From Candidatus Bathyarchaeota archaeon (GTDB lineage Archaea; Thermoproteota; Bathyarchaeia; 40CM-2-53-6), in assembly GCA_963833125.1 (NCBI GenBank), contig CAWHWX010000014.1, positions 32,001 through 96,000 of the forward strand: a stretch of DNA of 64,000 bases, read 5' to 3'. Position 1 is the first letter of the stretch, and each line of letters opens with the position of its first letter. The notes under the pieces are model-generated. The model was not told the DNA's origin. It ran no database searches and saw only the letters and a program-made list of their open reading frames with translations. Position numbers and translations under genes: made by a program. Positions 1 through 64,000 of this stretch are shown here, in pieces.

Positions 1-596
1 ATAGCAGTAACTATCAGGTAGGTTGGAACAGTGATGAGGCAATACAGTTTGTAGGCACGAATTCCAAATATTGCAATTAAGATGAGTACGATTAGTACCA
101 CGAAGGATAGAGGAAATCCCCAGGGTACTGAAGCCAGGTTGATCGCAAGCTGAGTCAGATAACTACTGTGAATCGCGGCTCCAACTCCGAAGAAGGATGG
201 GCCAAGTCCTATCACGAACATGTCCCATAGATTGAACACGTTGAAGTAGATCAGGCCCGCACCTATGAAGATCATCTGGATGGTTGCGTATAGCGGTCCC
301 ACCATTCGAGCGGACCAAACATAATCGCCCCCGCTTCTGGGCATTCCTGCGCTAAGTTTCCCATACACGTATGCCATACAGAGAGGCGGAATGCCCCCAA
401 TCGCAAAGCAGACGTACAGGTTAGCGCCAGGGAAGAAATAGGGCGCGAACAGGACAGTCGTGACAAATCCGTTGATGAGGAGGACCATTCCTTGCGACAT
501 AAGAAAGTGATCCCTAAAACCAAGCGCCCTGACCAGCCCTGTTGCTTCTCGCAGGAACACCGGACGCTTAGCAGACGTACTGTCTGATGCAGTCAA
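1..596 (-). CDS. APC-family amino acid/polyamine permease (runs off window edge)
   Basis: Not in ORF track. Manual translation from TTG at 596: TASDSTSAKRPVFLREATGLVRALG...AGMPRSGGDYVWSAR, many TM segments; same motifs as 24911..26540. Confidence 0.85.
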   Translation of the reverse strand, partial: MTASDSTSAKRPVFLREATGLVRALGFRDHFLMSQGMVLLINGFVTTVLFAPYFFPGANLYVCFAIGGIPPLCMAYVYGKLSAGMPRSGGDYVWSARMVGPLYATIQMIFIGAGLIYFNVFNLWDMFVIGLGPSFFGVGAAIHSSYLTQLAINLASVPWGFPLSFVVLIVLILIAIFGIRAYKLYCLITVPTYLIVTA

Positions 597-707
597 ATAA
601 TTGAGCCTCCGGAGAATAGTTGAGTTTAGTAAATAAGATCTTCGCAAATCTGTCTTAGCGGTCGGCAAAATTCAAGGCTTAAATACATTTCAGAGAATTT
701 CTTTTGC

Positions 708-1013
708 ATGGTCCATATTTTTATGATGTATAATGTGCTGCCGGGAAAAATGGAAGAATATAGAAAGCACTCACGGACAACCGACCAACCAACATTGAAG
801 GGCCAACCTGGGATAAGGAAATTTACAGTTTACGAGATCAAAGGAGCTCAGACCGGTAAGTCACCGTACCAGGTCGTAGAAGACATCGAAGTGGACAGCT
901 GGGACGCTTTCCTGAAAGTTGCCGCCTCTGACGCTGGCAAGAAACTCGGTGAGATGTGGAAAAAGTATTGCGATGAGGCTTCCCAAATTACCGTCTTCGG
1001 AGATCCAATCTGA
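708..1013 (+). CDS. REDY-like/HapK (EthD-like dimeric alpha-beta barrel) protein
   Basis: YNVLPG..EEY...RTTDQP..PYQVVEDIEVDSWDAF pattern; TATA-like CTTAAATA ~28 nt upstream. Confidence 0.6.
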   Translation: MVHIFMMYNVLPGKMEEYRKHSRTTDQPTLKGQPGIRKFTVYEIKGAQTGKSPYQVVEDIEVDSWDAFLKVAASDAGKKLGEMWKKYCDEASQITVFGDPI

Positions 1014-1181
1014 AATCCGCTTTTCTTCGCATTATCTGATAGTTACTGATTTCGTTCTTCCGGGAATCCCACATCTGATTCGTTATCGGAGTGTCGTTTA
1101 CTGTCGGCTCAGGCTAAACCATCCGCCTATAACGGATGGAGCAGCCTGAAACTTTTCAATGATTTAATTGAGGTTCAGATC

Positions 1182-2410
1182 GTGCCGGAGATCGGCGGCA
1201 GGATCATCCAATTGAAGCTAGACGAGTTTGAATATCTCTGGGTGAATGATCATCTGGCAGGTCAACCGGCTACACCGACAGGGCTCGGCGTTGATGGTGG
1301 TTGGCTGAATTATGGAGGGAGCAAGATCTGGCCCGCTCCGCAAGGTTGGGGACGCGATGATCGTTGGCCAGGGCCGCCAGACGCAGTACTCGACGGAAGC
1401 CCTCACGTCGGGTCCATTCTAGTTCCCGAGGGCGAATGTGCCTCAGTGCAAGTAGTTAGCCAGAGGGATGACCGGAGTGGCATTCAGTTCACACGTACCC
1501 TCAAAGTCTGCAATAATGCAGCACGCGTTAGCATCGACTGCAAGATGGAAAATATCGATACTAAACCGAGGCGTTGGGGGATCTGGCAGGTCACACAGCA
1601 CAATGTCGCAAACAGAAATGGGACTGGATTCGACGAAAAAATCCGCGTCTACTGCCCCATCAACCCTCGAAGCATTCACCCCAAGGGCTACAAGGTAATC
1701 TACGGTCCGACGGACAATCCCGAATTCAACTCCAAGAACGGAATGATGTCCACTCGATACCTGCATTTGGTTGGTAAGATAGGGATGGATTGTTCAGCTG
1801 GGTGGTATGCGCTAGTAAACGGCACCCACGGCTATGTGTTTGTCGAGCGGTTCATTTGGGAGAGCGAAAGAGAATATCCTGATGACACGTCGTTCGAACT
1901 CTGGACTCAAGGCTCGGGAACCATTCGAGCCTGGGGAAGGCAGGTCAAGATGTCGGATAAGCTCGCGGAAAACCCTTACGTTCTGGAAACCGAAGCCCTA
2001 AGTCCATTTGCTCAACTAGTACCCGGACAGAGTAGTTCCTACCACAGCGACTGGTATGTCGCAAAAATCGGCGGAAACTTGCCGATTGTGGATTGTACTG
2101 ACGTGGGCATAACCTGCGTTCCGTTACTGGCGAGTCTTTCCGCAGGAAATCTCACCATACCGCCGGGCATTTTGGCGTATTTGAAAACGGTCAAGCGGCA
2201 TTAGCGTTTATGGACGCGGATGGAAATGAAACTGGTCGCGGGTTTGCGAGGATATCCGTCTCACCGAAGGAGCCGCTTATGCTTGAAGAATTGGGCAAGC
2301 TTGCCGAGGGGGTTGAGGTCCCTTCAGGGACCGTTCAATTGTCGCTAATCGTGATCGACGGTTCAGGAGAAACAGTTGGGAGCTTAGCTCTTTCAAGAAT
2401 TTCGAATTGA
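1182..2410 (+). CDS. DUF4380-like / galactose-mutarotase-fold protein (frameshift ~2160; true start probably upstream)
   Basis: VPEIGGRII, WLNYGGSKIWPAPQ motifs; frame open upstream of 1182 (GWSSLKLFNDLIEV); continues GHFGVFENGQAALAFMDADG into the 2210..2410 frame. Confidence 0.6.
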
Positions 2411-2439
2411 TGTAGAGCGCAGTACGATTTTTCCCCAGC

Positions 2440-3614
2440 TCACCAGTCCGCTATAGAACCGTCGTCGTAGTAGACATTGGGTATGTCCTTGGCGGTGTAG
2501 GGTATGCGTCGCAGAAGGTCTTCATTTAGTTCGAACCCCAAGCCGGGTCCGCGGGTAGCTGTAAGTAACCATCTTCGAATTTCAAAGGCGGTTTTAGCAG
2601 ACCTTTCCTTGGGTTCGTATCAGCCGGAATCATTTCTTGAATCAAAAAGTTCGGGATGCTTGCGTCCAGATGGATTGAGGCGGCTGTGGCTACTGGACTG
2701 TTTGGGTTGTGAGGAGCGACTGTGGCATAGTAACATTCGGCTAGGGCGGCAATTTTCTTACACTCGAGGATTCCGCCTGCGTGACAAACGTCGGGTTGTA
2801 TGATTTGTGCTCCATGCTTTTCCAGAAGTGAACTGAAACCGAACTTGGTGTAGATTCTTTCGCCTGTGGCGATAGGAACATTCGACTTTGCGCATACTTG
2901 AGCCATCATTTCAACGTTTTCGGGTGGGACTGGTTCTTCGAAGAAGAGGAGGTTGTATGGTTCGAGTTCTTTAGCTAGAATTGTGGCTGTGCTCGGGTCT
3001 AAGCGTCCATGAGCATCCAACATTAGGTCGATTTTTTCTCCAACGGCGTTTCGGACTGCTGCAACTCGCGCTACGGTTTCCTTTATTGGGCTTCTTTTCA
3101 TTACGTCGTGTCGAGACGGAATTCCGGAGACCGTGTAAGCGTTCGCGCCTTCCGTCAGGAATTTCAGTGCCTTGAATCCCTTTGCTACAATTTGTTTAGA
3201 GTTCTTAGCTAGGTCTTCTGGTGTAAGGCCGGAGACATGTGTGTACGCTTTTACTTTGTCTCGCGAAGGTCCGCCTAGCAATTTGTAGACGGGGCAGCCT
3301 AAGCTCTTGCCTAGAATGTCCCAGAGCGCCTGTTCCACACCAGAGATTGCGCTGCATAGTACGGGGCCTCCCTTCCAGAAAGTTCCTCGATACATTGCCT
3401 GCCAGTGGCGTTCGATTTCTGTTGGGTCTTTTCCTACCAAGTAGCGTTTGAGTTCTAATACTGCGGTCTCAACTGTCTTTTCTCTACTCTCAAGCGTCCC
3501 TTCTCCATATCCAACTAAACCGTTACTTGTTTCGACTTTCACGAACAGCCAATTGCGCCATTTGTCTGCCTTTCTTTCGCCTGCGAGGAATGTCTTCACA
3601 TCAGTTATCTTCAA
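2440..3614 (-). CDS. dgoD: Galactonate dehydratase-like enolase-superfamily enzyme (frameshift ~2550)
   Basis: WLFVKVET..GYGEGTLE, SAISGVEQALWDI, DAHGR, FFEEP, ATGER, QPDVCHAGG, APHNP; alternative frame gives C-terminus GLGFELNE...DGSIADW*. Confidence 0.85.
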
Positions 3615-3638
3615 GGTAAGAGAACTCCAATCTCAGCA

Positions 3639-4727
3639 TCAGTAATCGGCATCAAGTTTAGTTGTTTCTTTTAGATACTGAGCTAGGTTCTCTTCCGTGT
3701 AGGTGCCCTTGTATGGAGTTGGTTTTGAATTTGCGTCGCCATAGGTTTGTTGTATGTATGGCGATACTTCCTGACCGAGCAGTTGCAGATATCCTTCCAC
3801 ATCACCGCTAACCGACGCCGCGATGTGCGTGAAGCCAAGTTTAATGTAAGTCTCGTAGAATTTGATAATGTCCTCACGGGTGGAAGCAACGAGGAAGTTC
3901 TTCTCGACAGTCTCCCAAGAAACCCTGTTGCCGTGTTCTTCCATATAGCGAGGGTCTGAAACAGCCAAATCAAAGAAGACGGGAAGAAGGGTTGACTTCC
4001 ACAGCTTCAGCGAGTTCAATGCCTTCTCCTGGTCGTTTTTCGAGTATCCAACGTGAACGAGGAGTGATTTCTCAATCTGATCCGATCTTCGTCCCACGAG
4101 CCTCGCACCCTTCTCCAAGGCGGGAAATAGTTTCTGGGTAAAGAGGGAAGTGTCTTCCAGCGGAAGGGACATGAAGCTATCGCCAAGCATCCCAGCGACT
4201 TCCGCTCCTCGGGGTCCCGTTGAGGCTATGTGGATTGGAATGGGCAGGTTGGGTTTGTCGTAGAGGTTTGCCTTGGAAACCCTGTAGAATTTTCCCGAAT
4301 GAGTTACGAATTTTCGATTCCAGAGCTTCCTGATTATTACGACGGCTTCCTTCAAACGTTCAAGATTCTCTGCGTGAGTTGGCCATTCGAAACCGCAAGG
4401 AACCTCGTTTAGGGCTTCACCTGTACCGACTCCGAGAAACACTCGGCCTGGGTAGAGGAGTGCCAGTGTCGCAAAGGCCTGGGCGACGATTGGGGGTTGG
4501 TAGCGAAAGAGTGGGGCGGTTATGCTTGTGCCGAGAATTGCATTTTTCGTTAGTGCGCCGATAGCAGAGAGTATTTCCCAAGAGAAACCTCCGTGGCCAT
4601 TAGTGTGATACCAAGGATGGAAGTGGTCCGAAGCCCACACTGCATCTAACCCGTTTCTTTCTGCGCTTACCCCGTACCTCACCAGGTCCGGGGGGGCGTA
4701 TTCTTCGGATGCGGCTACGAATCCCAA
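3639..4727 (-). CDS. LLM-class F420-dependent oxidoreductase, G6PDH (Fgd)-like
   Basis: EEYAP..LV, SDHFHPW, VAQAFATL, GVGTGEALNE motifs. Confidence 0.85.
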   Translation of the reverse strand: MGFVAASEEYAPPDLVRYGVSAERNGLDAVWASDHFHPWYHTNGHGGFSWEILSAIGALTKNAILGTSITAPLFRYQPPIVAQAFATLALLYPGRVFLGVGTGEALNEVPCGFEWPTHAENLERLKEAVVIIRKLWNRKFVTHSGKFYRVSKANLYDKPNLPIPIHIASTGPRGAEVAGMLGDSFMSLPLEDTSLFTQKLFPALEKGARLVGRRSDQIEKSLLVHVGYSKNDQEKALNSLKLWKSTLLPVFFDLAVSDPRYMEEHGNRVSWETVEKNFLVASTREDIIKFYETYIKLGFTHIAASVSGDVEGYLQLLGQEVSPYIQQTYGDANSKPTPYKGTYTEENLAQYLKETTKLDADY

Positions 4728-4854
4728 CTTGATTCTCAGTACAAGTCACCTTAACCTCAGAGCCCAAGCGGCCGAAATAGCATATCGAAGACTATACATT
4801 TACGGTTATCACAAAGACCTTACTCTGGCAATTCAATTTCGAGACGATGGATGC

Positions 4855-5728
4855 TTGGCTGATAATGTGAAATTACTGCTCGACGCCGCACTCCACGTTG
4901 GGGGAGGGTGCAATTTGGGATGACAAACGTCAGGTGCTTTACTGGGTGGATATCGATCAGGGATTAGTTCACGTTTACGATCCAGCTACCAGGACAAACC
5001 GTTCAATTCCGGTCGGCCAAGCGGTAGGCACCGTGGTACCGCGACGGTCTGGTGGACTCATGTTGGCTGTTCGTGACGGTTTCATGTCACTCGATCTCGA
5101 TACGGGGAAAACATCCTTAGTCGCTACTCCTCAGGGTCACAATTCAGAAAACCGATTCAACGACGGTAAGTGCGACCCGGCTGGACGGTTTTGGGCTGGG
5201 ACGATGGAGACAGAGACACGTAAAGGTGCCTTGTTCCGCCTTGACCCTGACCTATCGGTTCATCAAATGCTGGATGGCGTTGGCTGCTCGAATGGGATTG
5301 TTTGGAGCTTGGATAGGAAGACAATGTACTATATCGACACTAGGACGAGGAGGATAGATGCGTTTGATTACGAACTCGGGGCCGGAGTCATCTCGAACCG
5401 CCGTCCCATTGTAACTGTTCCCGAAGAGCATGGTCATCCCGACGGCATGACCATGGATGCGGAAGGAAAACTATGGGTGGCGCACTGGGACGGCTGGTGC
5501 GTCTGTCGCTGGGACCCAGCCACAGGGGAGCTGCTTCAAAAGATCCGATTACCAGTCGCACGCCCCACCTCCTGTGCATTTGGGGGTGCAGGACTCGATA
5601 CACTCTACGTCACCTCAGCAACCACCGAGCTAGACAGTGCGGCCTTGGCGAAACAGCCTGAGGCGGGTGGGCTATTCATTTGCAACCCCGGTGTTCGAGG
5701 CCTATCGACACTCTCCTTCGGGGGCTGA
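4855..5728 (+). CDS. SMP-30/gluconolactonase family sugar lactonase (frameshift ~4888)
   Basis: LGEGAIWD, RFNDGKCDPAGRFWAGTM, SNGIVWS, PDGM, PTSCAFGG; N-terminus ADNVKLLLDA lies in the neighbouring frame. Confidence 0.9.
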
Positions 5729-5743
5729 CACATCAAACGAATT

Positions 5744-6523
5744 CTAAGCTATCAGCTGCATAACTCGTTTCAATGATTCTTCTGATTTGACTGTGGGATA
5801 ATACTCTAGGCCGACGTAACCATTATACTGTAATTCGTCGATTCTGTTGAAAAGGTGCCTGTAGTTCAATTCACCCAAATCCAATTCATGTCTTCCGGGT
5901 ACTCCCGCGCCGTGAATATGTCCAATTGAGCGAATATTCTTCTCGATGGTTTGTAGTATGTTGCCTTCCATTATCTGCATGTGGTATATGTCGTAAAGCA
6001 GTCTGAGACTTGAACTGCCGACCTCGTTAACCACCGCAAATCCTAACTTTGCTGAATCAAGAAAGTATCCGGGATGGTCAACTAGTGTGTTCAAGGGCTC
6101 CAGCAAGAGCATCATGTCTTCCCTTTCAACTAGCTTGCAAGCTTCCCTCAAAGTGTGGACTATGTTTTTCGTCTGCCGCTTCTTCGTCAAACCCTTCAGC
6201 GTGTTTCCGCTACACGTTATCATTTTCCGACAATCCAGCATCTGAGCGACTTGGATTGTTTTTCTGAGCCGCTTCAAGTACCTCGACTTGTCGCGGGAGT
6301 CTACCAGACTACCTCCAATGTCTCCGACATTGGAGTTCACAACAATATCACACACCTCTACCTTGCAATCCTTAACAACCTGTTGGAGAGCCCTCATATC
6401 CTTGGCATCTTGGTGCAGCCAGAATTCTATTGCCGGGATACCAATCTCCGCAGCTTTTCTGGCCCTTTCGGCGAACGGATATTCGGTCAGCAACGTTTCG
6501 ATGCATACCGAGAATTTGACCAT
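5744..6523 (-). CDS. Hydroxypyruvate isomerase-like TIM-barrel isomerase/epimerase
   Basis: LEPLNTLVDHPGY, LLYDIYHMQIMEGN, PGRHE..GELNY, GLEY. Confidence 0.85.
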   Translation of the reverse strand: MVKFSVCIETLLTEYPFAERARKAAEIGIPAIEFWLHQDAKDMRALQQVVKDCKVEVCDIVVNSNVGDIGGSLVDSRDKSRYLKRLRKTIQVAQMLDCRKMITCSGNTLKGLTKKRQTKNIVHTLREACKLVEREDMMLLLEPLNTLVDHPGYFLDSAKLGFAVVNEVGSSSLRLLYDIYHMQIMEGNILQTIEKNIRSIGHIHGAGVPGRHELDLGELNYRHLFNRIDELQYNGYVGLEYYPTVKSEESLKRVMQLIA

Positions 6524-6682
6524 CGCTGAATCAACTTGTCTTGATTTCCTTCATCTAATTGTCTTTCTACCATTAAATCGAATGTTGACCTCATGTGAGC
6601 AGCATAATCAGACTGTTATCTTGGATGGAAAGCGGGAAATATGATCGAGTGCATTCCTAGAGTCAGGAATTGGTGCTTCTGA

Positions 6683-7681
6683 ATGCGTGCTAAGATTGCG
6701 GTTTGGGGCGTTGGTCGAATTGGAATCGTACACGCCCGGAACGTGGCCAGTTCCGAAAAGGCAGAACTTGTAGCGATAGTAGACCCCATTAGGTCACTGG
6801 CTGAAAAGGCGGCTAAAAGATTCGGTGTCCCAGCATATTCAAGCCCATCGGAGATGTTGAGGGAGGAATCTGTGAACGGAGTAATAATCGCCACTCCAAC
6901 AAAATTGCACGCTCAGCATGTGAAGTTGGCTTCGAACGCTGGCGTACCGATGCTCCTTGAAAAACCAATTGCACACAATATGAGGGAAGCTGACTCAATC
7001 GTATCAGCCGTGAAACGTTCGGGAGTGAAGTTCATGATGGGGTTCATGCGGCGTTGGGACGCTAGCTATCAAGAGGCAAAGGGTAGCATAGTTGATGGCT
7101 CGATTGGTAAACCGATTTTGGTAAAGACTTGTGCGAGAGACCCATCTCCGCCCCCTGAGGATTACATAAAACATAGCGGAGGAATCTTCGTGGACCAAAG
7201 CATACACGATATTGACGTCGCACTCTGGCTGATGAATAGCAGGGTTAAGACTGTTTCCGCAACGGGGAAGGCGCTAGTATATCCCCAATTCGCAAAATAT
7301 GGAGATTACGACAATGCGGTAGCTGTTCTTGAGTTCGAGTCGGGTGGGCTTGGAATAATCGAGAGTAGTCGTACCTCAAAGTATGGGTATGACTTGAGGA
7401 CTGAGGTGTTAGGTAGCCGAGGAGCGGTTAGCATTGGCAACGTCAAGAATGATTCAACGGAGTTATGGACCAGTCAAGGCAACGTGAAGGGGCAATACCC
7501 CTGGTTCTTAGAGAGGTTCGACGAGGCATACAGAAACGAGAGCGAAGGTTTTTGCAACTACATCTTAAACGGAGGTAAGTCCCCCGTCCCGGTCGATACG
7601 GGAAGAGCCGCGCTAGAAGTGGCGATAGCGGCAAGAACCGCAGCCAAGACGCATAAGCTAGTTTCGATTCCACCCGGTTAA
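6683..7681 (+). CDS. myo-inositol 2-dehydrogenase-like Gfo/Idh/MocA oxidoreductase
   Basis: GVGRIG Rossmann motif, EKP, GFMRRWD, SGGIFVDQSIHDID, YGYDLRTEV, FLERFDEAY. Confidence 0.8.
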   Translation: MRAKIAVWGVGRIGIVHARNVASSEKAELVAIVDPIRSLAEKAAKRFGVPAYSSPSEMLREESVNGVIIATPTKLHAQHVKLASNAGVPMLLEKPIAHNMREADSIVSAVKRSGVKFMMGFMRRWDASYQEAKGSIVDGSIGKPILVKTCARDPSPPPEDYIKHSGGIFVDQSIHDIDVALWLMNSRVKTVSATGKALVYPQFAKYGDYDNAVAVLEFESGGLGIIESSRTSKYGYDLRTEVLGSRGAVSIGNVKNDSTELWTSQGNVKGQYPWFLERFDEAYRNESEGFCNYILNGGKSPVPVDTGRAALEVAIAARTAAKTHKLVSIPPG

Positions 7682-7687
7682 TGCGTT

Positions 7688-8749
7688 TTGAAGGCAGAAA
7701 TTATGAAGGAGGTTATGGGCGCGGTTGTGAATTTTGACGCTAAACCACATTCAGTTGAACTGCGTGAAGTCTCGATCCCAGAGATAGGCGAGGAGGATGT
7801 CCTAGTTGCAGTTCAAGCTGTAGGAATTTGTGGGAGCGATGTCCATCAATATAATGGTACGATAAGTTACAAGGTAAATTACCCGGTCATATTGGGACAC
7901 GAATTTTCCGGAATCGTCGCAAAGACCGGCTCGCGCGTTCACATGTTCAAGAAGGATGATAGTGTGGTTAGCGAGACGGCTGCGGTTGTGGATTTGTATT
8001 CGCCCATTTCTCGCTCGGGCAACTACCACCTAGATCCAAGCAGACTTGGTTTCGGCTATGGAACTGATGGTGCGATGGCTGAATTTGTTCGAGTTCCCGA
8101 ACGTTGCCTCCACCGAATCCCAGACGGTTTGTCTTTCGAGAGAGCCGCCTTAGCCGAACCTTGTTGCGTTTCCTATGACGTAATCTGTGTCAACTCGAGG
8201 ATCCGCCCTGGTGACAGCGTCGCCGTAATTGGACCTGGCCCTATTGGGCTGCTCTGCATGCTCCTAGCAAAGCTCTCCGGCGCGAACCCATTGGTAGCTA
8301 TTGGCATTCCAATCGATGCCAAGCGACTAAAGATTGCTTCGCAAAACGGTGCAACGCATACTATAGGTGAGCAAGGTGAGGACGTTGCGGGGGAGACTAA
8401 GACTCTTGGTGATGGCTACGGGATGGATGTTGTCATCGACGCCTCAGGACATAGCTCCACCTTGAAACTCGCGCTCGATATTGTTCGTCCGGGAGGGCAC
8501 ATAACTAAGGTAGGTTGGGGGCGTCAACCCTGCAACTTTTCCCTAGACCCTCTGGTAGCAAAGGCAGTTACATTGCAGGGCAGTTTCAGTCACACCTGGC
8601 CCATGTGGGAAAAAGTGTTGGCCATGCTCGCGAGCAATCAAATCAACCTCGACCTAATCATAAGCCGCGTTGCTCCCCTAGCCGAATGGCAGAACTGTTT
8701 CGAAGCCATGCACACCGGCGAGATTGTGAAAGGCGTACTGAAACCGTGA
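7688..8749 (+). CDS. Zn-dependent polyol/threonine dehydrogenase (MDR family)
   Basis: GICGSDVH, GHEFSG, EPCC, GPGPIG; structural-Zn Cys cluster absent. Confidence 0.85.
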   Translation: MKAEIMKEVMGAVVNFDAKPHSVELREVSIPEIGEEDVLVAVQAVGICGSDVHQYNGTISYKVNYPVILGHEFSGIVAKTGSRVHMFKKDDSVVSETAAVVDLYSPISRSGNYHLDPSRLGFGYGTDGAMAEFVRVPERCLHRIPDGLSFERAALAEPCCVSYDVICVNSRIRPGDSVAVIGPGPIGLLCMLLAKLSGANPLVAIGIPIDAKRLKIASQNGATHTIGEQGEDVAGETKTLGDGYGMDVVIDASGHSSTLKLALDIVRPGGHITKVGWGRQPCNFSLDPLVAKAVTLQGSFSHTWPMWEKVLAMLASNQINLDLIISRVAPLAEWQNCFEAMHTGEIVKGVLKP

Positions 8750-8815
8750 GAAAGCTTCAGATTCAAAGACTAGGTAGTCTCTAGGATCGCACCCAAACCC
8801 TCTTGGAGATGTGTT

Positions 8816-8843
8816 CCTGGTTCTAATCCCGGCGGGCGCGGCA
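8816..8843 (+). repeat. Degenerate tRNA 3'-end fragment (T-arm plus acceptor 3' strand)
   Basis: cctgg-TTCTAAT-cccgg-cgggcgc-g-gca; canonical 5/7/5/7/1/3 spacing. Confidence 0.4.
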
Positions 8844-9020
8844 ACCCGTAGCTGGGATGGGGGGGGTGGTGTAATTTGTGGGGAGAACACGTTACTCATC
8901 CCTAACGGCGGTGGAGAAAAGAAAACCATCATTCGAAGTAGCTGTGCCTCTTTTTCGGTTCAAACCATTCCCCACTCGGACCCTATTGAGTTCAAACCCG
9001 GATTTTGCAAGACTCAGATT

Positions 9021-9045
9021 CTGTAAATTGGAGTCAGAATCCCCT
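9021..9045 (+). repeat. Short third copy of the GTAAATTGGGGTCAGAATCCCCT repeat
   Basis: ctgtaaattggagtcagaatcccct; 22/25 identical to 18290..18314. Confidence 0.6.
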
Positions 9046-9124
9046 ACCCCATCTCTGCTTTAGTTGGCTCGGTACGAGGCTCTCCCCAAGAAACGAAGAC
9101 GGCGGGAAAATGCGATTAATTCGT

Positions 9125-9274
9125 TCAGAGTTTGTGTTCTAGTGCTTTGATTCGGCGTTCGAGTTCTTCGACCCGTCTCGTGAGACCGTGGATAGCTTTG
9201 TGATGACCGTAACTGTGATCCACAAGATCGTCGAACAGTTTCTTCAATTCCCGAGCGGTCTTCTCTTCCACCAA
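9125..9274 (-). CDS. 49-aa coiled-coil microprotein, hypothetical
   Basis: Manual translation MVEEKTARELKKLFDDLVDHSYGHHKAIHGLTRRVEELERRIKALEHKL*; heptad pattern. Confidence 0.5.
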   Translation of the reverse strand: MVEEKTARELKKLFDDLVDHSYGHHKAIHGLTRRVEELERRIKALEHKL

Positions 9275-9445
9275 ACCCAATCGACCAACAATTGATCCCC
9301 CCGTTATTTATTCATGATTTTAACAGGTAGTTTTGTGTCGGTCTCGTACTGCACACATAAGTAATCTTCCTGAGATTCATCTATAGTCCTCCAAGCGTCA
9401 AGTCAAAAGTTTTTCACCAGCATTCGACTGCGCAGCTGCGGGCGT

Positions 9446-11235
9446 ATGACTACGGCAGCAGCGAAGAAGACCTCGGAGGAACGGGAAGAGGCAAGAATCG
9501 GTATGCTCACCATAATCTCCGGAATCATCGGTCTTAGCCGCAGGATTTCTCGCTTATCATTCTTTACCATCTGATAGGCTTGTTGACAAACCTATTTTTC
9601 TATCAGAAATTCAATTTTTCGTTCGCGTCGCCGCAATACAATACACTTGGATTACTGGTCATACTGGTCCCAGCTTTCGGTGGATTGATTGCCGGCTTAA
9701 TGATCAAGTACGGATCAGCGAAAATTATAGGTCACGGGATACCTGAAACGATCGAGTCCGTTCTCCTATCGAAAAGCAAAATCGAACCAAAAGTCGGACT
9801 TCTGAAAGCTCTTTCCGCTGCCTTCACGATCGGATCCGGTCAACCCTTCGGGGCGGAGGGGCCGATAATTCAGACCGGTGGCGCCTTTGGTTCGTTTATC
9901 GGGCAACTGATCAGCGTTACTGGTTCTGAAAGAAGGATTCTGTTAGCCTGTGGCGCTGCCGCGGGGATGGCCGCGACATTCGGCACACCGATATCGGCAG
10001 TCTTTCTGGTGATAGAACTTCTTCTGTTCGAGTTTCGCGTCAAGTCATTGATCCCAGTGGCAGTAGCCTCGGCGATAGGTGCGTGGATGCATATCTACTT
10101 GATATCTCCTCAACCCCTGTTCTCGACATCTGTGCACAGTTTCGGAGGGCTCGACTCACTCCCATTCTACGTCCTGCTGGGGATATTATCGGGGTTGCTT
10201 GGAACGGGCCTTTCCCGTGGTCTTTACAAAACAGAAGACGCGTTTCGTAAACTTCCTCTCGGTCAGCCGTGGTTGCCGATTCTTGGCGGCCTCGCCGTCG
10301 GCGTGATCGGCTTTGTGGTACCCAAGATACTCGGCGTGGGATACGATGTGATAAACGCGATTATCAATTCCAAAGTGACGTTAGAACTGGCAACTCTGAT
10401 CTTGATTACGAAGGCAGTGGCTTGGCTGCTTGCGATGGGGTCTCAAACTTCGGGTGGTACACTCGCGCCCCTCTTCATGGTTGGTAGCGCACTTGGCCTC
10501 ATCTTTGGAACCATTGTAGTTGCGTTCTTTCCAGGACTCGGTATAGTTCCTACAGTGTTTGCGATTGCAGCCATGGCCGCTGTATTTGGAACCGCGTTGC
10601 GGGCTCCTTTCACATCAATCGTGTTCGCCCTGGAAGTCACGCAGGCCTACCAGGGAGTTCTCCCAGTAATCATAACGGTAGTGATAGCAGAATTGGTAGG
10701 TGAGTATCTCATGGCAGATTCTATTATGACCGAAAAGTTGGCTCGAAGGGGAATGAGAGTCCGTCACATATACGAATTCAATCCATTGCGGCAGGTCAGA
10801 GTTTCTTCGCTAATGTCCCCGCTCCAAGCAATTGACGCAAGAGAGAAGGTCGTCGATTTGTTCAAGAAGATTAACAGTCCTGGTAATGAGCTCGGTAAGA
10901 GGAAACACATTGTTGTTCTCAAAGACGGGAAAGCCGTAGGTGTTGTCGACAGACCTCAATTGTTTGAGGGAGCCTCGAAGGCTGATCCGGATATGATGGT
11001 AGAAGTGATTTCCTCCAAGTCCTTCCTAACTGTTCCTGAGGATGAATTTGGCTTCGAGGCGATGAGGTTAATGACACTGAATAATGCTCCATTCCTTGTG
11101 GTCGAGAACAAGGAGCATAATCCAGTAGGATATCTTTCGAGAGGAGACCTAATCCGGGCTCAGAAAGACAAGATCTCGGACGATACAATCGTTGAGAAAG
11201 GCCTCTTGGCTCGATTTATGCAAAAACGACCATAG
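9446..11235 (+). CDS. ClC-family chloride channel/antiporter with CBS domains (frameshift ~9537)
   Basis: GHGIPE, GAEGPIIQ, GGTLAPLF signature motifs; C-terminal CBS pair; N-terminus from ATG 9446 in another frame. Confidence 0.9.
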
Positions 11236-11346
11236 AACATAGAACAATCTAACAACTCTTCAAATCGCTATACTCCACCCTGTTTTCATGTATGTGATAT
11301 CCATGGTGTGAGACTTAGAAGGTAAATCGCCGTCGTTCGCGTTTTC

Positions 11347-11376
11347 GTGTGTGTGGCCGGTGAAATTTGAATCGTC
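11347..11376 (-). repeat. Degenerate tRNA 3'-end/CACAC site
   Basis: rc: gacga-TTCAAAT-ttcac-cggccac-a-cacac. Confidence 0.4.
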
Positions 11377-11462
11377 GGAGATGTGATTCAGATCGGCCCA
11401 ACGCAATACTTGGTTCTTCTTATTTCGAGTAAATTCGTTACCAATGAAGTGACTGCTCGCAG

Positions 11463-11942
11463 CTAGTGAGTTTGAGTTCTTGATGCTATTGCGGCGTGTG
11501 CAAGTTTTTCCCCGGGTGAGCCTCTCCAGCCACGTATTGTCCTCCAGAGATTGTAGAAATGCAGGTACAAAGCGATAACCAGTAAGGAGAGTGAGCCGAG
11601 CACAAGAAACTTCGAATCGAAACTGTAAGGGAGCATTCCGGAAAAACCTACGCTCATTCCGATAACTCCGATATTCATCAACCAAAATTGGATCTTCGCA
11701 AGTCTTAGGCTATGAAGGAAAGCATGAGCGAATGATGGAACAAACAGGTAGGACAAACCGAATATCATCATTGCCACGAAACCATAAAGCTGCATGAAGT
11801 AGAATGCTGTCATCTCAAAAGAAAGCACGTGACCGAAAGTCAGCAGAAGCAACGTCCCTCCTGCAACAAGGTAAATGAGACTTGCCTTCACATACCTTAA
11901 ACTCAGCTGCATAACGACAGCCGCAATCGGCCCCTGAGCCAA
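11463..11942 (-). CDS. 4-TM membrane protein, heme-copper oxidase subunit I-like fragment family
   Basis: YVKASLIYLVAG, LYGFVAMMIFGLSY..P.F, LAKIQFWLMNIG pattern; the His usual before LYGF is absent. Confidence 0.5.
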   Translation of the reverse strand: MAQGPIAAVVMQLSLRYVKASLIYLVAGGTLLLLTFGHVLSFEMTAFYFMQLYGFVAMMIFGLSYLFVPSFAHAFLHSLRLAKIQFWLMNIGVIGMSVGFSGMLPYSFDSKFLVLGSLSLLVIALYLHFYNLWRTIRGWRGSPGEKLAHAAIASRTQTH

Positions 11943-12210
11943 AATCGTAATACCAGCATCTCAGCGTCCAGGTTCTATCAATATTAGTGTAACTGAAAAT
12001 AAGGCGAAGTTTTCTCTGTCAACTCACCAACGATTGAGCGCCGATGGTATCCTCTGCTGTGAACCCACAATCCATCGGTATAAGTAGCGTCTCGATCCGG
12101 CAACGGTTGGGTTGAAGCGTTAGACCGTAAGCTTTTGTTGCACCAACTACTGTCCGCTCGAATGAATCATAGGAACAATCAGGGAAGAGTCAGCGGGGTG
12201 CAAGTACGTT

Positions 12211-12492
12211 ATGGTGAAGAAGACTAAAGTGAAGTGTGTTGCATGTGGGACCGTTGTGCGCGGCCGTCCCGCTTACTTGAGATTGAAGATTACTCATAGT
12301 CAACCAAGTTTGATTGAGTCATCGAAAGCGTTGGGCTTCACCTCGCCAAGTTGGGGAATTGGAGATGTTATGGATGCTCCGATGCATCGTAAGTGCTTCA
12401 GCTTTGCTACACGGGTGTGGAAGCTTGCCTTCGTCACGCGGGCTCTCAGTCCGCGCCGTCACGCCGGCGAACTGCCCCATCCATCCGTTTAG
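12211..12492 (+). CDS. Small hypothetical Zn-finger-like protein
   Basis: CVAC and HRKC pairs; ATG start after a purine-rich tract. Confidence 0.45.
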   Translation: MVKKTKVKCVACGTVVRGRPAYLRLKITHSQPSLIESSKALGFTSPSWGIGDVMDAPMHRKCFSFATRVWKLAFVTRALSPRRHAGELPHPSV

Positions 12493-12507
12493 GCTGCCAA
12501 TGTTTCC

Positions 12508-12708
12508 ATGCTGGTAAGAACCTTGAAATGTCCAACTTGTCCGCATTCCTTGAGCAACCATTGCTGTAGGTGTGACCGTATCATCCCACCCGAGAATCAG
12601 CAGCTCAGAATCCGTCCACTGAGGAACAAAATCAGCAGCGATCTCAGCCTGCATCTGCTATGCGAACAATGCTACGAAGATAGAGCGAGAGCAGCTCAAC
12701 AGGTCTAA
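12508..12708 (+). CDS. Cys-rich Zn-binding microprotein
   Basis: CPTC, CCRC, CEQC in 66 aa. Confidence 0.4.
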   Translation: MLVRTLKCPTCPHSLSNHCCRCDRIIPPENQQLRIRPLRNKISSDLSLHLLCEQCYEDRARAAQQV

Positions 12709-12751
12709 TGAACTACGTTGGAGTTCCCCATGGAGGGCATCTAGTCTGTGG

Positions 12752-12791
12752 GTGTGGGTCTAGTGGCGCGGGCAAGCAAATTTGAAACGGG
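12752..12791 (-). repeat. tRNA 3'-end/CACAC hybrid site
   Basis: rc: cccgt-TTCAAAT-ttgct-tgcccgc-g-CCA-ctagacc-cacac; same tail as the 33547 site. Confidence 0.65.
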
Positions 12792-12826
12792 TTATATATA
12801 CCGGTAAATTGGGGACAGGATTCCCT
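12782..12826 (+). repeat. Left copy of 45-bp direct repeat flanking the riboflavin operon
   Basis: 36/45 ungapped identity to 18270..18314 (counted by hand). Confidence 0.75.
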
Positions 12827-12865
12827 TAGCGACCTCTAAGTCTTACTCGGGACAAATTGTGGGAT

Positions 12866-12958
12866 AACTTATTTTTTAGTTCCTACGATCGTAGTAGTAA
12901 CGCTTATTAGATGTTGCACGGATCTACTCGTAATTTAGTTAATACTCATTTACTAGTA
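12866..12958. promoter_or_regulatory. Tandem WACT-N8-AGTW palindromes upstream of ribB (candidate RbkR operators)
   Basis: Sites at 12866 AACT-N8-AGTT, 12884 TACG-N8-AGTA, 12925 TACT-N8-AGTT, 12943 TACT-N8-AGTA; two pairs with 18-bp period. Confidence 0.55.
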
Positions 12959-12981
12959 ATCGATAAATACCGTTTTTCGCT

Positions 12982-13704
12982 GTGTTCGGTGATATGATGA
13001 CCTCTGAGTATCTAACGAACAATCTCGATGCTGCGATTAGCGGATTGAGAGAGGGGAGATTCCTCCTGCTTCATGACTCGGACTCTCGGGAAGATGAAGT
13101 GGATATGGTCGTCGCAGCTGAGCGAGTTACTCCAGAACACATTAGAGCGATGAGAACCGACGCGGGCGGTCTAGTGTGCGTTGCTCTCGATAATGAAATT
13201 GGACGAGCTTTAGGGATCCCGTATCTGCAGGACGTTCTTTTGTCAGCCTCGGAGAAATACCCTCTCCTTCGGTCACTTCATGAAGAAATCGCACCCTACG
13301 GGGGGAAGTCAGCGTTTTCAATAACTGTAAACCACCGACGAACCTTCACAGGCATAACTGATCGAGACAGAGCGCTAACAATCAGAGAATTGGCAAAGCA
13401 AACCAAAGCCGCTGTTAACAGAGAAGCAGATTGTCAGAAAACATTTGCTTCGGAATTCAAAGCTCCGGGACACGTACACCTCCTCTTGGAGGCTCAAGGT
13501 TCACTGAGAGAAAGGCGTGGGCACACGGAGTTATCGGTGTACTTGACTAAGCTCGCAGGCCTGACCCCAGCCGCCGTAATCTGCGAGATGCTTGATGGGA
13601 AGACTCACGACGCGCTCACCGTTGAAAACGCAACAAATTACGGTCAAATGCATTCGATCCCGCTCCTGGATGGGCAGCAATTGGTAACCCGTTTTCTGGG
13701 ATAG
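12982..13704 (+). CDS. ribB: 3,4-dihydroxy-2-butanone 4-phosphate synthase (archaeal type)
   Basis: DSDSREDEVDM, FSITVNH..TFTGITDRDRA, PGHV, RRGHTE, CEM. Confidence 0.95.
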   Translation: MFGDMMTSEYLTNNLDAAISGLREGRFLLLHDSDSREDEVDMVVAAERVTPEHIRAMRTDAGGLVCVALDNEIGRALGIPYLQDVLLSASEKYPLLRSLHEEIAPYGGKSAFSITVNHRRTFTGITDRDRALTIRELAKQTKAAVNREADCQKTFASEFKAPGHVHLLLEAQGSLRERRGHTELSVYLTKLAGLTPAAVICEMLDGKTHDALTVENATNYGQMHSIPLLDGQQLVTRFLG

Positions 13705-13736
13705 AACCCGAACCGGCCTCACCACTAGCGATCATT

Positions 13737-14198
13737 ATGCCTGACGTCAAATTGGGGATAGTAGTGGCTGAATTCTACGAAGAATTAGCCGGGAAAATGC
13801 TAAAACAAGCCCTGAAACACGCCTCGGAACTCAACGCCCTAACCACCTACGTCTGCAAGGTTCCAGGTTCATACGACATGCCCATTATGATTCAGGCCTT
13901 ACTTGAGAAGAATGACGTTGACGCTGTAGTCACTTTGGGTGCAATAGTGCGCGGGAAAACCAAACACGACGAGGTCATCGCGCATGCACTCGTCACCAAA
14001 ATGGTGGAACTATCTCTCCGCTACAAGAAGCCTGTGACGCTTGGAGTCGCCGGCCCAGGGATGACATTTCAGCAGGGGAAGACCCGGTCGAAGGACTTCG
14101 CGAATCGAAGTGTGGGCGCTGCTATCAAACTGGTTCTTCGCCAGAGAGACCTAACAAAACGAAGGTTGAATCCGACTTATCCGGTAGTGATAGAATAA
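13737..14198 (+). CDS. ribH: 6,7-dimethyl-8-ribityllumazine synthase
   Basis: GIVVAEF, VPGSYDMP, LGAIVRGKTKHDEVI, PVTLGV.GPGM. Confidence 0.95.
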   Translation: MPDVKLGIVVAEFYEELAGKMLKQALKHASELNALTTYVCKVPGSYDMPIMIQALLEKNDVDAVVTLGAIVRGKTKHDEVIAHALVTKMVELSLRYKKPVTLGVAGPGMTFQQGKTRSKDFANRSVGAAIKLVLRQRDLTKRRLNPTYPVVIE

Positions 14199-14966
14199 TT
14201 GAGCATCAATCAAGTCCAAATGACGTTAATCCAACTTGACAATTACGGACCTTGGACCGGGACGCTCGGCAGCGATAGAGAACATAAGCTTCAGATCCTT
14301 CAGGCAGAGTTGTACTCCGCGATTGAAGGAAGTTTTGCTGACCGAGGAGGACTCGTTTTCTTCAACAGATTTGACGAAATGCTAGCCGTCTCAAACGGCA
14401 TAACAGAAACTGAGCATAAGAAGATCATTGACGATTTGCAAAAAGAATTCCCGGTAACCCTCAGCATGGGCATAGGAGTAGCTAAAACGCCTTTTCAAGC
14501 CCAGTTGAGGGCGTCCAAACTTCTCCAAGAGAGAGGAAGCGCTCAATCGCCGACAAGAAGAAGCATGATCGCTCACCAAGGATCTCTAGAATTAGCTAGG
14601 TCCTATGTCCAGGTTGCCCATTTCGACATCGATGGGATAACTGAAACCCACACAGATCACGCCTCTGCCTACGACACATCATTGTTTATCATGACATTAG
14701 GTGCCGAACTTATGCAGTCGTTCAGAGAACAAGAAGCGCTGTTGTTCTTCGTGGGCGGCGACAACTTCATAGGCGTAGCTAACGGCGTGAGCGTTGAACA
14801 AATAGAGTCACTCCTCACACACTACCGTTCTAGAAACATCAAAATGAAGTGCGGAATCGGAATCAGCCGGGCGGGAAGGAAAGCGGCAGAACTCGCCACC
14901 CTGAACCTGGACCTCATCCGAAATACAAACGGTGGCAAATCGATTCTATCAACGACAAGTCTGTGA
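14199..14966 (+). CDS. gch3: GTP cyclohydrolase III
   Basis: IQLDNYGPWT, REHKLQILQA, RFDEM, AHFDID, GGDNF. Confidence 0.93.
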   Translation: MSINQVQMTLIQLDNYGPWTGTLGSDREHKLQILQAELYSAIEGSFADRGGLVFFNRFDEMLAVSNGITETEHKKIIDDLQKEFPVTLSMGIGVAKTPFQAQLRASKLLQERGSAQSPTRRSMIAHQGSLELARSYVQVAHFDIDGITETHTDHASAYDTSLFIMTLGAELMQSFREQEALLFFVGGDNFIGVANGVSVEQIESLLTHYRSRNIKMKCGIGISRAGRKAAELATLNLDLIRNTNGGKSILSTTSL

Positions 14967-16220
14967 ATCGAACCATGGAGAGCCTTGTAGAGAACGTTTC
15001 CCTAATTCTCGGTGAAGATTTTCAGGTAATCAAAAACGGCTATATCGTAATCGATGGCGGCAAGATCGCTTCAGCAGGCGAAGGAGAACCGCCCAGTTCC
15101 ACGCAGAGCTCGAGAAATGTCCTGAACGGACAAGGGCTACTTGCAATTCCAGGCCTGATTGATGCCCACACCCACCTAGCGGATTCAGTAGCCAAGGATT
15201 TGGGAACTGGGTCAAGCCTTGACGTGCTCGTCCATCCTATTCATGGGTTGAAGACTACTCTCCTCAAGGAGGCGCCTGAAGCACAGATTTGTGAGGCCAT
15301 GGCGGCGACTGCGGGAGACATGCTTGCTTCAGGCATCACTACTTTCGCAGACTTCAGAGAAGGAGGACTAGCAGGCGCTCAGTTAGCCGAAAGGGCTCTT
15401 CGCAGAAACAAGTTACGCGCACTGATTCTTGGAAGACCGAACTATCACTTCAGTGAGGAACTCGTGGTTGACGAATCGAGGCAACTAACCCCAGAGACAA
15501 TGCTCGAACTACAACAGACCCTGGAATTGTGCAGTGGCCTTGGTATAAGCGGCCCTAACGAATATAGCGATAATGCAATGAAGCAAATTTCTCGGATCGC
15601 GAAAGGCACGTGTAAACTGGTCGGAGTGCATGCATCGGAGAGTGCGAAATCGAGACAATTCTCACATGAAAAATTCTCCAGAAGTGAAGTAGAGAGAGCA
15701 TTAGATCACTTAAGGCCCGACTTCCTAGTCCATCTCACGAATTCAACAGTCGAAGAATGGGAGAGGGTTTCCAAGAACCACGTACCCGTCGTTTGCTGCC
15801 CAAGGGCAAATTCAATTCTCGGTCTAGGATTCCCACCAATCCTTGAACTCATCGAAAACGGCGTCACTGTGGCATTGGGGACGGACAATGTTATGCTCAA
15901 CACCCCAGACATGTTTAGAGAGATGGACTACACTTCGAAAATGCTTCGAGCCAAACGGACTTGACGCAGGGGCGATATCGCCAAGAGAGATATTGAAGAT
16001 GGCCACGGTGAATGCGGCGAAAGCTCTAGGATTAGGTTCGGAGTTAGGATGTATCGAGGAAGGAAAGAGAGCTGACATAGCATTCCTCAACCTGAACAGC
16101 CCTAACCTCTGCTTCTCGAAGGACCTGATATCTTCAGTCGTTCACAGAGCCAGGCCAGATGATGTAAAATGCGTGTTGATAGACGGAGAGGTCGTGCATG
16201 GGTCAATTCCCACCAACTGA
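14963..16220 (+). CDS. Metal-dependent amidohydrolase, deaminase-like (frameshift ~15955)
   Basis: PGLIDAHTHLAD, DFREGG, HASE, CCPRAN, GTDN, MATVNAAKAL; GTGA overlap with the gch3 stop. Confidence 0.85.
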
Positions 16221-16876
16221 GTTTCACAAGAGGCCCAGAGTCCTACTCGCTGCAGCTATGACCTTGGATGGTAAGATAGCTACCCGAGCGCGAGATTCCA
16301 GTATATCATCAACGGTTGACTTGAAAAAACTCCACAGATTAAGGAGCCGGGTAGACGCAGTAATGATAGGAAGGGGAACACAGGTTAAGGACAACCCCCG
16401 CTTGACAGTCAGGCGGATAAAAGGGAAAAACCCAGTTCGAATTGTTATTGATAGTCTTGCGAGAACACCGCCAAATGCGAAGGCTTTGTCTAAAGAGGGC
16501 GGCAGCACGATTATTGCTGTGTCAAACAAAGCGCCCAAGAGTCGCATAGACCGACTGCAACTAAAGGGCGCCAGGATCATCCGCTGCGGGAATCGACATG
16601 TGGACCTCAGAAAACTACTCACAATTCTACGGAGGATGGGAATCAGAAGCGTGTTGCTTGAGGGAGGAGGTAAGCTGAATTGGTCAATGTTGCTCGAGAA
16701 ATTGGTGGACGAAATCCAGGTTACCGTATCACCATTCGTCGTCGGCGGAGAGAAAGCCACGACGTTGGTCGAAGGATTCGGTGTAGATAGAATGAGTCAC
16801 GCCGATCAGGCTGTCGCTATTAAGAGCAAACCGGAACGGAAACGAACTAATCCTGAGGTACAAGGTGAGAAATTAG
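16198..16876 (+). CDS. arfC: 2,5-diamino-6-ribosylamino-4(3H)-pyrimidinone 5'-phosphate reductase (RibD C-terminal type; frameshift ~16803)
   Basis: AMTLDGKIA, LHRLR..DAVMIG, DNPRLTVR, LEGGGKLN; true C-terminus IRLSLL...NELILRYKVRN* in alternate frame. Confidence 0.85.
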
Positions 16877-17637
16877 TGCAAGCCGACGCACAGCACTTAT
16901 CGACATTGACCTGGGAGAAGGTTGGGGAATCCATCAAAGCCCACACATCCAAAGTAATTATTCCCATTGGGAGTCTAGAACAACACGGCCCACATCTACC
17001 ACTCTCAACAGACACGACAATTGCGGATTACGTCGCCAAGCATGTAGCAAGACGATGCGCAGACACGTTCCTAATGCCACCATTGCAGCTTGGCTGCTCT
17101 AGTGAGCACCTTGGGTTTGCCGGAACAATATCCCTTCAGCCAGAGACGATATCCAGAATTATCCTCGACATTTCTAATAGCCTTCTGAAGAGTGGGTTAA
17201 GCGAGTTATTCATCGTAAACGGTCACGGCGGCAACAGAGGACCCTTAGACGCAGCAATAACCAAGGCCAAAGAAACGATTCCCGCAATTCGGCTTTACTC
17301 ATTTACGATCGTCGATATCGTCAAAGGAAAATTCGATGAAATTCGCAAGTCAGCAAGAGGACTTGTTGGCCACGCAGACGAGATTGAAACCTCAATGATG
17401 CTCGTCATCCAACCTGAAACTGTTGACATGTCGAAGGCAGTTTGCGAAGAACCCTCGCTGCCCAAGGGTCTATCTTTTGAAAGAGAGGACCTAGCGAAAA
17501 TGTCGTTCGCGTGGACGGCGAAGGAATTGACAAGGACGGGTGTAATTGGGGATCCCCAGGTAGCCGCCCCTGAGACCGGCAAGGTTCTGCTTGACTTTGC
17601 GATTGATTTCATTTCCAAATCAATCAACGAACTTTGA
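16876..17637 (+). CDS. arfB: Creatininase-family formamide hydrolase (FAPy deformylase)
   Basis: PIGSLEQHGPHLPL.TD, SEH..FAGT, NGHGGN, HADEIETS, GVIGDP; operon context with gch3. Confidence 0.8.
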   Translation: MQADAQHLSTLTWEKVGESIKAHTSKVIIPIGSLEQHGPHLPLSTDTTIADYVAKHVARRCADTFLMPPLQLGCSSEHLGFAGTISLQPETISRIILDISNSLLKSGLSELFIVNGHGGNRGPLDAAITKAKETIPAIRLYSFTIVDIVKGKFDEIRKSARGLVGHADEIETSMMLVIQPETVDMSKAVCEEPSLPKGLSFEREDLAKMSFAWTAKELTRTGVIGDPQVAAPETGKVLLDFAIDFISKSINEL

Positions 17638-17649
17638 AGGTTGCTCGAA

Positions 17650-18249
17650 ATGTTCGCAGGCATTGTGGAGCAGCTAGCCACCGTCATCTCAACTTCGAAG
17701 CCTCCGGGCAAAACCGCTTCGATACAATTGAAACTGGGAGCCTTGGGGAAAGATGTCAGAAAGGGAGAGAGTCTATGTGTAAACGGCGTGTGCCTGACCG
17801 TTACGTCGAACCGTAAGGGAATCGTCTCTCTTAGCGTCATCGAAGAAACCTTGCGTGTCACGAACCTTGGGTTACTCGTTAAAGGCACAAAGGTAAACAT
17901 TGAGCGAAGCCTGCGGGCCTCGGACAGGATTAGTGGGCATTTTGTTTCTGGCCACGTAGACGGGATTGGAAGAATCGCACAGATAGAGCAAATGCCCGAT
18001 GGATCGGTTAAGACATGGATCAACAGCCGAACCCTCCTCACTTCAATGATGATACCCAAGGGGTCGGTTGCCGTAGATGGGATTAGCCTTACACTAGTTG
18101 ACGTCAAAGAAAATTCGTTCTCAATCTGCCTGATACCACACACGCTTTCAACTACAACACTAGGTTACAAGACCGAAGGCGCCACAGTTAACATCGAAGT
18201 GGACATGATCGGGAAATACGTAAGGAAAGCCATTGAAGAAATCAAATAA
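17650..18249 (+). CDS. ribE: Riboflavin synthase, bacterial/alpha-chain type
   Basis: MFAGIVE, VNGVCLTV, VNIER, GHFVSGHVDG, KGSVAVDGISLT, IPHT, VNIEVD. Confidence 0.93.
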   Translation: MFAGIVEQLATVISTSKPPGKTASIQLKLGALGKDVRKGESLCVNGVCLTVTSNRKGIVSLSVIEETLRVTNLGLLVKGTKVNIERSLRASDRISGHFVSGHVDGIGRIAQIEQMPDGSVKTWINSRTLLTSMMIPKGSVAVDGISLTLVDVKENSFSICLIPHTLSTTTLGYKTEGATVNIEVDMIGKYVRKAIEEIK

Positions 18250-18269
18250 GAAAGCGCCAACAACATAAC

Positions 18270-18314
18270 TTGAAGCAGGGTAAATATATCGGTAAGTTGG
18301 GGTCAGAATCCCCT
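18270..18314 (+). repeat. Right copy of 45-bp direct repeat flanking the riboflavin operon
   Basis: ttgaagcagggtaaatatatcggtaagttggggtcagaatcccct versus 12782..12826. Confidence 0.75.
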
Positions 18315-18400
18315 GCCCTTCTCCGGAGGGTTTGATTCGTCATTCTGACGTATACTTCAGAACAGATCAAGGCAACTAGAACAATTACTTCATGCTTCGT

Positions 18401-18589
18401 CTACGCTGGTAGTTTGGATGCTTGCTGTCCTCTTGTTCCCCAATTGGATTTTGGCACGTCGTGGATTACGATGTGCAGTGATTCGGCTTTTGTTCCGATC
18501 TCTTCAAAAGCTCTTGTTATCCCTTTGATCAGTGTCTCCTTCTGTTCTGAAGTTCTTCCTTCCCACATCTCAACTATGACTACGGGCAT
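18401..18589 (-). CDS. 4-oxalocrotonate tautomerase family protein
   Basis: N-terminal catalytic Pro (MP), GRTSEQK, HDVPKSNWG. Confidence 0.9.
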   Translation of the reverse strand: MPVVIVEMWEGRTSEQKETLIKGITRAFEEIGTKAESLHIVIHDVPKSNWGTRGQQASKLPA

Positions 18590-18716
18590 ACGATTTCACC
18601 TCTTTGCCTAAGCGTGCATGTTGAACTAGGAGGTTTCGCCTGTAGATTGTATTTACTAGTAAACTGGGCTGAAATCTCCTGCCCCATCGCCGGGGCCAGG
18701 CAGGGAAAACATGACC

Positions 18717-18758
18717 GGACTCGCACCTTATTTGGTTCAAGTCCCTCCGGACCCGCCG
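18717..18758 (+). repeat. tRNA 3'-end fragment with 11-6-11 dyad
   Basis: GGACTCGCACC-ttattt-GGTTCAAGTCC (9/11 inverted match) continuing ctc-cggaccc-g-ccg. Confidence 0.5.
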
Positions 18759-18886
18759 CTAATGGGGTTCAGATCCGAATTATAGAAGCTGTACCGGTAC
18801 TTGGGGGTTAGGATCTCCTTCACGATTTCATTTCCTGGCGATTTGCATTTAAGACACGTAAATGCATGAGTTAACTGCGGGAATGC

Positions 18887-19201
18887 TTGGGTATGGCTTT
18901 CTTCCTTTGTAAGCTGATAGCTCCTCGATCAACATTCGCTCAAGACATGACCGAGTCGGAAAGAAAGCTAATGGGGGAACATGGCGGGTACTGGAGAACA
19001 TTGGCAGACAGAGGCGTCGCAGTAGTTTTCGGCCCGGTAATGGATCCTAAGGGAGCCTGGGGTTTGGGCCTCCTAGAAGCAAAAGATGAAACTGAAGTAC
19101 GCGCCTTACTAGCGGACGACCCAGTGACCAAGGCAAATGCTGGTTTCCGGTACGAGATCAATCCGATGGCTCAAGCAACATTACGAAAAGGACTATTCTA
19201 G
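18887..19201 (+). CDS. YciI family protein
   Basis: PR.TF..DMT..E..LM.EH..YW, FGPVMDPKGAWG, DPV. Confidence 0.8.
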   Translation: MGMAFFLCKLIAPRSTFAQDMTESERKLMGEHGGYWRTLADRGVAVVFGPVMDPKGAWGLGLLEAKDETEVRALLADDPVTKANAGFRYEINPMAQATLRKGLF

Positions 19202-19501
19202 CGATAGCAAGTTAGGGCTCGAATTCGAATCTATTCCCAACCTAGATCTAGCTGAATATATCCAGATAGCGAAAAACCGACTGACACAAAAGCCTACAGC
19301 GGAAACCAAGGGTTGCTAGAACCACTAGCTTTTCTCATGTCCCGCCAACTCGACGAAACTTTACAGCGACAAGGGGCCTGTTCAGCCGATGCAGACTTGA
19401 CGTTACCTCTCAAAGACTGGCAGACGAAGTCCCCCTAGTACTCTGGTGAATCTTCGCACAACGATATTCCGTAGCGTTTCCATCCGCTAAAACCGATTCG
19501 T

Positions 19502-19693
19502 ATGAACGGCCTTACGGAAATCAAATGCCAGCACGAAGGGTGCAGAGAAAAGATTCAGATACTTTGCCCTGAAGGCTATTCTACCTGGAGCTATCGAAAA
19601 CCGAGCGACTCGACCAAATACAAGAAAGAACGTTATCCGTGCAAATCTCGCCACGAAACAACCGTCTACTGGACCTTGTCAGGAATACCTTAG
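19502..19693 (+). CDS. Small Zn-ribbon-like hypothetical protein
   Basis: CQHEGC ... CKSRH ligands in 63 aa. Confidence 0.45.
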   Translation: MNGLTEIKCQHEGCREKIQILCPEGYSTWSYRKPSDSTKYKKERYPCKSRHETTVYWTLSGIP

Positions 19694-19811
19694 ATTTGGC
19701 ACGATCAGCCTGAGTGCTGACTAGCCAAGTCCCGGCAAGTGAGACTCTTAAATTCTCGCGTAATTAGACGTAAAATGCGAAACTGAACATTTCATAAGTC
19801 TGTGATAGCGG

Positions 19812-20087
19812 ATGCACATTGGTCTCAAGGAAATTGACCCACAAATCAAGCCTCAAATTGAGGCACCAGCGAAGGTTCTAGCAAAATTGGAGATGCAACG
19901 AGATACCCTAGGTAACGCTACTAACTATCAAGAAAGGTATTTTCTATGGAAGCCGCTTGACGATAGATGTAAGCTACTCAAGAATGAGCTTTTGCAATTA
20001 GGCATAGCCCTCGGAGTAACGAAAGAACAAATTGATTCGACGATTAAAGAAGAAAAATCACGGTTTTCCTCGCCAGCCTCAGTTTAG
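19812..20087 (+). CDS. Hypothetical helical protein
   Basis: Clean ATG ORF with protein-like composition; no motif recognised. Confidence 0.45.
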   Translation: MHIGLKEIDPQIKPQIEAPAKVLAKLEMQRDTLGNATNYQERYFLWKPLDDRCKLLKNELLQLGIALGVTKEQIDSTIKEEKSRFSSPASV

Positions 20088-20269
20088 GCTGATTTTCTAC
20101 TAGAAATCATCCGACGAAAGGTACCACACCTAACCGCTAACCGGTGGAACTCATCAGCCGAATTCAAATCGCACGATTTTCGCACGTGTGACTCGAAGTA
20201 TCCAGGGATAAGGATTATCAGGACGACGACAGAGAACGGTTTTCTGTATCGGTTTGCCGGGTAAATGAA

Positions 20270-21700
20270 ATGGCGAAGGTCTACGTTTACCTGTGGTTTG
20301 ATATTGAGGATTACGTTACTGAGGAGTCCCACGAACTTCCCCTTACGGCTTTCCGTATCTTAAGCAAATACAACGTGCCAGTCACCTGCAAGATGGTTGC
20401 GGAGAAAGTTCGCGCACTCAGAGACCGAGGCCGAGACGACGTAATCCAAGCAATATCTGAACACGATGTTGGATACCACCTCGACACCCATAGCAGACAT
20501 CCCACCCTGTACGAGTACCTCGCCGACTTGAATGTGCAGGCCGGTGCGAAAGAGTTCCTCACACGAGAGACCGACGGTCTCTTATTGGTTAAGCAGACTT
20601 TTGGTAGAGAACCTTCGTGTTTCGGTCATCCAGGACCAACATGGGCTCCACACGTCTATCCTGCTCTGCAAGAGATGGGAATTCCCCTGTACTTGGACGA
20701 AACGCGCATATTGAATCTTGAAAACGCGCCCTACTGGTATTGTGGACTTTTGAATCTTAATGGTGCAAATCGTAACTTCATCGTTTTCGATTTTAGCTTC
20801 GAGAACCCTCGCGCAATTGAGTCTTTGAAACGCAAATTCAAGGCTGCCTACCTCAGAATTCAACGAGATCAAAGAAGCGGTTTCGTTAGCATACTCTTTC
20901 ATCTGCACACGGCCATCAACAAGAAGTTCTGGGACGAGGTCAACTTCGGTCATGGCAAGAATCCTACAAAAGAAGAATACGTGCGCCCACCGCCTCAACC
21001 TCGCGATGTGACACTAAGGGCTTGGAACGATTTTGAAGAGCTGATCGATTACATCAAACACTTCAAAAATGTACAATTCATAACGGCAAGAGACGCGCAA
21101 AAGGTTTGCGAGGACACAGGTCCGCGAACTCTCAACCTAGCTCAACTGAAACTAGTTTCGAAACACTACAGTACTTCAACTGACTTTTGGAGGAAGGGGC
21201 AGGCTTGCCTCTCCCCAGCAGAAGCATTCTATGCCATCACCAACGCACTCGCCACTTTTGCTAATACAAGCAAAATTGTCGGGCAGATCAAGGTGGGGAT
21301 GCCCTTAGGGCCGATGGAATCGTTTCGAAGGAAAGGTAGAATGGCGATTCAAACACATGAATTTCTGGCCGCCATTCAGAACGTACTTGATTACATAGAC
21401 GCGGAAAAACATGTGCCAAGCATGATCGAAGTCGGTGCGCGCGCGTTAAGCCCCGAGAGCTTCCTTGTTACGGCCTCGAGATTGCTTAACAGAATTCTTT
21501 CAGGCAAGAAAATCCCAACGACAATGCACACGTCTGAGGGCAGACCACCCAACCTCAAGTACATCGATGATTCTAACTTCAGACAGGCATGCAAATGGAA
21601 TGTGTTACCTCTGAACTTCAAGGCTCCCCGGATACTTGAGCAAATCAAGCTCCAAGCGTGGACGCTTAAACCAGCAATCATACGCTCCGAAATGGCGTGA
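20270..21700 (+). CDS. Polysaccharide deacetylase/glycoside hydrolase-deacetylase-fold protein
   Basis: LWFDIEDY, HDVGYHLDTHSRHP metal triad. Confidence 0.65.
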   Translation: MAKVYVYLWFDIEDYVTEESHELPLTAFRILSKYNVPVTCKMVAEKVRALRDRGRDDVIQAISEHDVGYHLDTHSRHPTLYEYLADLNVQAGAKEFLTRETDGLLLVKQTFGREPSCFGHPGPTWAPHVYPALQEMGIPLYLDETRILNLENAPYWYCGLLNLNGANRNFIVFDFSFENPRAIESLKRKFKAAYLRIQRDQRSGFVSILFHLHTAINKKFWDEVNFGHGKNPTKEEYVRPPPQPRDVTLRAWNDFEELIDYIKHFKNVQFITARDAQKVCEDTGPRTLNLAQLKLVSKHYSTSTDFWRKGQACLSPAEAFYAITNALATFANTSKIVGQIKVGMPLGPMESFRRKGRMAIQTHEFLAAIQNVLDYIDAEKHVPSMIEVGARALSPESFLVTASRLLNRILSGKKIPTTMHTSEGRPPNLKYIDDSNFRQACKWNVLPLNFKAPRILEQIKLQAWTLKPAIIRSEMA

Positions 21701-21707
21701 TTCGATC

Positions 21708-23108
21708 ATGCATTCCGTGGACTTGGTTATCGAACAAGGAACGATTGTCTCACCAGAAACCAGCTTTGTTGCATCAATTGCCATTGACAATGGCAAGATA
21801 GTTGCGATGGGCCACCGAGCGACCATGCCCAGAAGCGACCGACGGATCGATGCCCACGGAAAAATGGTTCTCCCCGGAGCGATAGACGCGCATGTTCACA
21901 TTGGACAACCTTGGGAGGGAACGAAGCGACCGGTCTACTATGCCGAAGACATTGAGTCAGCAACTATGGCTTCAGCGATGGCCGGAACGACGACAATATG
22001 TGACATGCCGGACTCAATGCCTCTTGTTACATCGGAGTCAGTCTTCAAACGGAAGGTCCAGTTCTGGGCTGATAGGTCCTATGTTGATTACGGCCTGCAC
22101 GCCGGCTTTGTTCCTGATACTGATTTCGAGAGGCTCATACCACCATTATGGAGAGCCGGACCAACAGCCCTCAAGACATTCATGTGTTTTTCAGAGGATA
22201 TCTGGCCAGCAATGCTGGACGGAGAATTGTTCGATGCGCTCAAAGTGATAAGCGAAGTAAATGGTTTCGCAATTCTTCACGCTGAAAACGACAGCATGCT
22301 AACTCAAAACAAGAAGAAACTGGACAAGGAGCACCGAATCGATTTTCAATCCCATTTAGAGTGGCGGCCTCCCATAGTCGAATATGAAGCGGATCGAAGA
22401 GCCATCTTCCTCCTACGAGAGGCCCACACAAGAGGCCTGATTGTACATACCAGCGTTCCAGAAGGCGTAGGAGAAGTTTGCGCCGCACGCGCGAAGGGAC
22501 AGGAAGTCTACGTTGAGACTTGCCAACACTACTTGTACCTGACCGCTAAAGATGTCGAAAGACGTGGCCCGTGGGTGAAATGTTCCCCTCCCCTCCGTGA
22601 TAAGGCGAGAGTGCTTCAGCTTCGGCGTCAACTTGCAAATGGACAAATTGATTCCGTTGGTTCCGACCACTCACCGTTTAGCAAGGAAGATGTCAGGAGA
22701 TCAGAGTCGAACATATGGAAGGCCGAGGCCGGTATGCCAGAACTCGAAACAGGGATGCCGCTAATGCTGAATGGGGCGAAGGAGGGTTGGATTACTCTCA
22801 ACAGGGTGGTGGCATGCACCTCCGAGAACCCAGCTCGAATCTACGGCTTGTATCCAAGAAAGGGCACGATAAGCGTAGGGTCGGATGCGGACCTGATTGT
22901 TGTTGACATGAAAAGACGATGGAAGGTAAGGGATTCAGAGCTGAAAATGAAGAGCGGCTGGTCTCCCTATAATGGAAAGACGCTCAGCGGGACCCCAATA
23001 TTGACCATCGTCAGGGGATCTATTGTTATGGAGAGCCGCGAGATAGTTGGCGAAAAGGGTTATGGAAAATTCCAGCGACGTAATGAGCGAGCCAAAGCGG
23101 CCTCTTGA
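21708..23108 (+). CDS. Cyclic amidohydrolase (dihydroorotase/allantoinase/hydantoinase family)
   Basis: LPGAIDAHVH, DMP, LKTFM (carbamylated Lys), HAEN, ETCQHYL, KCSPPLR, GSDHSP, NPARIYGL. Confidence 0.9.
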   Translation: MHSVDLVIEQGTIVSPETSFVASIAIDNGKIVAMGHRATMPRSDRRIDAHGKMVLPGAIDAHVHIGQPWEGTKRPVYYAEDIESATMASAMAGTTTICDMPDSMPLVTSESVFKRKVQFWADRSYVDYGLHAGFVPDTDFERLIPPLWRAGPTALKTFMCFSEDIWPAMLDGELFDALKVISEVNGFAILHAENDSMLTQNKKKLDKEHRIDFQSHLEWRPPIVEYEADRRAIFLLREAHTRGLIVHTSVPEGVGEVCAARAKGQEVYVETCQHYLYLTAKDVERRGPWVKCSPPLRDKARVLQLRRQLANGQIDSVGSDHSPFSKEDVRRSESNIWKAEAGMPELETGMPLMLNGAKEGWITLNRVVACTSENPARIYGLYPRKGTISVGSDADLIVVDMKRRWKVRDSELKMKSGWSPYNGKTLSGTPILTIVRGSIVMESREIVGEKGYGKFQRRNERAKAAS

Positions 23109-23137
23109 TTATCAAACAGCAACGTCAAGTATTATTC

Positions 23138-24094
23138 TTAGCCAGATACGAATAACCTACTCTTTACGCCCTTTTCATCGATGTTTACGATGATTCCGCG
23201 CAAGATACCTTCACCATATTCGCTGCCAGGGTTATAGCAGATAGTCTTCCCTATCTTCGCTTCTCCTCTCGCTTCATGAATGTGTCCATGAAGTGCCATC
23301 ATGGGTTGGTACTTTTCAATCGTCTTTCGGACAGCTGTGCTTCCAACCGCAATCATCTCGACGCCGGTTCCTGGGGAGACAACTGGTTTGAGGTCTTTGC
23401 CTATCCTTGGGGCCACATCTATGCCTGAATTGTAAGGAGGACAGTGAAAGTTGAATATGCATCGATTCATATCTTTTACCTGTGAGGCCATGGATTCGAT
23501 CTTATTCTCCAGTTCCTGTTCGCTGCTCTCGCGAGGACTATCCCAAGGAGTTGGATTGCTGAATCCTGAACTGATCATTTCGTGGTGATCATCGATCATG
23601 ACAACTTTTCCCTCAGGGTTTACGATAGTGTTTGAAGAATTCAGAACGTCGTCTATTGCGAAGGAGTCGTCGTTTCCAGGCGTCATGTAGATCTTTGCTT
23701 TGAGATCTTTCAGGCGCTGCTCTGCAAGCTCCATCCATCGTTTGAGGGTCTCAGCCATGAGTTGGTTGAAGAGTGCGTCAACCTTCGTTGGATCTTTATT
23801 CAACGCCTCCATCTCTGTTGAATTGGTGTAGTATGGATAGAATCCGTTGAATCGAATATTATCCTCAAGTTTCTGCACCTCGGCTTTGTCCTTTACGATC
23901 ACCTCGGTTCCTAGGAGCTTTGACCTGAAGGTGTTTTCATCGACCTTGACGATGGGGACGATCATTTTACCTGTCATATCGCCGCCCATTATCACAACAT
24001 GAGCGTCATACATCTTGGCAGCGTTGAGAAACTTGATGAAGACTCTTTCGGAGCCGTGCAGGTCAGTTGTATAAAATATCCTAGTTATTGCCAT
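23138..24094 (-). CDS. Calcineurin-like (Icc-related) metallophosphoesterase
   Basis: DLHGS, GGD, PGNDD, HCPP, GHIHE, NPGS. Confidence 0.88.
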   Translation of the reverse strand: MAITRIFYTTDLHGSERVFIKFLNAAKMYDAHVVIMGGDMTGKMIVPIVKVDENTFRSKLLGTEVIVKDKAEVQKLEDNIRFNGFYPYYTNSTEMEALNKDPTKVDALFNQLMAETLKRWMELAEQRLKDLKAKIYMTPGNDDSFAIDDVLNSSNTIVNPEGKVVMIDDHHEMISSGFSNPTPWDSPRESSEQELENKIESMASQVKDMNRCIFNFHCPPYNSGIDVAPRIGKDLKPVVSPGTGVEMIAVGSTAVRKTIEKYQPMMALHGHIHEARGEAKIGKTICYNPGSEYGEGILRGIIVNIDEKGVKSRLFVSG

Positions 24095-24900
24095 TCTTTT
24101 ACATCTCTAATTGCTTCATCAACTTCATTGTACCATTTCTTTTTCTCGCCAATCCTGGCACGAAATTTGAATCGTGATGTCTTAGGTTCGTCTTCTATTC
24201 GCGCTATTAATTGGTTGATCTTTGATTTGACGTCGTCTTTGTCTTGTTTTTCTATCTTGAAGTCCTCCAACAGCAGCTCGGTTTTCTTGAGGTTGTTCGT
24301 CACTGTGTGGCAGAAGCCCCAGTTTTCGCTCATTAGTTTCGCGATGTAATTCGCGTTTATCGATTCCTTGTCAGAATCTGATATTGGATGGGCTCGGATG
24401 AGGAGGACAGCGTCTTTGACGTCTTTCTCGTTAATTTCATGGATTTGCAGCTTTGCGAGCAGAAGGTCGGCGACTGGGATTGTTGGAGTGTCGACTTCAA
24501 GTCGTTTGCTGAGATCAATTAGATGGCTCATTTCGATTTTGTCGAAGAATATGTCAGCGTTTAAGCCACTGCCGTCTTCCACGTATATCTGCCTATAGGC
24601 CCAAATCGCAGGTGTTTTTCTGATCCTTGGCTCAGCATTGAAACCATTGCGCTTGAAGAATGGTTCCAACTTTCCGCGGGTCTTATCGTGAGTTATGAGA
24701 TCGATGTCTGCGAATGCGATTTCTCTATCTAGTTTGTGGAAGAGATCTAGAAATTCTTGACTATGTACTCTTACAGCCAAGCCACCAAGTATCCTTAGGA
24801 CTAGGCCCTCCTTCTGTGCATTTTCGACTAAGCCGCAAGCCCTAGAACGAGAATATTCCGAAGAAAACGGGGTTTTTCCACGGTCTTCCATCTGCCACAC
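24085..24900 (-). CDS. Uncharacterised Pol-beta-superfamily nucleotidyltransferase
   Basis: LRILGGLAV...DIDL, third Asp in ADIF, C-terminal K.Q....KD..D. Confidence 0.7.
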   Translation of the reverse strand: MWQMEDRGKTPFSSEYSRSRACGLVENAQKEGLVLRILGGLAVRVHSQEFLDLFHKLDREIAFADIDLITHDKTRGKLEPFFKRNGFNAEPRIRKTPAIWAYRQIYVEDGSGLNADIFFDKIEMSHLIDLSKRLEVDTPTIPVADLLLAKLQIHEINEKDVKDAVLLIRAHPISDSDKESINANYIAKLMSENWGFCHTVTNNLKKTELLLEDFKIEKQDKDDVKSKINQLIARIEDEPKTSRFKFRARIGEKKKWYNEVDEAIRDVKEWQ

Positions 24901-24910
24901 GCAGTCGCGC

Positions 24911-26540
24911 TTAGCTTGGAGGTATCTCTTTAAAGACTAGCGATAGGTCGAGCCCTCGTGATTTCTGTACACTTCTTGCCACCAAGAAGACGACTAAACC
25001 AATCACGAAGATTAGACCAAGTATTACGAGTGATATGTTAGACAGATTCGCAGGAATGCCGGCGTAGCTTGGGTTAATGGCCACCATCACATCCATTGCA
25101 ATTACTGAGAGAGCTCCAAGTATACCGAAGATCGTTATTATGGGCACACCTGCGACTCTCTTCTTAACGTATGTCGGTTGCGCTTCGAACATGTCCTTCT
25201 TTATGAACGGAAAGGCAGCCCCAGCCGCGCACGCCACCAACCAAGCCGTGTTGTATCCGGTAGTGAAATTGGAGTATGAAAATGCTATAGGGAAAATCAG
25301 TTGGTAGAAGGCAATCCCGAATATCGCGAATATCGTGATAGTGATTACTGAACGTACGGGCGTGTGGTATTTCGTATTGACCTCAGAGAACCAACTTGGT
25401 ATAACACCGTCAAAGCTCCATGCAAACATGTTACGAGTAGCAATGAGGTAGTATGACATTGCTAGCAAGTAGAGCCATGATATCATCCCTACCAAGGTTA
25501 GAATGACCATCCAAATATTCGGCACCGCAATGTCGACGATAAGTGGCAAGAACGGAGAGACTGGCAAAGTGTAGGATGAAGGAACATTGAAGGCAAGGTA
25601 ACTTAGTGAGGACATGAACTCATACCCTGTTGCGTTGAACAGAGCCACTCCGATCAAGGTGTCGAAAACAAAAATGCCTACGAGTGCTCCAATCGTTGAC
25701 CAAACGGCAGTTTTGCTTACTTCTTTAATTTCGCCTGAAAAGAAGTTAACGATATTTGCGCCTCCTAGCGTGAAGTAGCTTATGGGTAGAGTAATCATCG
25801 TTCCCGCCAACACGGCGCCCCAGTTTACTGCGATATTCATGCCATTGCTGTGAGCAGATTGGATGAACATTTGGTAGCTATTCGTGCTGTTCGTATATGG
25901 ATGAGCGAACGTGTTGAACGAATGTTATGAAGCTGCTAAGCGGAGTTGTACCAAGGACTACGATCCAGACAATGACGGTTATCATTCCGAGAACAAAAGT
26001 GATCAGGTTCACGGCTTTGAGCCATTTCACATCGGCAATCATTAACACCATAATGAACAGCATCGTGACCGTGCCGATGACGAAACCCCAAATCGGCTGA
26101 GTCGCAGCCTGCCCCAGTGACGTCAAGTAGCTGTCACTTAGGGCGGCCCCACCGACCGTAAGGGAGGTAGAAACGGCAGTTCCAGCCATGAAGAGACAGT
26201 TCCATGCGATACCAAGTATGGATAGCACGGTCCAGAAGAAATTGTTCGCGAAACCTAGAGTCGGGTTAACGATTCTGCTAACGAACACATAGTCCCCTCC
26301 CGATCTAGGCATAGCAACTGTGATCTGAGAATAAGTCAGGACGACGAACAGGTTGAGAACCATCGCGATGAACAAACTAAGGGCATAATTGTAGCCTGGA
26401 GCAAATGCCAAACTACTTGAGTAGACGAGAAGAGTGCCCGATCCTAAGTTAATTGCACCCACAGCGATAATGAGCGTATCGAAAACTCCGAACGGTCTCG
26501 TAAGTCCTGTCGCTTTTCTGATGAAAACTTCCTTGCTCAA
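24911..26540 (-). CDS. APC-family permease (frameshift ~25900)
   Basis: FIRKATGL, AMPRSGGDYVFVSR, GEIK, RNMFAWSFDG..P, FKEIPP; ~12-14 TM over two ORFs. Confidence 0.88.
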
Positions 26541-26680
26541 TTTTTCTCAAGCTAGAATCGATGCTATGACTATTTAACAGTTCGCGCCGTGTTTTAATTT
26601 GACGGAAATCGCGAAACGTTGGCTTAGCCAAAAGTAAAAAGTATAGAGAATATACCATAAATCAGCAAGCGAATGGGAAT

Positions 26681-27202
26681 TTGACCAAACCAAACCACAT
26701 AGCATATCACCATCTAGACGAGCTCGACATGAGAATAATTGCGGAGCTGCAGAAGGATTGCAGAGCCCCACTCATGATCCTGGCTAAGAGACTAGGTACT
26801 TCCAAGTCAACGATTCACTATCGGATAAGTCGACTCGAAAAGGATGGCATCATTGAGGGATATTATGCATACATTAGCCCCCTCAAACTGCGTCGGGAAT
26901 ACGCGGCTATTGTCCTCACGAGAGCCAGGACGGGAATCGGCTTAGACCAGAGGATGAGGATCGGCAAACGAATTGCAGCTGTCCCTGGGATTTGGGGCGT
27001 CTATGCGGTCTTTGGAGAGTACGATTTCATATTTCTAGTCAGGGCGGACTCGCGCCAGGATCTCGCTGAGAAAGTGAACGCAGTCACAACCATACGCGAC
27101 GTTGACCGGACTAGCTCCCAAATCGTAGAGATCGTAATAAAGGAGGATTCTAGGATCGAAATGGAAGAAAGGAAAAGATCCAGAACTTCATCCGCTAGAT
27201 AG
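26681..27202 (+). CDS. Lrp/AsnC transcriptional regulator
   Basis: LDELDMRII.ELQKDCR HTH, RISRLEKDGIIEGY, GEYDF; divergent from the permease operon. Confidence 0.92.
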   Translation: MTKPNHIAYHHLDELDMRIIAELQKDCRAPLMILAKRLGTSKSTIHYRISRLEKDGIIEGYYAYISPLKLRREYAAIVLTRARTGIGLDQRMRIGKRIAAVPGIWGVYAVFGEYDFIFLVRADSRQDLAEKVNAVTTIRDVDRTSSQIVEIVIKEDSRIEMEERKRSRTSSAR

Positions 27203-27307
27203 CACCCCGTGCAACTCAGGTGCTAGAGTTCAGGCTGATTTACTGAACTGAATCTACAATCAATACTCTTTTATCGTCAACTTCTGAATTTCGTTTGCCG
27301 ATTTCCC

Positions 27308-28258
27308 ATGTCGTTCAAAGGAAGAGATATCATATCCCTGGGAGATTTCACTCGAAAAGATATTGATCTGGTTCTTTCGACCGCAAGAAAATTGGAGCCG
27401 ATCGCAGCTAAACGTAGGCGTAGTACGCTTCTGAAGAATAACCTTCTCGCGACGTTGTTTTTTGAGCCGAGCACTCGTACGAGATTGAGTTTTGAGGCTG
27501 CGATGCAGCGGTTGGGCGGTGGGGTAATTGGTTTCGCCGATCCCAAAACGTCGCGAGCTGGCGATTGGCGCGGTGAAACTCTTGAGGACACTATCAAAGT
27601 CGTCAACGAATACGCCGACGTAATTGTAATGCGCAACTTCATCGAGGGAACTGCTGCTACCGCTGCCAAGGCCGCAAAGGTTCCGGTGATCAATGCGGGT
27701 GATGGCTCGAATGAGCACCCGACGCAGGGTTTACTCGACTTATACACGATCTTGCGTGAGAAGAAGAAAATCGACGGTCTTACAGTCGGCTTGGTGGGAG
27801 ATTTGAGGAACGAGCGAACGTTCCATTCAATGGCTTATGGACTCGCTAATTTCAAAGTAAATCTCATCTTCGTCCACCCGCCAGGTACAAGCTTACCTGA
27901 CCCGATACTGGCGAGGATCAACGAAAGAGGATTGTCGACACGTACGGTTACGAGACTTGAAGAAGTGGTTCACGAACTTGACGTGCTGTACACTGACACT
28001 ACTCGTAAAGAGGCGTTCAAGGACGAAAACGAATTCGACAAATTCCATGCGGCATATCCGCACATCAATCTGAAGACACTTGAACACGCTAAGAAGGGCA
28101 TGATGATCCTGCACCCCTTACCGAGGACTGACGGCATTGACTTCCAACTCGACCCGAAAGTCGACTCGACACCGTACGCCTACTACTTCAAAGAAGTATT
28201 CTATGGAGTAGTCGCGAGAATGGCAATTCTAAGCCTAGTCTTAGGAGCCAAAGTATAA
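27308..28258 (+). CDS. Aspartate carbamoyltransferase-like protein with altered acceptor site
   Basis: FFEPSTRTRLSFE, NAGDG..EHPTQ, HPLPR intact; YxTRxQxER replaced by YTDTTRKE. Confidence 0.8.
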   Translation: MSFKGRDIISLGDFTRKDIDLVLSTARKLEPIAAKRRRSTLLKNNLLATLFFEPSTRTRLSFEAAMQRLGGGVIGFADPKTSRAGDWRGETLEDTIKVVNEYADVIVMRNFIEGTAATAAKAAKVPVINAGDGSNEHPTQGLLDLYTILREKKKIDGLTVGLVGDLRNERTFHSMAYGLANFKVNLIFVHPPGTSLPDPILARINERGLSTRTVTRLEEVVHELDVLYTDTTRKEAFKDENEFDKFHAAYPHINLKTLEHAKKGMMILHPLPRTDGIDFQLDPKVDSTPYAYYFKEVFYGVVARMAILSLVLGAKV

Positions 28259-28355
28259 TCCCGTGCGAGCCGTGACTAGCTGCTCCACTAATCCTGAAGG
28301 ATACCAGACACTAACCTAAATTCGAACTGTGCACCTCATCGATTGAGCGCCAACA

Positions 28356-29091
28356 TTGAAGAAATACCGTAGAACGCTCGGAATACTCGGCGGAATGGGA
28401 CCAGAGGCCACTGCCGCTCTCTACTTGGGCATAGTTAGCAGATGTCAACGGAAATTAGCGGCCAAGTATAACTCCGATTTTCCACAAATCATCATCAACA
28501 GTGCACCTGTTCCCGACGGCCGCATGTGGACAGGGTTCAGCAAGCGTAAGGTTGAACGATTCCTCCGAGACAACATCAAAATTCTGCAAAAAGTCGGAGC
28601 AGATTTCGTCGCCGTACCCTGCAACTCTGTCCACTACTTCATGCCGACCATGCGGGGCGCTGTGCAGATTCCAGTGCTCAGCATCGTAGAGGAAACTGCG
28701 AAAGCGGTCCGAGAAAGAAATCTATCAAAGATACTACTGCTCGCCACAACGTTCACCGCAAACCAAGACGTCTACGACAATTCCTTCTCGACCAAAGGAA
28801 TAGAACTCATAAAACCTAACCGCACGCGAGCAACACATCATCGAACACATCATCGTTAGAGTGGAAGGCGGAAAGCGGTTACACCGCGACAAGAAAACAA
28901 TTCTGAACATTATCAGGAGACACCGAAAGTTGAACGGTGTGGAAGGCGTCGTAGCCGGTTGCACGGAGATTCCTCTCCTGCTGAACCAAGAAGAGCTAGA
29001 GGTCCCTCTCTTCGACACGATCGACGTTCTAGCATCCGAGTCTTACGAGTTGATCACCGGTAGGCGCAGCTTCGCAAATTCCCGAGACTAA
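28356..29091 (+). CDS. Aspartate/glutamate racemase family protein (frameshift ~28820)
   Basis: GILGGMGPEAT, PCNSVH, AGCTEIP catalytic Cys pair. Confidence 0.88.
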
Positions 29092-29181
29092 TCAAATTAG
29101 GCAAGGGACTTCAAATGGCCAACTACTGGCGTGGAGAACGTTTAATGTGTGGACACTGCTGAGCGGTCAGTCGATTGCAAT

Positions 29182-29937
29182 TTGGAACTAGAGAATAAAG
29201 TTGCGATAGTTACCGGCGGGAGTTCGGGAATCGGACGAGCAATAGCCGTGTTATTTGCTAAGGAGGGTGCTAAGGTCGTGGTTGCAGACATTAACTCAGC
29301 GGAAGAAGTTCTCAAAACGATTCGTCAGAATGGTGGTCGTGCAGAATTCATCAAGACCGATGTAAGCGATAGTTCTCAGGTAAAGCGTCTGGTGGATGAG
29401 ACGTTGCGGTTGTTTGGGGCAGTGGATATTGTCTGCAACAATGCCGGAATAGAACTCTTGAAGTTGCTTACTGATACCGGCGAGAACGAATGGGACAGGG
29501 TCATTGACACAAATCTAAAAGGCCCTTTCCTCGTCTGTAAGTACGTGCTACCTCACATGATTAGCAGAAGGCGTGGTGTGATCGTCAACACTGCCTCCCA
29601 GCTCGGTATTGTAGGGGCTGAGAAGTTCACCGCCTATTGTGCTTCCAAAGGCGGTCTTATTCTCCTGACAAAAGCATTGGCGTTGGAGTGTGCGAAGTAT
29701 GGTATTCGCGTAAACTCCATCTGCCCAGGAGCAATTGAAACACCCTTGCTCGAGAGAGAAGTAAACCTCGACAAGGATCCTGAGGAGGCTAAGATGCGGT
29801 TTGTAAGCAAACATCCGCTTGGCCGGTTGGGAAATCCGGAAGAGATTGCTAATGCCGCCCTATTCCTGGCATCTGATAGATCTTCGTTTGTTACGGGTGA
29901 ATCATTGGTCGTGGACGGCGGCTACGTCGTTCAATGA
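29182..29937 (+). CDS. Short-chain dehydrogenase/reductase
   Basis: TGGSSGIG, NNAG, YCASK, DGG. Confidence 0.92.
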   Translation: MELENKVAIVTGGSSGIGRAIAVLFAKEGAKVVVADINSAEEVLKTIRQNGGRAEFIKTDVSDSSQVKRLVDETLRLFGAVDIVCNNAGIELLKLLTDTGENEWDRVIDTNLKGPFLVCKYVLPHMISRRRGVIVNTASQLGIVGAEKFTAYCASKGGLILLTKALALECAKYGIRVNSICPGAIETPLLEREVNLDKDPEEAKMRFVSKHPLGRLGNPEEIANAALFLASDRSSFVTGESLVVDGGYVVQ

Positions 29938-30016
29938 GGTCGGTGGTCGATTCGTTAACCCAAAACCTAATTCCCTTTGAGGCCTTTATTGAGTCAATCT
30001 TTGAATGGTGAGTTCG

Positions 30017-33447
<3,431 letters not shown>

Positions 33448-33546
33448 TCCTTTCGCCGCAGGTCAGAACGTAGCCTGACCCAAATAGCTTGTTCGTGGAA
33501 CTATCAGAACGGGTATGAATCCCAGCCCAGAAGTCAGGGTCATTCT

Positions 33547-33572
33547 GTGTGTGCGCACTATTAGACCCACAC
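33547..33572 (+). repeat. GTGTGTG..CACAC site
   Basis: GTGTGTG-CGCACTA-TTAGACC-CACAC. Confidence 0.7.
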
Positions 33573-33619
33573 TAACTTCGGAAGGCAGATATCAGAGATA
33601 GTTCGATTGCGAGCTCAGG

Positions 33620-34204
33620 ATGCACTCCTTGCCCCGTGTTGTGTCCTTGCCCGTCCTCAGGCACTCTATTCCAGTAGGAATCGAATATGGATCGAATTTG
33701 CTGGTGGAATTTACGCCGGATTCTATTTGGTATGAAACGTCGTTTACAATCGCAGCCGGCGCCTTGAAGGATGGCTTGAAAACTCAGTATCATACATTCC
33801 AACGTAGTCCTGACGAGGTTAGAGAAAACCCCACGAAGCTCGATTTGAATGTTAAGAAACTTGAAGAAGGCGGTGTTCTGAGAATCCTCGATAGTTATAC
33901 TACTCAACTGGGGTTGCGTGGAACCGAGGAGACTGGGAGACTCAAACTTTCCGACATCAGCATTGTACAGTCTCAGAGGTTGAAGGCGGGTTACCCTGAG
34001 GAACAAAAGGGCTGGTTGCACATAGACGATAACCTTACAGTTTTCAACAGATACAACTCAGAAAACACGATTGTGGACTGGATTAGGACCCGGTCTATAC
34101 CCGACACGAAATTGAACGAAGACCGTCGTTGTCGGTACCCATGGTGCTCGTCGTCGGGTCTACTGGTGCGAGCATCGGAATTTGAACCGTCATTGTGTGT
34201 GTAG
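33620..34204 (+). pseudogene. KaiC/RAD55-like RecA-fold protein, degenerate Walker A, truncated near 34120
   Basis: GIEYGSNLLVEFTPDS, SPDEVRE, LEEGGVLRILDSY, IDDN; the tail reads through the repeat at 34151. Confidence 0.6.
34151..34191 (-). repeat. tRNA 3'-end hybrid site
   Basis: rc: gacgg-TTCAAAT-tccga-tgctcgc-a-CCA-gtagacc-cgac. Confidence 0.75.
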
Positions 34205-34222
34205 TACTAATGATGCACACAC
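34195..34222 (-). repeat. 28-bp GTGTGTG..CACACAC site
   Basis: rc: GTGTGTGCATCA-TTAGTAC-TACACACAC. Confidence 0.75.
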
Positions 34223-34272
34223 CACCGGACTATGTGACTGATAGGAGCAGATTGAATGCGATCCTTCACTAT

Positions 34273-34698
34273 TCACTTTTTTTCCAATCTGTATAGCGCA
34301 TAAACAGCTGCAGTCATTCCTAAGAAAAAGTATAGCACTGCTATTTCTATTGGCAAAGTTCCACCTATCATGTAAAACGGCGAATGATAATAACTCCACA
34401 ATCGATTTCTAGTTCCATAAAGCTCCCACACTATATCCGCCACAAAACCAATAGCCCCAAGTTCTAAGATTACAGGATTTCTAAGCTTAACAAGTCCAGC
34501 TATTCCGATGACACCAAACAGAACCATTAGAAGTGTACTCGTCCAGACATTTCTGCCTAATTGACTTGCTAGAAAAGTGGAAAAGATAATGGTCAAGATC
34601 ATAATTGAAACTATTGTGACACTATTTTTGAAGGCATCGGCTTTTCCGGCAGAGATAGTCCACTCGATAACATGCTGAACTTGATTTCGTTTTCCCAT
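34273..34698 (-). CDS. Small 4-TM membrane protein, possibly chimeric N-terminus
   Basis: WELYG....WSY, LPIEI pattern; visibly AT-rich; bracketed by repeat sites. Confidence 0.55.
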   Translation of the reverse strand: MGKRNQVQHVIEWTISAGKADAFKNSVTIVSIMILTIIFSTFLASQLGRNVWTSTLLMVLFGVIGIAGLVKLRNPVILELGAIGFVADIVWELYGTRNRLWSYYHSPFYMIGGTLPIEIAVLYFFLGMTAAVYALYRLEKK

Positions 34699-34821
34699 TA
34701 TTCATTTCTCCTCAGTTGGTGGCATAGTAATTTCCTGCACCACATTCATGTCATATAAGAATTCCATCAATCACTATTATGAACTAATGGCGTCTTATCG
34801 TCGCTTGATCGGGACTTATTC

Positions 34822-34855
34822 GTGTGTGTGGTACTAATGGTGTGCGCACACACAC
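34822..34855 (-). repeat. GTGTGTG..CACACAC site
   Basis: rc: GTGTGTGTGCGCACACCA-TTAGTAC-CACACACAC. Confidence 0.75.
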
Positions 34856-34916
34856 TTTCCAACGACGAGACGACCGGTTCAAATTCAGGTGCTCGCACCA
34901 TTGATACCACACACAC
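34856..34916 (+). repeat. Degenerate 3' half of tRNA-Gly(TCC) plus CACAC tail (att-like)
   Basis: TT-TCC-AA / cgacg / agacg / accgg-TTCAAAT-tcagg / tgctcgc-a-CCA / ttgatac-cacacacac; exact tRNA spacing from anticodon loop to CCA. Confidence 0.75.
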
Positions 34917-35242
34917 ATTACGGCAGTTCCTGATTTCAGTATTCCATAACATCAGGCCGGGTTGCATATATCCGAAAACAAAAAAACTTCGCATCATAGA
35001 GAATCGTTAAACATACGTCTACGTAATACAATTTGAAGGACTTGAGTTTGAGATCGAGAAATTGGAAGATTCTCGGATGTCTACTCCTAATTGTCTCGGT
35101 TTTGAGGAGTATTGAGTCCTATTCAATATGGCATGAAGCGACCGGTAGTCCTTCCAACAATCCTTCCACCACCAACACAATGCAACCAGAACTATGCAAT
35201 TGAGGCAATGAGAAGGCCAGCCTAGTTGTACCACCGTTCTTA

Positions 35243-35270
35243 GTGTGTGTTATTACTGGTGCGCACACAC
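35243..35270 (-). repeat. 28-bp GTGTGTG..CACACAC site
   Basis: rc: GTGTGTG-CGCACCA-GTAATAA-CACACAC. Confidence 0.75.
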
Positions 35271-35581
35271 AATTCACACGTGCTCGCTTTGCTCGCAAGA
35301 ATTTCTTATCGCATCATAAAACGAATTTACTTAGCACGTTTTGGCATCGCTTCACAAAAATTTCCTTTGAGTCGTCTAAGACAGTGTTTTTTATACCTGA
35401 TGTCCGTAACTGGGCATGCATCATGTCGGATCATGACGTTGTTGGCTTAATCTGAAGATTGTTAGTCGAAATACCCTGGTTCTGCGCTACTTTTGATGAT
35501 TACTTTTCTTACGCTAACTCCGACTTCTCTGATGAGTACACCCGCAACGGACCTCCAGAGAACAATCAAGGCGGTGGCAGT

Positions 35582-37223
35582 GTGAGAGTTTCTTCTTGGG
35601 TCGCAACTATACTCTTTCTTCTGTTCTCAGTTACGATAGTTGCGTTCCCTAATACTTCGGGTCATTTCGCACCAGAATCATCACCACAATCCGGTTTCCT
35701 ATGCACCTTTAACAGTTTCCTGTCATCATCAACCATAACGCCGGGGAACTCCTAGCGTAACGGTTAGTGGGACGGATACTTGCGACCCCGCACAAAGTTA
35801 CATGTGGGCTGCGCTATATTCCGAATCATGCTACTCCATCAAATCATATCTAACTCAAGTAGGGTACACTTATTTGTGGACGCATGGTCCGCCTTCGATT
35901 TCCTACGTAAGGGATTTCACTCTCACTGATAGCAGTGGTCAATTCACCGGAAATTATCCTACCTCTTCGCTTACACCGGGGCAAATCCCATTCTTCTCCA
36001 GGTCCCGCGCCTCTGGACAATTTTCTACTTTCTCTTCCTAGTACCTATCCCACGGGGTGTCAAGCTCCTATCTACAATGATCTTGCCGTAATAGAATCAT
36101 TGGGAGCGTACTCTAGCATTACCAGTTCTCAGGCACTAATGACCTGTTTTCTTTGTTATACTTTCACCTCGACATCAGCGCCGCCTGCAGTGACAAATTC
36201 ATTACCACCTGCCACCATGATAACACAGACACCGACCTTGCCGCCTGCAACGGTTGTGGAGACGGACTGGGAGGTCCTCTCGCGTCCCGAACCCTCCCTA
36301 GCTCCTACACTCGGTCAGGCGGTGACATTTGGGCATGGTTATGGCCGCGGTCTGCGACCTCGGGGTCCTTCCCACAAAGTGTCTACGTGGAATGCCTGAT
36401 TGACGGCGCAAATTGGGCCACGGCTTGGTTTCATACCCCGGTCCAATTGGGATGCTTCATTCCCGATAACTGCGACAAAGCATATCTCAAGCAACGGCGG
36501 GACCTATATTCTCACTTGGTCGATTTCAACTAATAACGATCCCAACCCTGGCAATAACGTAATGGCCATCATTTTCACAGTCGAATCACCAAATGAAACG
36601 ACAACGCAGCCAACAGCAACCAGTACGCAACCAGCCGCATGCACCTTTAGCAGCTCACTTTCCTCTTCAAACATAACGCAAGGCACTCCTAGTGTAACGG
36701 TAGTGGGACGGATACTTGCGACCCTCCAGAAAGTTCTATCACTGCTCTCATCTATTCTAGTCCCTGTCCCTTCAATGGGCTTCCGGTCGACGTTGCTTCT
36801 TCATTTTTCGGAAACGGGACCAGTGATAGCAGTGGCCATTTCTCCTATATTGCTGGCACATCTGGGCTCGGCCCAGGTTATTATTGCGTCATCATCCAGT
36901 TAGTTAATCATTGGACAGTCGGGTGGTTATGATCCTCTAACTGTAACCGCCGCGGCAACGCCAAGTCTCAACCTCATCCTCCTCAACTCAAACATCAAGC
37001 AACCTGATGAGCATAATCCAACGAAATCAAATCCTCGTACTCGGAGGCATAATCTTGTCAGCCGCCGTCATAATTGCGGTAGCGTTGCGGGGTCGGAAAA
37101 CCAACCCCCACCCAACCAACTAAAGCAGATGTAGCAGCCGACATGGTTTACTGCGGAAAATGTGGAACCCAAAACCCCACCGCCAACCAGTTCTGCCTAA
37201 AGTGCGGCACCAAATCAAACTGA
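35582..37223 (+). pseudogene. Fragmented secreted, membrane-anchored S/T-rich protein with internal repeat and C-terminal double zinc ribbon
   Basis: Signal-like VRVSSWVATILFLLFS; repeated CTF.S.LSSS.IT.GTPSVTV unit; NNDPNPGNN motif; TM ~37040; terminal YCGKCGTQNPTANQFCLKCGTK; many frameshifts. Confidence 0.5.
35702..36724 (+). repeat. ~85-bp direct repeat pair (35702..35788 and 36639..36724)
   Basis: Shared tgcaccttta...cataacgc...actcctag(c/t)gtaacggt(t)agtgggacggatacttgcgaccc. Confidence 0.8.
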
Positions 37224-37832
37224 CACCGCCCACAAACGTAACCTAGCAAAGCAACCGCCACGATTACAGTGACCTCACCAGCCGACGAAATGTAGACAGT
37301 CCACACGGACCAACAAGAACGTACCGTTACCTCAAATGAATTGCCTTAAAGTTGGCGATGTCCAATTTTCTAGGCTTGAAGAAGGCTGCCTGAAGTTCAG
37401 AGTCCGCTGTGACCGCCAGGAAGCGCCAAACGTACTACTGGGTGGAAATGAAGTATAATTACCCTTTACGACTTCCTCTCCAACCCACGTTAAATACCTA
37501 GTCGGCATGTACACCGACTCAGTTGTTTGATGGAGGTGTTTGAGGTTTGGCTAAGAAACGAAAAGTTAAGATGAAGCTAGGTACTGAGCACGACAAGAAC
37601 GTTAGGCAAGAGGAAATGGTAGCTTAAGGCTACCGACCGAGGGCGGTAATCGCTCTAATCTTCTTTCTTTGTTAATCGAAACTTGCTGTTCCTAGTCTTA
37701 ATCCACCCCGCACTAACCCAAAACCACATTCACCAATGTGGGTTTCGTTCCACTCTAATTGTAAGACTCCACTCCGACGGTGTGATTAATTGAAGCATTC
37801 TCTTTATTGGACCCGCGATTACTTCCCAGTTA

Positions 37833-39101
37833 ATGGTGCCGGATGCCTTGAATGATTATCTCCGTGACATCGTCGGGACGGACGGGAGCGAATTAGATGG
37901 AAAAAGAATTCTGCTTGGAGTTACCGGCAGCATATCGGCTTACCGTGCGCCTGATGTGGCCAGGTTGCTGATGCGTCATGGGGCCGACGTATACCCTGTA
38001 ATGTCCGACATGGCCGAGCAAATCATTCATCCAAACCTGCTTGAATGGGCTACGGGAAACCCCGTCGTAACTAAGCTAACCGGCAAAATTGAACACGTGC
38101 AGTATACGACTGGAAGCTCAAGGGTTGATGTGTTACTGATAGCTCCTTGCACGGCCAACACGGTAAGTAAGATCGCTTCTGGGATCGACGACACAGTCAT
38201 CACTTCATTCGTCTCCTCAGCCTTAGGAACAGATTTGCCAATCGTAATCGCCCCCGCCATGCACGACACAATGTACGCACAATCGATAGTTCGAGAGAAC
38301 CTTCGCAAACTAACCGAACTAGGCGTCATCTTCGTAGAACCAACTCAAGAAGAAAAAAAGGCTAAACTTGCCTCTCCAGAAAGCATTTTGCAAGCAGTAA
38401 TTGAGGCATTACCAAAGAAAGACTACGTCGGCCGAAGCGTTATGGTAACCCTAGGACCGACGATCGAACGGATAGACCCTGTCAGAATCATCACTAATCC
38501 AAGCAGCGGAAAGATGGGCGGCGCCCTTGCGTTCGAAGCGCAAAAGCGGGGTGCCTCGGTCACGATCATCCACGGACCGGTGTCAGTTCCTCTGCCAACC
38601 CAAGCAAAGACAATCTCGGTGAAATCGAGCAAGGAAATGTACGATGAAGTAATGAAAGAACTACGGTCAACGAATTATGACCTTGTACTCGCCAATGCCG
38701 CACCAGCGGATTACGCCCCGCCGACGAGTGATAGAAAGATCGCGACTACAGAGCACTCGCAAATTACCCTTCAATTGAATGCAACGCCTAAGATAATTGA
38801 CGAAATCAAAAGAGTTAGTCCAAACACATTCCTCGTAGCGTTTCGGGCACAATCCGGCCTCTCGCACGATGAGCTGGTTTCAGATGCCTACCAGAGGCTT
38901 CGGAAGGCTTCAGCAGATCTGATAGGAGTAAATGACGTTGGTCGCGAGGATATAGGGTTCGGATCAGACTTCAATGAAGTAACCCTAGTTGACACTCGGG
39001 GTAGATCGAAAGTTCTTCACAGAAATACGAAACGTGTTATCGCTAAGCAGATTCTTGACGAAGTGTCAGAGAAACTCCCGCTAAACGATCGACCAAGGTA
39101 G
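37833..39101 (+). CDS. coaBC: Phosphopantothenoylcysteine decarboxylase/ligase
   Basis: GVTGSISAY, APCTANT, APAMH, IDPVRIITNPSSGKMG, NAAPADY, TPKII. Confidence 0.95.
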   Translation: MVPDALNDYLRDIVGTDGSELDGKRILLGVTGSISAYRAPDVARLLMRHGADVYPVMSDMAEQIIHPNLLEWATGNPVVTKLTGKIEHVQYTTGSSRVDVLLIAPCTANTVSKIASGIDDTVITSFVSSALGTDLPIVIAPAMHDTMYAQSIVRENLRKLTELGVIFVEPTQEEKKAKLASPESILQAVIEALPKKDYVGRSVMVTLGPTIERIDPVRIITNPSSGKMGGALAFEAQKRGASVTIIHGPVSVPLPTQAKTISVKSSKEMYDEVMKELRSTNYDLVLANAAPADYAPPTSDRKIATTEHSQITLQLNATPKIIDEIKRVSPNTFLVAFRAQSGLSHDELVSDAYQRLRKASADLIGVNDVGREDIGFGSDFNEVTLVDTRGRSKVLHRNTKRVIAKQILDEVSEKLPLNDRPR

Positions 39102-39111
39102 CTGTGCTTGA

Positions 39112-39874
39112 ATGACCTGCAGAGTGGCTGCTGCACAATTATCCCTAGGTAAGGGATCCTACGAGAAGACAATGGAAGCATCCCAGACCCTCATACGGGA
39201 CACGTCGAAAGCTAAGGCTCAAATTGTATGCCTTCCTGAGCACTGGCTACTTGAGTTCTGGAAGAATGCGGTCGATGCCGACGAGAGACTAGCCGAGACA
39301 GCAAAAGGCGAGCGAATAATCGTAATCACAGGCGCAAATTATGTTCCCAATCAACCCAAGCCTAACGGTACGAAGCACAATCATCGACTCAAGTGGAAAG
39401 ATTCTAGGATATCAGGATAAGATCCATCTCTTCCGAGATGAAAGATCAGTTGCCGTTCCGGGCGGAAAGTACAGTGTTATTCAAACACCATTCGGCAGCG
39501 TGGGAATCACAATATGCTACGATAATGTTTTTCCCGAAGCCGCCAGAACCTTGACCTTACAGGGAGCTGACATGCTTTTCGTTCCCTCGCGAATTATCTT
39601 GGATGGCATTGATCCATGGGTTTTGTATTTGAGAACCCGCGCCTTAGAAAATCGGCTTCCAGTAATAGCACCTAACATTCTTCACCCTCCTCGATACATG
39701 GGGGGAAGCGTAATTATCGAACTTGAAGAAAATGCCGGCCCCGTGATATTGCCTAAGATTGTTGCGTCCGCGGGAAGTCGAGAGACTGTTATTGTGGCAG
39801 ATTTGGACATTGATAAGTCGAGAAGGCTCCGGTCCGAGAGGCTGTCTCAACGAGTACCGTCTGCGTACACATGA
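39112..39874 (+). CDS. Carbon-nitrogen hydrolase, nitrilase superfamily (frameshift ~39345)
   Basis: LPE, K.HLF, ICYD catalytic triad, RALEN. Confidence 0.88.
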
Positions 39875-40036
39875 AAAAGAGTATGGAAGGTAATTGGTTT
39901 GGCGTGTATACGCTGAGCAGATGGTCGAGGAGAAGGCGCCGGGCCAAGTGCCGCCAAAGGTAAGAGACGGCTACGGCAAAAAAGGAGACCCATGGAAGGT
40001 TTGAATCTAGTTGCGTAAACTGATCTTCGGGCTTAT

Positions 40037-41095
40037 TCACGGGCGAGCCTCGAAGATTCTGTTGAAGGGTGTTTGGGTTGCTCTCCTAAACCCTTTGAAG
40101 CCTCCAAGCGAAGCTATCTCTTGCAGTTTCGAATCGCTTCCTTGGGCACCTACTGCGAGCCCCACTTCCTGGGCTAGGGACGAGGGAACGCAGACCAAGG
40201 TGGACGCGTTGTAGAATATACGTCCAACCGGATTGAGGTTTTCCTCCAAGCGCTCATTTGAGTAGGGTTCGACGATCATCCACGTGCCCTCCGGTTTGAG
40301 CGATTGATGCACGTGCTTTGCCGCGCCTACCGGATCGCCCATATCGTGAAGACAATCGAAAAAGGTTACCAGGTCAAATTCCTTACCCGGATAATTCTTG
40401 GCGAGCGAAACTTCGAAGGTTGTGTTGCCCGATACGCCTTCGGTGACTGCAGCATTCTTAGCCCATTCGATCGATTCCAAATGATAATCGTATCCTATGA
40501 ATCGCAATTTGGGAAACGCCTTTGCCATTATGACCGTAGATGCCCCATAGCCGCATCCAACGTCTGCGACACGCGCGCCAGCCTTGAGTTTCTCGACAAC
40601 GCCGTCGAGGCTTGGAAGCCAAGAACTAACTAGGTTGGCAAGGTAACCGGGACGAAAGAATTTCTGCACGCCAAGGAATAAATCGTTGTGATGTTCGTGC
40701 CATCCAAATCCCTTCCCTGACCGAAATGCATCAGCGAGTTTCCCGCGATCCTTGTAGACTGAGGAGACGATGTAGAATGCTCCCGGGATGTAGACGGGGC
40801 TGTCCTCATTGGCGAGCGTAAATGTCTGCTCGGTAGTCATCACATACTTTCCAGTTGCGGAATCGTAATTAACATAGCCACCCGCGGCTTGACCAGCAAG
40901 CCATTCGCGAACGTAACGTTCAGATGTGCCTGTCTCCTTGGCAAGTTCATCCGGGGTCAACGGTCCGTGAGCTGATAGCGCTTTGTAGAGCCCCAGTTGT
41001 TCGCCGATTAGTATCGCGGGTCCCTGCATTGACGCGCCGAATTCTGTCACGAACTTTCCTACAATTTCATTCAGCTTATCCTGATTGACTCTCAA
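40037..41095 (-). CDS. Class I SAM methyltransferase with N-terminal wHTH
   Basis: ERYVREWL, DVGCGYG, FDCLHDMGDP, TPFN. Confidence 0.9.
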   Translation of the reverse strand: MRVNQDKLNEIVGKFVTEFGASMQGPAILIGEQLGLYKALSAHGPLTPDELAKETGTSERYVREWLAGQAAGGYVNYDSATGKYVMTTEQTFTLANEDSPVYIPGAFYIVSSVYKDRGKLADAFRSGKGFGWHEHHNDLFLGVQKFFRPGYLANLVSSWLPSLDGVVEKLKAGARVADVGCGYGASTVIMAKAFPKLRFIGYDYHLESIEWAKNAAVTEGVSGNTTFEVSLAKNYPGKEFDLVTFFDCLHDMGDPVGAAKHVHQSLKPEGTWMIVEPYSNERLEENLNPVGRIFYNASTLVCVPSSLAQEVGLAVGAQGSDSKLQEIASLGGFKGFRRATQTPFNRIFEARP

Positions 41096-41240
41096 AGTTC
41101 CACATGGCCCAAACGGTGCAAAGAAAATAAGGATTCCTTTCTCTGGTTCTGTAAAGTCTTCATCGGTTAGCGTTTTTGTTGTAATTTGGTGGGTTGAGAC
41201 TTGCTTATTGATCTGTTTGATTAGTGCCTCTAGTGGTTTC

Positions 41241-41986
41241 CTAGAGCGCTGTTAGATCATCAAATGCGCGTAGAATTTGCTCGATAACTAGGCGTGTAGC
41301 TTCAGAAGAAACTCTTGTACGACTGATTAACCATCTATCTCTCCCTCCCTCTAGGAGATCGTTTAGTCTGTCTCCAACACTTGGATTCGTCCAGTCACCA
41401 TGCGCAAGAACGTCTCTTAATCGTCCTAACGTTTTCAGTCGTTTAATAGAATCAGACGGAAGCAATTTGAGAAAATCTAGCAATGCTGTCTTACCACTCC
41501 AATTCCGAAACTGGGGTTGAGGGACAAGCCGACTTAGTTGAAGGTTAAGTCCAAACATGGCATTAAGAATCGCCAATTCGTTCATGTTTCCCTGTAATTC
41601 AAACGCTCTTATCAAAAAGAGCAAAGAATCTGAATCTATAGCAAGTAGTGTGCACATAGTATTTCGAAAGGTTTCTACATCTATTTCCGTTCCAAGTTTA
41701 TGCGCTTCTACGACAATTATGCCACTCTGCCGAGGGAGCTGTCCGTCCTCAAGTATGCTTTCCTGTTTCAAGGTTAACCCTCGCCATTCGCTCGCATATA
41801 CAGTCGCAATCCTTGCCGCAAACTGAAGTGAGCGAAGCTCATTTAGACCATCTGCGGCAATTTTGATACCAGACGGTGAAAGCTCAACGATTCCTGTTTC
41901 TTGGCTGATGGTTACATTTGGTATCTTAAGATTATCAACATCGCGAGTTCTAGTTTGTAAGTGGCAACATACTTCTTAGATTTCAT
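41241..41986 (-). CDS. HEPN-like (Rx4H) protein (frameshift ~41940)
   Basis: LRDVLAHG near the C-terminus of a helical protein; frame stays open upstream of 41771 and joins MKSKKYVATYKLEL. Confidence 0.5.
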
Positions 41987-42068
41987 CAAACCTTGCTCCG
42001 TTTATCTTGCTCTCTATTGGCGTTTTGAATAAATGGAAGCGACGCCGCTACTTCAAAGATAAGGCCCG

Positions 42069-42897
42069 TTACCCGAACCAGAAGTTCGTTCCTGCGAGAG
42101 TCGAACGCTTGGCTTTTGCAAGTTTTTCCAGCCGTTCCAGTTCTGAGAGTGCGTCCTTTGAAGCAAGGTCGAATACGCGCTGAATTTCCACGAGGGGTGT
42201 TGGCCCTTGGGTTTTGATATATTCGAGAACGTCAGTAGGCTTTGCCTTTCTTAGCTGTCCTGCTGACAAGTAGTCAATCGCTCCTTCCACGACTGATGGT
42301 TGGAAACTTTGATCCAAGTAAACGACCCTACCACGCCGATCGGATACAGCAATGTTGTAGAACCCAACGTGAACTGGCGGCGCGTCCTCACCTTGATTTT
42401 CAAGAGCTGCCTTGAGGCCAGCTTGGTCGGCCCAATCGCGTTTGAACCTTGCCTCGTCGAGCCCAGCCTCCGCTTACTGCCTCAAGGATCGTCGTTTCAC
42501 TAGTCACATCTTTGTTTTCGACAATGTTGCGCCTCAGGAGCGAACGGTAAAATCGGTGGCCTTTCTCGTGGCCTTGGCGTTCTGCCGCCATAACCGCTAG
42601 GGAGGCGGGTAGGACGTTCTTGGGCATTGTGTCAAATCGGTAGTTGAGGTGCATCGGTACGCCCATGATTTCTTGTGATTCTTTCGCCCATTTGGTCATC
42701 CCTGCGTCGTCGAGTTCATAATTTTTCTTGTACTCCTCAATGTCCTCGTACACGGTTCCATAAAGGGTAACAATGTTAATTTGCTCTCCGTACACGAGCT
42801 TCAAACGATTGAAGACTGGCTCGTATCCCCACGACCACCAGCATGTGGGTGCCGTGAAGTGGACAACGGCGATACGTTTGTCATGATCATGACTCAT
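42069..42897 (-). CDS. DsbA/YjbH(SpxH)-like thioredoxin-fold protein, CxxS (frameshift ~42475)
   Basis: FTAPTCWWSWGYEP, GVPM, PASLAVMAAERQG; C-terminal wHTH-like tail. Confidence 0.7.
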
Positions 42898-42912
42898 TCC
42901 GGATCGTCTCAA

Positions 42913-43773
42913 TCAAACAGGTTTCGATGCAACCACTATCACGCATTCTGCGGGAATCCTCACCCCATCAGAGGTTGCGTAGCGTGCTATGTTGGCCCGG
43001 GTTTTTTCCAGAATCTCCTGTTGAACATCTTTGTCTTCCTCGCTTAGGGAATGCCCCAGCGGCGTCCCTTCAAGAAGCATGCTCAGGTATGCCTCTGGGT
43101 CTCGAGCTCTCCACTCGATCGTGATTCGAATTTCCTTGGTATTCTCATAGCCAAGTTTCCGGAGCATCGCCGCTAGTTCGTCTGGCCCGCCCAACTCATA
43201 TGGAGTAGGTAAGTAACCGTCCTCGTCTGGGGTCGCGTGCTCCATCATTGGCCCGACCATGACGTCGAGTGCTGGCGCCCTCTTCCCTACGCTCCAAACA
43301 GTAAACCCCGCCCTCCCTCTCTGCTTGAGGACCCGAAAAATTTCTCGCGCCGCATCTTCAGGGTTCGTTACAATTTGGAAACCGAAACAGGAAACTGCCA
43401 AGTCAAATATGTTATCTGGAAAATCGAGTTTCTCAGCGTCCATGTTTAGGAACTTGACGTTGGGTAATCCTCTCTTCTGCGCGGTCTTGGTGGCCATTTC
43501 CGTCATGTTCCGCGAGAGGTCTACGCCAACGACGCTCCCTGAGGGTGAGATCATCTCGGCGATCGTCATGGCGGGTTCACCTGGTCCTGTGCATATGTCG
43601 ATTACCGCTTCGCCTGGCATGGGCTTCAGGTTCTCCAGAAGCGCTTTGTGGTATGGTCTGAGTTGTTGTAATATGGGAAGGTACTTGTCTGCGCACTCGT
43701 CCCAGGTTTCACGCGTGTAATTCTTGTAATATTCGTCAGTATATTTCCAAGACATGGAAGTTTCGGCGTACAT
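42913..43773 (-). CDS. UbiE-like SAM methyltransferase
   Basis: DICTGPGE, VDLS, MDAEKLDFPD..FD, EIFRVLK. Confidence 0.9.
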   Translation of the reverse strand: MYAETSMSWKYTDEYYKNYTRETWDECADKYLPILQQLRPYHKALLENLKPMPGEAVIDICTGPGEPAMTIAEMISPSGSVVGVDLSRNMTEMATKTAQKRGLPNVKFLNMDAEKLDFPDNIFDLAVSCFGFQIVTNPEDAAREIFRVLKQRGRAGFTVWSVGKRAPALDVMVGPMMEHATPDEDGYLPTPYELGGPDELAAMLRKLGYENTKEIRITIEWRARDPEAYLSMLLEGTPLGHSLSEEDKDVQQEILEKTRANIARYATSDGVRIPAECVIVVASKPV

Positions 43774-43918
43774 TTACAGCTAGTCGGAAAGAAAAGCGTT
43801 TGCCATAGAAATGGTGAAACGGCGAAACTATCGCACTCGACATTTGATCGAGTTCGACTATTTTCGGGTCGATCGCGGATCGTTCGCAGAAGGTCGTTGT
43901 ATACTAGTCGTTTAGCGT

Positions 43919-44320
43919 CTAGATGCCGAGTAGGTAGCTGAGGGAGAAGGCGCCCGCTCCAAGGGCCGCCAATGCAAGGGATGCGACTAGAAGGATGACG
44001 TCTACTTCATAGCCGCCGACGAACTTCTTTTTCATCTTGACCTTCGAAAGCCAAGTAACGGAGAGCATCCACAGCACGAACAGGATGGCGATAATCTGCG
44101 TAAATATTCCCAGCACTAGGGCTATGCCGCCGAAGAACTCAACCACTCCACCGAACAGGATGAAGCCGGCTGGTAGACCCATACTCTTCATCCATTCGCC
44201 GCCCTGCTTTCTTTGTGCTGCGCTGAACTTCGGATATCCGTGGATTATGAAGACGGCACCGATTATCAGCCTCAACAGTAGCGCTGCGACGCTTACGTGG
44301 ACTCCGAGCAAATTTATCAA
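43919..44320 (-). CDS. DoxX family membrane protein
   Basis: LLRLIIG..FIIHGYPK, EFFGG..L.LG..T, GGYE, GAG..S. Confidence 0.9.
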   Translation of the reverse strand: MINLLGVHVSVAALLLRLIIGAVFIIHGYPKFSAAQRKQGGEWMKSMGLPAGFILFGGVVEFFGGIALVLGIFTQIIAILFVLWMLSVTWLSKVKMKKKFVGGYEVDVILLVASLALAALGAGAFSLSYLLGI

Positions 44321-44336
44321 TTCTTATCCTCACCGA

Positions 44337-44762
44337 CTAATTGGGTCCTTCCAGAAATACGGAAGTGCCCTTGATACTCACCTTGTACGTTTTCAAGGGT
44401 TCTACCTGGATATCGGCAATTATGTCCGCAGAATTCTTCATGAACTCAAGCATTTCCTGAGGAAGTTTCTGCATCACTTCCGGTGACATGTGCATCTGCG
44501 GACCCGTGAGGTTCTTCCCGGTTGTGACATCAAATTTTGCCCCATGAAGGGGACAGGTGACCTCATTTCCCTGAAGCGTTCCCCTGGCTAGGCTTGCGTT
44601 CGAATGGCCGCATCTATTCGACGTAGCGTAGAACTTTCCATCAACGTTCGAAAGCAGAATGTCCTGGTCATACGCTCTCACTCGCTTCATACCACCAGGC
44701 GGTATCTCTGAGGTCTTGGCAACTTCAACTTCCATTCTACATACTTCACTTGACTTTAGCAA
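44337..44762 (-). CDS. Rieske-type ferredoxin
   Basis: CGH ... CPLHGAKFDVTTG. Confidence 0.9.
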   Translation of the reverse strand: MLKSSEVCRMEVEVAKTSEIPPGGMKRVRAYDQDILLSNVDGKFYATSNRCGHSNASLARGTLQGNEVTCPLHGAKFDVTTGKNLTGPQMHMSPEVMQKLPQEMLEFMKNSADIIADIQVEPLKTYKVSIKGTSVFLEGPN

Positions 44763-44764
44763 TC

Positions 44765-44779
44765 TACTGTAGTAAAGTA
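44765..44779. promoter_or_regulatory. TACT-N7-AGTA palindrome in divergent promoter
   Basis: TACTgtagtaaAGTA between the Rieske/DoxX operon and the HxlR-family gene. Confidence 0.45.
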
Positions 44780-44826
44780 AGCATATTAACCTGAGCTAAC
44801 CCTAAGGTAACTAGGTTCGACGGAAA

Positions 44827-45225
44827 ATGCCAGCCCACTTGAAACTGAGAGCAATAGAGCATGACGCTGACAATTGCCCAGCCGTTGGCGCAATAAAGAC
44901 TATCGTTACTGAATCGAGGCTCTTGGTTGTTAGACACTTGTTTACCGGCCCGAAACGTTTCAACGAACTCCTCCGGACGTCTGGAATAAACTCGAAAACA
45001 TTGTCAGCGACTTTGAGGTTCCTGGAACGGAACGGGATCGTCCGCAGGGAGGTCATCAATACCGCGCCCTTTAGTGTTCAATACTCTCTGACAACTTCCG
45101 GCCTCGAGCTTCAACCAGCGTTAGAAGGACTGGGAAAGTGGGGTATGAAATGGCTACCACAGTTTAACACTAAACTCGCTGCCACTCAGCACATCGCGAT
45201 CGCTCAAACTATTCCAAGTAGATGA
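44827..45225 (+). CDS. HxlR/DUF24 wHTH regulator with N-terminal Cys
   Basis: CPAV, GPKRFNEL, INSKTLS.TL..LE..GIV.R, VQYSLT. Confidence 0.9.
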   Translation: MPAHLKLRAIEHDADNCPAVGAIKTIVTESRLLVVRHLFTGPKRFNELLRTSGINSKTLSATLRFLERNGIVRREVINTAPFSVQYSLTTSGLELQPALEGLGKWGMKWLPQFNTKLAATQHIAIAQTIPSR

Positions 45226-45306
45226 ACGAAGTCGGCAAATCCTCAGCGTGAGCCACAAGTCATAAATGAAATCGGCGCAGAAGAATGGAGTTCTGAGTAG
45301 ATCGAT

Positions 45307-46149
45307 ATGGCACAGTCCACGATTACGACCAAGGACGGCACCCAGATCTATTACAAGGACTGGGGGACAGGACAACCCGTAGTCTTCAGCCACGGTTGGC
45401 CGCTGAGTGCAGACGCCTTCGAAGATCAAATGTTCTACTTGGCTTCCCGCGGCTATCGCTGCATCGCGCATGACCGCCGCGGTCATGGCCGATCGAGCCA
45501 GCCTTGGAATGGAAATGACATGAACACCTACGCTGACGACCTCGCCGCGCTCGTAGAAGCGCTCGACCTGAAGAAAGCGATCCACGTCGGCCACTCCACC
45601 GGGGGCGGCGAAGTTGCCCGCTATATCGGCCGGCACGGCTCGAAACGTGTTGCCAAAGCCGTGCTAATCGGTGCCGTGCCCCCACTGATGCTCAAGACGC
45701 CCGCGAATCCGGGCGGCTTGCCAATCGAGACGTTCGATCAGATTCGCGCGAATGTCGTCGCTGACCGCTCGCAGTTCTGGAAGGATCTCAGCTTACCCTT
45801 TTACGGATACAACCGACCAGGCGCAAAAATTTCGGAAGGCCTGCGTGAATCGTTCTGGCTCCAAGGAATGATGGCCGGATTTCCCGCCTCATACTTTTGC
45901 ATCAAAGCGTTCTCGGAGACCGATTTCACTGAAGACCTTAAGAAAATCGATGTGCCGACGCTCATCCTCCACGGCGACGATGATCAGATCGTGCCGATTG
46001 GCGCCTCGGCTATGCTTTCGTCTAAGTTGATCAAGGGCTCCACCTTGAAAATCTATCCGGGCGCACCTCATGGCATGTGCTCGACTCTGAAGGACAAGGT
46101 GAACGCGGACCTCTCGCGTTCATCAAGGCCTGAGCAATCAACACTTTAG
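45307..46149 (+). CDS. cpo: Non-heme chloroperoxidase/perhydrolase (alpha/beta hydrolase)
   Basis: [41 protein letters not shown]. Confidence 0.92.
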
Positions 46150-46199
46150 GATTCGGGATAGTGTAAGGTAGTCTGATGCACCGGAGGGAGAGGAGACAT

Positions 46200-46850
46200 A
46201 TGACGAGTGAACCGATTCGTGATCCTGTTAAAGACGATCTTCTTACACCCAAGAACTCAACTCTAATCATTATCGACTATCAGCCCGTCCAAGTGAGTTC
46301 GATCGAGTCGATGGACCGTAAGCTTCTCGTAGAGAACATTGTCCGGGTCGCTAGGATAGCGAAAACGTATGGGTTACCGACTGTGCTTTCAACTGTGAAC
46401 GTGAAGACTGGCGTCAATAAACCCATGATACGTGAGGTGCAAGAAGTTTTTCCTGGGATGGAGCCGCTGGATCGTACGACGATTAATGCGTGGGAAGACG
46501 TTGAATTTATCAAGGCGGTTAAGGCAACGGGCCGCAAGAAGCTTGTCATGACCGCGTTGTGGACGGAAGCATGTCTAACTTTTCCGTCCCTCGACGCGAT
46601 TCGTGAGGGTTACGAGGTTTACCCAGTGGTGGACGCGGTCGGCGGCACCTCGGTCGAGGCGCATCGGGCGGGTCTTGAGCGAATCATTCAAGCAGGCGCG
46701 AAACCTGTAAGTTGGGTGCAATTGATCTGTGAGCTTCAACACGACTGGCAGCGGAAGGAAACGGTACCGCCATTCGTGGATATTCTGTTTCGCTCACGAG
46801 GCATAGAACCCGGCCACGAGGAATATAACCGTAACCGACGGCGGAGTTAG
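46200..46850 (+). CDS. Isochorismatase-family hydrolase (YcaC-like)
   Basis: IIDYQP, DRTTINAWED, ALWTEAC. Confidence 0.9.
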   Translation: MTSEPIRDPVKDDLLTPKNSTLIIIDYQPVQVSSIESMDRKLLVENIVRVARIAKTYGLPTVLSTVNVKTGVNKPMIREVQEVFPGMEPLDRTTINAWEDVEFIKAVKATGRKKLVMTALWTEACLTFPSLDAIREGYEVYPVVDAVGGTSVEAHRAGLERIIQAGAKPVSWVQLICELQHDWQRKETVPPFVDILFRSRGIEPGHEEYNRNRRRS

Positions 46851-46952
46851 TTGTGTAGTGCCAGAGAGAGATTTCTCAGCATCTGTTGATAGCACTAAAG
46901 AGCGTCGAGAAATCGAAATCGGGCGGAAAAGATTACTCGGAGGTTAAATCCT

Positions 46953-47910
46953 GTGCCTAAGGAGATTCTCGGCATACACCATGTCACAGCCATAACTGGG
47001 GAGCCGCAGCAAAACATCGATTTCTACGCGGGCTTTCTAGGGCTACGATTGATCAAGCTAACCGTGAACTACGACGCCCCAGAAACCTACCACCTGTACT
47101 ACGGTGATGAAAACGGCCACCCCGGTACGATTCTCACATTCTTCCCATGGCCCGGAGCTCCAAAGGGAAGAAAGGGAACAGGACAGCTTACAACCACATC
47201 TTTCTCGATGCCACACGCGAGCGTGGACTATTGGATAAAGCGCCTAACCAAACAGCGGAATACTCTTCGAAGGACCCATCGATCGTTTCGAAGAAAAGGT
47301 AATCTCATTCTCAGATCCCGACGATTTGAAGCTCGAACTGGTCGCACAAGACGGAGCGGAGAGTAGGAGTGGTTGGAATCACGGACCCGTACCACAAGAG
47401 CATGCCATCCGGGGCTTCTTCGGAGTTACTCTCTCCGAGGAGGGTTATGAGAGAACCGCGTCCCTCCTCACAGAAACAATGGGGTTCCACCTTACCAGGG
47501 AGAACGGAAACCGCTTCAGGTATGAAGTTGGAAAAGGCGGGCCCGGCGCGATGGTTGATGTTCTCTGCCAACCGGATGCGCCAACGGGGCTCGTGAGTGT
47601 GGGAACGGTACACCATGTGGCCTGGCGTACGCTAAACGACGAGCAGCAGAAGGAATGGAGAAGTGAGCTAGTTAATGCTCGATTGAACGTTACGCCCGTA
47701 ATAGATCGCAAATACTTCCACTCAATTTACTTCCGGGAACCGGGAGGAGTTCTGTTCGAGATAGCAACAGACCCACCTGGCTTCACCGTCGACGAAAAAT
47801 TGGATGAACTAGGAACTAGACTGGTACTGCCACCGTGGCTGGAACCTCTCAGGGCGCAACTCAACCAGGTACTTCCCAAGGTCAAATTGCCAACCACGCC
47901 TCAAGCCTGA
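46953..47910 (+). CDS. Ring-cleaving dioxygenase, MhqO/PcpA-like VOC family (frameshift ~47260)
   Basis: GIHHVTA, TVNYD..TYHLYYGD..G.PGT.LTFFPW, GTVHHVAWR, DRKYFHSIYFREPGGVLFEIATD. Confidence 0.9.
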
Positions 47911-47955
47911 GATCGGCGGTGAAGGTCAGAAAGGATGAAACAGTCAACACCTTAG

Positions 47956-48569
47956 TTGGGCTTCATTCATCGCTTCGAACCCGGCAACCTCGGCAGCCTC
48001 ACACTGCTTCTCCTCCACGGCACAGGGGGCAACGAAGATGACCTCATTCCGTTAGGCAAAACCCTCAACCCCGGAGCTTCGTTGCTTAGCCCCGAGGGAA
48101 GGTGCTGGAAAACGGCATGCCTCGCTTCTTTCGAAGGTTGAGCGAAGGCGTATTCGACATTGAAGATCTCAAGTTCCGCTCCAAGGAACTCGCAGATTTC
48201 GTGAAGAACGCCTCGGTCAAGTACGGGTTCGACATGGATTCCATCGTAGTGGTTGGATACTCGAACGGCGCCAACATCGCTGCGAGCATGCTGCTACTAG
48301 GGTCTCTTCTTCCCGCCGGGGCAGTCCTATTTCGCGCCATGGTACCGCTCATACCGCACGAGTTGCCCAACTTGCAGAAAATCAAAGTTTTCATCTCCGC
48401 CGGTACGTCCGACCAGATTGTCTCTAGAGGGGAGGTTGAAAGGCTCGCCAAACTGCTTGGGGACGCCCAAGCAGAGGTGACGCTCAATTGGGAGAACACC
48501 ACGCATGCCTTGACCGAGCAAGAAGTGAAGAAAGCCGCGAGCTGGTTGCTTCAGAACTTCAGGAGTTGA
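47956..48569 (+). CDS. Phospholipase/carboxylesterase, MhqD-like (frameshift ~48090)
   Basis: [24 protein letters not shown]. Confidence 0.88.
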
Positions 48570-48688
48570 TACACGAATGGTAAGGGATTTTATCGTCGAA
48601 AGCAAAGCGACGCATACTAATCTGAGACAGGGGATTGTGCGACGACTCGTCGACATGACTACCCTCTGAAACTGTAAGGACGGGATGC

Positions 48689-49862
48689 TTGGGAAGTAGC
48701 ATGCAAGCCAATCCACTCTGGCCAGTCGCAACTCGTTTTCCGGTTCTCGATGAGGATCTCAAGGTCGACGTTGCGATCGTTGGAGCTGGAATTGCTGGTA
48801 TTTCATGCGGCTTTCACTTGCAGAACGCGGGTTACAGGGTCGCCGTCATCGACAAAGAAGAAGTTGGGTCGGCTGCTACGGGCGCAAGCTCTGGGATCCT
48901 GTACTACGGTTCAGGCGGCAATTTCGTAGAGGCTGTGGAACGGTACGGGAAGGACAACGCGACTACGCTTTGGAAGGAAACAGAGAGGACGATCACTGAC
49001 CTTGTTTCATTAATAGAAAAGCATCGAATTCAATGCGGCTTTCGACACACCGGCGCAATCATGGTTGCAAAAAATGATCCGGAAAAGGCCCGAATTGAAA
49101 AAGAGCAAGCAGCGCTTCGAGAAATCGGGATACAGACTGAACAATACTCCAGCGAGTGACATTCAGAAATCATTCACCGGCAGAGAGTTCGCTTCGGGTC
49201 TCTCATTCGATATCTGCTGCGTGATTCATCCCGCGCAGTTCGCGGCAGAATTGGCGAAGAAGTTCAACGTACCAGTTTACGAAAAATCGCCAATGCTGAA
49301 ATTCACAGAAGAGAAAGAGGGCGTGACGCTTGAGTTATCTCGGGCTCGAATACGATGTGACCGTCTGGTACTCGCGACAGACCTTGAACCGTTCTATGGT
49401 TTAGAGAAACACTTCGAACAGGAGACTACCGTTGTTCTAGCCAGTCCTGAGATAGCGGCTACCAAGGAGATCTGGCCTCAAGACAAAGTGCTCTGGACGA
49501 TGGAAGACAAGTATGACATACTGTACCCCCTGGGCCAGCGCCTAGCGTTGGAATTGTATCGGGCACGGAATATCAAACAGAAACTAGCCCAATACTACGG
49601 CGGGGTAAACTTCGAGGTTCAGTACCGCTGGGGTGAGTCCTGGTCAAAGACTACGGATCTACTTCCCATTGCCGGTCCCGTGACTGATCGCGTATACGCG
49701 GCAGTTGCTATGGGTGACGAAGGAATCGTAATGGGATTCACAGTTGGAGCGAGAATGCCACTGGCATTCGACGGTCGTAAGGACCCCATTTTGAGAATGA
49801 CCTCTCCAACCCGTTTCCCGCGGTGCCTGACCTACTTCGTTCGGGTCTTTCATGCTTCCTGA
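48689..49862 (+). CDS. FAD-dependent oxidoreductase, DAO/PuuB-like (frameshift ~49150)
   Basis: DVAIVGAGIAG, ATGASSG, IHP, T.DLLPIAG. Confidence 0.8.
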
Positions 49863-51280
49863 CTCATCGCGTGTTGGAGTTGGTGGTGGTATTGTGCCGG
49901 TGTCATGAGCGCTTCGAAAGCGCGTTGAACGACCTCACTGAGCGCGGGGTGTATGTGCATGGCGTCTAGAAGTGGGCGTGCGCTTTGCTCGGGGGTGTAC
50001 ATGAGGTTGATGATCTCTTGAATCAAGACTGAAGATTGTGGCCCAATTATGTGAGCACCAATTATCTTTAGGCTGTCCTTTTCAACTATCACTTTCGCGA
50101 AGTAATTCTTCACAGCCATGGCCTCTCCCTTAGCCGTGTCCTCGTAACGCTCGAAGCCGATCAGGATATTTTCCTCACCAAATTTCTCAATCGCTTCCTT
50201 CTCCCTGAGTCCGACACTAGCAATCTCGGGGTCTGAGAAGACAGCGTGTGGGACAGCGTGATAGTCGACAGGGACTTTTTGCTTGAGTACAGCGTTGTTG
50301 TAAACCACCGTGACTTCGTGGTTGGCCTTGTGCTTGAACAGATACTTTCCGTTCGCGTCGCCGAATCCCCAGACATTTTTGGCTGAGGTTTCGAGAAAGT
50401 CATCGACCACGACCCAGCCGTCGCTGTCAGTTTTGATTCCAGCACGTTCGGGGTGAAGGATGTCGGTTGTAGGTCCTCGCCCGCAAGCAATCAATATTTC
50501 ATGAACCAGAAGAGTAGTACTCTTCCCAGTCTGTCGGTCTACCGCAACAATCTTCTTCATGCCATCGGCAGGCGCAACTTCCAAGACCTCGTAACCCGTC
50601 AGGATTGTGGCCCGCTGGCCAAGTTCCTGTTTCGCTAAAGCAGAAATCTCTGGTTCTTCTTGTGGGAGAAATTGTGGGTTCCTACCGATTATTGTGACCT
50701 TCGAGCCCATGGCCGAGAAAAAGTGTCCGTACTCAGCGGCTATGTAGCCACCCCCCACAATCGCTAAACTCTCGGGCAGCTTGGTCTCGTAAAGAATCGA
50801 GTCGCTTGTTTGGTAACCTACCTCTTTCAATCCTTTGATTGGAGAGATAGTTGGTTGGGAACCTATCGAGAGGAGAATCATGTTCGATTTAATCGTCTGA
50901 TCTTGGACTTTCAATGTGTAAGGGGCAATGAATTCAGCTGGGGCGTGGAAGTAATCGAGGTTCGGTGAACTTGAGAGGCCTTCTCTGATCGATTCAATGT
51001 CATGGTCAATTATTGTTCGCATACGTTTCATCACCTTCTCAAAACTGACTTTCTTGAGGTCAACTTCGATTCCGAAAACACCCGCATTCTGGATCGTCTG
51101 AACAACTTCAGCTGGGTAAAGTAGAATTTTCGAGGGAATGCAGCCTCGTGTCAGGCATATGCCGCCAGGCTCGTCCTTATCGATAACAGCTGCCTTGATA
51201 TTCGGGTTTCTTTGCATCATGTCATTTACTACGTAGATTCCTGATCCCGTCCCAATCGCGATGACGTCGTATTCCTTCAA
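49850..51280 (-). CDS. Flavoprotein disulfide reductase (Lpd/mycothione-reductase-like)
   Basis: GGICLTRGCIPSK, GGGYIAAE, HIHPALSE. Confidence 0.88.
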   Translation of the reverse strand: MKEYDVIAIGTGSGIYVVNDMMQRNPNIKAAVIDKDEPGGICLTRGCIPSKILLYPAEVVQTIQNAGVFGIEVDLKKVSFEKVMKRMRTIIDHDIESIREGLSSSPNLDYFHAPAEFIAPYTLKVQDQTIKSNMILLSIGSQPTISPIKGLKEVGYQTSDSILYETKLPESLAIVGGGYIAAEYGHFFSAMGSKVTIIGRNPQFLPQEEPEISALAKQELGQRATILTGYEVLEVAPADGMKKIVAVDRQTGKSTTLLVHEILIACGRGPTTDILHPERAGIKTDSDGWVVVDDFLETSAKNVWGFGDANGKYLFKHKANHEVTVVYNNAVLKQKVPVDYHAVPHAVFSDPEIASVGLREKEAIEKFGEENILIGFERYEDTAKGEAMAVKNYFAKVIVEKDSLKIIGAHIIGPQSSVLIQEIINLMYTPEQSARPLLDAMHIHPALSEVVQRAFEALMTPAQYHHQLQHAMSQEA

Positions 51281-51474
51281 CGGCTTATCATCAAAGGAAT
51301 CCTTGAACGATTGATAACAGGCTTTGGGTGTCTAGTTCGAATGATTGAATGACTTATCGAACTCTCATGGGCCGCTGAAAATGGCGGACATGCCCTGAGT
51401 TCACGCTTCCAGAAACTCAACATGTTTTAGCGAAAAGTCGTAACCGAAAATCTAACAGCGCCGCAAAGCGAAGC

Positions 51475-52753
51475 CTACTGTGAGCTTTCCACTTCCTCAC
51501 CAATCGCTGATGACAGAGAAGCGGCCAATCCTAACCATAGGGCGGCCGCGATGTAGGTCGCATAATATCCAACGTAGAACGAGATAAGGCCAGAAATAAA
51601 CGAGCCCACCATCGTAGCCATACCGACGACCGCACTGTAAACCCCTAACGCAGAGCCCTGGTTAGTCCGCCCAAGTGTGTTGAAGACCATTACGGTCGAG
51701 GCTGCATAGTAGTACGCATAGGCTATGCCAGCTCCGAGAGGGTAGAAGAATAATGCAGCACCAAGGTACGGTAAACCCGCCAGGTACAAGACCGCGATAG
51801 CGAAACCAGTGTAGCTTAACGCTCTGAGGACGAGACCCTGAACGGCCGTCCGCCTAATCCCAGTCTCCTGGATCCGTTTACCAATGTAATTGAAGGCAAA
51901 AACTTGAACAACCATTCCAACCAACAATACCGAGAAGACTTCACTGTTCGATACTCTTGCCGCAAAGAGCGACGGAACAAGTGAGGTGTTGAAGAGTCCG
52001 CTGGCAAAGTAGAATCCGCCGATCGAGAGGTAGATGAGTGCGGGTTCCCTCGTTAACCCGAACTTCACACCTCGGAATACTCGACGGAAATCAATCAGCG
52101 TCGGGATCTTAAGAAAGAGCAAAGGCAAGGCTAGGAGGCGCTGATAGAAGCTCTGTCTAACCATCACAATCATGGAACGCTCGAAGACGGTCACAGGTTC
52201 TTTGATCATCTGTACTGAAAGTCCGGCGGAAACCAACGATAGCGCCCCGAGTGCAATGACGAGTAGGTTGAGCGGGAGAAAGCCAACCCATCCAACGCTT
52301 AGCAGTAGCCCTACAGGTGACGCCTACACTTGAGATCATTGAGAAACGCGCAAATTCAGACGCCCAACTAGCTTTGGGTTGCGTCTCCATTATGAGGAGG
52401 TTTAAGGGAGTGGCGAAGGCTGATGAGAGAAATGAGAAAGCGGAGTATACAAGAATGATTCCGTAGACCGTTCGAACGAAAGCAAAGGAAAACACGATTC
52501 CCGCTATCAGAATGTAACTCCAAACTACCAGCGCTTTTCTCGTATGGATGCGGTCTGTCACGATACCCCAGAAAATCGCAGCGGGTATGCTTGCTGCCGC
52601 GAAAAGTGTAGCAGCTAGACCAATATCAAGAACTGAACCATGCAACTCAAGGATGTAAAGTTGGGCGAAAGTTCCGACAGGGCCGGTCGCCATGTTGATC
52701 GGCAGCACTGAGTAGATCCACCTGCCCGAACGCGTCCCGGTTGCTGGGTCCAA
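51475..52753 (-). CDS. MFS transporter (frameshift ~52315)
   Basis: WGIVTDRIHTRK motif A; 12 TM across two ORFs. Confidence 0.85.
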
Positions 52754-52991
52754 TTGCTATCCCTGTGCTGAATCTTAGTGCCTTGAGCAAGTTGGGACGA
52801 GGTACTGCATCTAATGAAGATGCCTCGTTCACGCAATATATTATTAGAACTGAGCATTCGTTACGTGAAAATTTATTTTGTGGTGGATTTGAAATTTCGA
52901 TAATACCTCCTTGAGCGACTATGTTAAGACGAGTATGATCAAAGATAGTGGGAATCCCGCTATTCCTGGAGTGGTTTGAAAGAGCGTTTTC

Positions 52992-54153
52992 CTAACTGGC
53001 GGAATTGATCTTCTTCCAGTCCTCTGCTAACTGCACGCGTTTAGACGATGGAGGATGTGTGTAGAATATCAGCTCGACGAGACGGTTCGGTGAGTCAACG
53101 GAGAGGCTGAGATCAGCGAGTCGTCTCTCTGCTGAAGCTTGAGCTTCTGAATCATCAGCTGCCTTGAGTGCGAACTCATCGGCTTGTCTCTCCACAATTC
53201 GAGACAGCCAGTTAGAGATTGGTTGAAGTATGAAGCTAACTCCGATCAAGGCCGCGAAGAATAATGGAATGCCCGCGGGGTCGGTGATACTGGGTAAACG
53301 TAGACACGGCCACCGCGGATCTGAGCAAGTAATCTGCAATGTAGAATGGAGGGATGATCATGATGCCGGTGATGACTGCCTCTTTCCAAATATCTTTGTT
53401 CACATAATGTCCAAGCTCATGCGCTACCACCGTGGTAATTTCTCGATGTGTGAAATTACTCAACAGAGTATCGAAGAGCACTATGGATCTACTTTTTCCC
53501 ACGCCCGAGAAGAAGGCGTTTGCTCTAATCGATCTCCGACTTTCATCTGCCACGAGTACACGGTCGACGTTGGCGGCTCCGAACTTCTTGCTCATTTGGA
53601 GTAAGTTCTCTTTCAAGTTCATGTCGGAGAGGGGACTGACTTTGTAGAAGATTGGAAGGATTACGAATGGGAGGATAATGGATAGCAGTATGGAGAAGAC
53701 GGCGAAGATTACAGCAGCGGCGACCCACCATAGCGATAGATTTCCGATTAGGTAGTAGAGAACTGAACCCCCGAGAAGTGCAAAAACTAACTCAACTCCG
53801 AGCCCCTTCAACTCATCAACAACCCAACCTTGGAGAGTTTGAGTGGACAAGCTGAACTTGTGGTCGACGACAAATCCGGAATAGAATGAGAGCGGCACTG
53901 CTGCAAGCTGAAGAACGATTACAAAAATGACAAGGTACAACCATAGCGAAATCCAATAGGAATTCGTTACAGAGTTAAGCTGTTTACTCAGTAGTAGAGA
54001 GCCGCCGGACAAGAATAGGCTGACACAGAACCCGAGTGGGATTAGGGTGCCGTTTACTAAGTCTAGGATCAGTTTTACATTTTCGTAATTCTTTGCAATG
54101 GACCTCTTGGTGGTATCGTATTGGTAATTCTCTTGAGGTTCAGTCTTCTGCAA
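52992..54153 (-). CDS. Ste24-like M48 zinc metalloprotease (frameshift ~53310)
   Basis: NAFFSG.G..R.IVLFDTLL, AHELGH, ERQADEFA, YTHPP..R. Confidence 0.9.
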
Positions 54154-54441
54154 TTGGGTCCACCGTACGATTTGATATGTTCAGGAGGGGGCCTATCGTA
54201 CATAAATGCAGGCCTCATAGCATGCGCAGAGAAATTCAGGAGCGTGCCGCTGCTAGCCGGATCCAGTAGAGGCGTGACCGCCAGGCGGAGGCTTCTCTAC
54301 TTTCTTCTTTGGCTTACGAACCATCTTAGGGTTGCCCATTCTAGGTCTATCCGTATCTTATGGCAGGGCACATAAAAAACGAATTGGCCCGGAATAGGGT
54401 GGGTTTGGAACCGGACCCAGCACCCCAGAATGGACATGGAA

Positions 54442-54909
54442 CTATGGGCTGGTCGAGGTAGAGATGAGAGTGTATTCTTGCGCTGGTTCATTTCCGCTCG
54501 ATATTGTGTAAGTTATGTTCAGCTTAACAGAATCCTTGACCATCGCACGCACGGAACAGTACTTCTCCAGCGACAACCGTATAGCACGTTCCACTGCGTC
54601 CTTTCTCAAATCTGGCCCGGAAAAGGTGTATTTGATGTCTATGCTCTCGTAGTACTTTGGATCTTCCCCGCGTCGCATGCCGCTGACGGTCATGTCAAAT
54701 TTGTCCACTTTCTGTCGTTGCCGACCCAAAATCCACTGCACGTCCATCGCTGTACAGCCCGCCAGTGCTACCAAGAAGAGTTCCATCGGGGTGAATGCTT
54801 GTCCCATCACTTCCGAGGAATCCAGTTGTATTGTCCGGTGTTCTAGTTTCACATTGAACTTCAGTGCTTCAGAATGATGGAGTTCCGCTAGGACTTGAGT
54901 TCCAGTCAT
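54442..54909 (-). CDS. OsmC family protein
   Basis: PMELFLVALAGCT, AIRLSLEKYCSV. Confidence 0.9.
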   Translation of the reverse strand: MTGTQVLAELHHSEALKFNVKLEHRTIQLDSSEVMGQAFTPMELFLVALAGCTAMDVQWILGRQRQKVDKFDMTVSGMRRGEDPKYYESIDIKYTFSGPDLRKDAVERAIRLSLEKYCSVRAMVKDSVKLNITYTISSGNEPAQEYTLISTSTSP

Positions 54910-55009
54910 GGTTTGTCTAGATTCTATGTCTCCACGACGTAGGCTTTTATTCCTCACTACTCTTGACTTGGCGCTACCAGAGAGAGTTGTTAGTTGGGAG
55001 GCGATTCAC

Positions 55010-55570
55010 GTGAAACGAGAAACCAAGTCAGCTAGCGAGTTGTGGGAGGAGGTGGGGCAGGAAGGAAAAATCGCAAGCAATGAACTGGAGCGGTTTAGCG
55101 TTTACCGGTTCTCCATAAACTACCCAGCCGTCTGCCGCTTTGAATTCAACCCGAAAACTCGCCGAGAAAAGGGAGACATAGTCGTACATTTTCCGGATAA
55201 GCAGAAAGTATTCCTATCATGGGGCAACCTCGCGGTCGTTATGAAGAAATTCCAAACGGCCAACGAATTTGCTGCCCATAGTATCAAGTCAATGGGAAAG
55301 AGTCGCAACGTTTCAAAGACCGACAAGTTGGCGGAGAAGACTCTAACGGTTAATTCCCATGAGGCGTTCTTCAATATGGTGCGATTTCAAGAATCTCCGA
55401 TGGGGTTCTTTTCTAGGGGTAAAGGAGTTTCACGTGTCACATGTTCCGTCCATCTATTCTGCCAGCAATCGTCGCGATACTTTGTCATCTACGCGCTTCT
55501 CACCCCTGCGGCTCCCGAGGATTTCGACAAACTGTTTCTTACAATGGTAGATACCTTTCACTGTCACTAA
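55010..55570 (+). CDS. Hypothetical protein (possible PsbP/Mog1-like fold)
   Basis: FSVY.FSI.YP...EFNPK...KGD N-terminus, F.CH C-terminus. Confidence 0.55.
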   Translation: MKRETKSASELWEEVGQEGKIASNELERFSVYRFSINYPAVCRFEFNPKTRREKGDIVVHFPDKQKVFLSWGNLAVVMKKFQTANEFAAHSIKSMGKSRNVSKTDKLAEKTLTVNSHEAFFNMVRFQESPMGFFSRGKGVSRVTCSVHLFCQQSSRYFVIYALLTPAAPEDFDKLFLTMVDTFHCH

Positions 55571-55869
55571 CTTGCCAGCTTCGTTAGGAATCAATCCGCG
55601 CCTCAAGGGTAGGTTACGTAGAAGCCATTCGTGAGCCAAGAAATGTGAGTTCGTCGTGCATTGCGTGAACTTATTAGGCCGGATGAACGTACCTTACGAG
55701 TAGGGCGCCTTCGGGCTGACTAGGCGCCGATTACGTTCGGGTAGTATTTAGCGGAGCCTGTAATTTTCTCTATAAACTTTATTAGCGTGGCTCCGAATGC
55801 TTGCTGGGGAAGTTTCTGGAAGCTCTGTTCCGGGCCGAATGAACCTTTTCTCCGTGGAGAAAGCGTAGT

Positions 55870-56127
55870 TTGAAGAAAAAGGAAGAAAAAGAGAGATCAT
55901 ATAATATTTTCGCGCACCAATTCGTCCCTAAACATGAATTACTTGCAAAGAAAGACGCCGAAGAATTGATGCACGAATTCCATATTCGCCCACATCAACT
56001 CCCTTACATTAAGACCAACGACCCAGTGGCAGAGACATTGGGCGCAAAGATGGGAGACATTCTGCGAATCACGCGGAAGAGCGCCACTGCCGGGGAAGTT
56101 GTCGTTTATCGTTACGTTGTCGATTAA
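55870..56127 (+). CDS. rpoH: RNA polymerase subunit H (Rpo5)
   Basis: H.FVPKHE, QLPYI...DPV, I.RKS.TAG...YRYV; TATA-like TTTATTA at 55778. Confidence 0.97.
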   Translation: MKKKEEKERSYNIFAHQFVPKHELLAKKDAEELMHEFHIRPHQLPYIKTNDPVAETLGAKMGDILRITRKSATAGEVVVYRYVVD

Positions 56128-56136
56128 GGTGATATT

Positions 56137-59100
56137 ATGGCATTAACAGCCGGAACCGTTAGCCCCCAGATATGGGAACTGATCAAACACTTCCTTGACG
56201 AGAAGGGTTTAGTCAGACAGCACGTCGACTCCTACAACGAGTTCATCGAAAGTGGCCTGCAGGCAATAGTCGACGAGACCGGGGAAATACCGATCGAGAT
56301 TGAAGACTACCCGCTCAAAATCAAACTTGGCAAAATTGAAATTGGGACACCTCGAGTAACTGAGGTAGACGGATCAGAACGCCAAATCTTTCCAACAGAG
56401 GCCAGAATTCGAAACCTAACCTACGCGGCCCCACTCCATGTGGAAATGACGCCCATAATCGGTGAGAGAGAGGGACAAACAGAGATCGTTTACATCGGCG
56501 ACTTCCCAGTTATGCTTCGATCCAAGATCTGCCCCTTATCACGCATGACCCCCGAGGAACTAATCAGCATAGGAGAAGATCCGATCGACCCAGGAGGATA
56601 CTTCATCGTAAACGGCGCCGAGCGAGTCGTAGTCGCACTTGAAGACCTCGCCGCCAACAGGATTCTAGTCGATAAGGAACAAACCGGTGTCCACCCAACC
56701 TACAAGGCGAAGATCTTCTCGACAACCGTTGGCTTCAGGGCTCGGACAGAAGTGAGCTTGAAGACTGACGGTGCTTGTTACATCACAATGCCAGGCGTAC
56801 CCTCAGACGTCCCACTTGTTGTCATGATGAAGGCACTGGGGTATGAAGAGGACGCGAAGATCGCTGAAATGATTTCCAGCGACGAGGTACTCCAAAACCA
56901 GCTCGCCAACACATTCGAGAAGTCAGTCGGCGTAGTAACCCAGAGAGACGCATTACTCTACATCGGCAACCGCTTGGCACCGGGTCAAGTTGAAGAGTAC
57001 AGACTAAAGAAGGCCGAGGCATCGGTGGATAGGAACTTTCTACCACACATCGGCCGCAACCCAGAAGAGAGGAAGGAGAAGGCTGCCTGCCTCGCAGAAG
57101 TTGGTTGCCGCGTAATCGAGCTAAAGCTCGGCATGCGTGAACCCGATGACAAGGACCATTACGCTAACAAGAGGTTGAAGCTCGCAGGGTCCCTGTTAGC
57201 TGAGCTCTTTCGAATTTCCTTCCGAAACCTCATTCGTGATCTCAAATACCAGTTAGAGCGAATAACGATCCGCAGACATGCGGAACTCTCAATCAGCAAC
57301 GCAATTCGGCCGGGTATTATTACCGAACGCATTCAGCACGCTATCGCGACAGGCAATTGGGTCCGCGGACGTGTTGGAGTCACTCAACTCCTCGACAGAA
57401 CCAATTACTCATCAACACTAAGCCACCTACGCAGACTTCAATCGCCCCTGAGCAGGAGTCAACCAAACCTCGAAGCCCGTGACCTTCACCCAACTCATTG
57501 GGGAAGGCTATGCCCAAGCGAGACCCCTGAAGGATCGAACTGTGGGTTAGTCAAGAACTTGGCTTTGAGTGCGGTTATCTCCACCGGCGTCGATTCACGA
57601 GAATTCGTTTCTAAGCTTCGACGGATGGGCGTGGTCAGCATTGACGAAGCTGACGGCAAACTGCGAGCAGCTGGAGCGAAGGTCTTCGTTGACGGGTTAA
57701 TTGCAGGTTATGTGCGCGAAGCCGACAAGATGGCGCAGGAACTAATTCGTATGCGGCGGGCTGGCGAGATCAGCTCGGAAGTTAACATCGCATACTCCTC
57801 ACCACTAACTGAAGGCGGAAGATCTGAACTATACGTTAACTGCGACCAAGGCCGCGTACGACGCCCAGCAATAATTATAGAAAACTCGAAACCAAAACTT
57901 ACCCGGGAACACGTTGAAGCTGTTCAACGTGGAGAGATGCGTTGGAGTGATCTAGTCGAACGGGGAGTTGTCGAATACTTGGACGCGGAGGAGGAAGAGA
58001 ACGCCCTGATCGCACCCTCCCCAAGTCGCATCAACGAAAAGACAACCCACGTTGAACTCGCACCATACACGATTCTAGGAATCGCCGCGTCCCTAATCCC
58101 ATACCCAGAACACAACCAATCCCCACGCAACGCCTACGAGTCCGCTATGGCCAAACAAGCGCTCGGTGTCTTCTCCGTCAACTACGCAAACCGCACCGAC
58201 TCACGCACCACATCCTACACTACCCACAGGTGCCTATAGTTCGAACCAAGCCAATGGACATCATAAAATACGATACAAGACCAGCTGGCCAAAACTGCGT
58301 CCTCGCAATCCTCTGCTACCAAGGCTACAACATGGAAGACGCAGTGATACTCAACAAATCATCCGTCGACCGCGGACTCTTCCGATCCACGTTCTACCGA
58401 ATCTACGAAGGCGAATGCAGACAATACCTGGGAGGGCTTCGCGACAAGTTCGAAGTACCTGAGGCAGGAATACGCGGCTACAGAGGAGACCGATACTACA
58501 GACTTCTTGAAGAGGACGGAGTCATCTCCGTCGAGTCAGAAGTCACCGGCAACAGCGTACTGATCGGGCGAACAAGCCCACCGAGATTCCTCGAAGAATA
58601 CCGCGAATTCGAAGTCAAAGGCCCAACTAAACGTGATTCATCAGTAGGAATGCGCCCTTCGGAGGAAGGCATCATAGACGCTGTCTTCCTCAGCGAATCG
58701 ATCGAAGGCAACCGCCTCGTCAAAGTTCGTGTCCGAGACATACGAATACCAGAGCTTGGAGACAAGTTCGCTTCAAGACACGGACAAAAAGGTGTCATCG
58801 GCACACTGATTCCCCAGGAAAACATGCCCTTTACCGAGCAGGGAATCGTCCCCGACGTGATCATCAACCCACACGCAATCCCATCACGCATGACCATCGG
58901 CCAATTCGTTGAAGCAGTCGGAGGTAAGGTGGCGTCTTTACGAGGCGAACCAGTAGACGGAACCGCATTCAGCAACGAAGGGCCGGCAGTATTACGTGAA
59001 CAACTTCTCGACCTTGGTTTCCAGCACAGCGGACGGGAAGTAATGTACAACGGGGTAGACGGAAGAAAACTGGTGGCCGACATTTTCATCGGCGTAGTCT

Positions 59101-59496
59101 ACTACCAGAAACTCCACCACATGGTAGCCGACAAAATGCACGCACGGGCCCGAGGGCAAGTGCAAATGCTAACACGCCAACCAACCGAAGGACGTGCAAG
59201 AGGTGGCGGACTGAGGTTCGGAGAAATGGAACGAGACTGCCTAATCGGTCATGGCGCATCAGCACTTGTTGAGAGATCGGCTCCTCGAAGAGTCGGACAA
59301 GTATACGGTAATGGTCTGCGAAACCTGCGGCCTACTCGCCTACCACGACGTGAAACAGAACAAGTACATCTGCAGAATCGATGGAGACAAAGCCGTAGTC
59401 TCACCAGTCCAACTCTCATACGCATTCAAACTTCTACTACAAGAATTGATGGCGCTGGGAATAGCGCCGCGACTAGAAGTCTCGGAGCGTGCATAA
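56137..59496 (+). CDS. rpoB: RNA polymerase subunit B (Rpo2), unsplit; frameshifts ~58205 and ~59265
   Basis: [56 protein letters not shown]. Confidence 0.97.
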
Positions 59497-59497
59497 A

Positions 59498-62400
59498 ATG
59501 TCAGTAGCAGAAGAAGCGACTAAAGTAATCGGCAGCATACACTTCACCCTCATCTCCCCAAGCGAGATCCGGAAACTCTCAGCAGTAGAAATTCAGACCG
59601 CCGACACCTACGATGAAGACGGAGTCCCCATAGTATCCGGGTTAATGGACGGAAGACTCGGCACCCTAGAGCCACGCCAAAAATGCAAGACCTGCGGCAA
59701 CACCGCCTCCGCATGCCCAGGACACTTTGGCCACATTGAACTCGCAGAACCCGTAGTTCACGTAGCCTTCGCCAAACTGCTTCACAAACTCCTACAGGTC
59801 ACATGCAGAAACTGCGGTCGCGTTCTCCTCTCCGCAGAGAAGATCAAAGCCTACAACGAGCGAATGCAACGGGAGCAGAGGCAACTCAACGAGATCCCTC
59901 ACACCTTCTACGAAGCCGTCATGAAGGATGCGAAGAAGAGTCAGGAATGCCCACACTGCGGCGCTAGACAATACCCAATAGAACACGGAAAACCAACCAC
60001 ATTCCACGAAATGGTGGAGGGCGGTGCCGCAAGGCTCAACCCCAGCCAGATTAGAGAACGACTTGAGCGCATCCCAGACGACGACCTAAGATTACTCGGA
60101 ATGGAACCAACCGCTGCACGCCCCGAATGGATGATACTTCAAGTTCTGCCAGTCCCAGCCGTTACTGTCCGACCCTCAATCACACTCGAATCCGGCATCC
60201 GATCCGAAGACGACCTCACCCACAAACTGGTTGATATCATCAGAATCAACCAAAAGTTGAAGGAAGCCCTAGAGTCGGGTGTCCCAGTCAACATAATTCA
60301 GGAACTTCATGAACTACTGCAATACCACGTGACAACCTACTTCGATAATGAAGTTTCAGGCCTACCCCCAGCCCGCCACAGATCCGGCCGAGCTCTGAAA
60401 ACACTCAGCCAGCGGCTTAAGGGCAAGGAAGGGCGGTTCAGAGGAAACCTTTCTGGAAAACGCGTCGATTTCTCGGCGAGAACCGTCATCTCACCCGACC
60501 CCAACATCGACATTAACGAAGTTGGCGTTCCACTCGACGTAGCCCAACGCCTCACGATACCCGAACGAGTAACCCCCTGGAACATCGACGAGCTTAAGCA
60601 GCTCATCAGAAACGGGCCTGACCAATACCCAGGCGCCCTCTACCTCGTTAGACCCGACGGGAGAAGAGTGCGACTCGAATTCGTAACCGAACGAGACGGC
60701 TTGGCGGACGCGATCCAGGCAGGTTTCATCGTTGAACGACACATTAGGGATGGGGATATTGTCCTCTTCAACCGGCAACCATCACTTCACCGAATGTCCA
60801 TAATGGCCCACACCGTCAAAGTCCTTCCATACAAGACCTTCAGACTCAACCCATGCGTCTGCCCACCCTACAACGCAGACTTCGACGGAGACGAAATGAA
60901 CCTCCACGTTCCACAAGGCGAGGAAGCTAGAACTGAAGCAAAACTGCTGATGCAGGTTCAAGACCAAATACTATCACCACGATACGGCGGACCAATCATC
61001 GGCGCGAAAACCGACCTTCTCACCGCTGCCTACTTACTGACCAGGAAGTCAACGTTCCTCACTAAGGACGAGGTCGGGAAACTCTTGACCGCTGCAGGAT
61101 TCCGCGGCGAGTTACCAGCTCCAGAAATCAAGCGCCCCGCTGAGATGTGGACTGGAAAGCAGATCTTCAGCCTCTTCCTTCCGCACGGTTTCAGCTTCGT
61201 AGCCAAGTCAAGCATGGTCACTCCGGAAGACGGCAGTTCAGTGGTCGTAAGAGAAGGTGAACTAGTTGAAGGAGTCATCGACAAGAATACGATAGGCGCA
61301 GAACGCTCCGAAACGCTCTTTCATCGCATCGTAAAAGACAACGGCTCAGAGCCGGGTCGAATCTTCCTGAACGGGCTCATCAAGCTTCTCGACCGCTTCA
61401 TAACCCTACGAGGATTCACTTACGGAATCGACGAGCTTGACCTCTCAGACGCAACACACGACAAGATTTCCAAGTCCATTAAGAGGGCCGAAGAACACGT
61501 TCAGGAACTCATAACGCAATACAAGAAGAAAACACTTGAACGGCTACCAGGACGGTCAATGGAAGAGTCACTAGAACTGCGCATCATGGACGAACTCTCC
61601 AAAGCCCGCGACCAAGCTGGAGAACTGGCAGAGCAATATCTCAAAACAGAAACCGATAACTCGGGAGTCATTATGACGAAGACCGGTGCCCGTGGGTCAA
61701 TGCTGAACATCGCTCAGATGGTAGCATCGGTTGGACAACAATCCATCCGCGGCCAACGGATAAGACGAGGGTACAGGGATCGCGCTCTATCTTTCTTCGA
61801 AAGAGGAGATGTAGGCGCGGAAGCGCGCGGCTTCGTTTACGCCTCATACCAAGACGGGCTAACCCCAGTCGAATTCTTCTTCCACTCCATGGGAGGACGG
61901 GAAGGCCTCGTAGACACAGCCGTCCGAACACAACAGAGCGGCTACATGCAAAGACGCCTAATCAACGCCCTTGAGCACATACGCGTCGAATACGACGGCA
62001 CCGTACGCGACTCGCGCGGTGACATCATACAATTCCGTTACGGCGAAGACGGAGTAGACACCGCCAAGAGCGACCACGGAAAGGCAGTGAACACGGAACG
62101 CCTAGTCGAACGAGTTGAACTCACTATCGAGAAAGGCGCTAAGGCTAGCAAACCCTACATCGAGAAGAAAGTCTCCGACGTAAGAAAAGACCTGACCCCA
62201 AGCCTCACCGGGCAACTCAAATCAAGTTTGCTGGATAGAAAGCTAACCAAGAAGGGAGTGGATGAGGCGGTAAAGGAAGCCGTCAAGAACTACCGCAAAT
62301 CCATGATTGAACCAGGCGAAGCCGCAGGCATAGTCTCAGCCCAATCCATTGGCGAACCAGGCACCCAGATGACCCTACGAACATTCCACTTCGCAGGAGT

Positions 62401-63311
62401 CAGAGAGCAAAACGTCACCCTCGGCCTCCCACGCCTAATCGAAATCGTAGACGCAAGAAAGATCCCCTCAACCCCCATGATGGTCGTCTTCTTAGACAAG
62501 AAACGCAGAGGTAGCCGCGAGAAAGCACAGGAAGTCGCGACAAACATCACCCACACTACATTGGGCGATATTGCCACAAGCCTCGAATCCGACATCACCA
62601 AAATGCGAATAGTAGTAACCCTAAACAATGAAGCGATGAGGGAAAGAGAGGTAACCCTCAAGGACATCAAAGCAGCCGTAACTCCGGGTGGTTGCAAGGT
62701 TGAAGTCGAAAGGAACACGGTACACATAACACCGCAAGAAATGGAGATCGCACAATTCAATCGCCTAGTCCTTCGCCTCCCACTCATGCACGTGAAAGGC
62801 ATACCGCAAGTGAAGCGAGCACTCGTCATGGAAGAGAAGACCGGGGAGAAGAGTGAATGGGTTATCAGAACCGAAGGCTCCAACCTAGAACTAACGCTTG
62901 AGACTGAAGGCGTAGACCCCGCTCAGAACCACAACGAACAACATGCATGAAGTAGCAGAAGTACTCGGAATCGAAGCGGCAAGAAACGTGATCATAAAAG
63001 AAGCGACAGCAGTGCTCGAGGAACAGGGGTTGGATGTGGACGTACGCCACGTCATGCTCGTAGCCGACGCCATGACGGCTTCAGGTGAAGTATTGCAAGT
63101 AGGAAGACACGGAGTGAGCGGCGAGAAAGCAAGCACCCTAGCCAAAGCAGCATTCGAAATCACTATCCCAACAATAGTAGACGCAGCGATCAAAGGAACA
63201 CGCGACACCCTTCGAGGAGTCGCTGAGAACGTTATAGTGGGACAACAAGTGCCGATGGGAACAGGCCTCATCGAAGTCTACATGTCAATGCCAGAGAAGA
63301 GCAAGAAGTAA
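59498..63311 (+). CDS. rpoA: RNA polymerase largest subunit, fused A'/A'' (Rpo1); frameshift ~62920
   Basis: [17 protein letters not shown], then in frame [17 protein letters not shown]; AAFE and [10 protein letters not shown] in the last fragment. Confidence 0.97.
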
Positions 63312-63312
63312 G

Positions 63313-63627
63313 ATGCAATCCTCAAAGATAGACGTGAACAAGCAGCTGCAAATCGTCGTAAGATCAGGCAAGGTCGCGTTAGGCGTCAAGGAAGCCTTGG
63401 ACGCAGCTAGATTCGCGAAAGGCAAACTCCTCATCCTGGCCTCCAACTGCCCCGCCCGAGATAGGTTAAGCATAGCTAGCTACGCGAAACAATCCGGTGT
63501 CCCAATATTCGACTACCCCGGAACAAGCGTAGACCTAGGTTCCGCATGCCTGAAACATTTCGTTGTGGCAGCATTAACGATAAAAGAACCTGGAGACTCC
63601 GAGATACTCAAATTAGCTGAGCGCTAA
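63313..63627 (+). CDS. rpl30e: 50S ribosomal protein L30e
   Basis: SGKVALG, ILASNCP, LGSAC.K.F, PGDSEI; conserved operon position. Confidence 0.95.
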   Translation: MQSSKIDVNKQLQIVVRSGKVALGVKEALDAARFAKGKLLILASNCPARDRLSIASYAKQSGVPIFDYPGTSVDLGSACLKHFVVAALTIKEPGDSEILKLAER

Positions 63628-63630
63628 CAC

Positions 63631-64000
63631 ATGGCCACTTCAGGAATAAAACTCACCGGCGAAACAATGCGACTGATCGCCCTCTTCGAAAACATCACCG
63701 GCGCAACAGCCAACGACTGCATAGTGGACACTGAAGGGGATAGGATAATTTTCATGGCAAAACAAGGCGAGATGGGCCTAGCGATTGGGAAAGGCGGAAA
63801 GAACATCAACATGCTCCGCAAAATGACCGGAAAACCAATCGAAGTCGTCGAATTCTCGGACAACGTCGAAGGCCTCATCCGAAACTGCTTATCCCCAGCC
63901 AAAGTGAAAGAGGTCCGAATAACCGAAAGACCCGACAAGAAGATCGTAGTCGTTGAAGTGGAACCAAAAGACAAGGCGCTAGCGATAGGTAAGAACGGCC
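63631..64000 (+). CDS. nusA: Archaeal NusA (partial)
   Basis: Manual translation MATSGIKLT...MGLAIGKGGKNI...IEVVEFSD...ALAIGKNG; KH domains. Confidence 0.95.
   Translation, partial: MATSGIKLTGETMRLIALFENITGATANDCIVDTEGDRIIFMAKQGEMGLAIGKGGKNINMLRKMTGKPIEVVEFSDNVEGLIRNCLSPAKVKEVRITERPDKKIVVVEVEPKDKALAIGKNG

What the first reader, a model, noticed from the sequence alone, without database searches (positions are those of the whole stretch)
33547..35270. Cluster of six related ~28-bp GTGTGTG..CACACAC sites, some fused to tRNA 3' ends: candidate cassette-recombination system
Seen: six sites in 1.7 kb (33547+, 34151-, 34195-, 34822-, 34856+, 35243-). Core consensus GTGTGTG-CGCACCA-[7 nt]-CACACAC, i.e. 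28 bp with 7-bp terminal inverted repeats. The 7 nt after the CCA position are TTAGACC, GTAGACC, TTAGTAC, TTAGTAC, TTGATAC, GTAATAA. In two copies the left arm is replaced by a tRNA T-arm and acceptor strand ending CGCACCA. The sites lie in both orientations and separate short DNA pieces: a truncated KaiC-like gene, an AT-rich membrane gene and fragments. Established: 28-bp dyads (dif/pdif) and tRNA 3' ends are typical tyrosine-recombinase substrates. Inference: these are symmetric and hybrid junctions of a recombinase that inserts or shuffles small gene modules, analogous to pdif modules or integron cassettes but built on a tRNA-derived site. No recombinase gene is in the window.
Basis: partly seen in the sequence, partly recalled or inferred. 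Interest (0 to 1): 0.85.

Follow-up and report, generated by a model that had tools for sequence, protein, structure and literature searches.

The report
tRNA-end-derived junction sites of archaeal gene cassettes
The six sites are real copies of a short DNA signal, copied from the end of a tRNA gene, that marks the borders of small swappable gene modules throughout a group of soil and peat Bathyarchaeia, and the enzyme that moves the modules is still unknown.

Summary
All six sites are present, with four small corrections. The pattern is far above chance: 4 distinct sites against 0.15 expected matches.

The core CGCACCA-N7-CACACAC occurs 32 times in this 3.07-Mb Bathyarchaeia MAG and 0 times for the reversed control. 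It is in 18 of 18 other genomes of the genus and 4 of 12 genomes from other genera of the order. The symmetric form is in at least 120 metagenome contigs.

Its first 7 bases are the encoded 3' end of real tRNA genes that carry the rest of the core just downstream. Sites lie between genes (46 of 51) and cluster in accessory islands.

Sites bound modules. The window's 630-bp membrane-gene module recurs at 86-97% identity in five other places (four genomes), with partial copies in two more. Homology ends exactly at the sites. Synteny with a relative ends about 45 bp before the first site.

Among same-strand neighbouring sites, a tRNA-like site followed by a GTGTGTG-type site is 26 of 110 pairs; the reverse order is 6 of 110.

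No known recombinase family tracks the sites. One virus contig has a tyrosine integrase 270 bp from such a site.

Best reading: att-like cassette junctions served in trans. The mechanism is not proven.

The parts
33545..33574 (+). Site 1, GTGTGTG-type (S-type), degenerate: TGTGTGTG-CGCACTA-TTAGACC-CACAC. It lies about 45 bp after the point where synteny with relative G016 ends.
33620..34204 (+). Cargo: a truncated member (194 aa; full members are about 235-245 aa) of a KaiC-like paralog family. Its 3' end reads through into site 2.
34151..34189 (-). Site 2, tRNA-like type (T-type). The pseudo-tRNA T-loop and acceptor arm (34164-34189) ends in CGCACCA and is followed by GTAGACC. It has no CACACAC arm.
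34195..34222 (-). Site 3, S-type with a degenerate TGCATCA and insert TTAGTAC. It is the downstream border of the membrane-gene module.
34216..34847 (-). Mobile module carrying a 141-aa membrane protein gene (34273-34698, minus strand). It is bounded by CA and GT runs and found at 86-97% identity at other loci and in other genomes.
34822..34853 (-). Site 4, S-type (CGCACACCA-TTAGTAC-CACACAC). It is the upstream border of the module and has the same insert as site 3.
34846..34916 (+). Site 5, T-type unit: CA run, GACGA-rich flank (34855-34874), pseudo-tRNA arm (34875-34900) and core CGCACCA-TTGATAC-CACACACAC (34894-34916). Together with site 4 it forms a 95-bp unit with 28-nt inverted arms.
35243..35270 (-). 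Site 6, canonical S-type: GTGTGTG-CGCACCA-GTAATAA-CACACAC.
12752..12800 (-). A further degenerate T-type site outside the flagged range: tttcaaatttgcttgcc-CGCGCCA-CTAGACC-CACAC.

Best explanation
The sites are att-like recombination junctions. Their 21-bp core, CGCACCA-N7-CACACAC, derives from the last 7 encoded bases of a tRNA gene (acceptor end plus CCA) and the 14 bases downstream of it.

They come in three forms that differ in the left arm: a real or decayed tRNA 3' half (T-type), a GT run (S-type), or a G run.

Proposed mechanism (inferred). A small circular module carries one S-type site. A site-specific recombinase acting in trans recombines it with a T-type site. The product is T-core, cargo, S-core. 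Repeated rounds build arrays headed by a tRNA or pseudo-tRNA. Recombination between sites in opposite orientation flips or exchanges modules.

The most likely enzyme is a tyrosine integrase supplied by integrating viruses or plasmids.

Shown: the sites, their tRNA origin, their position at module borders, and the T-then-S order.
Inferred: the circular intermediate, the point of strand exchange, and the enzyme.
For: (1) Real tRNA genes end in ...CGGCCGCACCA followed by N7 and CACACAC: C18:125837-125993 (Rfam tRNA 34.4 bits) and C16:463652-463744 (48.2 bits; flanks). The same holds in G011, and in G028 of another genus.

(2) Module borders fall at the sites. Window 34216-34847 recurs in G000:C16 (96.7%), G013:C8 (94.5%), G011:C6 (93.5%), G011:C5 (92.2%) and G033:C38 (85.8%), with partial copies in G014:C2 and G004:C18. 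Homology starts at CACACAC and ends at the GT run, while the insert and outer arm differ between copies.

(3) Direct repeats of 21-23 bp starting at CGCACCA flank 0.6-3.5-kb modules. The upstream partner is T-type and the downstream one S-type or G-run type.

(4) In this genome, 8 of 81 site pairs within 10 kb share N7, against 2.26 expected; 19 of 5000 shuffles reach 8.

(5) Among 110 same-strand neighbouring pairs, T then S is 26 and S then T is 6.

(6) Haplotype contigs C18/C6 and C29 share the tRNA and diverge right after the core. Synteny with G016 ends about 45 bp before site 1. 59 of 287 sites lie within 200 bp of a contig end.

(7) A 51.7-kb head-tailed virus contig has a 363-aa tyrosine integrase with a zinc ribbon (PF00589, E 3.5e-9). 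Its start lies 270 bp from a T-type site, with a KaiC-like ORF beyond the site.

(8) There is precedent for a very short tRNA-3'-end core. SNJ2 uses a 14-bp core (PMC5861418, abstract and passages). Archaeal integrases prefer tRNA 3' ends (PMC8371274, passages).
Against: No recombinase family follows the sites. PF00589 gives 0 matches in G018 (98% complete, 31 sites) and G028 (96%, 18 sites).

The three integrase types tested occur in 11, 9 and 7 of 18 genus genomes. PF16795 occurs in 4 of 31 genomes.

Four integrase queries found nothing in 570,682 bases around 287 sites.

The second virus contig with a related integrase shows no site in the 180 bp available upstream.

The two arms beside N7 (CGCACCA and CACACAC) are not inverted repeats, unlike classical tyrosine-recombinase cores.

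The shared-N7 excess is not significant in the metagenome sample: 11 of 353 pairs against 6.6 expected, with 418 of 5000 shuffles reaching 11.

The same cargo occurs with different inserts and with an inverted downstream site, which simple integration does not predict.

The T-then-S count pools loci that I chose after seeing pairs.

No circle, excision or inversion was observed.
Confidence: 0.5

Rival explanations
1. The sites are terminal inverted repeats of non-autonomous, MITE-like transposons. Modules are composite transposons bracketed by two such ends and moved by a transposase that is rare, unbinned or of an unknown family.
For: Window 34822-34916 is a 95-bp unit with 28-nt inverted arms, 86% complementary. 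It folds as DNA at -22.9 kcal/mol, z -3.7. Cargo is often bracketed by inward-facing sites, as in the membrane module, the KaiC-like genes, and 3 of 3 close pairs examined in G028. Among opposite-strand neighbours, convergent pairs outnumber divergent ones, 39 to 21. In G028, 17 of 18 sites share one insert, as a single element family would. Sites pile up at contig ends.
Against: No target-site duplication is seen beside the 95-bp unit or the modules. Cargo between the sites encodes no transposase in the cases read. Cas1 and resolvase each occur in 1 of 5 site-rich genomes, and the TnpB-type domain PF07282 in 4 of 5. The insert differs between the two ends of one module. The strong T-then-S polarity on one strand (26 against 6) and the 21-23-bp direct repeats are not expected of inverted-repeat transposons.
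Confidence: 0.2
2. The sites are passive scars. Many viruses and plasmids integrated at the same tRNA genes and decayed, leaving displaced tRNA 3' ends and cores. Ordinary homologous or illegitimate recombination among these dispersed repeats then produced the mosaics. There is no present-day cassette system.
For: Runs of pseudo-tRNA units lie directly after real tRNA genes. The pseudo-tRNA arms are decayed: T-stem pairing is 2.51 of 5 against 2.51 in the control. Many cargo genes are truncated. A provirus border carries a T-type site. No resident recombinase was found.
Against: Hundreds of copies keep the 14 fixed core positions exactly, across at least three genera with different base composition, while their flanks are unrelated. 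A 630-bp module with exact borders recurs in several genomes. The islands hold no integrase remnants. The 7-9-bp CA runs are too short for homologous recombination.
Confidence: 0.2
3. The sites act at the RNA level. They are tRNA-like processing signals, small RNAs or transcript punctuation, and recombination at them is secondary.
For: They have a tRNA-like 3' end with CCA. The S-type could form a hairpin. They lie between genes (46 of 51).
Against: There is no tRNA or other Rfam family at the window sites. T-stem pairing equals the shuffled control over 125 distinct arms. There is no orientation bias relative to neighbouring genes: 24 against 21 downstream and 26 against 18 upstream. No RNA run was listed, so expression is untested.
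Confidence: 0.05

Closest known systems
dif modules (pdif modules) of Acinetobacter plasmids, moved by host XerC/XerD
   Same: Short (28-bp) sites bound small accessory-gene modules that carry no recombinase of their own. Sites occur in both orientations and modules are shuffled between replicons. The enzyme acts in trans (PMC6449649 and PMC13141974, abstracts seen).
   Different: These sites are not an 11-6-11 dyad. The conserved part is asymmetric and tRNA-derived. They are chromosomal and archaeal. A Xer-type enzyme is not found in two site-rich genomes.
Integron gene cassettes (IntI, attI, attC)
   Same: Arrays of one- to few-gene modules are separated by short recombination sites. A distinct head site (here tRNA-like) is followed by cassette sites (T then S 26, S then S 23, S then T 6, of 110).
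   Different: There is no adjacent integrase gene and no GTTRRRY/RYYYAAC core (read from the sequence). Cassettes lie in both orientations with no bias to gene direction. The sites are far shorter than attC.
tRNA-targeting integrative elements of archaea with very short 3'-end cores, such as SNJ2 (14-bp core in tRNA-Met)
   Same: The direct repeats begin in the last bases of a tRNA gene. The core is of similar size. One virus contig has an integrase beside such a site (PMC5861418 and PMC8371274, passages).
   Different: Most modules here are 0.6-3.5 kb and have no integrase. The core has multiplied to tens of copies per genome on pseudo-tRNA and non-tRNA arms, in both orientations.
MITEs and composite transposons
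   Same: The repeat is dispersed, intergenic and abundant within a lineage. Some copies have inverted arms, and cargo is bracketed by inverted copies.
   Different: No target duplication and no cognate transposase were found. There is directional T-then-S order, and the origin is a tRNA end.

Membership tests
Integron | IntI-type tyrosine recombinase gene next to the array | tested here: not met
   No PF00589 match lies on the window's contig or in the large islands. There are none at all in G018 and G028, and none in 570 kb around 287 sites.
Integron | attC sites with R''/R' cores (RYYYAAC ... GTTRRRY) | tested here: not met
   Read from the sequences. The cores are CGCACCA and CACACAC. The motif definition is recalled, not taken from a call.
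Integron | Array of promoterless cassettes in one orientation | tested here: not met
   Sites and genes lie in both orientations: 24 same and 21 opposite downstream.
dif modules / Xer | 28-bp site made of two 11-bp inverted arms and a 6-bp spacer | tested here: not met
   Only 7-bp GT/CA arms are inverted, and 14 asymmetric bases lie between them. The 11-6-11 layout is recalled.
dif modules / Xer | Host Xer recombinase present | tested here: not met
   PF00589 gives 0 matches at E up to 0.001 in G018 (98% complete) and G028 (96%).
tRNA-integrating element (attL/attR) | Direct repeats that overlap the 3' end of a tRNA gene | tested here: met
   Real tRNA plus core. The 21-23-bp direct pairs.
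tRNA-integrating element (attL/attR) | Integrase encoded inside the element | tested here: not met
   Not met for the small modules. Met for one virus contig.
MITE / TIR transposon | Terminal inverted repeats | tested here: inconclusive
   The 95-bp unit has 28-nt arms, but many sites stand alone or as direct pairs.
MITE / TIR transposon | Target-site duplication | tested here: not met
   No duplicated flank is seen beside the unit or the module copies.
Casposon | Cas1-type integrase | tested here: not met
   PF01867 is found in 1 of 5 site-rich genomes.
Functional tRNA or split-tRNA 3' half | Conserved T-arm pairing and recognition by tRNA models | tested here: not met
   ARAGORN and Rfam find no tRNA in the window. 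T-stem pairing is 2.51 of 5, equal to the control, over 125 distinct arms; 12 of 125 pair fully.

The most novel reading that the evidence does not exclude
Bathyarchaeia of this order run a chromosomal gene-cassette platform. A tRNA or pseudo-tRNA head site is followed by cassettes, each closed by a GTGTGTG-CGCACCA-N7-CACACAC site. The cassettes are exchanged among genomes by a recombinase that belongs to none of the families tested. The 7-base insert would act as a specificity code that has diversified in one genus and stayed uniform in another.
Probability: 0.3. Interest if true: 0.9.

Novelty: new variant of a known kind. Interest (0 to 1): 0.72.

Why it matters
Bathyarchaeia are abundant and uncultured, and how they exchange accessory genes is little known.

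A short, easily scanned signal that marks module borders gives a direct handle on their flexible genome. It defines cassettes, shows which genes travel, explains why assemblies break, and allows a search for the enzyme.

If a trans-acting recombinase runs it, this would be an archaeal counterpart of integron cassettes or dif modules, built on a tRNA end.

My four literature searches on the topic and passages of a Bathyarchaeia virus paper turned up no description of it.

Tried and rejected

**RNA family scans.** ARAGORN and Rfam on the window gave nothing at gathering level. At a loose E-value only chance hairpin matches appeared, such as mir-466.

**Recombinase hunt.** These families were tested and none tracks the sites:
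- PF00589
- PF16795
- Resolvase
- Cas1
- TnpB-type domain
- Three integrase proteins searched across 31 genomes

**KaiC-like family as driver.** It is strongly linked to sites in this genome: 13 of 22 ORFs lie within 700 bp of a site, against 87 of 3459 ORFs overall within 600 bp. It is not expanded in the site-rich genomes G002, G013, G017 and G028. I therefore rejected it as the driver and treat it as cargo.

**Virus collection.**
- The S-type pattern gave 0 hits.
- The bare core gave 121 matches, of which 119 are chance contexts.
- A search for relatives of the virus integrase found only 2 loci.

**Sequencing runs.**
- No RNA holder was listed, and all 24 runs hold under a tenth of the sampled words.
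- Contigs of 4 runs covered mainly 34164-34917. Their loose ends fall at the module borders. They come from relatives and show no excision or inversion in one population.

**My own wrong turn.** My guess that the GACGA-rich flank is an Arg(UCU) anticodon-loop remnant was not borne out. The Rfam alignment reads the real tRNA's anticodon loop as CUGCCAC.

**Mis-formed calls.** The second was re-sent correctly.
Full report
**1. What is in the window**

The six sites are real. Oriented as CGCACCA-N7-CACACAC, they are:
- 33545-33574 (+): S-type, degenerate, with CGCACTA.
- 34151-34189 (-): tRNA-like arm; lacks the CA arm.
- 34195-34222 (-): S-type, with TGCATCA.
- 34822-34853 (-): S-type, with two extra bases.
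- 34894-34916 (+): core preceded by a tRNA-like arm at 34875-34900.
- 35243-35270 (-): S-type, canonical.

GTGTGTG-N14-CACACAC with up to 2 mismatches gives 7 overlapping matches (4 sites). The expectation is 0.15, and 0 of 100 shuffles reach 7. Sites 3 and 4 share the insert TTAGTAC on the same strand and flank the 141-aa membrane gene. ARAGORN and Rfam find no tRNA or other RNA family in the window.

**2. It is a genome-wide and lineage-wide family**

The window is part of a 3.07-Mb, 39-contig archaeal MAG, 87.8% complete with 7% contamination. Record titles of its relatives name them as Bathyarchaeia MAGs.
- The exact core occurs 32 times in the genome. The reversed control gives 0. The spacing is sharply 7; the counts at 9 and 11 come from longer CA runs.
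- Allowing one mismatch gives 62 sites, clustered in islands on C1, C9, C11, C14, C16, C18, C27, C28, C29, C32 and C39.
- The exact core is in 18 of 18 other genomes of the genus, at 1-45 copies each, with a control of 0-1.
- Among 12 genomes of other genera of the order, 4 have it (G028 17, G030 10, G026 2, G019 1) and 8 have none.

**3. Anatomy**

The left arm has three forms:
- T-type: a tRNA T-loop and acceptor, GGTTCAAAT...GCyCGCACCA.
- S-type: a GT run.
- G-run type.

Counts in this genome are S 22, T 14, G 7 and other 19, of 62.

The CA run is often followed by a GACGA-rich stretch and then the next pseudo-tRNA arm. This gives units of about 65 nt that can stand in tandem.

The tRNA origin is direct.
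- C18:125837-125993 is a real, intron-bearing tRNA: Rfam 34.4 bits against a cut-off of 29. In that alignment the anticodon loop reads CUGCCAC. ARAGORN disagrees or finds nothing.
- C16:463652-463744 is another real tRNA, at 48.2 bits.
- Both end in ...CGGCCGCACCA followed by N7 and CACACAC.
- 17 of 18 real tRNA genes here encode CCA, so the CCA says nothing about an RNA intermediate.

The pseudo-tRNA arms are not functional tRNA parts. Over 125 distinct arms, T-stem pairing is 2.51 of 5, equal to the shuffled control. The loop TTCAAAT is kept in 89 of 125.

**4. The sites are module borders**

- Sites lie outside ORFs of 80 aa or more in 46 of 51 cases, with no orientation bias to neighbouring genes.
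- In the C1 island they separate one- or two-gene units. These encode a glyoxalase, two family-2 glycosyltransferases, two KaiC-like proteins and unknowns.
- Window 34216-34847 recurs in G000:C16 (96.7% over 630 nt), G013:C8 (94.5%), G011:C6 (93.5%), G011:C5 (92.2%) and G033:C38 (85.8%). Partial copies are in G014:C2 and G004:C18.
- In every full copy, homology begins at the CA run and ends at the GT run. The insert and outer arm differ between copies.
- In G013 the conserved block is larger (34164-34917) and ends exactly at the CCA edge.
- Synteny with G016 (86% over CDC48 and LarA) stops near 33500, and G016 has no site there.
- Contigs C18/C6 and C29 of this MAG share the tRNA and differ immediately after the core.
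- C32 and C39 differ by an indel of about 630 bp beside a site.
- Contigs from four environmental runs cover mainly 34164-34917. They break off at 34156-34166, 34189-34191, 34842-34843, 34875-34877 and 34917. These contigs come from relatives, not from one population.
- 59 of 287 sites in metagenome loci lie within 200 bp of a contig end.

**5. Grammar of the arrays**

Direct repeats of 21-23 bp starting at CGCACCA flank modules. The pairs seen are:

| Genome | Pair | Insert | Spacing |
|---|---|---|---|
| G000 C1 | 100498 / 97040 | GCCGACC | 3.5 kb |
| G000 C1 | 349732 / 352831 | CTAGACC | 3.1 kb |
| G000 C1 | 335052 / 333954 | TTAGACC | 1.1 kb |
| G000 C28 | 159414 / 157836 | ATAGACC | 1.6 kb |

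Similar pairs occur in G011, G014, G018 and G013.

- In this genome, with contig C6 dropped as a 96% duplicate of C18, 8 of 81 pairs within 10 kb share N7. The expectation is 2.26, and 19 of 5000 shuffles reach 8.
- In the 120 metagenome loci the excess is weak: 11 of 353 against 6.6 expected, with 418 of 5000 shuffles reaching 11.
- Among 110 same-strand neighbouring pairs, T then S is 26, S then S is 23, T then T is 9 and S then T is 6. That pool includes loci L033-L061, some of which I picked after seeing pairs.
- Inverted arrangements are also common. Convergent pairs outnumber divergent ones 39 to 21.
- The same cargo can have an inverted downstream site.
- In G028, 17 of 18 sites carry one insert, AGGTACC, including the site behind a real tRNA.

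**6. The enzyme**

No known recombinase family follows the sites.
- PF00589: 12 matches in this genome, none on C14 or in the large C1 islands. G018 and G028 have 0.
- The small integrase type (C22-like) is in 11 of 18 genus genomes. The C28-type is in 9 of 18. SSV-type PF16795 is in 4 of 31 genomes.
- In five site-rich genomes, resolvase is in 1, Cas1 in 1 and the TnpB-type domain in 4.
- There are no integrase hits in 570,682 bases around 287 sites.

One lead exists. Of 121 core matches in virus contigs, two have the T-type context. One lies in a 51.7-kb contig whose ORF layout looks like a head-tailed virus; the two large ORFs I scanned have no Pfam match, so that label is my reading. In it, a 363-aa tyrosine integrase with a zinc ribbon starts 270 bp from the site, and a KaiC-like ORF lies beyond the site.

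Relatives of this integrase are in 7 of 18 genus genomes. Six of the nine genomic copies I fetched sit beside other tRNA 3' ends. The only other virus contig with a related integrase shows no site in the 180 bp available.

**7. Reading**

The evidence fits short att-like sites derived from a tRNA 3' end, at which small modules are inserted, exchanged and inverted by an enzyme acting in trans. A very short tRNA-3'-end core has precedent in SNJ2, which has a 14-bp core (PMC5861418, abstract and passages). A reviewed preference of archaeal integrases for tRNA 3' ends is also on record (PMC8371274, passages).

The behaviour resembles dif modules (PMC6449649 and PMC13141974, abstracts) and integron cassettes. 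Membership in either family fails on the defining features tested.

Homology breaks fall at both edges of N7: at CCA|N7 in the G013 copy, and at N7|CA-run in the other copies. This would suit a 7-bp overlap region. But the flanking arms are not inverted repeats, so this remains an inference.

A MITE-like or composite-transposon reading, and a passive-scar reading, are not excluded. An RNA role is unlikely.

**8. Cargo note**

A family of about 235-aa KaiC-like proteins is the commonest cargo here. Pfam PF06745 matches at E 2e-10 and 5e-9. By eye, these proteins have no Walker A motif. 13 of 22 ORFs lie within 700 bp of a site, against 87 of 3459 ORFs overall within 600 bp. The family is not expanded in several site-rich genomes. 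The window's 194-aa ORF is a truncated member.

Noticed in passing
window 33620-34204; G000 C1:96218-104158, C18:126209-130060 and others: There is a paralog family of about 235-aa KaiC-like proteins. By eye they lack the Walker A motif (LVEFDPxSxW in its place). The protein search gives 25 matches in this genome and up to 28 in relatives. Many copies are truncated and most sit beside the sites.
   Followed up: partly
window 37431-37675: This is a dispersed repeat of about 100-245 bp with 7 other copies in this genome at 78-89% identity, and many in relatives. One copy (C12:103446-103685) lies just after a tRNA gene (C12:103243-103347). Its nature is unknown.
   Followed up: partly
G000 C16:556-3808 and C16:8839-13451: Two runs of three adjacent tyrosine-recombinase genes sit at a contig start. 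They resemble 'recombinase in trio' elements (recalled name). They may be foreign or contaminating DNA.
   Followed up: no
G000 C18:125837-125993 (L007:2838-2994): The tRNA that carries the core has a 58-nt insertion in the D region and a 31-nt insertion before the T arm. ARAGORN misses or misreads it. Only 22 tRNA matches were found in the whole MAG, so many tRNA genes here are probably intron-rich and undetected.
   Followed up: partly
G000 C29:4620-6329 against C18:125833-125857: Haplotype contig C29 has about 1.7 kb of extra DNA in front of the same tRNA. About 22 bases of the tRNA's 5' start are present on both sides. This suggests a second insertion point at the 5' end of the gene.
   Followed up: no
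G028 (other genus), loci L049-L057: 17 of 18 sites share the insert AGGTACC. Several S-type sites are preceded by a conserved AT-rich stretch (ATCGCTTTAA..AATTACC) that looks like an archaeal TATA region.
   Followed up: no
G000 C28:133207-134400: A 333-aa integrase gene directly abuts the 3' end of an intron-bearing tRNA gene (...CCCCGGCTCCA) that lacks the core. The zinc-ribbon part appears in another frame, so the gene may be frameshifted.
   Followed up: partly
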